NCBI GenBank assembly: GCA_950097015.1 | Contig: CATNEN010000025.1 | Span: 7,936,001-8,000,000 of the forward strand | Length of the DNA: 64,000 nucleotides | Direction of reading: 5' to 3' | From: Macrostomum hystrix | Taxonomy: Eukaryota; Animalia; Platyhelminthes | In this document: piece after piece, positions 1 through 64,000 of the stretch | Layout of the letters: the number at the start of each line of letters is the position of its first letter | Numbering within the stretch: the stretch's first letter is position 1 | Translations under genes and position numbers: made by a program | Notes under the pieces: model-generated | Databases searched by the model: none | What the model was told of the DNA's origin: nothing | What the model saw: the letters and a program-made list of their open reading frames with translations, nothing else

Positions 1-395
1 GAAGGAGAGGAAGAGAAGGAGAGGAAGAGAAGGAGAGAGGGGAGAGGAAGGAGAGGAAGAGAAGGAGAGGAGAGAAGGAGAGGAAGAGAAGGAGAGGGAG
101 AGAAGGAGAGAGAGAAGGAGAGGAGAGAAGGAGAGGAAGCGAAGGAGAGAGGGAGAGAAGGGGAGGAAGAGAAGGGGAGGAAGAGAAGGAGAGGAAGAGA
201 AGGAGAGGAAGAGAAGGAGAGAGGGGAGAGGAAGGAGAGGAAGAGAAGGAGAGGAGAGAAGGAGAGGAAGAGAAGGAGAGGGAGAGAAGGAGAGAGAGAA
301 GGAGAGGAGAGAAGGAGAGGAAGCGAAGGAGAGAGGGAGAGAAGGGGAGGAAGAGAAGGAGAGGAAGAGAAGGAGAGGGAGAGAAAGAAAGGGGG
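1..395. repeat. GA-rich polypurine low-complexity tract (GAAGGAGAG-like units)
   Basis: Almost exclusively G/A bases; truncated by the window start. Confidence 0.95.
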
Positions 396-972
396 TGAGA
401 AATTGAGATAAATTATCGATATCAGATGAGACAGATCTAGGACCAAGTCGCTCAGTGCGGGCTGGTCTCACAATTGGGTTAGACCGCAACATTTGAGTGC
501 TGTTCGGCATGCAAATTAATGTTAAACTCTGAGCATCAATGTGCCAATTTGAGATTGGCTTTAAGCAACGCTGATTGGTATTGACAGGTATCTGATCATC
601 TTCCGTTTGTTTCTCCACAGAAAGCAATTTGACTGAGGCTTAGCAATAGGAGGATCAGGGGATCAGGCACTGATTAAATTCCTTCCCCATGACAGACTGA
701 TCTGTCAGACTGGGATTTCAGCGATTCCATTAAATCCCATTGGATTCTTCATTGACAAATCATGGGATATTTAACCCCCCACAGAATCTTCCACAAATTG
801 GAAATAAAACCAGAATGAACACAAGAAGAGGCAATCAGATTTGCTTGGGCGAAACTTGTCTTGCGGAAGACAGAATTGGTTGCGTCCAAGTTCTTTAAAT
901 ATGTTAATTAAAGTATGAGAACAAATGTGAGAAATTCGTGAGAAATCGATGTATTGATGTAATGAGTTTAGT

Positions 973-2937
973 GAATATGATAGATGAGAAGGAATATAAT
1001 AGATGAGAAGGAATATGATAGATTGATGAGAAGGAATATGATAGATAGATGAGAAGGAATATAATAGATAGATGAGAAGGAATATGATAGATTGATGAGA
1101 AGGAATATAATAGATAGATGAGAAGGAATATGATAGATAGATGAGAAGGAATATGATAGATAGATGAGAAGGAATATAAAAGATAGATGAGAAGGAATAT
1201 GAAAGATAGATGAGAAGGAATATAAAAGATAGATGAGAAGGAATATGAAAGATAGATGAGAAGGAATATAATAGATAGATGAGAAGGAATATGATAGATA
1301 GATGAGAAGGAATATGATAGATAGATGAGAAGGAATATGATAGATAGATGAGAAGGAATATGATAGATAGATGAGAAGGAATATGATAGATAGATGAGAA
1401 GGAATATGATAGATTGATGAGAAGGAATATGATAGATTGATGAGAAGGAATATGATTGATTGATGAGAAGGAATATGATAGATAGATGAGAAGGAATATG
1501 ATAGATAGATGAGAAGGAATATGATAGATTGATGAGAAGGAATATGATAGATTGATGAGAAGGAATATGATAGATTGATGAGAAGGAATATGATAGATTG
1601 ATGAGAAGGAATATGAAAGATAGATGAGAAGGAATATGATAGATAGATGAGAAGGAATATGATAGATAGATGAGAAGGAATATGATAGATAGATGAGAAG
1701 GAATATAATAGATAGATGAGAAGGAATGTGATAGATAGATGAGAAGGAATATGATAGATTGATGAGAAGGAATATGATAGATTGATGAGAAGGAATATGA
1801 TAGATAGATGAGAAGGAATATAATAGATAGATGAGAAGGAATATGATAGATTGATGAGAAGGAATATAATAGATAGATGAGAAGGAATATGATAGATAGA
1901 TGAGAAGGAATATGATAGATAGATGAGAAGGAATATAAAAGATAGATGAGAAGGAATATGAAAGATAGATGAGAAGGAATATAATAGATAGATGAGAAGG
2001 AATATGATAGATAGATGAGAAGGAATATGATAGATAGATGAGAAGGAATATGATAGATAGATGAGAAGGAATATGATAGATAGATGAGAAGGAATATGAT
2101 AGATGAGAAGGAATATGATAGATTGATGAGAAGGAATATGATAGATTGATGAGAAGGAATATGATTGATTGATGAGAAGGAATATGATAGATAGATGAGA
2201 AGGAATATGATAGATAGATGAGAAGGAATATGATAGATAGATGAGAAGGAATATGATAGATTGATGAGAAGGAATATGATAGATTGATGAGAAGGAATAT
2301 GATAGATTGATGAGAAGGAATATGATAGATTGATGAGAAGGAATATGAAAGATAGATGAGAAGGAATATGATAGATAGATGAGAAGGAATATGATAGATA
2401 GATGAGAAGGAATATGATAGATAGATGAGAAGGAATATAATAGATAGATGAGAAGGAATGTGATAGATTGATGAGAAGGAATGTGATAGATTGATGAGAA
2501 GGAATGTGATAGATTGATGAGAAGGAATATGATAGATTGATGAGAAGGAATATGATAGATTGATGAGAAGGAATATGATAGATTGATGAGAAGGAATATG
2601 AAAGATAGATGAGAAGGAATATGATAGATAGATGAGAAGGAATATGATAGATTGATGAGAAGGAATATGATAGATTGATGAGAAGGAATATAATAGATAG
2701 ATGAGAAGGAATATAATAGATAGATGAGAAGGAATGTGATAGATTGATGAGAAGGAATGTGATAGATTGATGAGAAGGAATATAATAGATTGATGAGAAG
2801 GAATATGATAGATTGATGAGAAGGAATATGATAGATTGATGAGAAGGAATATAATAGATTGATGAGAAGGAATATAATAGATAGATGAGAAGGAATGTGA
2901 TAGATTGATGAGAAGGAATATGATAGATTGATGAGAA
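973..2937. repeat. 23-nt minisatellite (GATGAGAAGGAATATGATAGAT[A/T]), about 85 copies
   Basis: Directly visible periodicity; all three minus-strand frames give the same 23-aa repeat. Confidence 0.97.
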
Positions 2938-3262
2938 AAAATGCAAAAAATGTAATTCGAAGGAAAGCAGACAATACTAAAGGTCAAACAGCTAGAAAAA
3001 TGAAAACAATATTTCTTTACCAGAAGAAATCATTGAAGATGACAGAAGCAGACACCAGGGAGAATCGGCTATTCGCATGCTGGACATTGAGTCATCGGCT
3101 GAGCAGTTCTAACAAATGGAAGGCGGACCCAAAAAGGAAGAAAAAAAAGAGGAGAGAGCAGAAGTGAAGTGTCGAAATGGGGCATAAAGAGGCTGGCTGG
3201 GAAGAAAAGGATTTTCACGATGGGATGCTGGACACTGAGGGGATGAAGGAGGGAGATGGGAA

Positions 3263-3265
<3 letters not shown>

Positions 3266-3300
<35 letters not shown>
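3266..3300. repeat. (GT)n microsatellite
   Basis: Direct reading. Confidence 0.95.
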
Positions 3301-3302
<2 letters not shown>

Positions 3303-3600
3303 ACGCGGACGTGGCAGAGAAAGAAATTAGCGTTTATCGGGCCGAAACGAAATTGGCAAGCGGCCTCTTAAAGACTGGCTGGCCGAGGACAACAGTTTGG
3401 GGGAGGGCCTAGACTATAGCGGGATAAATCTGGCTAGGGATATTTTATGGCAAATTCCGATCCCTAAGTCGCCATTGGCAGGCCAGACCAGTTTAACTTT
3501 TCCCGATAGCGAAGAATCGAGACTGAGTTAGAGAGGAAAGCAATTTATAAATATTTCCGCAACATTTTCGAGAACTAAGCAAAACTTGACAATATAATAT

Positions 3601-3868
3601 GGAATGGGATGGGGTGGGACGGGATGGGATGGGACGGGATGGGATGGGATGGGATGGGATGGGATGGGACGGGATGGGATGGGATAGTATGGGATGGGAT
3701 GAGATGGGATGAGATGGGATGGGATGGGATGGGATGAGAAGGGATGGGATGGGATGGGATGGGATGGGATGGGACGGGATGGGATGGGATGGGATAGTAT
3801 GGGATGGTATGTGATGGTATGGGATGGGTTGGGATGGGATGAGATGGGATGAGATGGGATGGGATGGG
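3601..3868. repeat. (GGGAT)n pentanucleotide satellite
   Basis: Direct reading; GGG runs every 5 nt. Confidence 0.95.
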
Positions 3869-4375
3869 TAGGTGGTATATGATGCCTAGGGATCGTTTTG
3901 AAGCTATATCTACCGTAAAATCTGCAGCCTATTACACTTCTAACTTTCGTGACGAAGCCGTTTTCGCCAGAAGGGAGTTACTCTCTCTGAAAAAAAATTA
4001 TTTCTAGAGCAGTAACAAACATATTCTGTAAAAAAATATTGAAAAGTTTAGCAGCTCCGGTGTGAAGCTACTTGATTCTTCCCAGAGTCCTCGTCAGTTG
4101 ATTCCGGCCCATTACTCTCGGCCTCTAATTCTCTTTCTCTTATTCCCCAGCTCCACCTAGAAATCCCTCAGAAGGGATTAGAGAAACTGATTGCCTGGGG
4201 ATTTCTCTATTGGAGTGAGAGAGAGGGAGAGTTGCTTGTCCTCGGAGGATCCCCATTCAGAAAATCCCACTGCAGCAATTGCAACTGCGGATGCCTTTTT
4301 TACGTTCAATTTTGGCATCTGGGCCAATCAGTGCACGGCAAATCACTTCGAACACAACTGAGCGGGAACTCAACT

Positions 4376-5160
4376 TCATTCTTCATTCTTCGTTCTTCGT
4401 TCTTCGTTCTTTATTCTGCAGTCTTCATTCTTCATTATTCAATAATTATTATTAATTTCTCATTATTAATTATTCAATCATTAGTATTCATTTTTCATTT
4501 TTCATTCTTCATTCTTCGTTCTTCATTATTCATTCTTCATTCTGCATTCTTCGTTCTTCATTATTCATTATTCAGTCTTCATTCTTCATTCTTCGTTCTT
4601 CGTCCTTCGTTCTTCATTCTTCATTCTTCATTCTTCATTCTTCATTCTTCATTCTTCGTTCTTCGTCCTTCGTTCTTCATTCTTCATTCTTCATTCTTCG
4701 TTCTTTATTATTCATTCTTCATTCTGCATTCTTCGTTCTTCATTATTCATTATTCAGTCTTCATTCTTCATTCTTCGTTCTTCGTCCTTCGTTCTTCATT
4801 CTTCATTCTTCATTCTTCATTCTTCATTCTTCATTCTTCGTTCTTCGTCCTTCGTTCTTCATTCTTCATTCTTCATTCTTCGTTCTTTATTATTCATTCT
4901 TCATTCTTCATTCTTCATTCTTCATTCTTCATTCTTCATTCTTCATTCTTCATTCTTCATTCTTCATTCTTCGTTCTTCGTCCTTCGTTCTTCATTCTTC
5001 ATTCTTCATTCTTCATTCTTCGTTCTTCGTCCTTCGTTCTTCATTCTTCATTCTTCATTCTTCATTCTTCATTCTTCATTCTTCGTTCTTCGTCCTTCGT
5101 TCTTCATTCTTCATTGTTTATTCTTCACTCTTCACTCTTCACTCTTCATTCTTCATTCTT
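4376..5160. repeat. (TTCTTCA/TTCTTCG)n 7-nt repeat
   Basis: Direct reading. Confidence 0.93.
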
Positions 5161-6039
5161 ACTATTCGCAGACAGATTTCCTGGAAAGTTTCGGGTCAAA
5201 TCGCCACTCAATAGAAGTAGATTAGGAGCAGCGGAAAGTCTATAAGGCTGAGACATCATCACCCTCCATAGGCAGTTGAGTGACTCAAGTTTAGGGGCTT
5301 CAGTTGTTATCATGTTTCACCCGCATCCTGAATCTCAACTTCCCTTTCTTTTATCCCCATCCTTCCCGTCCGTAGTGCGGCCCGATTCTCCCGCAAATCC
5401 CCATTCGCTCTAAAAAGGCTTAGCTAACTATTCTCCGAGTCAGAACTCATCTAGATCGAATTTCTAGACTTTGCACCAGCAACGGGATTTGAGCACTTCT
5501 CAAACTAACGGTCTCTCTGAATCCTTCGAAATTCCCCCTCCAAGGGAGTTGTAATTTCACTTTATTCTGAAGTCTGTGCACCGCGTTGCTGTTCAGGACT
5601 CTGGGATCCAGACCCAGTTTTATCGATCTGATTCTCTCTGTAGAAAGCGGGAACTCAAATCACTTCAGCTCTGGGAGGAATTTTGGAGAGCGCGGCCCCC
5701 ACTAGAAAGCCACTTTCATATAGTAAACCAAATTCTAGACTTGAAGTGATGAGCAGTCTTTGAGCACCATCAGCGGGGCTGCTTCGGATTTTCAGGTTTG
5801 ACAAAAAGTGCAAAATTTAGATTCCATCGATGACTGGATTCGGAACAAGTGATTAAATTCACTCCGTGTCAAGCGCTGCAATGAGTGGGTGACAAAAATG
5901 ACAGCTTCTGTGTAATGGAAGCTTTTCGATAGCTGAGAATATCGATTGTCTGAATCAACATTTCTTCGGGGTAATGGGTTATGGATTTTAGATTATTCCA
6001 GGGCCAAAGCAAGCAATAGATTTAACACTCTAAATAAGA

Positions 6040-6375
6040 TCTGGCCATAGACATTATACACTCACTAATTGGAGTGAGACCATAGACATTCTGACGGGAC
6101 TTGACTAATTGGGATTTGGCCATAGACATTATGGGCGCTCTAATTGGTATCTGGCCATAGACAGTATACACTCACTGATTTGAGTGATACCATAGACATT
6201 GTGACACTCTCTAGTTGGGATTTGGTCATAGACATTATGACGCTTTAACTGGAATTCGGCCATAGACAGTATGAGGCTCTAACTGGAATTTGGCCATAGA
6301 CAGTATGACGCTCTAACTTGGATTTTGCCATCGAAATCAAGACAATCTATTTGGGATCTGACCATAGACATTACA
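6040..6375. repeat. Diverged ~35-nt minisatellite with conserved CCATAGACA core
   Basis: Core or near-core at 6045, 6080, 6120, 6155, 6190, 6226, 6260, 6294 and 6362, plus a partial unit at 6328. Confidence 0.85.
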
Positions 6376-7139
6376 GGCTCTGTAAATAGTATTGTACAGT
6401 ATAAAGAATTCATAGTAATTTGATCCAAGATAAAAAATCAGTCAGATTATCGTGACAAATAGCATAAAATATGTTTGCTTATCTAGTTAGCAGTAATGCT
6501 ATAATGATGTGCTATATCTATGACCTGCTGAGCACCAAAGATTAGTTAAAAGTGTGCTCAGTGATCAGCGAGTGCCGCTGTCTAGTGAGCTAGTGAGTAA
6601 AAACGATAGACTGGAGCTGAGAGGACAAGGACTAGAGTGGGGTGGGGTGGCGCCAGGTAGGGCCGACAGATATATGGCAATTTGATTATAAGGCACGCGG
6701 CGTCATGCAATTTTTCGGCGCCACTCAGAGACCAAAGCAGAATTTTTTGTGGATGACTTATCACCCCGCATCCCCATCTATCTCTCACAAACTCCCAAAG
6801 AGAGCAACTCAGGTAAATATAGAGAAATTTGGTAACTTATTGTGTTGTAGTTTCACCCTCTGTCAGCGGGCTGATCAATGAGTAGCGGGAGGCAGTGGTA
6901 ATGCTAGTAATAATAATGCTGGCTATAACAATCATGCCAGCCATTATTTATTGATATGAGTGCGTATGGGAGATGCGAAAACTTGTGTCAGCCAAGTGCG
7001 GGATAAAATCCCAAAAACATGATTCTAAAGTTAACGGCCAGGAAAGGATTTTACATAATTGGCTACAACGCAGATGTAAGAAAAATTATGCACATTAAAC
7101 ACAAAACACGGGCAAAAGCTAGAAAGTCAGTCTTAGGAG

Positions 7140-7560
7140 CCGGGAAGTCACTCTGGAAGGGAATTTTAAGAGTTACCCTGGAAGTTTAAAAGTCACTCTG
7201 GAAGGGAAGTTTTAAAGTTACTCTCTCTCTCTGGAAGTTTAAAAGTCAGTCTGGAAGTTAAAAAGTCAGTCTGGAAGTAAGAAAGTCACTCTGTAAGTAA
7301 GAAAGTCACTCTGGAAGTAATAATGTCACTCTGGAAGTAAGAATGTCACTCTGGAAGTAAGAAAGTCACTCTGGAAGTAAGAAGGTCACTCTGGAAGTAA
7401 GAAGGTCACTCTGGAAGTAAGAAGGTCACTCTGGAAGTAAGAAGGTCACTCTGGAAGTAAGAAGGTTACTCTGGAAAGTAAGAAGGTCACTCTGGAAGTA
7501 AAAATGTGACTCTGGAAGTAAGAAGGTCACTCTTAAAGCTAGAAAGTCACTCTGGAAGCA
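7140..7560. repeat. ~20-nt minisatellite (AAGTCACTCTGGAAGTAAGA)
   Basis: Direct periodicity. Confidence 0.9.
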
Positions 7561-8002
7561 ATAGACTCACTAAAAAAATCAAGAAGTCACTCTGGCATCT
7601 GGAGTTCATTTTGATTTTTAAGACACTCTGGCAGACAGAAAGTAATTTAACACTCTGAATAGTATTGCCATAGCTTAAGAGTATGGCATTTCTTTAAAGT
7701 TAAAACATATTCATTCCACACAAGAAACCTCCAAAAATTTTCTGTTTCCAAGTTAAAGAACTTTCTTTAGCGTGAGGTCACTCAGCTAGGCATTGGACAC
7801 GATAAGTTACTTTGCTTTCTGCACAAACCCGCAACTGATGGAGTGGCTTGTCGCTATGCGAACCGATTTTTTGGGAAGTTTCGGGTGAAATTACTGTCCG
7901 GGGTTGTATCTGTCCATTTAGGAAATCGATCTCCCTTGCTGTGCCACGCTAGCTCGTTGGTTCCTGCAAGTCATGCAACAGGTTTTAGAATAATTTTTTC
8001 AG

Positions 8003-8135
8003 GTACAGTGTCGGACTCAAGACTTGAATGTCGCGGGTTCGATTCCTGACTCCACAGGAATAATTTAGATCTTTTAGCAAGACACTTAATTCTATTTAGT
8101 ATATTGCGATTTAGCTCGGATAATTGAGGTGGGTC
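8003..8135 (+). mobile_element. 5'-truncated tRNA-derived SINE relic
   Basis: B-box GGTTCGATTCC at 8036-8046 in a T-arm-like stem (GCGGG/CCTGA), anticodon-arm-like CTCAAGA upstream, and AGCAAGACACTTAA at 8076-8089 resembling the start of CORE-type SINE bodies. Confidence 0.5.
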
Positions 8136-8785
8136 TGATCTCCACTCTCCTGATCTCCCACTCTCCTGATCTCCCACTCTCCCACTCTCCTGATCTCCCA
8201 CTCTCCTGATCTCCCACTCTCCTGATCTCCCACTCTCCCACTCTCCTGATCTCCCACTCTCCTGATCTCCACTCTCCTGATCTCCCACTCTCCCACTCTT
8301 CTGATCTCCCACTCTCCTGATCTCCCACTCTCCCACTCTCCTGATCTCCCACTCTCCCACTCTCCTGATCTCCCACTCTCCCACTCTCCTGATCTCCACT
8401 CTCCTGATCTCCCACTCTCCCACTCTTCTGATCTCCCACTCTCCTGATCTCCCACTCTCCCACTCTCCTGATCTCCCACTCTCCCACTCTCCTGATCTCC
8501 CACTCTCCCACTCTTCTGATCTCCCACTCTCCTGATCTCCCACTCTCCCACTCTCCTGATCTCCCACTCTCCCACTCTTCTGATCTCCCACTCTCCCACT
8601 CTCCCACTCTCCTGATCTCCCACTCTCCCACTCTCCCACTCTCCTGATCTCCCACTCTCCTGATCTCCCACTCTCCCACTCTCCTGATCTCCACTCTCCT
8701 GATCTCCACTCTCCTGATCTCCACTCTCCTGATCTCCACTCTCCCACTCTCCCTCCCTCTCTCCCTCTCTCCCTCTCTCCCACTT
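8136..8785. repeat. Pyrimidine-rich composite repeat (CTCCCACT / CTCCTGAT units)
   Basis: Direct reading. Confidence 0.93.
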
Positions 8786-9080
8786 TCCTAGCCACAGAAA
8801 CTTATCGCCCAGGTAAAGCACAGACTTCTCTCTACAATGTTTTAGAAAGCTAAAGCAGTGTTTTGCAATGCAGAAAATGCATCATTCATGAGCCACTGAC
8901 TGTGAGACCAGTTGAGCAGCTTACCTATTGATACTGGCTGCGAGAACCTAGTGCAACTTGTTTCTCAAACTTACATACCGTTTAAGTCCTGAAAAGTAAA
9001 GTAGAGACCTTGAATTTACTTTTCCTGCAATTTTTATACTCAATAGTACCCCTCGTTTCATTTTCACTCTATTTCTCCTT

Positions 9081-9690
9081 CTATCCACTGTTCTATCCTC
9101 TGTTCTATCCACTGTTCTATTCACTGTTCTATTCACTGTTCTATCCACTGTTCTATCCACTGTTCTATCCACTGTTCTATCCTCTGTTCTATCCTCTGTT
9201 CTATTCACTGTTCTATTCACTGTTCTATCCACTGTTCTATCCTCTGTTCTATTCACTGTTCTATTCACTGTTCTATCCACTGTTCTATCCTCTGTTCTTA
9301 TCCACTGTTCTATTCACTGTTCTATTCACTGTTCTATCCTCTGTTCTTATCCACTGTTCTATCCACTGTTCTATCCACTGTTCTATCCACTGTTCTATCC
9401 ACTGTTCTATCCTCTGTTCTATTCACTGTTCTATTCACTGTTCTATTCACTGTTCTATCCTCTGTTCTTATCCACTGTTCTATCCACTGTTCTATCCACT
9501 GTTCTATCCACTGTTCTATCCACTGTTCTATCCACTGTTCTATCCTCTGTTCTATTCACTGTTCTATTCACTGTTCTATCCACTGTTCTATCCACTGTTC
9601 TATCCACTGTTCTATCCACTGTTCTATCCACTGTTCTATCCACTGTTCTATCCACTGTTCTATCTACTGTTCTATCTACTGTTCTATCCC
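9081..9690. repeat. 12-nt minisatellite (CACTGTTCTAT[C/T])
   Basis: Direct periodicity. Confidence 0.95.
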
Positions 9691-10384
9691 CCATTCTATC
9701 CGTATTCAATTCCTCATTCAATGTCTATACAATCGGCAGCTCTGACTCAGATTGAGTTGCATTAGCCGCAATGCTCAGTTGTCCCACTGAAGCATTGGAT
9801 CCACTTGAAACTCAAGTAGGTCATTTCCCATCTTCCAATCTTTTGCCTTCACTCGCCCGGCTTCAGAAATATTGGCCTGATTTCCAGCCACCGGCAGGAG
9901 GAACAAGTCTTTGGTAGGCCAAATGCCAAAACACTTTAAACTAGCTTTTCTTAACCTCCGCTCCTAGGAGCAGCCCTTCAAGTGGCCGATGCTTCTGTTT
10001 TTTCGCATCCGTTTTTTTGCTGTGATTTCCCATCCAAAGCGACGGTAAGTGGAAGCATTAAATCCTCTTTGTTGTTAGGGCGGGGGAGAAGAATCGGTGT
10101 TTCTGGTCATCAATGAACCCACCGATTGTTACAATACTTTCCTGGCGAGCGGCATCAATGATCCACTTTCACCAGAAACGGCTCTCTGAAGGCTCTCTTA
10201 CAAGAGAAGAACTGCTACTTTAAGAAGTTGGCTTCTTCAATGGAAACAAAAAATTCTTCCTTGGTGTTGGGACAACTCAGCCTGACCTGGAAGCTAGTGA
10301 TTTTATAGCTGCATTGTTCTCATTTTCTATTTTCATATCTTCAGCTCGAGTGCTTCCTAAATGAAACCTGTTTTCTCTTGGAAC

Positions 10385-10970
10385 CTCATCTCCCTTCTCA
10401 GAATATCTTCATCTCCACTCTCAGAATCTTTATCTCCCCTTTCAAAACCGTCATCTCCCCTCTTAGAACCATCATCTCCACTCTCAGAATATCTTCATCT
10501 TCCCTCTCAGAATCTTCATCTTCCCTCTCAGAACCATCATCTCCCCTCTCAGAATATTTTCATCTTCCCTCTCAGAATCTTCATCTTCCCTCTCAGAATC
10601 TTAATCTCCCCTCTCAGAATCTTTATCTCCCCTCTCAGAATCTTAATCTCCCCTCTCAGAATCTTCATCTCCCCTCTCAGAATCTTAATCTCCCCTCTCA
10701 GAATCTTCATCTCCCCTCTTAGAACCTTCATCTCCCCTCTCAGAATATCTTCATCTTCCCTCTCAGAACCATCATCTCCCCTCTCAGAACCTTCATCTCC
10801 CCTCTTAGAACCTTCATCTCCCCTCTCAGAATATCTTCATCTTCCCTCTCAGAACCATCATCTCTCCTCTCAGAATCTTAATCTCCACTCTTAGAACCTT
10901 CATCTCCCCTCTCAGAATATATTCATCTTCCCTCTCAGAACCTTCATCTCCCCCTCGAAACCTTCATCTC
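10385..10970. repeat. ~21-22-nt minisatellite (CTCTCAGAATCTTCATCTCCC)
   Basis: Direct periodicity. Confidence 0.9.
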
Positions 10971-11569
10971 ACTGTCTTTTCCTTCATCTCGTCCTTCTGG
11001 ACCCTGTGTTTCATTCGCTATTATCTCTCTCGTTCCCAATTGCTTTCTTTTGTGTCTGTCACGTTCCAAAGTGCAGTGAGCAGAAAAACGCCACTTTTTC
11101 CCTTTCCTTTGTGGCCATGCCGTTTAGGGGATTTTAAACGCGCACATAAATTTCCTATTTTCCATCCCCCCATTAATTATTGAGAATTCTTAACTAACAA
11201 ATCCTAGAGCCAATGCGAGTTGGCCGGTGTTTGTGTTTTGGAAAGAGAGAAATTAATGCCAGGTTAATTATTGTCAGTTGCCATGGGCCTGATTATCATT
11301 CTCTCAGAGAAGGGAAATTATTTTGGGGATTTCGGGAGGCAGCTTAAACTGAGTCAGACTGGATATTTAAAAGTCTAGTTAGAGAAGACACTTGGATCTA
11401 CATCGGAATAAATGAATATAATTTAAGCCGATTTTGAAGGAGCCATGATTCTAATACATTTCTTAGAATATCGATAATTCGGGTCTTGTTTTAAGTAAAA
11501 GTACAATTACTTTAAGTTTTTCAAAATACTGGCTTAGAACTTCTCGCTAATTGGTCCCTTTATCTCCCT

Positions 11570-12090
11570 CCCTGTCCCTTTATCTACCTTCCCTGTCCCT
11601 TCATCTACCTTCTCATTCCCTTCATCTACCTTCCCTGTCCCTTCATCTCCCTCCCTGTCCCTTCATCTCCCTTCTTATTCCCTTCATCTACCTTCTCATT
11701 CCCTTCATCTACCTTCTCATTCCCTTCATCTACCTTCTCATTCCCTTCATCTACCTTCTCATTCCCTTCATCTACCTTCTCATTTCCTTCATCCACCTTC
11801 TCATTCCGTTCATCCACCTTCTCATTCCCTTCATCTACCTTCTCATTTCCTTCATCCACCTTCTCATTCCCTTCATCCACCTTCTCATTCCCTTCATCTA
11901 CCTTCTCATTCCCTTCATCTCCCATCCCTGTCCCTTCATCATCTCCCTTCCATGTCCCTTCATCTACCTTCTCATTCCCTTCATCTACCTTCTCATTCCC
12001 TTCATCTACCTTCCCTATCCCTTCATCTCCCTTGCCTATCCCTTCATCTACTTTCTCATTCCCTTCATCCACCTTCTCATTCCCTTCATA
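11570..12090. repeat. 21-nt minisatellite (CCTTCATCTACCTTCTCATTC)
   Basis: Direct periodicity. Confidence 0.92.
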
Positions 12091-12292
12091 TCGCTTGAGT
12101 ACTAGAGAATCTATAGGATTTTTTCTAAGGTAATTTAGGCTGGTTTAAACAGACGGCGAGCATTGTATTGGGCCTTGACTTACTTGACTTAGCGGCAGGG
12201 GGCCTCCATGACGGACGCAGCGAGGAGGCGGCTGTTGCCGCCCATATCGCTAACCCCTGGCAGCCAGACGGCCTCCAGCGAGGCGGTGCCGC

Positions 12293-15200
12293 TCAGGGTG
12301 GTCCGTCGGTCGGTTCCGCCGCGCGATCTTCCTCGCCATAGGCTGGGAAGAAATCAGCTCGGCCGGTATCCCGGAGGAAGTGGGCGAGCTGAGGGATGTT
12401 CTCGGGCGAGCAGGCTTCGGCAAGAGTCGGTGCCGGCCCGAGGTGTTTTAGCCTAGCCCGGGTGAAGGCCGGGCAGTGGCAAATGAAATGCTCGGCGTTT
12501 TCACGGCCGGAGCAGCAGAAAGGACACGTTTCCTCAGGCACGTGGCCTTGGAGGTAGCGGTGTCTGGTGAAGCAGCCATGTCCCGAAAGGGCCATGGTGA
12601 CTGCTCTCAGGTCTCTGCGGTTTAGCCTGAGTAAGGCCTTACGCAGGTTACTAGAGGGGGTTGGCACCGCAGCCCTGGACTGGCGACAGTTCAGGGTGCT
12701 GGACCACCTCCTCCGGTGCTGGGTCTCCATCCAGTGGTTGATGCTGGAGTTGACAACGGAGGCGGGGATCGGGGATTCCGGGCCCGGGCCCATCAGGGAG
12801 CTGGCTGCTCCAGCCTTTGCAAGCTCGTCCGCCATCTCATTCCCTGTGAGCCCGGCGTGCCCAGGGATCCACATCAGCTCCACCTTGTTAGACTGCGCCA
12901 AACCGTTTAACTGGGTGTTGCAGTCCAAGGTGGTTCTGGAGCGAGAGGTGCAGCGACTGAGGGCCTTGAGGGCTGCTTGACTGTCGGAGTGAAAAAAGAT
13001 CCTCCGACCAGCCAGCTGCCTCTGGCGCAGCTCAGCCGCACAGAAACTGATGGCGAGCATTTCGTTTTGGAAAACGCTTGAGCTCTTGCCACAGTGTTGG
13101 GAGTGGGTCCAGAGGACCTCGCCACCCGAGGCGACGCACACCCCGAATCCCGATTTACCGTTCATCAGGGAGCCGTCAGTGTAACAGTGGACTGCGGGGT
13201 CATCCCAGCAGTCCTTTACCTCATTACGAGGGAAGATGCTGACTTTGTACCTGTGGCTCCGGAGTAAAGTGGCCGGGGCCCCGTCCGAAAGGATGGTGAG
13301 CCCTCCGCACTCGCCCAGAGTTTTCAGGCAGAGGTCAGAGTGGGGCAGAAGGGAGCGCTTCGAGAAGGCTCGCGAATTCTGGAAGGATACACCCGCATCA
13401 AGGAGACGACGGGTGGACTTTGCCACTTCCCCCTTAACAAAAATGTCAATGGGTGTAGCGTTGAGGAAAGCGTTCATGCCTTCAAAGGGAGTGGAGGGTG
13501 GGGCGCCCAGCGTCATGCGACAGGCTCTGCCCTGCACCCTATAAAGCGCCTCCAGGTTTTTCTGGATGCTCATGGCACTGGCCCAGATGAGGCCAGCGTA
13601 AGCGACTGACGGTCTAATGATCGCCGTGTAAATCCACCAAAGGTTTTTGGGGGTTAGCCCCCAAGTGGTGCCCACGGCTCGCCTGACTTGCGCCAGAATG
13701 GCCAGGGCCCTCTTGGCCTTTGTGGTAATGTGCGGGGTCCAGTTAAGCCTATGGTCTAGCAGGATACCAAGGCACCGGACCTGCTTTTCCATGGCAATAT
13801 TCTTGCCATAGAGAGTCAGAGGCTCAATGGTCCAGCGCAGCCTGCTGGTAAACATAACCGCAACGGTCTTGGACTCAGAGAGTCGGAGCCCGCATTGGTC
13901 CGCCCAGCGCACCGCCCTGTTGATAAAGCCCTGAATGAGGTCCCTGGTGGTTTCCGCCGAGGGGCCCGCGCAGATGGCGGTCACATCGTCGGCATATCCC
14001 ACCTTCAGGACTGGGTCAGGCCGAGTGCTTTTTAGCAGCTCATCCATGACGAGATTCCACAGCAGTGGGGTGAGGACGCCACCTTGGGGCCCTCCTTTTA
14101 GGACAGGTGCCGAGAGCACCCTGCCTTCGAGGTGGGCCACCACGTGGCGATTCCGGATCATGTACATGACCCAACGGACGAGGTGGGGGTGAGTGGCCCT
14201 GGAAACCAGGGCCTTCTCAAAGGCTTCGAAAATAACGTTATCGAAGGCCCCCTCAATATCAAGGAAAACAGCCAGGGCAAAACCGCTGCCCAGCACTGCC
14301 TTCTCGAGAGTCTCCACAATGCAGTGGAGGGCGCTCTCCGTGGACCGGCCCGCCCGAAAGGCGTGCTGGTTTGGTGAGAGCGGGGCCCGCCCTAGCTCTA
14401 CAGTAAGAAGGCGCCAGAGCACCAGTCTTTCCATGAGCTTGAGGCAGGTGGAAGTCAAGCTTATCGGGCGATAAGACTTGACCGAGCGATAGTCGCCTTT
14501 GGCGGGCTTCGGGATGAAGACGACCCGGGCTTCATGCCACCGCGCTGGTACGTAGCCCAGCACGATGCAGGCCCGTAGAAGTCTGCAGAGGAGATGGAGG
14601 AAGCGGCCATTTTTAACCGCTTCATGCAGAAAGGCCGGATATATACCATCTGGCCCAGGTGCTTTAAAAGGATTGAATGACTTAGCCGCGCGAACGATGC
14701 GGTCATTCGTAACGAGTGACTGAGCCAGGCCCTGACCTCCACGCGAGTGGTCGTCTGGGCCGAAGTGCGCCGGTACACTCGGGAAGAAATGCCCTAGCAT
14801 AAGCTCGAGCGTTTCCTCCGGGCGCTCAGTGATCGAGCCGTCCGGCTTTTTAATCGATGAGAGCTTGGAGAAGCGGTCGTTGGTGAGCGCCTTTACCACG
14901 CGGGCCGTGGGCCGCGAGCCCTCAAGCCCTTCGCAGTATTGTCGCCACTTGTTCGCTTTTGCCCTTCTGACCCGGCCCTTAAACTCATGGATGGCGCGAG
15001 TATAGGCCTCTTTGTCATCAGGGTCGTGCGAGGTTTTCAGCTTCCTCTGGAGAGCCTTAGCTCGGCGTCTTAGGATTCCGAGCTCGGGGTTCCACCAGGG
15101 GGCCGATTTTTTGCCTTTGTAGGCTTTGAGCGGGCAAGCCATTTCGTAGGCCTCTGTGATGGCGCCGCCCAGCAGGGCAGCCACTCCATCCAGGTCCTGC

Positions 15201-15997
15201 GTGGTTTCCATGGCCATGGAGGGGTCAGAATCCCGAAGGCCCTCATGCAGCTTTTGGCTGAACGCGGGCCAGTCGGTATTTCTGACATTACGCCTCCAAA
15301 TAGGCTTTTGCTTCTTATCGGGGGTGCCGATGTTGAAACGGATGAAACGGTGGTCCGAGAGCGAGCTTTCGGTCTCCCACACCTCCCACCCCAGCACCCT
15401 TGGGAGGATGCCGGGTGAGGCCAGGGTGACGTCAAGCACCTCAGCCCACCGCCCATTGTCGAAAGTGGGCGTGTTGCCCACATTGCAGAAGTTTAGAGGC
15501 GTGCCGCTGACGAAGGCCAGGAGCTCTTCGCCGCGGTCATTGATTTTTGAGCTACCCCAGTGGGTGTGATGCGAGTTTACATCTCCCGCGAGGAGCAGCT
15601 CGAAGTTTCGTGCCCTGGCGAATTCACAGAGGGCGACGAGGGTATCGCTAACCACGGGGGCGTCGCCTGCCAGGTAGGCGGATGCCACGAGGGTCAACTT
15701 GTTAGGCACAATGTGTGCAGATTGGATGACGCAGATGTCCCCGTTAGAGAGATCGGGTCTCATCCACGCATTTAAGGCTTTTGCGGCATAGATCAGTGAT
15801 CTAGGGCGGACAGAGTCTGCCATGCAGAAGCAGTCATAGCCAGCAGGAATGTTGCTTGGCTTGTTCTTTGATAGCCAGGGCTCCTGCACAAGTACAAGGC
15901 CCGGCATCATGCGCTCTGTCGTGCGCATCAGATTGACTGATGCTGCCACGCAGTGCTGGGTGTTAACTTGCAGACATGATATTCCGGGGATCATCAT
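12293..15997 (-). CDS. LINE ORF2 (1234 aa): AP endonuclease, reverse transcriptase, RNase H, C-terminal CCHC knuckle
   Basis: APE motifs [21 protein letters not shown]; RT motifs [38 protein letters not shown]; RNase [35 protein letters not shown]; [14 protein letters not shown]. Confidence 0.97.
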
Positions 15998-16009
15998 GCA
16001 GGCAGAGGT

Positions 16010-17557
16010 CTACTTGGAGGGGGACCCAGCCAGAAGGCGGTCCTCCTCCTCCGGGTCGATGTCGGTAGCCATGGGCTCCTCCGTGCCCAGGCCCCGAGCC
16101 GGAGACGGGAACTCGACGGCGTCAGCCGCCCAGTCCCCGCCCCCGGCCCCGAGCCCAGGCCCAGAGTCGCCCTCAACTGGAGCCGACACCGCTCCCTGGG
16201 CCGTGGGAGGGGCGCTCGAAGGGCCCTGCTCGATGGAGCTGGGCACCTCTGAGGCCTCCCCCGTAGCCCTTGGTTGCGGCGCCTGCCCCGGTGGGCCACC
16301 GCGCATCTCAGCGCGCAGCTGGGCCATCTTGGCGGTTCGCACCACCTCGGAGGCCCGCTGGAGAAGGCCCCGGCGCTTTGTGACACGCGCGGGGCGACGC
16401 TCAGAGCCGCCAGCGATGGCACGCTCTGGCCTTTTTTGGCGGGACGACTGGGCCCTGCCCCCAGTCCCAGCCTTGGGGTCCGAGGACCCTTCATTGGCCG
16501 GTACGGTGGTGGGCCCGGTCTGACCTCGGGTTTTATCCGCCTCGAAGGCGAAGATTTTGGTCTTCCACAGACCAATGCAAATGTTGGCGCCATCTGGGTA
16601 GCGGCGTGTCCATTGCTCGGACAGGCCCAGAATGGCGGTGAAACCGGTGCCGTCGGGGCGCAGGATCGTGCGGTGCACGATCAGGCCCGCTGTCGGCAGC
16701 TCCCGGTTCATCGCGATGAGGCCCCTGCGGAGGTCCTCAGCGCTGGTGACGACACTTTTCGCCGGGACGAAGATACGGTGTCGCTTGGTCTTTGGTGGCT
16801 CGTTCTCCCGTAGGAACTCGAGGCCAGCCGCCCAGCTCTGCGTGGGCAGCAACTCGAGGAGCCGCCGCCCCGATTCCGCATCGCCGGGCCAGACGACGAA
16901 GCACGATTCCCTGGTAGCGCTTGCGCCGACCGCCAGGGGCTCGCCCTTCAGTTGAAGTTGCCACAACATAGCATCTATGTTGCGGCAAATGTCGCTGAGC
17001 TGTTCGCTGCTCAGCCTTTTCCCGTCTCTGCCGGTGATGATGACGGCAGGTTGCCTACGTGCGATGGCGGCGTAGGTAGCTTGTGGTCCCGGGCCCTGTC
17101 CGGTGGCGTCCCCACCCTCGGGATCTGCGTCGGCGGTGGGCACAGGGCCCTCCGCCTCCGCTTCTCCTTCGGGCCGGGCAGCCGTCCGGATGGGCGCCGG
17201 GCCCTCCTTGGCCCGCGACCCTGGCCTCGGGGCGTCGTGGGCTCCGCCCCGTGCAGGAGCCTGGGCAGGAGGCACAAGGCCCCCCGCCCCAGCCCCCGCC
17301 CTAGGCAGAGCCCCTTCGGCCCCTCTGGCCTGGGCCTGGTCCTTGGTCAATGGAGCCGACGTGCCGTGGGCCAGCATGCGCCTACGGCGTTTTGCCGCTC
17401 CAGAGGTGGTGGAGCGCTTAGCGCCCCGGTCATCGCGCGAGTTGGGCAGCGCGGCATTTGTGGCGGTCGCGGGGCCAGCTAGCCCGGGCGCCGCAGCGTG
17501 TATGGCCTCAGGCACCATGGTGTCCTCGGCCGGAGCAGTTGAAGGGCTAGAAGCCAT
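16010..17557 (-). CDS. LINE ORF1 (about 515 aa from ATG 17557); central domain resembles the DUF4780-type ORF1 domain of LOA-like elements
   Basis: Long ORF ending 12 nt before the ORF2 ATG; low-complexity ends around a globular core (HRIFVP..DLRRGLIAMNRELPTAGL); domain name assigned from memory, not searched. Confidence 0.85.
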   Translation of the reverse strand: MASSPSTAPAEDTMVPEAIHAAAPGLAGPATATNAALPNSRDDRGAKRSTTSGAAKRRRRMLAHGTSAPLTKDQAQARGAEGALPRAGAGAGGLVPPAQAPARGGAHDAPRPGSRAKEGPAPIRTAARPEGEAEAEGPVPTADADPEGGDATGQGPGPQATYAAIARRQPAVIITGRDGKRLSSEQLSDICRNIDAMLWQLQLKGEPLAVGASATRESCFVVWPGDAESGRRLLELLPTQSWAAGLEFLRENEPPKTKRHRIFVPAKSVVTSAEDLRRGLIAMNRELPTAGLIVHRTILRPDGTGFTAILGLSEQWTRRYPDGANICIGLWKTKIFAFEADKTRGQTGPTTVPANEGSSDPKAGTGGRAQSSRQKRPERAIAGGSERRPARVTKRRGLLQRASEVVRTAKMAQLRAEMRGGPPGQAPQPRATGEASEVPSSIEQGPSSAPPTAQGAVSAPVEGDSGPGLGAGGGDWAADAVEFPSPARGLGTEEPMATDIDPEEEDRLLAGSPSK

Positions 17558-18624
17558 TGAAAGCTGCAATGAAGAGAGGGGCTTCCTGTAGACACAGGCA
17601 GGAATAACCCGCTCAGCCGCGATCCCAAAACTGAGCGGGGGCAGCCAAAAAAGACAAGTTACAACCCGGGGTGGGATGCCAGGACCACCGGGAGGAACCG
17701 TAAGAGACCAGACTACTCCCTGGCCAAGCGTCCATCAGCACGGTCAACACTGGGACATTGGAGGGTGCCATTGAGCCGGCGCCGAGGCCTGCGGGCTGGC
17801 CGCAAACCCTGTTAAGGTCAAAGGGTGACACCTGTCCCTCAGGGCCGTAGCCAGAGGTACCTGATCACGCACAGGTGCACGAAAATTGCGGACAAGCCAC
17901 ATACCCTGTTAAGGTCAAAGGGTGACACCTTTCCCTCCAGCCGGGGCTAGAGGTACCCAGTTTGGCCGGAGGCCCTGGATGGGTCATCCAGCGCTGTTGC
18001 CCATTCTGTCCGGCTGCCCTAGGGTCAGCCTTGAACACTCGCGGGACGTGTACCCATGGGTCAGCTGACGGGACAGCGTTGGAGGGATTCCTGCACCCGA
18101 AGGTACAGGTCTCCTTCCTGCCAGGCCTGCTCAAAAAACGGCTGCAGGTGTGAGGCATCGCAGACCAAAGCCCGTGGGCCTGGACTGACTCATACCTCAC
18201 AGGCACTGTGTCCCGCCGGTGCGAGCGCATTGTATTGGGTGTGTTGAATAGAATCCCACCTTTATGAACTTTTCCCCTTGAATGAAATGATGGTTATGCA
18301 ATGCTCTCGAAAAAAAAACAAGAGAGATTGAGAACGACTGAACAATAATGCAGTTGGGAAATGCACCTGCAAGTTTAAATAGAGTTACACCAAGCTACAA
18401 TGCACAACTATTCCCACATTTTCTCTTGTAACTGTCCATCAGGTGATAAAAAGAATGAGGCATTGCAGAGAAAATGGAAAGCCATGGCTTGCAAAATAAC
18501 TATAGCAACAATGCAATTAAAATAGCGAAGCATAGAGCTATACGCTTGTACAGCTTGAGTGGTCTGAGCTGCTTAGCAGCAGCAGCAGCGCAATAGCAAT
18601 AGCAAAAGCAACAACAACAACAAT

Positions 18625-18960
18625 GGGTGAGTGGAATAGCGGTTAACGCGTCTGCCTCTCGCACCAAGGTCCCTGAGCTCGATTCCGCGGCGAGGCCACA
18701 TTAAGTGGGGGCTTTTCGTGCAATTTACGCCCTTGACTGTCAAACACCAAGCCACAGTAAAAGTGAACACTGCCTGACGATGAGAAAGTCAGGGCCGATT
18801 AACACACCTGTGTGAGTGTATGCCTGCGTACGGTATCTGTGTGCGTGTGTGCTCAAGAGTCCGCGAAATGAGCAGAATTGCCTCCTCGCTGGCTGCGGGT
18901 CGAGTGTTACTAAATGATGTGCCATTGCCCGCAGCCCTCCTGCAATTATTATTATTATTA
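18625..18960 (+). mobile_element. tRNA-derived SINE, longest copy, with (TTA)n tail
   Basis: tRNA-like head GGGTGAGTGGAATAGCGGTTAACGCG..GAGCTCGATTCC; body shared with the 28862-29092 copy; flanked by ACAACAACAAT at 18614-18624 and 18961-18971 (probable TSD, low complexity). Confidence 0.8.
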
Positions 18961-19287
18961 ACAACAACAATAGCAGCAGCAGCAACAGCTGAAGTGGAAA
19001 CCCTGAGTATAGTCTCCATGCGAACACCACCAAGCGAAAAAACACAACGACAGCAGCAGCAAGGATCCACCGGGTTTTATCGGACCAGCCAGTATTCCAA
19101 CGTTCGTGTCCTCGGCCAGAGGACCTCCCACCCGGCGGCTGACAGTCCAGCTCCTGCAGCCAGCCCCGAGGGTGTCTTGCCGGAGTCTGAAGCTGGTCGG
19201 AGGTCTGTCGGATGTCGGGCAGACATTTTGTGGTGTTTGATGGTGAAGGGCTGGACGGTCGATTGGCTGGGGTATTCGGTTAAGACT

Positions 19288-19660
<373 letters not shown>

Positions 19661-20524
19661 TCTGTCTCTTCTCAATACAGCTATGGCCTCTAGTGTCAAA
19701 GGGCATGCAGCATTGTAGCCAAAATGGCATTTCCCAAATCCGGTTCTTTCAAACATTTTCCAAAGCCCATGCTTCTCTTCTCATCGTAGACTTTTTCTTT
19801 GCAATTTTCATTGTCTTTCCTATTATCCCTATGCGATTTTGTCATCCTAGAAAACACAACAATGGCAGGACAATGGCAATGGTTGGCAATATCCTGTGCG
19901 TCTTAATCCACGTGAGAGAGATTTTTTGCATTTTTTACGTTCGGATTTTTTACTTCTCCTGTCGCTGTTAATTTACTCGTATTAAAGCCGAAATCTGATG
20001 ACTAGTGTTGTCACACAACTTTCCATTTAATGTCTTTGTTCAGGGTTTATACTGATTTAAAAAATGAAAGCAGACAGACGATAGAATTGTAGCAATATCC
20101 CATCTTGTTGGTTACTAACCAGGGGTAAATAAATCCCAGTTTCGTATGGCCATTCCGTTTTACCTAAGAAGCAGAGAAACAAATTTATTGCATTCAACAA
20201 AAAAGCAAAGAATTGATACTATTTTTATGATTCTGTTGCTGCTGCTGCTGCTTTCAGTTTTTTTAGGATAGTCTGTAAGATCATACTGTCTAAATACATA
20301 AATCTAAACAGCTATTTTTATAATATTTACTCACCAATGTCAATGCCGTTTGAGCAGTGCTGAGCAGTGTTTTATGGGTAGCATTTTATGGCTAATTGTG
20401 TCTGCAATAATAAATAGCTATCATACGATAAAATTTGGCATGAATGAGGAAACGATGGAAGGAAAAAAAGTCGAAACGAGCGGGGATGTTCTAGTAAGAA
20501 ATGGAAAACAGGGTGCGGTGAGTG

Positions 20525-21066
20525 AGATAATAAATAGAGGCAGAGTGAGAGTGAAAGTGAGAGGGAGAGGGAGAGGGAGAGGGAGAGGGAGAGGGAGAGG
20601 GAGATGGAGAGGGAGAGGGAGAGGGAGAGGGAGAGGGAGAGGGAGAGGCAGAGGGAGAGGGAGAGGGAGAGGGAGAGGGAGAGGGAGAGAGCGGGAGAGA
20701 GGAGAGAGGACACTGCCCATTGAATTTCAAAAATCTAATGTTGGAATCGATTCCGATATGTATCGAAAAAATTGAAAGCCAGATTCGAACCAACCCAACT
20801 CCAGACGCGTTTCGCTCTTGTTGGAGCTCATCAGTAGAGCCTTGAGGAAGAGAGAGAGGGAGAGGGAGAGGGAGATGGAGAGGGAGAGGGAGAGGGAGAG
20901 GGAGAGGGAGAGGTAAAGAGGAAGAGAGCGAGGGAGAGAGGGAGAGGGAGAGGGAGAGAGGGAGAGGGAGAGGGAGAGGGAGAGGGAGAGGGAGAGAGGG
21001 AGAGGGAGAGGGAGAGGGAGAGGGAGAGGGAGAGAGGGAGAGGGAGAGGGAGAGGGAGAGGGAGAC
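20525..21066. repeat. Two (GGGAGA)n tracts (about 20525-20710 and 20846-21066) separated by a ~135-bp unique segment
   Basis: Direct reading. Confidence 0.93.
20797..20841 (-). ncRNA. Minimal type-I hammerhead ribozyme
   Basis: Minus strand reads GGCTCTA-CTGATGA-GCTC(CAACAA)GAGC-GAA-ACGCGT-C-TGGAGTT: full catalytic core, 4-bp stem II, palindromic stem III, GUC cleavage triplet, 7-bp stem I. Confidence 0.88.
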
Positions 21067-21309
21067 AAAGTGACAGAAGGAGATGAAATAAAAGGAAAGA
21101 TGCCAAGGGACGGCTTTTGAGCCAAGCAAGGAATGAAAAAAACAAAAAAGAAGCCGCCTCCTTAGCTAAAATCTATTTGACTGAATTGTTCTAAAAAAGC
21201 AGAACGATGCCAGGAGTTGAAAGAGAGCTAAAAAATACACTTGTTGCTGGCCTGGTTACTACTGCAGACTTCTTGGCGCGGAGCTTTGCCTGCTATGAGC
21301 CTGGTTGCT

Positions 21310-21780
21310 CTCTCATCTACCTGTCTCCCACTCTCATCTGCCTGTCTCCCACTCTCATCTACCTGTCTCCCACTCTCATCTACCTGTCTCCCACTCTCAT
21401 CTACCTGTCTCCAACTCTCATCTACCTGCCTCTCCCACTCTCATCTACCTGTCTCCCACTCTCATCTACCTGCCTCTCCCACTCTCATCTACCTGTCTCC
21501 CACTCTCATCAACCTGTCTCTCCCTCTCATCTACCTGTCTCTCAATCTCATCTACCTGTCTCTCACTCTCATCTACCTGTCTCCCACTCTCATCAACCTG
21601 TCTCTCCCTCTCATCAAAATGTCTCTCCCTCTCATCTACCTGTCTCTCCCTCTCATCTACCTGTCTCTCCCTCTCATCTACCTGTCTCTCAACCTCATCT
21701 ACCTGTCTCTTAATCTCATCTACCCTTCTCTCAATCTCATCTACCCGTCTCCCACTCTTATCTACCTGTCTCCCACTCTA
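21310..21780. repeat. 21-nt minisatellite (CTCATCTACCTGTCTCCCACT)
   Basis: Direct periodicity. Confidence 0.92.
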
Positions 21781-22516
21781 ACCGTTTCTCCCTCTCCCTC
21801 TATATGTTTCCCTCTCACTCTAGCTGTGTCTAGAACTCTATTTTCGTACCTCTAGGTTCAAGTTGTAAATTATCGTGTAAGGTGCAAAGCATAAAATTTT
21901 CTCTAGCTTACACAGCTTCAGTCGCAAGTAATTATTGGCCTCATTCCCCCACATCCTCACGACTAGCGCCCCGACCAAGATTGACAGGTGTCCAACCTCT
22001 GAGGATTAAACTCACGAAAGTTCTCAAACCGCAGTGGGGGGAAATAAGTGAAACAAAGGGGCCTTACTAGACGATTGCGGTGAGGTGAGGCTGGCAGTGA
22101 AGATGGGGGTGGCGAGTGGAGCCTGTTTTGACAAGTTCTTGCGCGCAAAGTGAAGTGCCATGACGGGATAACTCCAATGAACCTGACTACTCCTCACTCG
22201 AGATTTTAGGTGGTGGGGGGCTTGAGGCCGGAGTCGGATGGGAAGGCGGAGGCCTCGTTGAATAATTCAGATGCCAGACAATCAGACAGGTCGAGGCAGC
22301 GTCAATCACGAGCAATCAAGGTCTCGGCACTAGCCTAGCCCGTGTCGTGTTGTTAAGGCATGTCCTGCTAGCCAGACTCTTCAACGTGTAGCACCTACTG
22401 CGTGTGTTTTTTGAGTCATTCTGTATCTATCAGAATTAAGAAATTAGAAAGATATAAAAACACACAAATATGCGTTATCTCTAAATCAAATGTGCTCTAG
22501 AATATACTATATGGTG

Positions 22517-22915
22517 AATGGGAGAGTGGGAGAGTGGGAGAATGGGAGAATGGGAGAATGGGAGAGTGGGAGAATGGGAGAGAGGGGAATATGAGAGAGG
22601 GAGAATGGGAGAGGGAGAATGGGAGAGAGGGAGAATGGGAGAGAGGGAGAATGGAAGAGAGGGAGAATGGGAGAGAGGGAGAATGGGAGAGAGGGAGAAT
22701 GGGAGAGAGGGAGAATGGGAGAGAGGGAGAATGGGAGAGAGTGAGAATTGGAGAGTTGGAGAATGGGTGATTGGGAGGGTGTGAGAATGGGGGAGTGGGA
22801 GAATGGGATAATGGGAGAATGGGATAATGGGAGAATGGGATAAAGGGAAAATGGGATAAAGGGAGAATGGGAGAATGGGAGAATGGAATAATGGGAGAAT
22901 GGGAGAATGGGAGAG
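22517..22915. repeat. (GGGAGAAT)n / (GGGAGAATGGGAGAGA)n repeat
   Basis: Direct reading. Confidence 0.92.
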
Positions 22916-23323
22916 TGTATGAGACATGTGGAGTCTCGTTCTCATCATTTGTAACCAATGAAAACCTGTAATGCACGACATGGCCGCTTCATAACTTATA
23001 AGGCAGTAAAAAAACTCCCTAAATTCAACTGGCAGCAAAATCCCATCCCCAGTGAGTGGTATCAGTTTCCGCTGAGTAGCTAAAACAACAAGCAGAAATA
23101 TTCCGTTGTCATCTCTCGTTTGGCTTGAATAATTTAATTTTTTTAATATAGCTAACTTCTATACAATCTGCTGGTGGAGTGAATTCCTGCAGACCCCCTC
23201 CAGTTGGGATTTGGGAAGTCGGGGGGAGAAAATGAGTAGGGGAGACCTGCAAACACACCCTGCATTTATTACGCATAACTGCCGCCGCCGTCTATGGAAA
23301 GTTTAACAGGCCTTGCCCTCTGC

Positions 23324-23349
23324 CATTGGCTGCTGCCGGCCAGCCAATG
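23324..23349 (+). promoter_or_regulatory. Inverted pair of CCAAT boxes, candidate protocadherin promoter
   Basis: CATTGGCTG-N8-CAGCCAATG perfect inverted repeat 205-230 bp upstream of the ATG. Confidence 0.5.
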
Positions 23350-23553
23350 AGAGCAGCCGGCTGAACAAACCTCTACTCCACAATGATCTATAGATCTGAC
23401 GCTGGTGACTGCTCTACCGTATTCAACAGAGACACAAATTCGTACCCAACTCTCGCTAACATCTTCCGATTGACTGCCGACAATCTTGAAAACTATGAGA
23501 GCCTGAAATAATCCCCCTAGGAAACAACAGCATAGCAACTATAGAGGAAAATA

Positions 23554-26295
23554 ATGCTCTACGTAACCATAGCAACCCTGGCGGCGTTAATCGTCTTGTC
23601 CACCGGCCAGTCCTCGGAGCTGCTGCAGCTGATCCTGCAGGACAATGTCGACTTCAACGCCAAAGTTGGCGACCTGACCGAACTGGATCCCAACCTACCG
23701 GCTCCGAATCCCGGCGTAGGATTTCAGACTGCGACGCTAATCGCCGATAATCCGCGCCTGGAGGGCTATTTCGCGGTGGATCAGCGTGGCGCCATCTATG
23801 CTAGGCGCAATGTGGACAGAGATGAGTTGTGCTCAGCCGCCGGTTGCTGCGAGTCCGTCAGCTGCCAGTTGGACTTCGCCGTCACCTTGGTTACGATCGG
23901 TCACGAGGCTCGCCGCAGACTTCGCATCGTCCTGATGGACGAGAACGACAAGCGGCCGATATTCCCCAGCATGGCTCCGTTGGAGCTGTCCGAGGACGCG
24001 GCGGCACCGGGACCCACTGGGCTGCGGCTCACGCTGGCTGAGGATGGCGACGGTCCGGGACACCGAGTAAGCAACTACAGCCTGATGGATCCAAGTGGCA
24101 CCTTCGGTCTGGACGTCGTGGAAGAACGACTGTCGAATAATTCGACTTTTCCTGTGCCGCACCTGAGGCTGCTGAAGCAGCTGGACCGCGAGCTGCTGCC
24201 ACAGTACCAGGTGACCCTGGTGGCCACGGACGGTTTGCACACAGCCTCCGCCGTTGTCACCATTCGCGTTGGCGACGTCAATGACAATGCGCCAGTGTTC
24301 GACCGCGAACTGACCGAGTCCAGCTTCCCCGAGACGAAAGCCGTCGGCGAGAAAATTCGCGCCCTGACAGCCACCGATGGCGACTCCGGAGCGAACGCCA
24401 ACGTGACATTCGCCATCGCTTCCGTGAAGCCTCCCAGCCTAGCCAGCTACTTCCGTGTCGGCAGCGAGTCCGGTCTCTGGGGCCTGTTCCTGGCGCGCGA
24501 GCTCGACTTTGAGTCGCCTGAGCAGCGCTTCGCCGAGATCCTGGTGGTGGCCCGGGATCAGGGCAGCCCGCCGAGGTCGTCCACAGGCACAGTTCGAATC
24601 AGTGTCACCGACGCCAACGACAATGCGCCGGTGATCACTGAGCTGTACAGCTACAACCTGGAGGAGCACAAGCCAGCCAAGGTGCTGGTGAAGACGCTCC
24701 AGGTGACCGATGCCGACCAGATTTCGGTTGGTCGCGTGGACTGCCGCATCGAGTCCAGCAGCATGTTTCGCTTGGAGCTGAACGGCAGCGGGGCGAAGCC
24801 GGGCTCACAGAACGAGCGCCTCACCTACAGCCTGTTCAGCGCCACGTCGTTCGACTACGAGATGACCCAGGAGGAGCAGGTGATGGTTGGCTGCATCGAC
24901 AACGCCTCGCCGGAGAGGGTGACTCGGCAGCTCTACCGGGTGCCGATTCGCGAGACCAACGACTTTGGCCCGGTATTCCAGCAGCGCAACTACCACGTCA
25001 GCGTGCCGGAGGACCTGGCCAACGGCCTCACTGTCCAGACGGTTCGCGCCGACGATCAGGACAAAGACCGCTTCGGTGAGGTGCACTACGAGTTGGACGC
25101 AGCCGGTGCCGCCAATTTCAGCATCGACCAGCGCTCTGGCAGGATCGAAGTTCGCGGCCGACTCGACCGAGAGACAGCCGACAGCCTCCGCTTCACCGTC
25201 GTCGCCAGAGACTACGGGGGCAGGTCGGACACGGCCACGGTGGTCGTTGTGCTCACCGATGTGAACGACTGCGCTCCGCAGTACACGGGACGCACCGCCT
25301 TCCAGGTGGTTGAAAACTCGCCACCGGGGACTGTGTTGGGCACCGTGACCTTCAGCGATCCGGACAGCGGGCAGAACGGCAGCGTCAGCTTCGCCATGCT
25401 CAGCGATACTCACAACGTAGCCAACGAGTTCCTTCACTTGTTCAGCAACGGCTCCCTGGTGGTGGCCAAGCCCATCGACCGAGAGGGCTACGCCAAGTTC
25501 TACGTTGAAATTGAAGCTCGCGACGGAGGCCGCATCAGCCGCAGCTCCACCGCCACCATTCAAGTTGACGTCGCCGATGTCAACGACTGTTCACCGACGC
25601 TGGACCAGCCGCCGCCGGGCAGTCTGGTGGGTGCCGAACGCACCGTCGTCTACACGAACCTGCCGCCTGGCTCACCGATTCTGGCTGTGCGCGCCCTAGA
25701 TCGCGACCTTGGCAACAATGGCACAGTCGAGTACAGACTCGGCGCAAGCAATGCCAGCGGCCTCCTCAGCATCGGCCTGGCGACTGGCCGTCTTGCGACA
25801 GCCTGGGATCCCGACACGGCGCCGCCCGCGCCCGGCGTCTACACCGTGATTGTGCTGATGCGCGACCGCGGAGAGCCGCGACCGCTCGAAGGACGCGGCG
25901 AGTTTCGTCTGCGACTCACTTCTCCACCGGGCGGCGGCCCGCTAGGCCGACTGGGCAGCGCCGGCGTCAACGGCCTGGTTGCTCTGGTGGCCATTGTGGC
26001 TGGAACCATTGTGCTTGCCTCCGGCCTGCTGGTCGCCATCTGCCGTGTCAGGGCCGGCACCAGGGGCGGCGGCAGAGGTGGCGGTGGTGGTGTCTCAAGA
26101 AGACGACAATTGACCACCGGAATTCTGGTTGGAGCTGACGATGAAGAAGCCGGTTTGAAGGCGGCAGCCGCGGCTTCAGCGGCAGCTGCGGCATCGTCTG
26201 CTGGCCAGGAGTCGTCGGCTTCGTCGACTTACTACGCCTGGCAGCATCCGGGATCGCCGCTGGGCTCGCTGCTCAGAGACGATGCCGAGAAGCAG
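23554..26295 (+). CDS. Protocadherin (delta1-like, 7 cadherin repeats), large first coding exon: signal peptide, EC1-7, TM, proximal cytoplasmic region
   Basis: Linkers DENDKRP, DVNDNAP, DANDNAP, ETNDFGP, DVNDCAP, DVNDCSP; LDRE/LDFE/IDRE motifs; Cys-rich EC1 (DRDELC..CC..C); TM LVALVAIVAGTIVLASGLLVAIC; phase-0 donor CAG|GTGAGA at 26295/26296. Confidence 0.95.
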
Positions 26296-26332
26296 GTGAG
26301 AAGCCTTTGATCAGACTACTGGCTGCACTGAG

Positions 26333-26333
26333 G

Positions 26334-26378
<45 letters not shown>

Positions 26379-27235
26379 GTCTATGTGTCTGTCTGTCTGT
26401 CTCTCTGTCTATGTGTCTGTCTGTCTGTCTCTCTGTCTAAGTGTCTGTCTGTCTCTCTGTCTATGTGACTGTCTGTCTGTCTCTCTGTCTATGTGTCTGT
26501 CTGTCTGTCTCTCTGTCTAAGTGTCTGTCTGTCTCTCTGTCTATGTGACTGTCTGTCTGTCTCTCTGTCTATGTGTCTGTCTGTCTGTCTCTCTGTCTAA
26601 GTGTCTGTCTGTCTCTCTGTCTATGTGACTGTCTGTCTGTCTCTCTGTCTATGTGTCTGTCTGTCTGTCTCTCTGTCTATGTGTCTGTCTGTCTGTCTCT
26701 CTGTCTATGTGACTGTCTGTCTGTCTCTCTGTCTATGTGTCTGTCTGTCTGTCTCTCTGTCTAAGTGTCTGTCTGTCTCTCTGTCTATGTGACTGTCTGT
26801 CTGTCTCTCTGTCTATGTGTCTGTCTGTCTCTCTGTCTATGTGTCTGTCTGTCTCTCTGTCTAAGTGTCTGTCTGTCTCTCTGTCTATGTGACTGTCTGT
26901 CTGTCTCTCTGTCTATGTGTCTGTCTGTCTGTCTCTCTGTCTATGTGACTGTCTGTCTGTCTCTCTGTCTAAGTGTCTGTCTGTCTCTCTGTCTATGTGA
27001 CTGTCTGTCTGTCTCTCTGTCTATGTGTCTGTCTGTCTCTCTGTCTATGTGTCTGTCTGTCTCTCTGTCTAAGTGTCTGTCTGTCTCTCTGTCTATGTGT
27101 CTGTCTGTCTGTCTCTTTGTCAATGTGTCTGTCTGTCTCTCTGTCTATGTGTCTGTCTGTCTGTCTCTGTCTATGTGTCTGTCTGTCTGTCTCTTTGTCA
27201 ATGTGACTGTCTGTCTGTCTGTCTGTCTGTCTTTT
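26333..27235. repeat. (GTCT)n-based composite repeat
   Basis: Direct reading; begins 37 nt after the splice donor. Confidence 0.95.
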
Positions 27236-28861
27236 TTTGGGTATTTTTCTGCTTGTCTGTCTGTCTGCCTGTCTATTTAAGTCTAGATCTTTGAGAATTT
27301 CTTTGTAGAACGTGTACATAAAAGTTCGACTGGTCTTAGATCCCATAAAATGTAGTTTCTCTTCCACACCACCATAATTCATTTTTTTACTTTTCCTTGA
27401 AACCCCCGAAAGCCTACGAAAGTACTAAATTATAGCTATCAATTTTAGCTTTAAAAACAGCTAATCAATTAACACTTTTTCTACCAGCAGCACCTGAACC
27501 ACGAAGATATTATTAAGTTTCGAACAGTAAATACGAGTATTCTAAGAAATGTTCCACGTTTTTCTCATTATCATTCGTATCATTCAGATTTTAAATTCTG
27601 GCCCCACAGACGTTCTGTCATATACTCGTATTAATTTCTGTCTATATCTCGGTCTCTCGCTTTCTTGAGAAATCGACCGGTGCTGCAAATCACATTTTGA
27701 TTTAGCCCGAGGGCTGACAGAAATCAGACCAGGTGACCATGACACACCATATTTAATCGATAAATTTCAACACTGAAATAGTATGAGACTGCAAGCAAAA
27801 TATGCAAATATCATCATCTGCAGAGGCTCGCTTCGCTTAATTTAGAAAACGAAGGGAACAGTGCAGCCATCTTTCACTTATTGCTTGCTTTCAGTGTTGC
27901 TATTTTCAACGCCAGAAAATGGCTAATTTATTGGTGAAAAAATATAGAGGATATAAGTGGTGCCTCGATATCAGGGAGGTGAATGGCTGGCTGTGTTTTT
28001 GGGATGCGGGTATTAACACACGGAACAGGAAGCAAGATGAATGAGCGTAGGCTAGCTACCAACAAACTTCCCAGCCAGCTTTGACTTTTGAGTTTGTCGG
28101 GGGGAGATGAAAGCCGCGCGGTCCACCGCGGGACTTGGGTGGTCATTGTTCCCTACCGAGTCTTAATCCCAGATCCCCCAGTCTATATATTCCCCGACAA
28201 ACGGTCCGGTGGGTCCAGGATGTGGGGAATATATTTTCATGGCTTTTTGAAATCCCAATCTTTGGAAGTCAGTGGGAGCAATGAACTAACATCCCATAAA
28301 AATCCCCATTGTATTGCAAGCATTCACGATAAAAAAACAAATAATTGCAGTTTTTAAGCTGTGCAGTTTAAAAAAACTCCGACTCACAATATAGTTAACA
28401 ATATTTCTATTTTCCTGACAAACAGTGATTTTCCTGCTTTTACTCGAGCAGCAACCTAAAACTCAATAAAAAACAATCACAATCACTCTCTATGCATGCT
28501 GGGAAGCCGCATTGTAAAATCCTTGCCTTAAAACTCATTGTTCTTCGTCTCTTCAATTCTATTTTAGTGCTTTTTTTAACTTCTATTCAGTCTCCAATGT
28601 TAAACTCAGTCTGTAGTCTCAAGCCGCTGTAGCAGCAGCAGCAGCAGCAGCAGCCAATTTTTTTATCAGTGACTAATTTATGAAATTTCAGCCATGTGAC
28701 GATGGAAAATTTCAATTTTTGTTCGCTCCCACTTAATTCAATTGAAATCGGCCAATTCCTATTGGCTAGGCTCGAGGCTAAAATGATAAATGCCCAGTGA
28801 CCGAATAAATCAGAAATCAATTCTCTGTTTTCCCCAGCTTTTTGTGACTGATTTACCGTTA

Positions 28862-29092
28862 TTAATAATAATAATAATAATAATTGCCGGAGGGCTGCGG
28901 GCAATGGCACATCAGCCAGGAGGCAATTCAGCCCATTCCGCTGACTCCTGAGCACACACGCACACAGATACTGTACGCAGGCACACGCTCACATAGCACA
29001 ATCTGCCAAAAGAATGTGGCCTCGCCGCGGAATCGAGCTCAGGGACCTTGGTGCGAGAGCCAAACGCGTTAGACTGCGCTGCCACTCACCCC
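28862..29092 (-). mobile_element. tRNA-derived SINE, internally deleted copy of the same family as 18625-18960
   Basis: Reverse complement shares CTCTCGCACCAAGGTCCCTGAGCTCGATTCCGCGGCGAGGCCACA and the 3' body ending GCAATTATTATT. Confidence 0.8.
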
Positions 29093-29802
29093 TTATGAAT
29101 TAGCGTTAGTATTAAACGCTGTCTAGATCAGAAACTAATATCTGTTATCACTCATAATACTCTAGTGTATAAATACTTTTGCCCATAGAGATTGTATAGA
29201 ATAGATATTGATCTACAAAGTCTAATGAACAATGCAGAAAACATTAACTTTACAGAAAAATAATTTGACTAGAGACAGAGCTTGATCTAGTACAGGTAAG
29301 CACAGGTTTCTACCATAGACATATTTCAATACTGTATTTACAGTATGTCACATAGCACAAGACTATCAAATTCTACCTTATGATGATGAATTGAAATTCG
29401 CCTAAATTAAGGGAGGTGGGGATTAAAGCAGGTGTCAAAATTACCGATCAATTAGCGCGCGCAGCTCAATCGGATGAGAAGAAAAGAGTAACTTTTTTAT
29501 TCCAATGGCCAAAGTGTCAAGTTATTTTGCTGGTTCAACTGAACTGCCAATTTTATTCAATTCATTTTCTCACCTCACTTCAACCCGTCCGTCCGTCCGT
29601 TCCATAGGTATTTGGGATAATGATGACAAGGCCCATTAAAAAATGCTGAATGGCTTTTGACCCGACTTGAGTTTAGAAGTTCTTTTTCAATTCACAATTC
29701 TAGTCGATTTGGGTGAAATAGAAATTAGCCCGTTCAATTATAAACTTATAAACAGTATATTGACTTAACTTAGATTATCATTCAAGGCCTTTGAAACATT
29801 TT

Positions 29803-32800
29803 TTGAGACACAAGAGAGATGAGACACGGGAGAGATGAGACACGGGAGAGATGAGACACGGCAGAGATAAGACACGGGAGAGATGAGACACGGGAGAGAT
29901 GAGACATTGGAGAGATGAGACACGGCAGAGATGAGACACGGCAGAGATGAGACACGGCAGAGATGAGACACGGGAGTGATGAGACACGGGAGTGATGAGA
30001 CACGGGAGTGATGAGACACGGGAGTGATGAGACACGGGAGAGATGAGACACGGGAGAGATGAGACACGGGGGAGATGAGACACGGGAGAGAAGAGACACG
30101 GGAGAGATGAGACACGGGAGTGATGAGACACGGGAGTGATGAGACAGGGGAGAGATGAGACACGGCAGAGATAAGACACGGGAGAGATGAGACACGGGAG
30201 AGATGAGACTCTGGAGAGATGAGACACGGGAGAGATGAGACATTGGAGAGATGAGACACGGCAGAGATGAGACACGGCAGAGATGAGACACAGGAGAGAT
30301 GAGACACGGGAGAGATGAGACACGGGAGAGATGAGACACGGGAGTGATGAGACACGGGAGAGATGAGACACGGGAGAGATGAGACTCTGGAGAGATGAGA
30401 CACAGGAGAGATGAGACACGGGAGTGATGAGACACGGGAGAGATGAGACACGGGAGAGATGAGACATTGGAGAGATGAGACACGGGAGAGATGAGACACG
30501 GGAGAGATGATACACGGCAGAGATGAGACACGGCAGAGATGAGACACGGGAGAGATGAGACACGGGAGAGATGAGACACGGGAGAGATGAGACACGGGAG
30601 AGATGAGACAAGGGAGAGATGAAACACGGGAGAGATGAGACACGGGAGAGATGAGACACGGGAGAGATGAGACACGGGAGAGATGAGACACGGGAGAGAT
30701 GAGACACGGGAGAGATGAGACATGGGGGGAGATGAGACACGGGAGAGATGAGACACGGCAGAGATGAGACACGGGAGAGATGAGACACGGCAGAGATAAG
30801 ACACGGGAGAGATGAGACACGGGAGAGATGAGACTCTGGAGAGATGAGACACGGGAGAGATGAGACATTGGAGAGATGAGACACGGCAGAGATGAGACAC
30901 GGCAGAGATGAGACACGGCAGAGATGAGACACGGGAGTGATGAGACACGGGAGTGATGAGACACGGGAGTGATGAGACACGGGAGTGATGAGACACGGGA
31001 GTGATGAGACACGGGAGAGATGAGACACGGGAGAGATGAGACACGGGAGAGATGAGACTCTGGAGAGATGAGACACGGGAGAGATGAGACACGGGAGAGA
31101 TGAGACTCTGGAGAGATGAGACACGGGAGAGATGAGACATTGGAGAGATGAGACACGGCAGAGATGAGACACGGCAGAGATGAGACACGGCAGAGATGAG
31201 ACACGGGAGTGATGAGACACGGGAGTGATGAGACACGGGAGTGATGAGACACGGGAGTGATGAGACACGGGAGTGATGAGACACGGGAGAGATGAGACAC
31301 GGGAGAGATGAGACACGGGAGAGATGAGACTCTGGAGAGATGAGACACGGGAGAGATGAGACATTGGAGAGATGAGACACGGCAGAGATGAGACACGGGA
31401 GTGATGAGACAGGGGAGAGATGAGACACGGCAGAGATAAGACACGGGAGAGATGAGACACGGGAGAGATGAGACTCTGGAGAGATGAGACACGGGAGAGA
31501 TGAGACATTGGAGAGATGAGACACGGCAGAGATGAGACACGGCAGAGATGAGACACAGGAGAGATGAGACACGGGAGAGATGAGACACGGGAGAGATGAG
31601 ACACGGGAGTGATGAGACACGGGAGAGATGAGACACGGGAGAGATGAGACTCTGGAGAGATGAGACACAGGAGAGATGAGACACGGGAGTGATGAGACAC
31701 GGGAGAGATGAGACACGGGAGAGATGAGACATTGGAGAGATGAGACACGGGAGAGATGAGACACGGGAGAGATGATACACGGGAGAGATGAGACACGGCA
31801 GAGATGAGACACGGGAGAGATGAGACACGGGAGAGATGAGACACGGGAGAGATGAGACACGGGAGAGATGAGACAAGGGAGAGATGAAACACGGGAGAGA
31901 TGAGACACGGGAGAGATGAGACACGGGAGAGATGAGACTCTGGAGAGATGAGACACAGGAGAGATGAGACACGGGAGAGATGAGACACGGCAGAGATAAG
32001 ACACGGGAGAGATGAGACACGGGAGAGATGAGACTCTGGAGAGATGAGACACGGGAGAGATGAGACATTGGAGAGATGAGACACGGCAGAGATGAGACAC
32101 GGCAGAGATGAGACACAGGAGAGATGAGACACGGGAGAGATGAGACACGGGAGAGATGAGACACGGGAGTGATGAGACACGGGAGAGATGAGACACGGGA
32201 GAGATGAGACTCTGGAGAGATGAGACACAGGAGAGATGAGACACGGGAGTGATGAGACACGGGAGAGATGAGACACGGGAGAGATGAGACATTGGAGAGA
32301 TGAGACACGGGAGAGATGAGACACGGGAGAGATGATACACGGGAGAGATGAGACACGGCAGAGATGAGACACGGGAGAGATGAGACACGGGAGAGATGAG
32401 ACACGGGAGAGATGAGACACGGGAGAGATGAGACAAGGGAGAGATGAAACACGGGAGAGATGAGACACGGGAGAGATGAGACACGGGAGAGATGAGACAC
32501 GGGAGAGATGAGACACGGGAGAGATGAGACACGGGAGAGATGAGACATGGGGGGAGATGAGACACGGGAGAGATGAGACACGGCAGAGATGAGACACGGG
32601 AGAGATGAGACACGGCAGAGATAAGACACGGGAGAGATGAGACACGGGAGAGATGAGACTCTGGAGAGATGAGACACGGGAGAGATGAGACATTGGAGAG
32701 ATGAGACACGGCAGAGATGAGACACGGCAGAGATGAGACACGGCAGAGATGAGACACGGGAGTGATGAGACACGGGAGTGATGAGACACGGGAGTGATGA

Positions 32801-35800
32801 GACACGGGAGTGATGAGACACGGGAGTGATGAGACACGGGAGAGATGAGACACGGGAGAGATGAGACACGGGAGAGATGAGACTCTGGAGAGATGAGACA
32901 CGGGAGAGATGAGACACGGGAGAGATGAGACTCTGGAGAGATGAGACACGGGAGAGATGAGACATTGGAGAGATGAGACACGGCAGAGATGAGACACGGC
33001 AGAGATGAGACACGGCAGAGATGAGACACGGGAGTGATGAGACACGGGAGTGATGAGACACGGGAGTGATGAGACACGGGAGTGATGAGACACGGGAGTG
33101 ATGAGACACGGGAGAGATGAGACACGGGAGAGATGAGACACGGGAGAGATGAGACTCTGGAGAGATGAGACACGGGAGAGATGAGACATTGGAGAGATGA
33201 GACACGGCAGAGATGAGACACGGCAGAGATGAGACACGGCAGAGATGAGACACGGGAGTGATGAGACACGGGAGTGATGAGACACGGGAGTGATGAGACA
33301 CGGGAGTGATGAGACACGGGAGAGATGAGACACGGGAGAGATGAGACACGGCAGAGATGAGACACAGGAGAGATGAGACACGGGAGAGATGAGACACGGG
33401 AGAGATGAGACACGGGAGTGATGAGACAGGGGAGAGATGAGACACGGCAGAGATAAGACACGGGAGAGATGAGACACGGGAGAGATGAGACTCTGGAGAG
33501 ATGAGACACGGGAGAGATGAGACATTGGAGAGATGAGACACGGCAGAGATGAGACACGGCAGAGATGAGACACAGGAGAGATGAGACACGGGAGAGATGA
33601 GACACGGGAGAGATGAGACACGGGAGTGATGAGACACGGGAGAGATGAGACACGGGAGAGATGAGACTCTGGAGAGATGAGACACAGGAGAGATGAGACA
33701 CGGGAGTGATGAGACACGGGAGAGATGAGACACGGGAGAGATGAGACATTGGAGAGATGAGACACGGGAGAGATGAGACACGGGAGAGATGATACACGGG
33801 AGAGATGAGACACGGCAGAGATGAGACACGGGAGAGATGAGACACGGGAGAGATGAGACACGGGAGAGATGAGACACGGGAGAGATGAGACAAGGGAGAG
33901 ATGAAACACGGGAGAGATGAGACACGGGAGAGATGAGACACGGGAGAGATGAGACACGGGAGAGATGAGACACGGGAGAGATGAGACACGGGAGAGATGA
34001 GACATGGGGGGAGATGAGACACGGGAGAGATGAGACACGGCAGAGATGAGACACGGGAGAGATGAGACACGGCAGAGATAAGACACGGGAGAGATGAGAC
34101 ACGGGAGAGATGAGACTCTGGAGAGATGAGACACGGGAGAGATGAGACATTGGAGAGATGAGACACGGCAGAGATGAGACACGGCAGAGATGAGACACGG
34201 CAGAGATGAGACACGGGAGTGATGAGACACGGGAGTGATGAGACACGGGAGTGATGAGACACGGGAGTGATGAGACACGGGAGTGATGAGACACGGGAGA
34301 GATGAGACACGGGAGAGATGAGACACGGGAGAGATGAGACTCTGGAGAGATGAGACACGGGAGAGATGAGACACGGGAGAGATGAGACTCTGGAGAGATG
34401 AGACACGGGAGAGATGAGACATTGGAGAGATGAGACACGGCAGAGATGAGACACGGCAGAGATGAGACACGGCAGAGATGAGACACGGGAGTGATGAGAC
34501 ACGGGAGTGATGAGACACGGGAGTGATGAGACACGGGAGTGATGAGACACGGGAGTGATGAGACACGGGAGAGATGAGACACGGGAGAGATGAGACACGG
34601 GAGAGATGAGACTCTGGAGAGATGAGACACGGGAGAGATGAGACATTGGAGAGATGAGACACGGCAGAGATGAGACACGGCAGAGATGAGACACGGCAGA
34701 GATGAGACACGGGAGTGATGAGACACGGGAGTGATGAGACACGGGAGTGATGAGACACGGGAGTGATGAGACACGGGAGAGATGAGACACGGGAGAGATG
34801 AGACACGGGGGAGATGAGACACGGGAGAGAAGAGACACGGGAGAGATGAGACACGGGAGTGATGAGACACGGGAGTGATGAGACAGGGGAGAGATGAGAC
34901 AGGGGAGAGATGAGACACGGGAGAGATGAGACACGGGGGAGATGAGACACGGGAGAGATGAGACAAGGGAGAGTTGAAACACGGGAGAGATGAGACACGG
35001 GAGAGATGAGACACGGGAGAGATGATACACGGGAGAGATGAGACACGGCAGAGATGAGACACGGCAGAGATGAGACACGGGAGAGATGAGACACGGGAGA
35101 GATGAGACACGGGAGAGATGAGACAAGGGAGAGATGAAACACGGGAGAGATGAGACACGGGAGAGATGAGACACGGGAGAGATGAGACTCTGGAGAGATG
35201 AGACACGGGAGAGATGAGACACGGGAGAGATGAGACTCTGGAGAGATGAGACACGGGAGAGATGAGACATTGGAGAGATGAGACACGGCAGAGATGAGAC
35301 ACGGCAGAGATGAGACACGGCAGAGATGAGACACGGGAGTGATGAGACACGGGAGTGATGAGACACGGGAGTGATGAGACACGGGAGTGATGAGACACGG
35401 GAGTGATGAGACACGGGAGAGATGAGACACGGGAGAGATGAGACACGGGAGAGATGAGACTCTGGAGAGATGAGACACGGGAGAGATGAGACATTGGAGA
35501 GATGAGACACGGCAGAGATGAGACACGGCAGAGATGAGACACGGCAGAGATGAGACACGGGAGTGATGAGACACGGGAGTGATGAGACACGGGAGTGATG
35601 AGACACGGGAGTGATGAGACACGGGAGAGATGAGACACGGGAGAGATGAGACACGGGGGAGATGAGACACGGGAGAGAAGAGACACGGGAGAGATGAGAC
35701 ACGGGAGTGATGAGACACGGGAGTGATGAGACAGGGGAGAGATGAGACAGGGGAGAGATGAGACACGGGAGAGATGAGACACGGGGGAGATGAGACACGG

Positions 35801-36171
35801 GAGAGATGAGACAAGGGAGAGTTGAAACACGGGAGAGATGAGACACGGGAGAGATGAGACACGGGAGAGATGATACACGGGAGAGATGAGACACGGCAGA
35901 GATGAGACACGGGAGAGATGAGACACGGGAGAGATGAGACACGGGAGAGATGAGACACGGGAGAGATGAGACAAGGGAGAGATGAAACACGGGAGAGATG
36001 AGACACGGGAGAGATGAGACACGGGAGAGATGAGACACGGGAGAGATGAGACACGGGAGAGATGAGACACGGGAGAGATGAGACACGGGAGAGATGAGAC
36101 ACGGGAGAGATGAGACACGGGAGAGATGAGACACGGGAGAGATGAGACACGGCAGAGATGAGACACGGAGA
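29803..36171. repeat. 16-nt satellite (GAGATGAGACACGGGA), about 400 copies, with higher-order structure
   Basis: Direct periodicity; rare variants recur at spacings that are multiples of the unit. Confidence 0.98.
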
Positions 36172-37211
36172 TGACTTTGATAGTGTTAAACTGATAAGGT
36201 ATGATATAAAACGAATCAAATTTGAACCACAGCTCGAATTTCTAGTTAATTAGCCTAATTGCTTCTATTTTTCGCGCCTTCGTTGAAAATTTCGAACGGA
36301 AAACTCAGGCCTTTGAAGCAGCGGCGGCGCAACTCTGCTTGAATTAAGAAGCAAAAATAACAAGACAATTAATATGAGAAGTGGACACGCTTGGAGACCA
36401 CTTCTCACTTCCATGAGAGTTTCCTACGGTATCCAATCAGCTAACAACTGGCCCTGTTCGACTATTGAGAACTTTGGCGAGAGTTGCATCCCCAAGGGTC
36501 TCTTAGTCTTTTTCTCACCAGCCTCAACTCATTCTTAATTATCGGTAGGGGGGCCCTCAGCACTAGAATTTGCTTGGTTGTGAAGGAGCGAGTGAGTGAG
36601 GGAGCTAAGGGTGGGCAGGTCGATCCTATAGCTTGTAGAGTTGTAGACTAACTATATAAGGCATAGCTGAATGATGACACTTCACACTTCACGCATTTCT
36701 CACTCTCTACAGAGGCTACAGTCAAAGTCAATGATTTTATTTCGTTCCTCTAATGAGGCAAAGAGAGAGAGAGCGCCAGTGTCTTCTACTTCCCAATATC
36801 CCAGACTCCCAGAAAATTTCTATGAAATTCGAGTCAGATTGAGATCAAACTCTGCAGAAGACTCCACAAGAAAAATTGATCGACAAAGTCTGACATGAGA
36901 TTGAAATTCGCATTGTGTTAAGTTAGCAGTGCGTGATTACACGCTCATAGTTTGATAGTTCAAAATCTCTGGGACAGAACAGTTTTTGAAACTTTAGCCC
37001 GCGAACTCACAGCATCGCCTTGGGGTCTTTTTTGAATAAAAATGAGGGCTTTCAAGAGATCAAGATCAAAATTGAATCCTCATTAGTGGCTGATTCACGA
37101 AAAAATGTTAAGAAATATGAACCCCTATTTGGGATGACGAAAAATTCATAACTCCTAGTGAGTGAGGACTTCTTCGTAGGACTGATTGAAGCTCGTGAAT
37201 TTCACCTAAAA

Positions 37212-37820
37212 TCTGCTACCATCCCCTGAACCTTCAGTGCCTCAGCTCCTACCATCCCCTTAACCTTCAGTGCCTCAGCTCCTACCATCCCCTTAACCTT
37301 CAGTGCCTCGGCTCCTACCATTCCCTGAACCTTCAGTGCCTCAGCTGCTACCATCCCCTTAACCTTCAGTGCCTCAGCTCCTACCATCCCCTTAACCTTC
37401 AGTGCCTCGGCTCCTACCATTCCCTGAACCTTCATTGCCTCAGCTGCTACCATCCCCTTAACCTTCAGTGCCTCAGCTGCTACCATTCCCTGAACCTTCA
37501 TTGCCTCAGCTGCTACCATCCCCTTAACCTTCAGTGCCTCAGCTGCTACCATCCCCTTAACCTTCAGTGCCTCGGCTCCTACCATTCCCTGAACCTTCAT
37601 TGCCTCAGTTGCTACCATCCCCTGAACCTTCAGTGCCTCAGCTGCTACCATCCCCTTAACCTTCAGTGCCTCAGCTGCTACCATCCCCTTAACCTTCAGT
37701 GCCTCAGCTGCTACCATCCCCTGAACCTTCAGTGCCTCAGCTGCTACCATCCCCTGAACCTTCAGTGCCTCAGCTGCTACCATCCCCTGAACCTTCAGGT
37801 TCTCAGCTCCTACCATCCCC
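37212..37820. repeat. 30-nt minisatellite (open on the minus strand as AAEALKVQGMV repeats)
   Basis: Direct periodicity. Confidence 0.92.
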
Positions 37821-38520
37821 AATATCAGCTTCAGCCAGTGAACCCTGATATAATCGTCCTTAAAGAGCAATGAACAATTCTCGTGCCGATCAATGACCCA
37901 GAAATTAGTGTGTCCTCAGGGCATAGAAAGTTTCACACCTCTTTGAATGATTCGGGCTACAGTCGATCAGTGACCCATGCGAGACAGCTGCGACATGGGG
38001 CTTCTAAATTCAGTTTTTTGGCCCGAATACGAAATAATACTCCGACTAGGACCGGGCATGAGCAGATGACTCAATCAGGGCAGGTTGGCGAGCTTGATCG
38101 AGCGGAAAGACGTCATACTTACCCAACCCCCGACCCCAGAGTCCACTGCCATCGGCATCATTCGCGTCCCACGCACCCACCCCACTCCGTCGAAGACTGC
38201 TGACAAATTAATATCGAGGCCAAGATCTATAGAGGAATTCTTCTGTTGGGACATTCCTAGAAGGCCTAGCATCTACTGGATGGGGTCAGTCTCTATAGTC
38301 AAGAAGCCCTTCCCTGATTGCTAGGGGCCTGGCCACAGGGAGCGCAGCTTTTCGGTTGCGTCATCAGGGCGATGATGCGCCGTAGTGGAGCGATTCAGCG
38401 ACCGCTAAACTAAACAGGCCTGCTGTGGATGAGAAAGTAAGTGGGCCGATTAAGATGACAGCTGCGGCCAATATGGAAATGGGACACTAATGGACTGTGG
38501 GACTTGCGGAATGAGGAATC

Positions 38521-39172
38521 GAGAGGGAGAGGGAGAGAGGGAGAGGAGAGGGAGAGGGAGAGGGAGAGAGGCAGAGGGAGAGGGAAAGAGTGAGAGGGAG
38601 AGAGAGAGGGAGAGGCAGAGAGGGAGAGGGAGAGGGAAAGAGGGAGAGGGAGAGGGAGAGGGAGAGGGAGAGGGAGAGAGGCAGAGGGAGAGGGAAAGAG
38701 GGAGAGGGAGAGGGAGAGGGAGAGGGAGAGGGAGAGGAAGAGGGAGAGAGAAAGAGGGAGAGAGAAAGAGGGAGAGAGAAAGAGGGAGAGGGGAAGAGGA
38801 AGAGGGAGAGGGAGAGAGAAAGAGGGAGAGGAAGAGGGAGAGGGGAAGAGGAAGAGGGAGAGGGAGAGGGAGAGGGAGAGGGGGAGGGAGAGGGAGAGAG
38901 GGAGAGGGAGAGAGGGAGAGGGAAAGAGGAAGAGAGAAAGAGGGAGAGGGAGAGGGAGAGGGGAAGAGGAAGAGGGAGAGGGAGAGGGAGAGGGAGAGGG
39001 AGAGGGAGAGAGGAAGAGGGGGAGGGAGAGGGAGAGAGGGAGAGGGAGAGAGGGAAAGAGGAAGAGAGAAAGAGGGAGAGGGAGAGGAAGAGAAAAAGAG
39101 GGAGAGGAAGAGGGAGATGGGAAGAGGAAGAGGGAGAGGGAGAGAGGGAGAGGAGGAGAAGAAGAAGAGGGA
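38521..39172. repeat. (GGGAGA)n-type polypurine tract
   Basis: Direct reading. Confidence 0.95.
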
Positions 39173-40189
39173 GCCAATAAAGAAACGGAATGAGCGGATA
39201 AGAGGAATGGTATTGTGTTTTAAAAACTTAAACTTAAAATTTAAAAACAATTTTAAACAAAGCTTTCAACAATGAAAAATTCAAAAGAAATCGAAAGGGA
39301 AGTCTTAAAATTTGTTTTTTTTCACATTGTTCAACCCGCATTCAATTTACGCAGCTGAGGTCGGGTGACAAAACTCTCTACTCAAGTCTCCAACATTGCT
39401 CAACAGAGCCCGGGTCTACGGAAAAGAATCACAGCGTGTGTCTGGAGAGAACAGGCGGCCCCGCCTTTGTGAACCTCCAGACAGAAAAAAAACACAAAAT
39501 TTCAGCCTTCAAACGCGCCGCTAATGTGATTTGAACACTATAGTCATAGGGGCATTGAAACCATTCAAAATGCGTATGGCACCAGGGAGGAAAAATTCTC
39601 AAATTGATAAAATTCAGTTTCTCCTATTGTCCGCACGCGATCTTCATCAGCAGGTTGACCTTTACAATTTCCAGTGGCTGCAGTTACAATATTGGCGCCC
39701 ATACCATTGCCTTTGATGTAGGATTCTTTATCTCCAATTAGTATATATATTTCTTTCTGGGGGTCGGTTGAGAAATTAGACTGGCGATTGAGAAGGTGAG
39801 AAATCCACTCTGGCTGAGGTGGGGGAGGGCAGGCACTTACACTCCCAGGCACTTCATCATCCCTTGTCGGAACTCAAACTAACTCAAAAGACACCTGTGA
39901 ATTTTCTAATGCATCATTTAGCAGCTGAGTTCTGGTCTGAAGAATTTTTTGTAATGAAACTTTCACTAGGAAAAATTGCGATTATAAATTTTCTTTCACA
40001 GATGTACCGGCCGATATTTATACCTGAGTGTGGCAGCTCACTGCTCCTACCCATGGATCAGTTGGGTACCGCTTGTGTGAGACAGCACGGCTGCGTATCA
40101 CCCAGGGTGAGTTCCACATCCCATTTGCTGTTTTGCTGCTTTTTTAATTCTTCAAATTTTTAAGAGGTAGTCTCAAGTAGCTATTAAAG

Positions 40190-40800
40190 TATTTTCAGGT
40201 TAGTTCTTAAACCATACTCATGTAGTTCTCAAACTAGTCTCCTGTACTTCTCTAACTATTTTCAGGTTAGTTCTCAAGGTATTCTCAGACAGTTCTCACA
40301 CTAGTGTCAGGTTAGTTCTCAAACTCAGCTCATGTAGTTCTCAAACTATTCTCATATAGTTCTCAAACTATTCTCAGGTTAGTTCTCAAACTCAGCTCAT
40401 GTAGTTCTCAAACTATTCTCATATAGTTCTCAAACTATTCTCAGGTTAGTTCTCAAACTATTCTCATATAGTTCTCAAACTATTCTCAGGTTAGTTCTCA
40501 AACTATTCTCATATAGTTCTCAAACTATTCTCAGGTTAGTTCTCAAAGCATTCTCATGTAGTTCTCAAACTATTCTCAGGTTAGTTCTCAAAGTATTCTC
40601 ATGTAGTTCTCAAACTATTCTCAGGTTAGTTCTCAAAGCATTCTCAGGCAGTTCTCAAACTATTCTCAGGTTAGTTCTCAAACTACTCTCATATAGTTCT
40701 CAAAGTATTCTCATGTAGTTCTCAAACTATTCTCAGGTTAGTTCTCAAAGCATTCTCAGGCAGTTCTCAAAGCATTCTGAGGTTACTGTCAAACTATTCT
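40190..40800. repeat. 22/23-nt minisatellite (GTTCTCAAACTATTCTCA-GGTTA/TATA)
   Basis: Direct periodicity. Confidence 0.9.
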
Positions 40801-41254
40801 AAGGTAGTTGAAAATATACTCGAGAAGCAATAATATTTAAAATGATGGTACTCAAAGCAGATTCAGTTTTCATGAAACAGCGGTTACAAAAAGGAAGTCA
40901 AGATAATACTTCATATACTATTGCGCGCGCTAAGCTAATTCTCATACAGCCAAACACTAAAAGGTTGAGGGGTTTTTAAACAATATTTTTGTGGAAACAA
41001 AAATTGTTGTTTCCTAAAAAACTGAGTCTAACAATGCGAGACTGAACGAATGGAACTGAAACGCGTGATAACCGCTCTCGAGACAGAGGGAAAACTAAAG
41101 CTAGTTGGCTCTTTGACGCATTTTTTCAGCGATGACTGACAGGTGAAGTAAAAAGTATTTATCCTAACAGTTGAAGTGTGACTCGAGAGGTAAAGTGAGC
41201 TAAAAATGTCGTCCATTTTCTATTGGGATGCAATGTCTATCGTTAAGGTAGTAG

Positions 41255-41745
41255 AGGCGGAGAGAGTGACAGAAGGGGTGGAGAGAGTGACAGATTGAGC
41301 GGAGAGTGACAGAAGGAGCGGAGAGTGACAGATTGAGCGGAGAGTGACAGAAGGGATGGAGAGAGTGACAGAAGGGGTGGAGAGAGTGACAGATTGAGCG
41401 GAGAGTGACAGAAGGGATGGAGAGAGTGACAGATTGAGCGGAGAGTGACAGAAGGGGTGGAGAGAGTGACAGAAGGAGCGGAGAGAGTGACAGAAGGGAT
41501 GGAGAGAGTGACAGATTGAGCGGAGAGTGACAGAAGGGGTGGAGAGAGTGACAGAAGGAGCGGAGAGAGTGACAGAAGGGGTGGAGAGAGTGACAGGAGC
41601 GGAGAGAGTGACAGAAGGAGCGGAGAGAGTGACAGAAGGGGTGGAGAGAGTGACAGAAGGGATGGAGAGAGTGACAGAAGGGATGGAGAGAGTGACAGAA
41701 GGGGCGGAGAGACTGGAGAAAAGGGGCGGAGAGAAGTGGAGGAGA
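41255..41745. repeat. ~19-21-nt minisatellite (GAGAGTGACAGAAGGGATGGA variants)
   Basis: Direct periodicity. Confidence 0.9.
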
Positions 41746-42624
41746 GAGTAATGGCTTCAAAGTTTTCAAGGTGAGTAAGCACGAGGGTGTCGGGTATAAA
41801 ACAGTGTAGTCACCTACAACTTAGTCACAATATCGAGTTTGCTTGTCAGAACTATTCATACGAAGCGACATGCTCCCGGACCCAGCTCAATAATTAGCTA
41901 AATTTGAGTCTCTTAAAAGACAGAAATAAAACCCAACACCCACTTTCTCAGAGCTGAGAAAGCAAATAGGGTGTAATTTCCAAAAGCTTTAAAAATAGCA
42001 TCTGGCGGGTCGTTGCTGTCGTTGCCTGCTTTTATTTATTCGGCAGTTTCCTGGGCGGGATCCTCATCCTCATTTCATTTGTTTGCTTTATATAAGAGAA
42101 ACTGCTCTTCCTATTGGAATTATTTTACTCCCAGATGGGCGTGGCGGAAGGGGATCGAAAGGGAAAATTGGTGCTGGGGTGGGAGTTTTGGAACACACGC
42201 CCAATGAACAATGCGACACAGTCTATACTCAAACAAACACAATCAACGACTCAGAGAAAGCGTGCGCGATCATTTTGGGTCGAAACAAAAACAACACAAA
42301 ACAACTCTAGTAAGCAGTATTTGCTGTTGCTATGCCACTATGGAGTTCTGGATATACAAGAACCCGGAGAGACAGTTTTCCAGACAGGTGACAGCTAGTG
42401 ACAGGCTTCCTAGCAGTACTTTGGAGAATCTTGACTTAATTATTGAGTCATGACAAATTGAATTACGACCATCATAGATCTTGTTTGATGGGAAAGCTTT
42501 GATCTTTCGTTTGGAAATCGGGATACATATCTCCACAAATATGGTGTATTTTTTCATTGATCGAATTCACTAGCCATATAGTGTAAGTATTGAGAAGTAG
42601 TTTAGAAATACTAAACAATAAGTT

Positions 42625-43508
42625 TATGGGATCTGGGAAGTTTGTGGGATCTGGGAAGTTTGTGGGATCTGGGTAGTTTTTGGGATCTGGGAAGTTTGTG
42701 GGATCTGGGAAGTTTGTGGGATCTGGGAAGTTTGTGGGATCTGGGAAGTTTGTGGGATCTGGGAAGTTTATGGGATCTGGGAAGTTTGTGGGATCTGGGA
42801 AGTTTGTGGGATCTGGGAAGTTTGTGGGATCTATGAAGTTTGTGGGATCTGGGAAGTTTATGGGATCTGGGAAGTTTGTTGGATCAGGGAAGTTTGTGGG
42901 ATCTGGGAAGTTTGTGGGATCTATGAAGTTTGTGGGATCTATGAAGTTTATGGGATCTGGGAAGTTTGTGGGATCTGGGAAGTTTGTGGGATCGGGGAAG
43001 TTTGTGGGATCTATGAAGTTTGTGGGATCTGGAAAGTTTATGGGATCTGGAAAGTTAGTGATATCTGGGAATTTTGTGGGATCTAGGAAGTTTGTGGGAT
43101 CTGGGAAGTTTGTGGGATCTGGGTAGTTTTTGGGATCTGGGAAGTTTGTGGGATCTGGGAAGTTTGTGGGATCTGGGAAGTTTGTGGGATCTGGGAAGTT
43201 TGTGGGATCTGGGAAGTTTGTGGGATCTGGGAAGCTTGTGGGATCTGGGAAGTTTGTGGGATCTGGGAAGTTTGTGGGATCTGGGAAGTTTATGGGATCT
43301 GGGAAGTTTTTGGGATCTAGGAAGTTTATGGGATCTGGGAAGTTTAGGGGATCTAGGAAGTTTGTGGGATCTAGGAAGTTTATGGGATCTGGGAAGTTTA
43401 GGGGATCTGGGAAGTTTGTGGGATCTATGAAGTTTATGGGATCTGGGAAGTTTAGGGGATCTAGGAAGTTTGTGGGATCTATGAAGTTTATGGGATCTGG
43501 GAAGTTTA
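42625..43508. repeat. 18-nt minisatellite (GGGATCTGGGAAGTTTGT)
   Basis: Direct periodicity. Confidence 0.95.
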
Positions 43509-44397
43509 GCTGATTTAGCAAGTTCAGTGGATTGTTCAGGTGTAAATGAACGAATTTCTGAATTTTAGCCTTCTCAAAAATCCGCTCAACTCAATGTGTT
43601 TTTTCACCATTTAGCATTGGCAAATTAGTCTTATCTAGATAAATTAGCATTGTGGCAAAGTTGCATTTTATTGATCAATAAATTTGATAGCAGCCCGTTA
43701 AACAAAAAGACCAGCATAAAAATCGATACACTCCATAAATACCCAATTAAGCTAGCTGTAATGTTCATTTTCGGGCCCATCATCAGCTGCTTTATGCACA
43801 GTCTAAAACTGGGGAAAAGATTATCAATTTCATTTTTTTCTGAAACGATAGTTATAACAATGCCTGCATCACCAGTGAGGCTGGGCGCTTGAAGATGGCA
43901 GGTGTGTGTGGTGGTTACGTAATAGCCTCCCCAACCCCTAGCGAGGCTCCTTGTAGCAGCAGGTTTATTAGCGTTCGGCATAATTTAATGTGACGTCAGG
44001 TTTTCGTTTATAGTCTGGGCGATTTCTCTCGCCCCTCTCCTCTCTTGTTGCAGTTTTCAATTTATTTTCCTTCTTTTAGTTCACGCGTCTCTGGCAGTTG
44101 ATGGTGGCGCTGACAGGTGGACACAGATTCGCCTACCTGATTATAGCTTGTTCAGTCCTATATGCGTGAATGGGATATACCTGAAGTATAATTTGGTAGA
44201 AGCCTAAGGTTCGAAACGCTTATACTCGTAAATCATCAACTCGCATACAGGATGAAAATAGGAAACAAGGCTTGGAGGCCTTAAATCAGGGACAGTTATC
44301 GTTTCTCTGGAAAAAAATAAGTGGAAGTTTCATAATATTTATTTCGTATAAGTCTCCATGTTTTTACTTAGTATGCGACACGTTACAGGCGTTATTC

Positions 44398-44690
44398 GTA
44401 CTTCCATTTTCACACTTCAAACTTACTCCACAATGTACATCTACTCATCAAACTCACTCCACAATGTACATCTGCACATCAACCTCACTCCACAATGTAC
44501 ATCTACGCACCAATCTCACTCCACAGTGTACAACTACACATCAAACTCACTCCACAATGTACAATTGCACACCAACCTAACTCCACAATGTACATCTACG
44601 CACCAATCACACTCCACAGTGAACATCTACACATCAACCTCACTCTATAATGTACATCAACACACCAGCCTCACTCCGCAATATACTTTA
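44398..44690 (+). repeat. Left arm of an inverted 30-nt minisatellite element
   Basis: Units ACTCCACAATGTACATCTACACATCAA(A/C)CTC; starts GTACTTCCA and ends CCGCAATATACTTTA. Confidence 0.88.
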
Positions 44691-44719
44691 AAAGGCCAAT
44701 CCTAAACACTGAATTCCAG

Positions 44720-44776
44720 CCCGGACTGCAGGTCTACCCTAGCCACACAGACATGCCCTTAGGCCGCCAGTACCAC

Positions 44777-44835
<59 letters not shown>

Positions 44836-45058
44836 CCTGCTACTCAAGCCGCAGCACGAGCGTCGCCGCTCAGACGAAGAGGACGCGCCCAGCGTTCACG
44901 ACTCCGGTCGCGGCGGCTCCGTGGAAGACGTGAAAGCGGCCCACCAGCACCCGCACCCCCCAATGGGCACCTTCACCGCGACATCGTCCTCGACCAATCG
45001 TGGCAGTCGATTAGTTCGACCTCCGGACCCGGCGACATCAGCTGGCACAATGATCTGA
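44720..45058 (+). CDS. Probable terminal cytoplasmic exon of the protocadherin (polyQ plus HDSGRGGS motif)
   Basis: Phase-0 acceptors at 44720 (TTCCAG) or 44732 match the phase-0 donor at 26295; DSGRGGS resembles the DSGxGDS conserved motif of delta-protocadherin tails; first GC-rich coding-like block downstream. Confidence 0.65.
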
Positions 45059-45544
45059 AACTGGCGCCATCCTCGAAGAAACGATTAACAAAATTCAATT
45101 AATGATTTTGGAGCTTTCTTACTCGTAGTTTGAGAAAAAACTAGCACGACTATTACAATTAGCCGCAGATTTTTAATCGTAGCTTTAGTGGCTCAAAAAC
45201 GTGTTTACTTTGGCCTCCTCACTGTTGTGAATGAATGAATGTATAAAGGTTGTACATAATTATCACTAGCTCTAATTACTTACGCATTGAATGCACTTTA
45301 ATTTTAGATTCTGAATGCAGGTAAAATATTAGAAATTGTACACATAGACATTGCGCTCGATAGGAAATTTCAATTTTTTGTTTTGTTGCATGCAACAGTT
45401 AATTGTTAATTGAAGACTAATCCCATAGAAAGAAATCTGAAATTCAAAACTGGATTGGTCAAGTTACCTCCAAGGACTGAAAATGTGTACACAGCCCAAT
45501 CGACAATCGGGCCCAGCATATCAATATTGCGATATACCCAGCAA

Positions 45545-45719
45545 TAAAGTATATTGCGGAGTGAGGCTGGTGTGTAGATGTTCACTGTGGAGTGAGATTG
45601 GTGCGTAGATGTACACTGTGGAGTGAGTTTGGTGCGTAGATGTACATTGTTGAGTGAGGTTGATGTGCAGATGTACATTGTGGAGTGAGGTTGATGTGTA
45701 GATGTACACTGGAAAGTAC
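45545..45719 (-). repeat. Right arm of the inverted 30-nt minisatellite element
   Basis: Reverse complement of the left arm, including both terminal motifs. Confidence 0.88.
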
Positions 45720-46654
45720 ATCAGCCTTTTTCTCTATTCTAGCTACGAAGGCACGAAATCTAATTATTGATTGATTGATTTTTTTCAAAACTTCGTTCCT
45801 GATGTGTTGCTTGTGTGTTTTCCATTTTTAGCCCTGTCTCCGTGTCCCAGAACTCTTGATTTAATTTCGCTGCTCATAAATTATAGTGTCAAACACAGAA
45901 CTTTCGCGTTGTCAGTAGAACTAAAAAACCATGATAATTAAATACACGAATTAATAATACCTTAGTCTTCGCAGCTAAAAACAGACGATCAGTCAATTCG
46001 TAAAACTTTTTGTTAAATATTTTAAACGAAAAAGCACTTCCACTTTCCTCCCAGTCTCACTAATCCCCATGCTGAGAACTCGGGTGACACCCGATTCAGG
46101 ACACGAAATCAATTGCAACTCGAAAGTAAACTTATAAACCTCTCACAAAGTTCGCAATAAAATTAGAAGAACTTGCAGTGCTTCTCGTTTTCTATGTTGT
46201 TAAATCTATCTCGACTCCTGCCGAGATATCACAGGAAACCGAACCCAGGGATCTACAAGGGTGGTGAGCCGGTCCTTAACATTGTGTTGCAAAATCCCAA
46301 AATCCCAAATCGCTAATGACCGCCCCAAGGCACAACTGCCACTCCACCCCGACCGGTTGTTGAAGCTTCCGTTCGCCACAACATCCCCAGTTCACAATCT
46401 ATTTATTCCCACATATCTGAGAGACCTATGCTAAAAAACCCCGGGTAAGTCCGTCCACTCCAGCAGCCATTCGAGCGAAGATGCTCGAGCTTTGAAATCA
46501 GGTCCAAACCAGACATCCACTTCACACACAATTCTCACACAAAACACACCCAAAATTGGAACTAATCGAACAGCTGGGATTCTGTCGGCGCTTGTTAACT
46601 TAAAAAGCTTTTGTAAAGAAATCCCGAGTAGGCAGTTTCCTAGATTCTCTCACA

Positions 46655-47335
46655 CCAATGTCTCTGACTCTCTCACCCCAATCTCCCTGACTCTCTCACC
46701 CCAATCTCCCTGACTCTCTCACCCTTATCTCCCTGACTCTCTCACCCCAATCTCCCTGACTCTCTCACCCCAATGTCCCTGACTCTCTCACCCCAATCTC
46801 CCTGACTCTCTCACCTCAATCTCCCTGACTCTCTCACCCCAATCTCCCTGACTCTCTCACCCCAATGTCCCTGACTCTCTCACCCCAATGTCCCTGACTC
46901 TCTCACCTCATTCTCCCTGACTCTCTCACCTCAATCTCCATGACTCTCTCACCTCAATCTCCATGACTCTCTAACCCCAATCTACCGGACTCTCTCACCT
47001 CAATCTCCCTGACTCTCTCACCCCAATCTCCCTGACTCTCTCACCCCAATGTCCCTGACTCTCTCACCTCAATGTCCCTGACTCTCTCACCCCAATCTAC
47101 CTGACCCTGTCACCTCAATCTCCCTGACTCTCTCACCCCAATGTCCCTGACTCTCTCACCTCAATCTCCCTGACTCTCTCACCTCAATCTCCATGACTCT
47201 CTCACCTCAATCTCCATGACTCTCTAACCCCAATCTACCGGACTCTCTCACCTCAATCTCCCTGACTCTCTTACCCCATTCTCCCTGACCCTCTTACCCC
47301 AATCTCCCTGACTCTCTCACCTCAATCTCCCAATC
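46655..47335. repeat. 23-nt minisatellite (CTCTCTCACCCCAATCTCCCTGA)
   Basis: Direct periodicity. Confidence 0.93.
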
Positions 47336-47860
47336 ACTCATTAGCCAGAATAAAATATTTAAGTGGAAAATGTCATACGGGCTTAGTTAAAAATTGTCGG
47401 CACAAATAAACAGCAGGCTAGGCCACATTTATTCAGCTTTTGATCACAATCCACTAAAATGGAATCCCTTTTTTATAGCTGCTCAACAAAATGACGTCTA
47501 CCTTGCACGTGCCGCACTATTTCCCTACAAATTTATTCCCCCCCCCAGCACAATGAATTCTTTGTAGAACAAAAACATTGATTTGGTCCCAACGAGCCGT
47601 TTTTGTTCGTTAAATGTTTCATTCTCACAAGCAACTTCCTCCCCTTGACCAAGCCAAACATCAAAAGGTTTCGCGCGTACCCCTAGGACTCCACCTTCCA
47701 GTGAATTACGCAATCATCTTTGCTCAAGAATTTAATAGACTCATAATAAAAGAATGTCCAACTCGAGTTTGATAAGCAAATATTGGAGTGAGCTCTGAGC
47801 AAAGAGTCCACTTGCCTTTTAAAACATCATATTGTATACATCGGTATCAATCTGTAAGAT

Positions 47861-47955
47861 GGGTGACACTATCAGTGTTGCAAGATGCAGTTAAAGATCC
47901 GCCTCTCCCACCGAGGTCCCTGAGCTCGAATCCGCGGAGGCCACAATTTTTTTTG
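47861..47955 (+). mobile_element. Head-only, diverged copy of the tRNA-derived SINE followed by a T run
   Basis: GAGGTCCCTGAGCTCGAATCCGCGGAGGCCACA matches the heads at 18625 and 29092. Confidence 0.7.
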
Positions 47956-48058
47956 TACGGAGAGAAGACTCATGTGGCTTATCGTCCAATATAATATAAT
48001 ATTTTTCTATGAACTGGTCGATTCTATTCAATATCGATTTATGCGAGACTAGCCGCAG

Positions 48059-48076
48059 CACGTGACGTCACGTGAC
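48059..48076. promoter_or_regulatory. Overlapping E-box / CRE / CLEAR palindrome
   Basis: CACGTGACGTCACGTG is a perfect 16-bp palindrome containing TGACGTCA; it overlaps GTCACGTGAC (48067-48076). Confidence 0.45.
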
Positions 48077-48694
48077 GTGACGAAACGATGACCTCGAGAT
48101 GTAACTTTTGCTTAATTTTCAATTAGCTGAATATTGGTATCTAAATAAAAATATTTTCGTTTTGATTCTGTCAGGTTCGTGAGAATAGGTGCTCTATGAA
48201 TCTTTTTTCCTATTTTTCCTATAGATTTTTTGAAGGATCAGAAAAATGCAATTGCGCAACACAAATTTCGGTAGAGGTCGGGTTCACAGGGGGCGCAATT
48301 GGGTCGGGGTCAAAGTGAGACAGCTGAACTGAGACATGCGCGCGCAGTCTAGGAGAGAAAGTTGGGTCCGAGTTGAAGAAAAAACTCGGTAACAGGTTGC
48401 GTGTCACAATGGTCGTCTGTCCGCGTCAGTTTAGACCCTAACCTAACCCGTCAGTCTCGTTAGGTTCAGACTGTGGGTAGTGGTTGACACGCAATGGCTG
48501 GATTTTACTCTCGTTATTACTAGTATATTCTTTTACTAGAAAACCGTTCCGTTTTCAATGACTGAGTAAGCATTTCTCTTAATGACAATTCGATCCGCTT
48601 GATTTCTAATTGGAAAGTGTGGCAAATTTGTTTATTTATTTTGAAAGTGACTGTCGATACTTTGTAGGAGAAAATAGTGTAGCTGGAGTAGCCG

Positions 48695-48990
48695 CCAGAG
48701 GTGCTAGCGAGAGGCAGCGGCCAGTAGAGGAGGGAGGTGGGTGTTAGCGAGAGGCAGCGGCCAGTAGAGGTGTGAGGTGGGTGTTAGCGAGAGGCAGCGG
48801 CCAGTAGAGGTGTGAGGTGGGTGTTAGCGAGAGGCAGCGGCCAGTAGAGGAGTGAGGTGGGTGTTAGCGAGAGGCAAGGCCAGTAGAGGAGTGAGGTGGG
48901 TGTTAGCGAGAAGGCAAGGCCAGTAGAGGAGTGAGGTGGGTGTTAGCGAGAGGCAAGGCCAGTAGAGGAGTGAGGTGGGTGTTGCGCGAG
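48695..48990. repeat. 40-nt minisatellite (GTGGGTGTTAGCGAGAGGCAGCGGCCAGTAGAGG..)
   Basis: CCAGTAGAGG at 48721, 48761, 48801 and 48841. Confidence 0.93.
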
Positions 48991-48999
48991 GCAGGCACC

Positions 49000-50135
49000 C
49001 CAGCTAGTAACAATGATCCCATTAAGTCACAATGATCCCATCTATTCACAATGATCCCAGCTAATGATCCTCATAACGGTGGATGAGGAAAGGCCAGAAA
49101 AGGAGCAATCAGTAGGGCTGCAGTGGTAGCGAAGGCCGGATATGCGGAAGGGATGAGGCAGTGTAAAGAAGCGCAACACGAAAGCGAGTCTCGCAGCTTC
49201 ATATTCTGCATTTATGTTAGATTTTTATTCAACAAATTTATAGAGAAAGTAGCTCAGATTGTGTATAGACAGGCGGATAGATTTCAGGGGAGTTGAAATA
49301 CGCCAGACTTTTCAACGCAAACACAAGTTGGCAGCAGGCCTGTATATAATGGGGATCTGTTTAAATTTGTTCGGAAGCGAAAATTCGCGGACAGACAATC
49401 AGAAGATAAGATAAGAAATACAAACAGTCGAGAGCAGACTGAAAGTGATAAAGCCAGAATGAAGACTTTTTTAGGGATTAGTTATGCATGTTGGCGCAGA
49501 TCGCTGTATTCCCCAAGTGGGAAAGACAAATATCCTAACAGGTAAAAATGCTGGCTCACTTTTATATGCAAAACTAAATATTTAATACAAAATTGGTATA
49601 CATTTTACAATGATCAGAGCTCATTTCTCAATGATCAGAGTTCATTTCACAATGATCAGAGCTCATTTCTCAATGATCAGAGCTCATTTCTCAATGATCA
49701 GAGCTCATTTCACAATGATCAGAGCTCATTTCACAATGATCAGAGCTCATTTCACAATGATCCCAGCTAGACCCCAGCTAGTCACAATGATCCCAGCTAG
49801 TCACAATGATCTCATTAAGTCACAATGATCCCAGCTAGTCACAATGATCCCATCTAGTTACAATGATCCCAGCTAGTCACAATGATCCCATTAAGTCACA
49901 ATGATCCCAGCTAGTCACAATGATCCCATCTAGTCACAATGACCCCATCTAGTCACAATGATCCCATTAAGTCACAATGATCCCAGCTAGTCACAATGAT
50001 CCCATCAGTTACAATGATCCCAGCTAGTCACAATGATCCCATTAAGTCACAATGATCCCAGCTAGTCACAATGACCCCATCTAGTCACAATGATCCCATT
50101 AAGTCACAATGATCCCATCTAATCACAATGATCCC
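49000..50135. repeat. 19-20-nt CAATGATC-core minisatellite, interrupted by about 530 bp of unique DNA (49070-49605)
   Basis: Direct reading. Confidence 0.88.
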
Positions 50136-50292
50136 ATAGATACCTAACGAAAAAAAATGTCAGGAAAAATGTTGGAAATCTCTTGCCAATCCAAAACTCG
50201 TTGGCAATTGTGTCAATGAATGAAAGCATGATCAAACTCACAAAGGGGATCAGTTTTCTTCCCAAGGCCTGGCATGGGGCTGGGACAGAGTC

Positions 50293-50380
50293 GCATGCGC
50301 ATGCAGTGCGTGACCAGAGGTAAGCCCAGAATAGGGAATGCAGGTAGGAAGCCAAAATGAGTTGGGAAGTGGGCGGGCGC
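50293..50380. promoter_or_regulatory. Housekeeping-promoter-like motif cluster (NRF1-like GCATGCGCATGC, ETS-like GGAAGT, GC box)
   Basis: Motifs at 50293-50304, 50365-50370 and 50371-50380. Confidence 0.35.
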
Positions 50381-52039
50381 AAGAACAAAAGCCCGGCTCA
50401 TATGAAAAGCGGAAGAAGATGAATTTTGTGCGAAAGAGAAACGCGCAGAAATCTTTGCTTAGCATTTGTTTGCCTGCGCCAGACTGACAAAAGAGACTGT
50501 TAGGTTGGAGGATGCGAGAAAGAAGAGAAAGGCAAACGGTCAAGGCCTCACGGGGGGGTAGACCGGGTCATTGCCTCGAGTCCTGAGCTGTGTTAAGCTA
50601 GAAGAGCTTCTTCTTACATAAGTCTGATTGGGAGCCCTCAATTCTAGTCGGGAATAATCTGTCCTTATCTGATTGTTGGCAAGCTTCATTTTTCCTAGAA
50701 TGTCTCTCAAGGTTAGGTAAGTTACTGCAAAAGGTATTCATTTATATAGGATTGATGGAGGAAGGTGAAGATGGGAGAAAGGGAGAGAAGGATAGGATTG
50801 GAAGGAGAAGAATCAGGAAATTTTCGCAAAATAAAAGAAGTGTAAAAAAACTGCTAACCAATTAGAAAAAAAATGAATAAGAGATTCGAATCAAAATGTA
50901 AATCACAAGAGGTGCGAAACCTTACAACCTAATTAATTAAAGTTTCAAACGAAAGCTTGGCATCTCCCACCGAGAGCAGGCGAGGCGAGAATGTGATTCC
51001 GCTTGCCAACAATCGACTGACAGTCAGACAGACGGACGGACAGACCCGCCCCTGCACAGCGGGACACCCGGCCATTGACGGCTAATTAAACACACGACTA
51101 AGATTCAAGCATAATAACTAAAAGCAGAAGAGAGTGAACGACAGAAAGAGAAAACTGTCTTCATTCATTTTTTTCAATTTGACGAAGCGTCAAAAAACTT
51201 TTGGCAGGTGAGCTGCAGACACCTTTTCTAAAGCGCAGTTTTTGTCAGTCTGAAATTCAGAATAGTCGGCGCGAGCCTCTGTTGAAGCACTTCAAAGGGC
51301 CACCGGTGCCGCCGACAAATGCGGGAGGCTAACTAAAAAATGAAGTAATTCAGAAGAAATGCGGAACGCCGCCCAATGCCGGGCATAGGGAAAGTGAGGC
51401 TTCCATTGGAGGCGGACCCTCTTGACTGCAGCTGCCGCACACCAGTGGCTGGGCAATGAATGCTTCCCTGGGGCGGATAGTTGAGTGAGTGAGTAGAGGA
51501 GACAAACACAATTGAAAGCGCTTCACTCGCCAAGCGTGACACTTCAGTGACAGATAGGCTGCCAGACATGGAGGTTGCGGTGGTAGTTCAGGAACTCCCG
51601 CGCTGTCACAATGGGGCGGCGGCGGCGCTTTCACCGCTGCAAGCTCTTTTATCCATTGTTTTCTGACTATGCGCTCACTGGCACTCCTATTCAGTTCTCA
51701 CAACTCCAGACCCAGGAGGCCAGCTCAACAACTGCCCGCCCAGCCCCGCCCCCGGTTGCCTAAAAAAGGGAATTTTGTCACCCACCCCCAACTCTAGTCT
51801 GGCAACGAATTTTTCTGTCACCAGATACTGCCGGGTACAAAGCTTACCATTTTTTTTCTCAGTTAGTAATCCGCCATTTTTTACTTAAAAAACTTTTTAC
51901 GCAGCAGATTTTCCGAAAAAAGCTAGAATCTAGAGCTTAACCACTTTCTCTGAAATATTATGAACGAATCTGAAACGCTTAGTCCAAGCGTTTCAACTCA
52001 TAACGCAACTGTCTCACTCTCTGTCCCCGCTACATCTAC

Positions 52040-52385
52040 CTCACTCCTTGCCCCGCTACACCCACCTCACTCCTTGCCCCGCTACACCCACCTCACTCCT
52101 TGCCCCGCTACACCCACCTCACTCCTTGCCCCGCTACACCCACCTCACTCCTTGCCCCGCTACACCCACCTCACTCCTTGCCCCGCTACACCCACCTCAC
52201 TCCTTGCCCCGCTACACCCACCTCACTCCTTGCCCCGCTACACCCACCTCACTCCTTGCCCCGCTACACCCACCTCACTCCTTGCCCCGCTACACCCACC
52301 TCACTCCTTGCCCCGCTACACCCACCTCACTCCTTGCCCCGCTACACCCACCTCACTCCTTGCCCCGCTACACCCACCTCACTGG
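52040..52385. repeat. 26-nt minisatellite (CCCACCTCACTCCTTGCCCCGCTACA)
   Basis: Near-perfect periodicity. Confidence 0.95.
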
Positions 52386-53206
52386 CTGCCACATTTCCCC
52401 TCATTTGAATTTGCAACTATTCGATTCCAATTTAACTTTATAAAGGTAAAATATAAAAATAACTGAAACTTTATAAATCAGAATTGTCATTGTCATTTTT
52501 TATTAAAAAAAATATATTTTTACGTCAAATTCGGACAGAGTATTAGCGGTCGCTGTTTGGTAGAGAGATAGCAAAATACGGCTACATAAATATAAATAAA
52601 AAGATAGTAAAGCTACGAGTTAATAAACTGGAATAAAAGGTGAGAGTAGAGCGAATTTTACAATTTAGAAACAGTGGCCACAAAGTAAAAAAAGTACCGC
52701 CCATAATTAAGCGACATTAGAGAAAGGGAAGCGTTAAATATACCTTAAATAAAGAGACTATTGACGCTAGCCAATAGTCAGTCAGCCACGAGAGCAAATT
52801 TGCTAGAAAGCTTATAATAACCAAGGGTATTATACAAGCTTGTAATATGGGGACATTGTGCAAAGGCGATTAAATCCGAAAATAGAGCGGGAAGGAAGAA
52901 GGACGAAAAGGAAAAACGGGATTATTTATAAATGCTACAGAACAGCGAGCTCCTACATGCTTCCTCATTTTCTTCTAGGGATAAAAATGTTCAGCAAAGG
53001 AAGGCGAAATGAGAGAAAACTCAACCAATACCGTTGGTTGCGTCCAAACCAAAAGAAGATTGCTATGAATAGACAGGTGCAGAAAAAAACTGACAATAGA
53101 TTGTTAACAACTCACAAAGGACTGAAAAACTTCATGGGGATTAAAGAGAACTGAAAAAATAAGTAAAAACAGAGCAACAATGCGAACTTTATAAAATTAT
53201 TATTGA

Positions 53207-55032
53207 TATCTTTGACGTGAGAAACTCAATCTTGAGAATCTTTGACGTGAGAAACTCAATCTTGAGAATCTTTGACGTGAGAAACTCAATCTTGGGGATC
53301 TTTGACGAGAGAAACTCAATCTTGGGGATCTTTGACGTGAGAAACTCAATCTTGAGAATCTTTGACGTGAGAAACTCAATCTTGAGAATCTTTGACGTGA
53401 GAAACTCAATCTTGGGGATCTTTGACGTGAGAAACTCAATCTTGAGAATCTTTGACGTGAGAAACTCAATCTTGGGGATCTTTGACGTGAGAAACTCAAT
53501 CTTGGGGATCTTTGACGTGAGAAACTCAATCTTAAGAATCTTTGACGTGAGAAACTCAATCTTGAGAATCTTTGACGTGAGAAACTCAATCTTGGGGATC
53601 TTTGACGTGAGAAACTCAATCTTGGGGATCTTTGACGTGAGAAACTCAATCTTGGGAATCGTTGACGTGAGAAACTCAATCTTGGGGATCTTTGACGTGA
53701 GAAACTCAATCTTGGGAATCGTTGACGTGAGAAACTCAATCTTGGGGATCTTTGACGTGAGAAACTCAATCTTGAGAATCTTTGACGTGAGAAACTCAAT
53801 CTTGGAGATCTTTGACGTGAGAAACTCAATCTTGGGGTTCTTTGACGTGATAAACTCAATCTTGGGAATCTTTGACGTGAGAAACTCAATCTTGGGGATC
53901 TTTGACGTGAGAAACTCAATCTTGGGGATCTTTGACGTGAGAAACTCAATCTTGAGAATCTTTGACGTGAGAAACTCAATCTTGGGAATCTTTGACGTGA
54001 GAAACTCAATCTTGGAGATCTTTGACGTGAGAAACTCAATCTTGGGAATCTTTGACGTGAGAAACTCAATCTTGGGAATCTTTGACGTGAGAAACTCAAT
54101 CTTGGGGATCTTTGACGTGAGAAACTCAATCTTGAGAATCTTTGACGTGAGAAACTCAATCTTGGAGATCTTTGACGTGAGAAACTCAATCTTGGGGTTC
54201 TTTGACGTGAGAAACTCAATCTTGGGAATCTTTGACGTGAGAAACTCAATCTTGGGAATCGTTGACGTGAGAAACTCAATCTTGGGGATCTTTGACGTGA
54301 GAAACTCAATCTTGGGAATCGTTGACGTGAGAAACTCAATCTTGGGGATCTTTGACGTGAGAAACTCAATCTTGAGAATCTTTGACGTGAGAAACTCAAT
54401 CTTGGAGATCTTTGACGTGAGAAACTCAATCTTGGGGATCTTTGACGTGAGAAACTCAATCTTGGGAATCGTTGACGTGAGAAACTCAATCTTGGGGATC
54501 TTTGACGTGAGAAACTCAATCTTGAGAATCGTTGACGTGAGAAACTCAATCTTGGGGATCTTTGACGTGAGAAACTCAATCTTGGGGATCTTTGACGTGA
54601 GAAACTCAATCTTGAGAATCGTTGACGTGAGAAACTCAATCTTGGGAATCGTTGACGTGAGAAACTCAATCTTGAGAATCGTTGACGTGAGAAACTCAAT
54701 CTTGGGGATCTTTGACGTGAGAAACTCAATCTTGGGGATCTTTGACGTGAGAAACTCAATCTTGAGAATCGTTGACGTGAGAAACTCAATCTTGGGGATC
54801 TTTGACGTGAGAAACTCAATCTTGGGGATCTTTGACGTGAGAAACTCAATCTTGAGAATCGTTGACGTGAGAAACTCAATCTTGGGAATCGTTGACGTGA
54901 GAAACTCAATCTTGAGAATCGTTGACGTGAGAAACTCAATCTTGGGGATCTTTGACGTGAGAAACTCAATCTTGGGGATCTTTGACGTGAGAAACTCAAT
55001 CTTAAGAATCTTTGACGTGAGAAACTCAATCG
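53207..55032. repeat. 30-nt minisatellite (TTTGACGTGAGAAACTCAATCTTGGGGATC), about 61 copies
   Basis: Exact 30-nt register throughout. Confidence 0.98.
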
Positions 55033-55420
55033 TGTAAAACGTAATGTTCTAATTACGTAGACCTCATAACATTGGCAAATGTCTGTCATTACACAAAGAA
55101 AAAACTAAGAAGCAATTTTGAACTAATTAAAAAATGGCGCGCTATGGAAATTTATCCCTCTAGAAGTAAATAAATTTAAAGACAAACCATTTAAAAAATA
55201 TTTCGCATTTAGTCGCATGCTTCTTACAAGTAGTAATTATTGATGACAGCACCAAAAATGACCAGCCTAACAGGTAAGACTTACTAACTAACAAGTTGAA
55301 AACCGAATTTTTCTATTAAAAATGACGTCAGCTTATAAACAATTGTGACACTTTTGAAAGGAAAAAACTTAACACAAAAACTGCCAAACAAAAAGCAGTC
55401 AGTCAGTGTCCAAATCGCCC

Positions 55421-56645
55421 TTAGGACACCCAAGTAGCCTTTAGGACACCCTAGTAGCATTTAGGACACCCCAGTAGCCTTTAGGACACCCTAGCAGCCT
55501 TTAGGACACCCCAGTAGCCTTTAGGACACCCTAGTAGCCTTTAGGACACCCCAGTAGCCTTTAGGACACCCTAGTAGCCTTTAGGACACCCTAGTAGCCT
55601 TTAGGACACCCTAATAGCCTTTAGGACACCCTAGTAGCATTTAGGACACCCTAATAGCCTTTAGGACACCCTAGTAGCCTTTAGGACACCCTAGTAGCCT
55701 TTAGGACACCCTAGTAGCCTTTAGGACACCCTAGTAGCCTTTAGGGCACCCTAGTAGCCTTTAGGACACCCTAGTAGCCTTTAGGACACCCTAGTAGCAT
55801 TTAGGGCACCCACTCACTGGAAGACACGGCCCAGTCACCGATAAGACACGGCCCAGTCACCGATAAGACATGGCCCAGTCACCGATAAGACACCACAGTC
55901 ACCTGTAAGACACCACAGTCACCTTTAAGACACCCAGTCACCGATAAGACACCAGTCACCTACCTTTTAAACACCCCAGTCACCGATAAGACACCTCAGT
56001 CACCTTTAAGACACCCAGTCACCGATAAGACACCAGTCACCTACCTTTTAAACACCCCAGTCACCGATAAGACACCTCAGTCACCTTTAAGACACCCAGT
56101 CACCGATAAGACACCAGACACCTACCTTTTAAACACCCCAGTCACCGATAAGACACCTCAGTCACCTTTAAGACACCCAGTCACCGATAAGACACCTCAG
56201 TCACCTTTAAGACACCCAGTCACCGATAAGACACCTCAGTCACCTTTAAGACACCCAGTCACCGATAAGACACCTCAGTCACCTTTAAGACACCCAGTCA
56301 CCGATAAGACACCTCAGTCACCTTTAAAACACCACAGTCACCTGTAAGACACCACAGTCACCTTTAAGACACCCAGTCACCGATAAGACACCAGTCACCT
56401 ACCTTTTAAACACCCCAGTCACCGATAAGACACCTCAGTCACCTTTTAGACACCCCAGTCACCGATAAGACACCTCAGTCACCTTTAAGACACCCAGTCA
56501 CCGATAAGACACCTCAGTCACCTTTAAGACACTCAGTCACCGATAAGACACCAGTCACCTACCTTTAAGACACCCAGTCACCGATAAGACACCAGTCACC
56601 GATAAGACACCAGTCACCTACCTTTAAGACACCCCAGTCACCTTT
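55421..56645. repeat. Two abutting GACACC-core arrays: 21-nt TTTAGGACACCCTAGTAGCCT (to about 55812), then CAGTCACC/GATAAGACACC composite
   Basis: Direct reading. Confidence 0.92.
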
Positions 56646-57275
56646 GACAAACCGATTAAACTCTAAAGAGACCCAGCCACATTGAGTACACCCGGGTCAC
56701 CTTTAGGACACCCAGTTAACTTCAAGACACTTAAGCCACGTATAGGACACCCCAAATCTCTCAGGGCAGTATTATACCCGATCGCTTTTTTTAAAGCAGT
56801 GTAGTATAGAAAGGGAAAACTAAAAAACAATAAGCTACGAGTATAACAATGAGAAAGATTCAACAGCGTAAATTGTCTAAAACCTGAATTCAAAGTTATT
56901 TTAACAAAAACATTTTGTTCTCACACTGGGATGGAGTAGACATGAAAAACATAGCGGCGGCTACTTAAAACAAAAAAAACGGAGAGATAAGTTTAGAAAT
57001 AAAACGCAACATACACTACTTAGTTAGTAGCATTAAATATCCAAGGCATAAATTCAGGAACGGCATGGGAAAAGGAGATTTTAGCTCGTAATTCGAGTTT
57101 AAATATAGATTTGAAAAAAGCAACAGAAAACTGAAAATATTTCGCAACAGCGGTCAGTGAGTAGGGCAGCAGTAGTATGTGAAGCGTCAAAAGTCACGTG
57201 ATTCTTAGATGCTGTTCAATGATTTCTTAGATCTATAGAAATGTGAGAAATATAGGTGGGGTAGATTTGATAAGT

Positions 57276-57503
57276 TCACGATGAATCTTCGTGATGCCCC
57301 GTGGCGCCATTTTCTAGGCTAGTTGATGAAACAGCGAACCGGCCAACATTTTTAGTCACAACTGGGGCCGCAGGCGCGGCTGTGGCTACTGATGCGCCAC
57401 CATTAGTAGTATTATTATTGCCTGACGATGGAACAGACGAGGAGGCACTAGAGGATGCTGTTACAAAAGTTGATGCTGACACATTCGATGATGGCTGTGT
57501 TAC
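57276..57503 (-). CDS. WNK-like kinase exon carrying an RFxV motif (VGRFAVSS); possibly terminal
   Basis: Acceptor TTTTCGATCAG| at 57503 in frame; Ser/Thr-rich; GRFAV matches the SPAK/OSR1-binding RFxV motif. Confidence 0.55.
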   Translation of the reverse strand, partial: VTQPSSNVSASTFVTASSSASSSVPSSGNNNTTNGGASVATAAPAAPVVTKNVGRFAVSSTSLENGATGHHEDSS

Positions 57504-57597
57504 CTGATCGAAAACTGCCAGGTTGGAGTCAAATTGGGAGCTCATTTATATCCTATAACTGTCAACACTCAAAAAGAGGGATTAGCGAGTAAGAGGT

Positions 57598-59742
57598 AGA
57601 GATTGATGCGGATAGAGAAGTAGAGATTGATGCGGATAGAGAAGTAGAGATTGATGCGGAGAGAAGTAGAGATTGATGGGGATAGAGAAGTAGAGATTGA
57701 TGCGGAGAGAAGTAGAGATTGATGGGGATAGAGAAGTAGAGATTGATGCGGATTGAAAAGTAGAGATCGATGCGGATTGAGAAGTAGAGATTGATGTGGA
57801 TAGAGAAGTAGAGATTGATGTGGATTGAGAAGTAGAGATTGATGCGGAGAGAAGTAGAGATTGATGGGGATTGAGAAGTAGAGATTGATGCGGATAGAGA
57901 AGTAGAGATTGATGGGGATCGAGAAGTAAAGATTGATGCGGAGAGAAGTAGAGATTGATGGGGATAGAGAAGTAGAGATTGATGGGGATAGAGAAGTAGA
58001 GATTGATGCGGATAGAGAAGTAGAGATTGATGGGGATCGAGAAGTAGAGATTGATGCGGAGAGAAGTAGAGATTGATGCGGATTGAGAAGTAGAGATTGA
58101 TGCGGATTGAGAAGTAGAGATTGATGCGGATTGAGAAGTAGAGATTGATGTGGATTGAGAAGTAGAGATTGTTGCGGATTGAGAAGTAGAGATTGTTGCG
58201 GATTGAGAAGTAGAGATTGTTGCGGATTGAGAAGTAGAGATTGTTGCGGATTGAGAAGTAGAGATTGTTGTGGATTGAGAAGTAGAGATTGATGCGGATT
58301 GAGAAGTAGAGATTGATGCGGATTGAGAAGTAGAGATTGTTGCGGATTGAGAAGTAGAGATTGATGCGGATTGAGAAGTAGAGATTGATGCGGATTGAGA
58401 AGTAGAGATTGATGTGGATTGAGAAGTAGAGATTGTTTCGGATTGAGAAGTAGAGATTGATGTGGATTGAGAAGTAGAGATTGTTGTGGATTGAGAAGTA
58501 GAGATTGATGCGGATTGAGAAGTAGAGATTGATGCGGATTGAGAAGTAGAGATTGTTGCGGATTGAGAAGTAGAGATTGTTGCGGATTGAGAAGTAGAGA
58601 TTGATGTGGATTGAGAAGTAGAGATTGATGCGGATTGAGAAGTAGAGATTGATGCGGATTGAGAAGTAGAGATTGATGCGGATTGAGAAGTAGAGATTGT
58701 TGTGGATTGAGAAGTAGAGATTGTTGTGGATTGAGAAGTAGAGATTGATGTGGATTGAGAAGTAGAGATTGATGCGGATTGAGAAGTAGAGATTGTTGCG
58801 GATTGAGAAGTAGAGATTGTTGCGGATTGAGAAGTAGAGATTGATGTGGATTGAGAAGTAGAGATTGATGTGGATTGAGAAGTAGAGATTGTTGTGGATT
58901 GAGAAGTAGAGATTGTTGTGGATTGAGAAGTAGAGATTGATGCGGATTGAGAAGTAGAGATTGATGCGGATTGAGAAGTAGAGATTGTTGCGGATTGAGA
59001 AGTAGAGATTGTTGCGGATTGAGAAGTAGAGATTGTTGCGGATTGAGAAGTAGAGATTGATGCGGATTGAGAAGTAGAGATTTTTGCGGATTGAGAAGTA
59101 GAGATTGATGCGGATTGAGAAGTAGAGATTGTTGCGGATTGAGAAGTAGAGATTGTTGTGGATTGAGAAGTAGAGATTGATGCGGATTGAGAAGTAGAGA
59201 TTGTAGCGGATTGAGAAGTAGAGATTGATGGGATAGACAAGTAGAGATTGATGCGGATAGAGAAGTAGAGGTTGATGGAGATAGAGAAGTAGAGATTGAT
59301 GCGGATTGAGAAGTAGAGATTGATGGGGATAGAGAAGTAGAGATTGATGCGGATAGAGAAGTAGAGATTGATGGGGATCGAGAAGTAAAGATTGATGCGG
59401 AGAGAAGTAGAGATTGATGGGGATAGAGAAGTAGAGATTGATGCGGAGAGAAGTAGAGATTGATGGGGATAGAGAAGTAGAGATTGATGCGGATAGAGAA
59501 GTAGAGATTGATGGGGATCGAGAAGTAAAGATTGATGCGGAGAGAAGTAGAGATTGATGGGGATAGAGAAGTAGAGATTGATGCGGAGAGAAGTAGAGAT
59601 TGATGGGGATAGAGAAGTAGAGATTGATGCGGATAGAGAAGTAGAGATTGATGGGGATAGAGAAGTAGAGATTGATGCGGAGAGAAGTAGAGATTGATGC
59701 GGAGAGAAGTAGAGATTGATGCGGATTAAAAAGTAGAGATCG
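57598..59742. repeat. 24-nt minisatellite (GATGCGGATTGAGAAGTAGAGATT) with 22/24-nt variant zones at both ends
   Basis: Direct periodicity. Confidence 0.97.
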
Positions 59743-59768
59743 ATGAGGATCACAGGAGCAGTACGAAC

Positions 59769-60237
59769 CCGTAGGACTGGAAGGCGGCGTGTGGCACTTT
59801 TCATAGTCTGGCAGCCGGCCAACTTTTCCAGTCGGCACGGCGGAACTGCTATCGACAGAGTCGACGTTGCAGGCTGCGGCGGTGGCGGCAGTCTGCAGCA
59901 TGTTGAGAATCTCGGCCAGGGTGGCATCTGGCCCGGGTCGACAACTGGCGGTGAGAACCCGCCTGGGGTCGCCACCGCACGGGCAGAGCAGGACGCACTT
60001 GCCAGCCGACAGGTCGGGCAGAGGCAGCCGAAACGGCCGCTCGCCGTTTCTGCCAGGCGGGAACAACAGTTCGGCGGTGCCCAATTTGGCAACCTCGGCG
60101 TCGTCGGCCGCCGAGTCCGCGTCGGCCTCGGAGGCGGCGGCTGGGTCCTCAGCGGTCGGACGCTTGCCCCGACGGCCTAAGCTGTTGTGCGGCGTTGGCG
60201 GCGGCGCCGCCACCAGAGCCTGCATTGGCGACTTCGG
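59769..60237 (-). CDS. WNK-like kinase exon with a divergent CCT-like-2 region; boundaries uncertain
   Basis: [35 protein letters not shown] aligns by eye to WNK RPKLRIL..VECQL..RKMVT..D.PEEIATIM; phase-0 acceptor at 60237; donor not resolved. Confidence 0.5.
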
Positions 60238-60337
60238 CTGCAATGGCGAGGGTTCCCATTGGCGTCACTGCGAGTATTATTTTGCCGTTAATAAATTTGG
60301 CAAATGTTTGATTATCGGGCATTTATAATTAGCCATA

Positions 60338-61605
60338 TTCAGTTTAGCCAGTTCATTACAGCCAGTTCATTACAGCCAGTTCATTACAGCCAGTTCATTA
60401 CAGCCAGTTCATTACAGCCAGTTCATTACAGCCAGTTCATTACAGCCAGTTCATTACAGCCAGTTCATTACAGCCAGTTCATTACAGCTAGTTCATTACA
60501 GCCAGTTCATTACAGCCAGTTCATTACAGCTAGTTCATTACAGCCAGTTCATTACAGCCAGTTCATTACAGCCAGTTCATTACAGCCAGTTCATTACAGC
60601 CAGTTCATTACAGCCAGTTCATTACAGCCAGTTCATTACAGCCAGTTCATTACAGCCAGTTCATTACAGCCAGTTCATTACAGCCAGTTCATTACAGCTA
60701 GTTCATTACAGCCAGTTCATTACAGCCAGTTCATTACAGCTAGTTCATTACAGCCAGTTCATTACAGCCAGTTCATTACAGCTAGTTCATTACAGCCAGT
60801 TCATTACAGCCAGTTCATTACAGCTAGTTCATTACAGCCAGTTCATTACAGCCAGTTCATTACAGCCAGTTCATTACAGCCAGTTCATTACAGCTAGTTC
60901 ATTACAGCCAGTTCATTACAGCCAGTTCATTACAGCTAGTTCATTACAGCCAGTTCATTACAGCCAGTTCATTACAGCCAGTTCATTACAGCCAGTTCAT
61001 TACAGCCAGTTCATTACAGCCAGTTCATTACAGCCAGTTCATTACAGCCAGTTCATTACAGCCAGTTCATTACAGCCAGTTCATTACAGCCAGTTCATTA
61101 CAGCTAGTTCATTACAGCCAGTTCATTACAGCCAGTTCATTACAGCTAGTTCATTACAGCCAGTTCATTACAGCCAGTTCATTACAGCTAGTTCATTACA
61201 GCCAGTTCATTACAGCCAGTTCATTACAGCTAGTTCATTACAGCCAGTTCATTACAGCCAGTTCATTACAGCCAGTTCATTACAGCCAGTTCATTACAGC
61301 TAGTTAATTACAGCCAGTTCATTACAGCCAGTTCATTACAGCCAGTTAATTACAGCCAGTTCATTACAGCCAGTTAATTACAGCTAGTTAATTACAGCCA
61401 GTTAATTACAGCCAGTTCATTACAGCCAGTTAATTACAGCTAGTTAATTACAGCTAGTTCATTAAGCCAGGTCATTACAGCTAGTTCATTACAGCTAGTT
61501 CATTACAGCCAGTTAGTTACAGCCTTTTTATTACAGCTAGTTGATTACAGCTAGTTTATTACAGCCAGTTCATTACAGCCAGTTCATTACAGCCAGTTCA
61601 TTACA
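60338..61605. repeat. 14-nt minisatellite (GTTCATTACAGCCA), about 90 copies
   Basis: Direct periodicity. Confidence 0.97.
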
Positions 61606-61687
61606 GCAAATCCTTTACATATGGATTACACATACATATGGAGAGATATAGATATGTTAAAATTATATAATTAACTGAGTCGCTCAC

Positions 61688-62530
61688 AGCCTGATCGATC
61701 TCGCTGAGAACCACGCCGCCGCCTCCGCCGCTGCCGTTAAGAACGGCGGCAGTGGCGGGGTCCACCACAATGTTCAGTGCCGTATTCGGCGAAGTCAGCG
61801 TCGTCAGCTGCGGTAGCTCCGCGCCGGCAATCGACGTTTGTATCGAAGACCCCATGGTTGCTATGGAAACAGGGAGATTACCGACATCCGAGACGCCGCT
61901 GGCGGCAGACAAGTCGGCAACAACGCCGCCAGACGTGGAGGCGACGTCGAAACTTGAAATCAGGGCTGCCGCAGCGCCGTCCAGCAGGTTCTGAACAATT
62001 TCAGCTGGTAGGTGAGGCTGCTGCAACGACGCCTCGGATGCCGACATCGCGGAAGACGATGACGGAGGATGCTGCGAATGACCCGACACCACCAGCGCCT
62101 GCGAGATTGACACGGACGGCGACTGAGACGCAGATGCCGACGAAGTAGCCACAGTTGTAGACGTAGCCGTTACAGTAGTCGAAGCTGTAACCATGGTTGC
62201 AGCAGTCACCGTAGCCGTCACCGTAGCCGTCACCGTAGCCGTCACCGCAGCCGTCTCCGTAGCTGTCTTCGTAGCCGTCTCCGTAGCCGGATCTGAAGCC
62301 CTAGCCGCGGCCGCTTCAGCCTCGTCGTGGGCTTTCTGCTGAGCGTCCAGCTCCTCCTCCCAGCGGCTGCTGTAGTCGTCGCGCTCTTTAATAACGCGCC
62401 GCTTCGCCTCGGCCCATCGGCGAGCCTGCAGGCCGAGGCGAACTATCGGCGAGACGTCGTTCTCCGACTCCGGCTCGGGATCGGATTCGCGCAGCTTCTC
62501 CATGACGTGATTCCAAACGCCGGCTAGCAC
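61688..62530 (-). CDS. WNK-like kinase exon (843 nt, phase 0-0): short coiled-coil, then Thr/Ala/Ser low-complexity region
   Basis: Acceptor CTCTTAG|GTG at 62530; donor GCT|GTGAGC at 61688; length divisible by 3; GC-rich coding style. Confidence 0.7.
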
Positions 62531-62549
62531 CTAAGAGTAGGTTTTACAC

Positions 62550-63030
62550 ATCATGGTATGTTCTGATTGGCTAGCATATATTTATGGTATGTTCTGATTG
62601 GCTAGTATATATTATGGTATGTTCTGATTGGCTCGTATAGATTATGGTATGTTCTGATTGGCTAGTATAGATTATGGTATGTTCTGATTGGCTCGTATAT
62701 ATTATGGTATGTTCTGATTGGCTAGTATAGATTATGGTATGTTCTGATTGGCTAGTATAGATTATGGTATGTTCTGATTGGCTCGTATAGATTACGGTAT
62801 GTTCTGATTGTCTAGTATATATTTATGGTATGTTCTGATTGGCTAGTATAGATTATGGTATGTTCTGATTGGCTAGTATAGATTATGGTATGTTCTGATT
62901 GGCTAGCATAGATTATGTAAAATACCGATCGGCAAGGTACTATATTCTCTGTTCTGATTGGCTAGTATAGATTATGGAACCTTTTGATTGGCTAGCATAG
63001 ATTATGGCATTTTCCGATTGGCTAGGTTAG
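62550..63030. repeat. 30-nt intronic minisatellite containing CTGATTGGCT (CCAAT on minus)
   Basis: Direct periodicity. Confidence 0.9.
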
Positions 63031-63136
63031 GTTAGGAGATTTTTGATTGGCTAGAATTTATTTTATAGAGCTTTCTAATAAAAAATTCGCTTTTATAATT
63101 GGCTAGAACATATCTTGGTGCATTTTGGAGCATTAC

Positions 63137-63490
63137 TTTTTTCTTATAGTACGTAAGCTGATGCCGAACACCGGAAATCTTCTGTCGCAAGCGTCGCTGC
63201 TGATCGCTGCCTCCGCCATTGGCGTCTGACTCGGCGTATTCGGCGAAAGAGTTGACCACATTCTCTAAGTCTTCGTCAATGAAGCAATCTAGCTGGAATT
63301 CGAAGCCAACGCCGGGCAAGATTTTCATCTGCTGTTGCAACTGCTTATCGTTCACTACTAGGCGAAATTCGGCCACGTGAAAGAACTTGCTGGGATCGCC
63401 ATTGTACTCAACGGCTGGGGCGGCGCTAAAGACGGCGGTTTCCTGGTCGCGACTGCCCGACTGCTGGGCTGGCACTTTCTTCGGCTGCTC
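63137..63490 (-). CDS. WNK-like kinase exon (354 nt, phase 0-0) encoding a CCT-like/autoinhibitory (PF12202-type) domain; the kinase domain would lie beyond the window
   Basis: Acceptor TTCTTCTAG|GAG; donor AAA|GTAATG; FRLVVNDKQL..GFEFQLD..DLENVVNSFAE..RLRQKI aligns by eye to WNK LRIEDIKKL..AIEFSFDL..PEDVAQEMVE..MAKAI. Confidence 0.68.
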
Positions 63491-63559
63491 CTAGAAGAAT
63501 GAGGAAGGGTGGTAAAGTGTTTCAGATTGATAGCTCTAGTGTGATATATAGGGATATCT

Positions 63560-63930
63560 TAATTGCATCTGATTGGTTAGCAGCAAAATTTTTTGTTATT
63601 GGTCTGTATCTAAATAAATTGTAAATCGCGTCTGATTGGTTGGCAGCGAAATTGTTTATTATTGGTCTGAAGCTAAATCTCTTCTGATTGGTTGGCAGCT
63701 ATATCGCTTCTGATTGGTTGGCAGCAAAATTATTTCTTATTGGTCTGAAGCTAAATCTCTTCTGATTGGTTGGTAGCTAAATCTCTTCTGATTGGTTGGC
63801 AGCTACATCGCTTCTGATTGGTTGGCAGCAAAATTATTTCTTATTGGTCTGAAGCTAAATCTCTTCTGATTGGTTGGTAGCTAAATCTCTTCTGATTGGT
63901 TGGCCGTCAAAAGTTTCTGATTGGTTGCCA
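63560..63930. repeat. Composite intronic repeat rich in CTGATTGGTT
   Basis: Direct reading. Confidence 0.85.
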
Positions 63931-64000
63931 TCAAATTCGCACTAGATTAACTATTGTCTAAATCATTTTAGATTTTTTAGAGAAAAAAGAATAAAGTTAT

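Follow-up and report, generated by a model that had tools for sequence, protein, structure and literature searches.

A hammerhead ribozyme sequence of Macrostomum hystrix is carried by a dispersed family of short, probably retrotransposed repeats

Introduction

A short motif on the minus strand of Macrostomum hystrix DNA, at positions 20797-20841 of the stretch analysed here (64,000 nt, hereafter the window), has the appearance of a hammerhead ribozyme. The locus raises the questions of whether the motif is a genuine ribozyme sequence, what kind of element carries it and how that element spreads. In a preliminary description, the motif was regarded as an intact minimal type-I hammerhead hidden between two (GGGAGA)n tracts, and an undescribed family of dispersed, non-autonomous ribozyme elements was suggested. 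How animal retrozymes and Penelope-type hammerhead elements copy themselves, and what the ribozyme does for them, are open questions in the field. The motif and its relatives were therefore followed in the genome from which the window was taken (220 Mb, 42 contigs).

The hammerhead motif

The minus-strand letters at 20797-20841 were re-read and match the earlier reading exactly. All of the hammerhead core nucleotides are present, stems I and II are base-paired, and the predicted cleavage position, 3' of C20804 (between 20804 and 20803), is upheld by the sequence. The motif is composed of the following parts.

20841-20835, minus strand: 5' strand of stem I, GGCTCTA
20834-20828, minus strand: CTGATGA
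20827-20824 and 20817-20814, minus strand: stem II, GCTC/GAGC
20823-20818, minus strand: loop of stem II, CAACAA
20813-20811, minus strand: GAA
20810, minus strand: A15.1
20809-20806, minus strand: CGCG loop of helix III
20805, minus strand: U16.1
20804, minus strand: C17
20803-20797, minus strand: 3' strand of stem I, TGGAGTT

Stem I of this copy has seven pairs, three of which are G-U wobbles, and stem II has four. The features of a type-I hammerhead are found: helix I is open, GUC stands at the cleavage site, and the core aligns with that of the Rfam model Hammerhead_HH9. A further CTC/GGG extension of stem I had been proposed, which pairs on paper but is probably fortuitous, because its 5' half is flanking microsatellite past the point of truncation and its 3' half is private to this copy (GGG, where the family has GCC).

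A search of the whole window at Rfam gathering thresholds gave no match, the HH9 score of 30.1 bits being below the gathering score of 52. The search with Rfam hammerhead models that had been recommended was run with relaxed thresholds on 301 nt. The best match was Hammerhead_HH9, aligned with the core (30.1 bits, E = 8e-6). The same model gave 38.7 bits on a full-length family copy, and Hammerhead_1 scored 31.4 against its gathering score of 34. Minimal Penelope-type variants of the hammerhead are expected to score below the Rfam gathering values. Thermodynamic folding of one isolated motif or of two motifs did not favour the hammerhead fold, and the isolated 61-nt stretch folds no better than its shuffles (z = -0.3). 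Such a lack of folding advantage is usual for minimal hammerheads and counts neither way. Judged by its letters, the motif is a genuine hammerhead ribozyme sequence.

Helix III, which had been noted as palindromic and of the dimer type, is indeed a single A-U pair with a palindromic CGCG loop, and a stable helix III thus requires a second copy. A one-pair helix III with a palindromic tetraloop has been described in the hammerheads of Penelope elements and amphibian retrozymes, whose cleavage is weak in the monomer and improves in the dimer. Two ACGCGU segments can, by base complementarity, pair as a 6-bp helix, which makes the suggested pairing in trans through the ACGCGT palindrome plausible. 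The ribozyme would act as a dimer through this palindrome and, like its counterparts in retrozymes and Penelope pseudo-LTRs, would release unit RNAs from multimeric transcripts.

The repeat family

The motif belongs to a repeat family. Searched with one loop base left free, the genome contains 67 instances of a 31-nt ribozyme core (reversed control, 0), and a 21-nt motif of the 3' end occurs 126 times with up to two mismatches (control, 0). The family consists of about 100-130 copies. BLAST with a 147-nt stretch, the copy-number check proposed earlier, returned 41 matches with 93-100% identity from 132 candidates. Every exact core with checkable surroundings sits in a copy of the same short element. 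With at least 126 3' ends, at least 67 identical cores and no open reading frame, the dispersed and non-autonomous family that had been surmised from a single copy is borne out; the absence of other copies with conserved cores, named at that time as part of the result that would speak against it, is not what the genome holds.

Thirty loci were read in one orientation, and the 137 bp recognized in the window proved to be only the 3' part of a longer unit. This unit contains a 291-bp core (AGGCCAGCACC to GGGCAGTGTCC) and a 45-nt CT-rich tail, which amount to 336 bp. The GC contents of the unit and the core are 0.494 and 0.478, respectively. No open reading frame was found in the 336-bp unit, which is non-coding. 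Its features on the sense strand, all read from the sequence, are listed below.

unit 131-141, sense: A-box-like motif, TAGCCTAATGG
unit 157-164, sense: 5' strand of stem I
unit 165-171, sense: CTGATGA
after unit 195, sense: cleavage site
unit 208-218, sense: perfect B-box, GGTTCGAATCC
unit 228-233, sense: T6

The sampled copies are 88.6-100% identical to the consensus (median about 98.6%), with most of them at 97-100%, and the family is dispersed and young. The catalytic nucleotides are nearly invariant (one change in 616 site-copies), and loop II varies by 7.4%. This conservation of the ribozyme is not readable as selection, since the family is young and the sampling was biased to intact cores.

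In computational folding, the unit RNA cut at the ribozyme site forms a long imperfect rod (-120.3 kcal/mol, z = -4.36), and none of 100 shuffles folds as well. The rod forms because part of the 5' arm repeats the 3' arm in inverted orientation; an inverted T-arm-like segment belongs to this part.

A tandem cluster (L031, G000:C38:21521500-21531499) was considered as a candidate autonomous element and rejected, as it is a segmental tandem duplication holding a truncated copy. A 2.28-kb unit is repeated there at least 2.5 times, with alternating spacings of 1589 and 680-690 bp and five identical truncated copies of the element. The duplication postdates the insertion of the element.

The copy in the window

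The copy in the window is a truncated member of this family. Its parts and surroundings, with the evidence for each, are as follows.

20663..20842, minus strand: 5'-truncated retrocopy of the 336-bp element, unit 157-336 (local alignment to a unit trimer, length 180)
20797..20841, minus strand: type-I hammerhead ribozyme motif with predicted cleavage 3' of C20804 (sequence, Rfam HH9, genomic copies)
20781..20791, minus strand: tRNA-type B-box-like motif, GGTTCGAATCT, for which the family consensus is GGTTCGAATCC (sequence; unit 208-218)
20766..20771, minus strand: T6 run, Pol III terminator-like (sequence; unit 228-233)
20708..20765, minus strand: 3' arm, identical to the family consensus (consensus comparison)
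20663..20707, minus strand: the element's own CT-rich 3' tail of about 45 nt with a CCCGCTC signature, merging into the target array (tandem copies; sequence)
20844..21065, no strand assigned: upstream half of the target microsatellite, (CTCTCC)n on the element sense strand (TRF)
20536..20706, no strand assigned: downstream half of the target microsatellite, the call overlapping the element tail (TRF)

By BLAST, window positions 20842-20708 align with core positions 157-291 at 94.8% identity. There are seven differences from the consensus, all of which are located at unit 159-221 and none at 222-291. One loop variant is common to six copies. The GCC-to-GGG change and three changes at unit 218-221 are private to this copy, and its B-box carries the private change C218T. 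A subfamily with the GGG and CTGGC changes was sought in the genome and discarded, as no other member was found; the changes are hence private.

No second copy of the element was found in the 64,000-nt window, and the copy is solitary. The earlier observation that the window contains neither a Penelope reverse transcriptase nor a second monomer agrees with the domain and copy searches. The word intact holds for the ribozyme core, which is complete, but not for its host element, which is a 5'-truncated stub of 180 nt. The (GGGAGA)n tracts are likewise real (TRF 20536-20706 and 20844-21065), but they are the insertion target of the family and not a hiding place. Because the A-box and the entire 5' arm are missing (the copy starts at unit 157), the window copy is most likely inert unless it is read through from outside. 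By itself, it is ordinary transposon debris.

Structure of the insertions

The junctions of 48 independent loci were analysed. These loci were found via the ribozyme, and starts beyond unit 165 are therefore under-sampled. Nearly all of the 48 loci have their 3' end at the tail, and the 5' ends are variable. The inserts span 0.5-1.6 units, with 14 of 48 shorter than one unit and 34 of 48 at least one unit long, and their lengths cluster at 172-213, 370-402 and 489-530 nt. Long arrays were not seen in the 48 loci, and a spacing of 300-336 bp between matches was found at a few sites.

No copy starting at core position 1 against foreign DNA was seen. In each of the 27 copies whose 5' arm is complete, the element is preceded by ~20 nt or more from the end of a previous tail, often including CCCGCTC, and seven of these copies also carry the end of the previous core. 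The preceding stretch matches the tail at 36 of 45 positions, compared with 19 of 45 for a control stretch. Among the starts within unit 1-165, 15 of 20 fall at 125-165 (binomial P = 3.5e-6), a common class to which the start of the window copy (157) belongs.

Clean target duplications were identified at two sites outside simple arrays, and measure about 80 bp (L016) and about 91 bp (L038). The insert at L016 begins exactly at unit 196, directly 3' of the cleavage site, a hint that the ribozyme cleaves in vivo; about 8% of samples yield one such start by chance. Most retrocopies run through the 195/196 site, and the templates must thus have been uncleaved or religated there. L062 was examined as a second copy starting at the cleavage site and set aside, its start being blurred by TGGAG reiterations and a 43-nt insert. 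At L013, a 41-nt AT-rich filler (GT/AT-rich, neither element nor target) lies at the 5' junction, between the target minisatellite and an element copy that starts at the T6 run (unit 228).

Penelope-like elements are characterized by frequent 5' truncation, partial tandems (pseudo-LTRs), a 30-40-bp 'tail' and target duplications of variable length (PMC8557442). The 5' truncation, the partial tandem (pseudo-LTR) and the terminal tail extension of a Penelope-mobilised element are all present in the Macrostomum family. Copying from multimeric or circular RNA has been proposed for retrozymes. The features of the insertions fit Penelope-like elements, and fit the copying of multimeric or circular RNA equally well.

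Target sites

The copies are located almost exclusively in CT-rich micro- and minisatellites, in a single orientation throughout the sampled loci. On the sense strand, C+T makes up at least 85% of the 60 nt following the tail at 33 of the 48 loci, and less than 70% at only four. GA-rich downstream flanks were found in none of the 48 loci; of background windows, 1.5-4.5% are CT-rich and 3-6.6% are GA-rich. The repeat motif of the target varies between loci and is identical on both sides of each insert, which shows that the arrays pre-existed and were split and did not grow from the tail. At L016, a short CT run adjoins the tail, with the second nick 80 bp away.

A bias for microsatellites, namely (TA)n, (CA)n and (C)n, has been reported for Penelope-like elements (PMC8557442; bioRxiv 10.64898/2026.07.22.740005), and in the telomere-attaching Athena and Coprina elements the hammerhead lies beside an annealing repeat tract (PMC8557442).

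Promoter-like motifs and alternative explanations

The A-box-like and B-box motifs of the unit are 66 nt apart and the ribozyme is nested between them. A part of the unit probably descends from a tRNA, to judge from its sequence, since a perfect 11-nt B-box is very unlikely to occur by chance in 336 bp. No tRNA was detected in full-length copies or in constructs with the ribozyme excised, either by ARAGORN or by Rfam at E values up to 10. A T6 run follows 10 nt after the B-box within every copy. As this run lies upstream of the copied 3' arm and tail, a normally terminated Pol III transcript cannot be the template. Because of the hotspot of 5' ends from unit 125, a Pol III start with read-through retains a minor probability.

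SINEs with tails other than A are known; the A-box-like TAGCCTAATGG and the perfect B-box GGTTCGAATCC, the clustering of 5' ends from unit 125 on, near the would-be tRNA +1, and a genome rich in young intact LINEs, one of which lies 4.7 kb off on the same strand, would likewise suit a tRNA-derived SINE. Such an element would be transcribed by Pol III from its A and B boxes and mobilised by a LINE via the 3' arm or the microsatellite-like tail, with the hammerhead as a passenger or as a trimmer of read-through transcripts. This origin is nevertheless unlikely: the T6 inside every copy should stop Pol III before the 3' arm and tail, no tRNA is seen by ARAGORN or Rfam with the ribozyme excised or kept, and LINE-mobilised SINEs do not habitually give inserts of more than one unit preceded by a tail, or target duplications of 80-90 bp. 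Among LINE 3' ends, the single one that was read adjoins a GA-rich minisatellite and not CT-rich sense-strand repeats. The occurrence of A-box, hammerhead, B-box and T6 within about 110 nt could also be taken as a gene in its own right for a small Pol III RNA, tRNA-like, ribozyme-containing and ended by T6, to which the remaining repeat is incidental. That is highly improbable, given that the window copy, starting at unit 157, is wholly devoid of the A-box, that the co-amplified conserved unit reaches 123 nt upstream and about 100 nt downstream of the cassette, that neither ARAGORN nor Rfam detects a tRNA fold and that the copies act as retro-insertions.

The sub-gathering Rfam scores, and the fact that the best-matching model is HH9, could point to a hammerhead-like string arisen by chance in low-complexity DNA or to a domesticated host ribozyme like amniote HH9. 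Sixty-seven identical cores against none in the control, all checked ones within one repeat family, and a locus that is a truncated insertion within a microsatellite and no conserved single-copy site leave this explanation scarcely credible.

The family is probably a non-autonomous retroelement of the retrozyme or Sm-alpha-like kind, for which a Penelope-type enzyme is the probable mover.

Proposed mode of integration

In the simplest mechanism that can be proposed for this retrozyme-like element, the CT-rich RNA tail would anneal to the GA-rich strand at a nick in a satellite. The nicked DNA 3' end would then serve as primer for a reverse transcriptase acting in trans, which most likely is of the Penelope type. 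Synthesis would follow multimeric or religated circular RNA, and would often stop just past the ribozyme (unit 125-165, window copy included) or a full turn later in the next tail.

The fuller form of this proposal is a microsatellite-homing retrozyme, which is possible but offered tentatively. In this form, base-pairing of the CT tail with the GA strand of a polypurine/polypyrimidine satellite would start reverse transcription, and the template would be either a multimer or a religated circle; the ribozyme would divide the tRNA-type promoter, and only copies made across a religated or uncleaved site would regain the A-B promoter. If true, this would be the internal counterpart of the telomere annealing of Athena and Coprina, and the 125-165 hotspot would represent either a Pol III start with read-through of T6 or a structural stop for the enzyme. 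This small, young family in a compact genome is tractable for testing annealing-primed integration and circular or multimeric templates owing to its unusually readable junctions: the CT tail is constant, the orientation strict, inserts can exceed one unit and the duplications measure 80-90 bp.

The partner enzyme

An autonomous Penelope-like element would encode a Penelope reverse transcriptase with GIY-YIG in an open reading frame, and the unit is non-coding. No reverse transcriptase sharing the ribozyme or the tail was found among the checked exact cores and Pfam candidates. The only reverse transcriptase in the window is that of a LINE (APE, RT, RNase H), on the same strand and 4.7 kb off. 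A genome-wide search with Pfam GIY-YIG gave only two short, cellular-looking open reading frames. For Pfam RVT_1, the best 150 of 1998 candidates have scores of 123-152 bits and long open frames; to judge from score and length, they would be LINE- or LTR-like. A degenerate GIY-YIG motif pattern had no match in the genome, which is uninformative. A GDSL esterase was tried as a lead to the partner and dropped, since only cellular-looking genes were found and the match is a lipase beside a kinesin. Generic patterns for other hammerhead families gave essentially none with the CTGATGAG core.

Neighbouring and associated sequences

The LINE and the repeat beside it occupy 12293-17569 (minus strand) and 11560-12090 of the window. 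The LINE looks intact and contains a 1234-aa open reading frame with APE endonuclease, reverse transcriptase and RNase H, and an upstream 519-aa open reading frame without a Pfam match. Its 3' end adjoins a 21-bp minisatellite that is GA-rich on the LINE sense strand.

The surroundings of the window copy are unusually rich in simple repeats. These include (AGC)124 within a 383-aa open reading frame (19288-19660), a 21-bp minisatellite of 22 copies (21310-21779) and an 8-bp repeat of 50 copies (22516-22914). About 6.4 kb of purine-skewed low-complexity DNA (29765-36219; GC skew 0.53, AT skew 0.6) contains several open frames; the region is a satellite array and holds no gene. A long open exon with at least four cadherin repeats (Pfam Cadherin, 246 bits) is present at 23554-26310 on the plus strand.

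A hairpin mini-element of about 43 nt (CAAGGACCACTAGTAGAT ... ATCTACTTGAGTAGTCCGTG) was identified at no fewer than five loci, several times inside minisatellites. It is located at 1450-1492 of L062, near 1501-1545 of L065, L066, L067 and L068, and, as a second copy in L068, at 1632-1670. The hairpin of L062 is flanked by a possible 8-bp duplication. The mini-element could be a tiny MITE or a transposon footprint. At L009, a different, reverse-oriented tRNA-like sequence, with T-arm and D-arm recognizable by eye, lies about 70 nt upstream of the element copy and may be another SINE or a tRNA gene.

Comparison with described systems

The kind of element is known, and it is in layout and target that the Macrostomum family differs. 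The term undescribed can be kept at most for this species-specific family, as non-LTR retrozymes, Sm-alpha SINE-like elements and Penelope pseudo-LTR hammerheads have already been described.

Metazoan non-LTR retrozymes are non-coding repeats of about 170-400 bp with a type-I hammerhead and a GC content below 50%; platyhelminths are among the listed hosts, and Penelope elements have been proposed as their mobilisers (Cervera & de la Pena 2020, PMC7229834). The Macrostomum family resembles them in being a non-coding 336-bp repeat with a type-I hammerhead and a GC content of 0.494, in its highly self-paired unit RNA and in target duplications of more than 4 bp. Metazoan retrozymes occur in arrays, from dimers to large multimers, whereas the Macrostomum copies are dispersed and contain 0.5-1.6 units. 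The Macrostomum family further differs in being limited to CT-rich satellites in one orientation and in having its ribozyme between tRNA-type boxes.

The unit length of Sm-alpha is about 330 bp. In the schistosome elements Sm-alpha and Sj-alpha, as summarised in two sources, the ribozyme follows a Pol III promoter, and the tRNA part is still recognizable, tRNAscan assigning it to tRNA-Gln in Sm-alpha (PMC6765202; PMC2770079). These elements are described there as occurring singly or in short tandems, and cleavage splits the promoter from the body, so that single copies lose autonomy (PMC6765202; PMC2770079). The Macrostomum family is like them in being hammerhead-bearing and non-autonomous with tRNA-type Pol III promoter motifs. 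Compared by description, the promoter of Sm-alpha is upstream of the ribozyme, whereas in the Macrostomum family the two boxes enclose the ribozyme and a tRNA cannot be detected; the copy number given for Sm-alpha is 10^4 compared with about 10^2 for the Macrostomum family.

With Penelope-like elements (Craig et al. 2021, PMC8557442; Li et al. 2026, bioRxiv 10.64898/2026.07.22.740005), the family shares a minimal type-I hammerhead with a short palindromic helix III. It also shares 5' truncation, partial tandems, a terminal tail, variable and sometimes long target duplications and a microsatellite bias. Unlike autonomous Penelope-like elements, the Macrostomum unit is devoid of an RT/GIY-YIG open reading frame, and its targets are CT-rich arrays entered in strict strand orientation instead of (TA)n, (CA)n and (C)n. 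The telomere-attaching Athena and Coprina elements similarly have a hammerhead beside a terminal tract able to anneal to a primer DNA end; that tract consists of reverse-complement telomere repeats, whereas the Macrostomum tract is CT-rich and its insertions are internal.

The satellite-2 of newt and axolotl and the amniote HH9 ribozyme (RF02275) also have a one-pair helix III with a palindromic tetraloop. The stem II of the Macrostomum motif, GCUC-CAAxAA-GAGC, is nearly identical to the HH9 consensus, and its unit, like that of amphibian satellite-2, is of about 330 bp. The motif differs from HH9 in scoring below its gathering value and in a stem I without the HH9 internal-loop sequence, and from both systems in host lineage and genomic organisation.

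Taken by analogy, the Macrostomum family would work like retrozymes, Sm-alpha/Sj-alpha and Penelope derivatives, and differs from them in its nested ribozyme, its dispersed copies of 0.5-1.6 units and its oriented insertion into CT satellites with long duplications.
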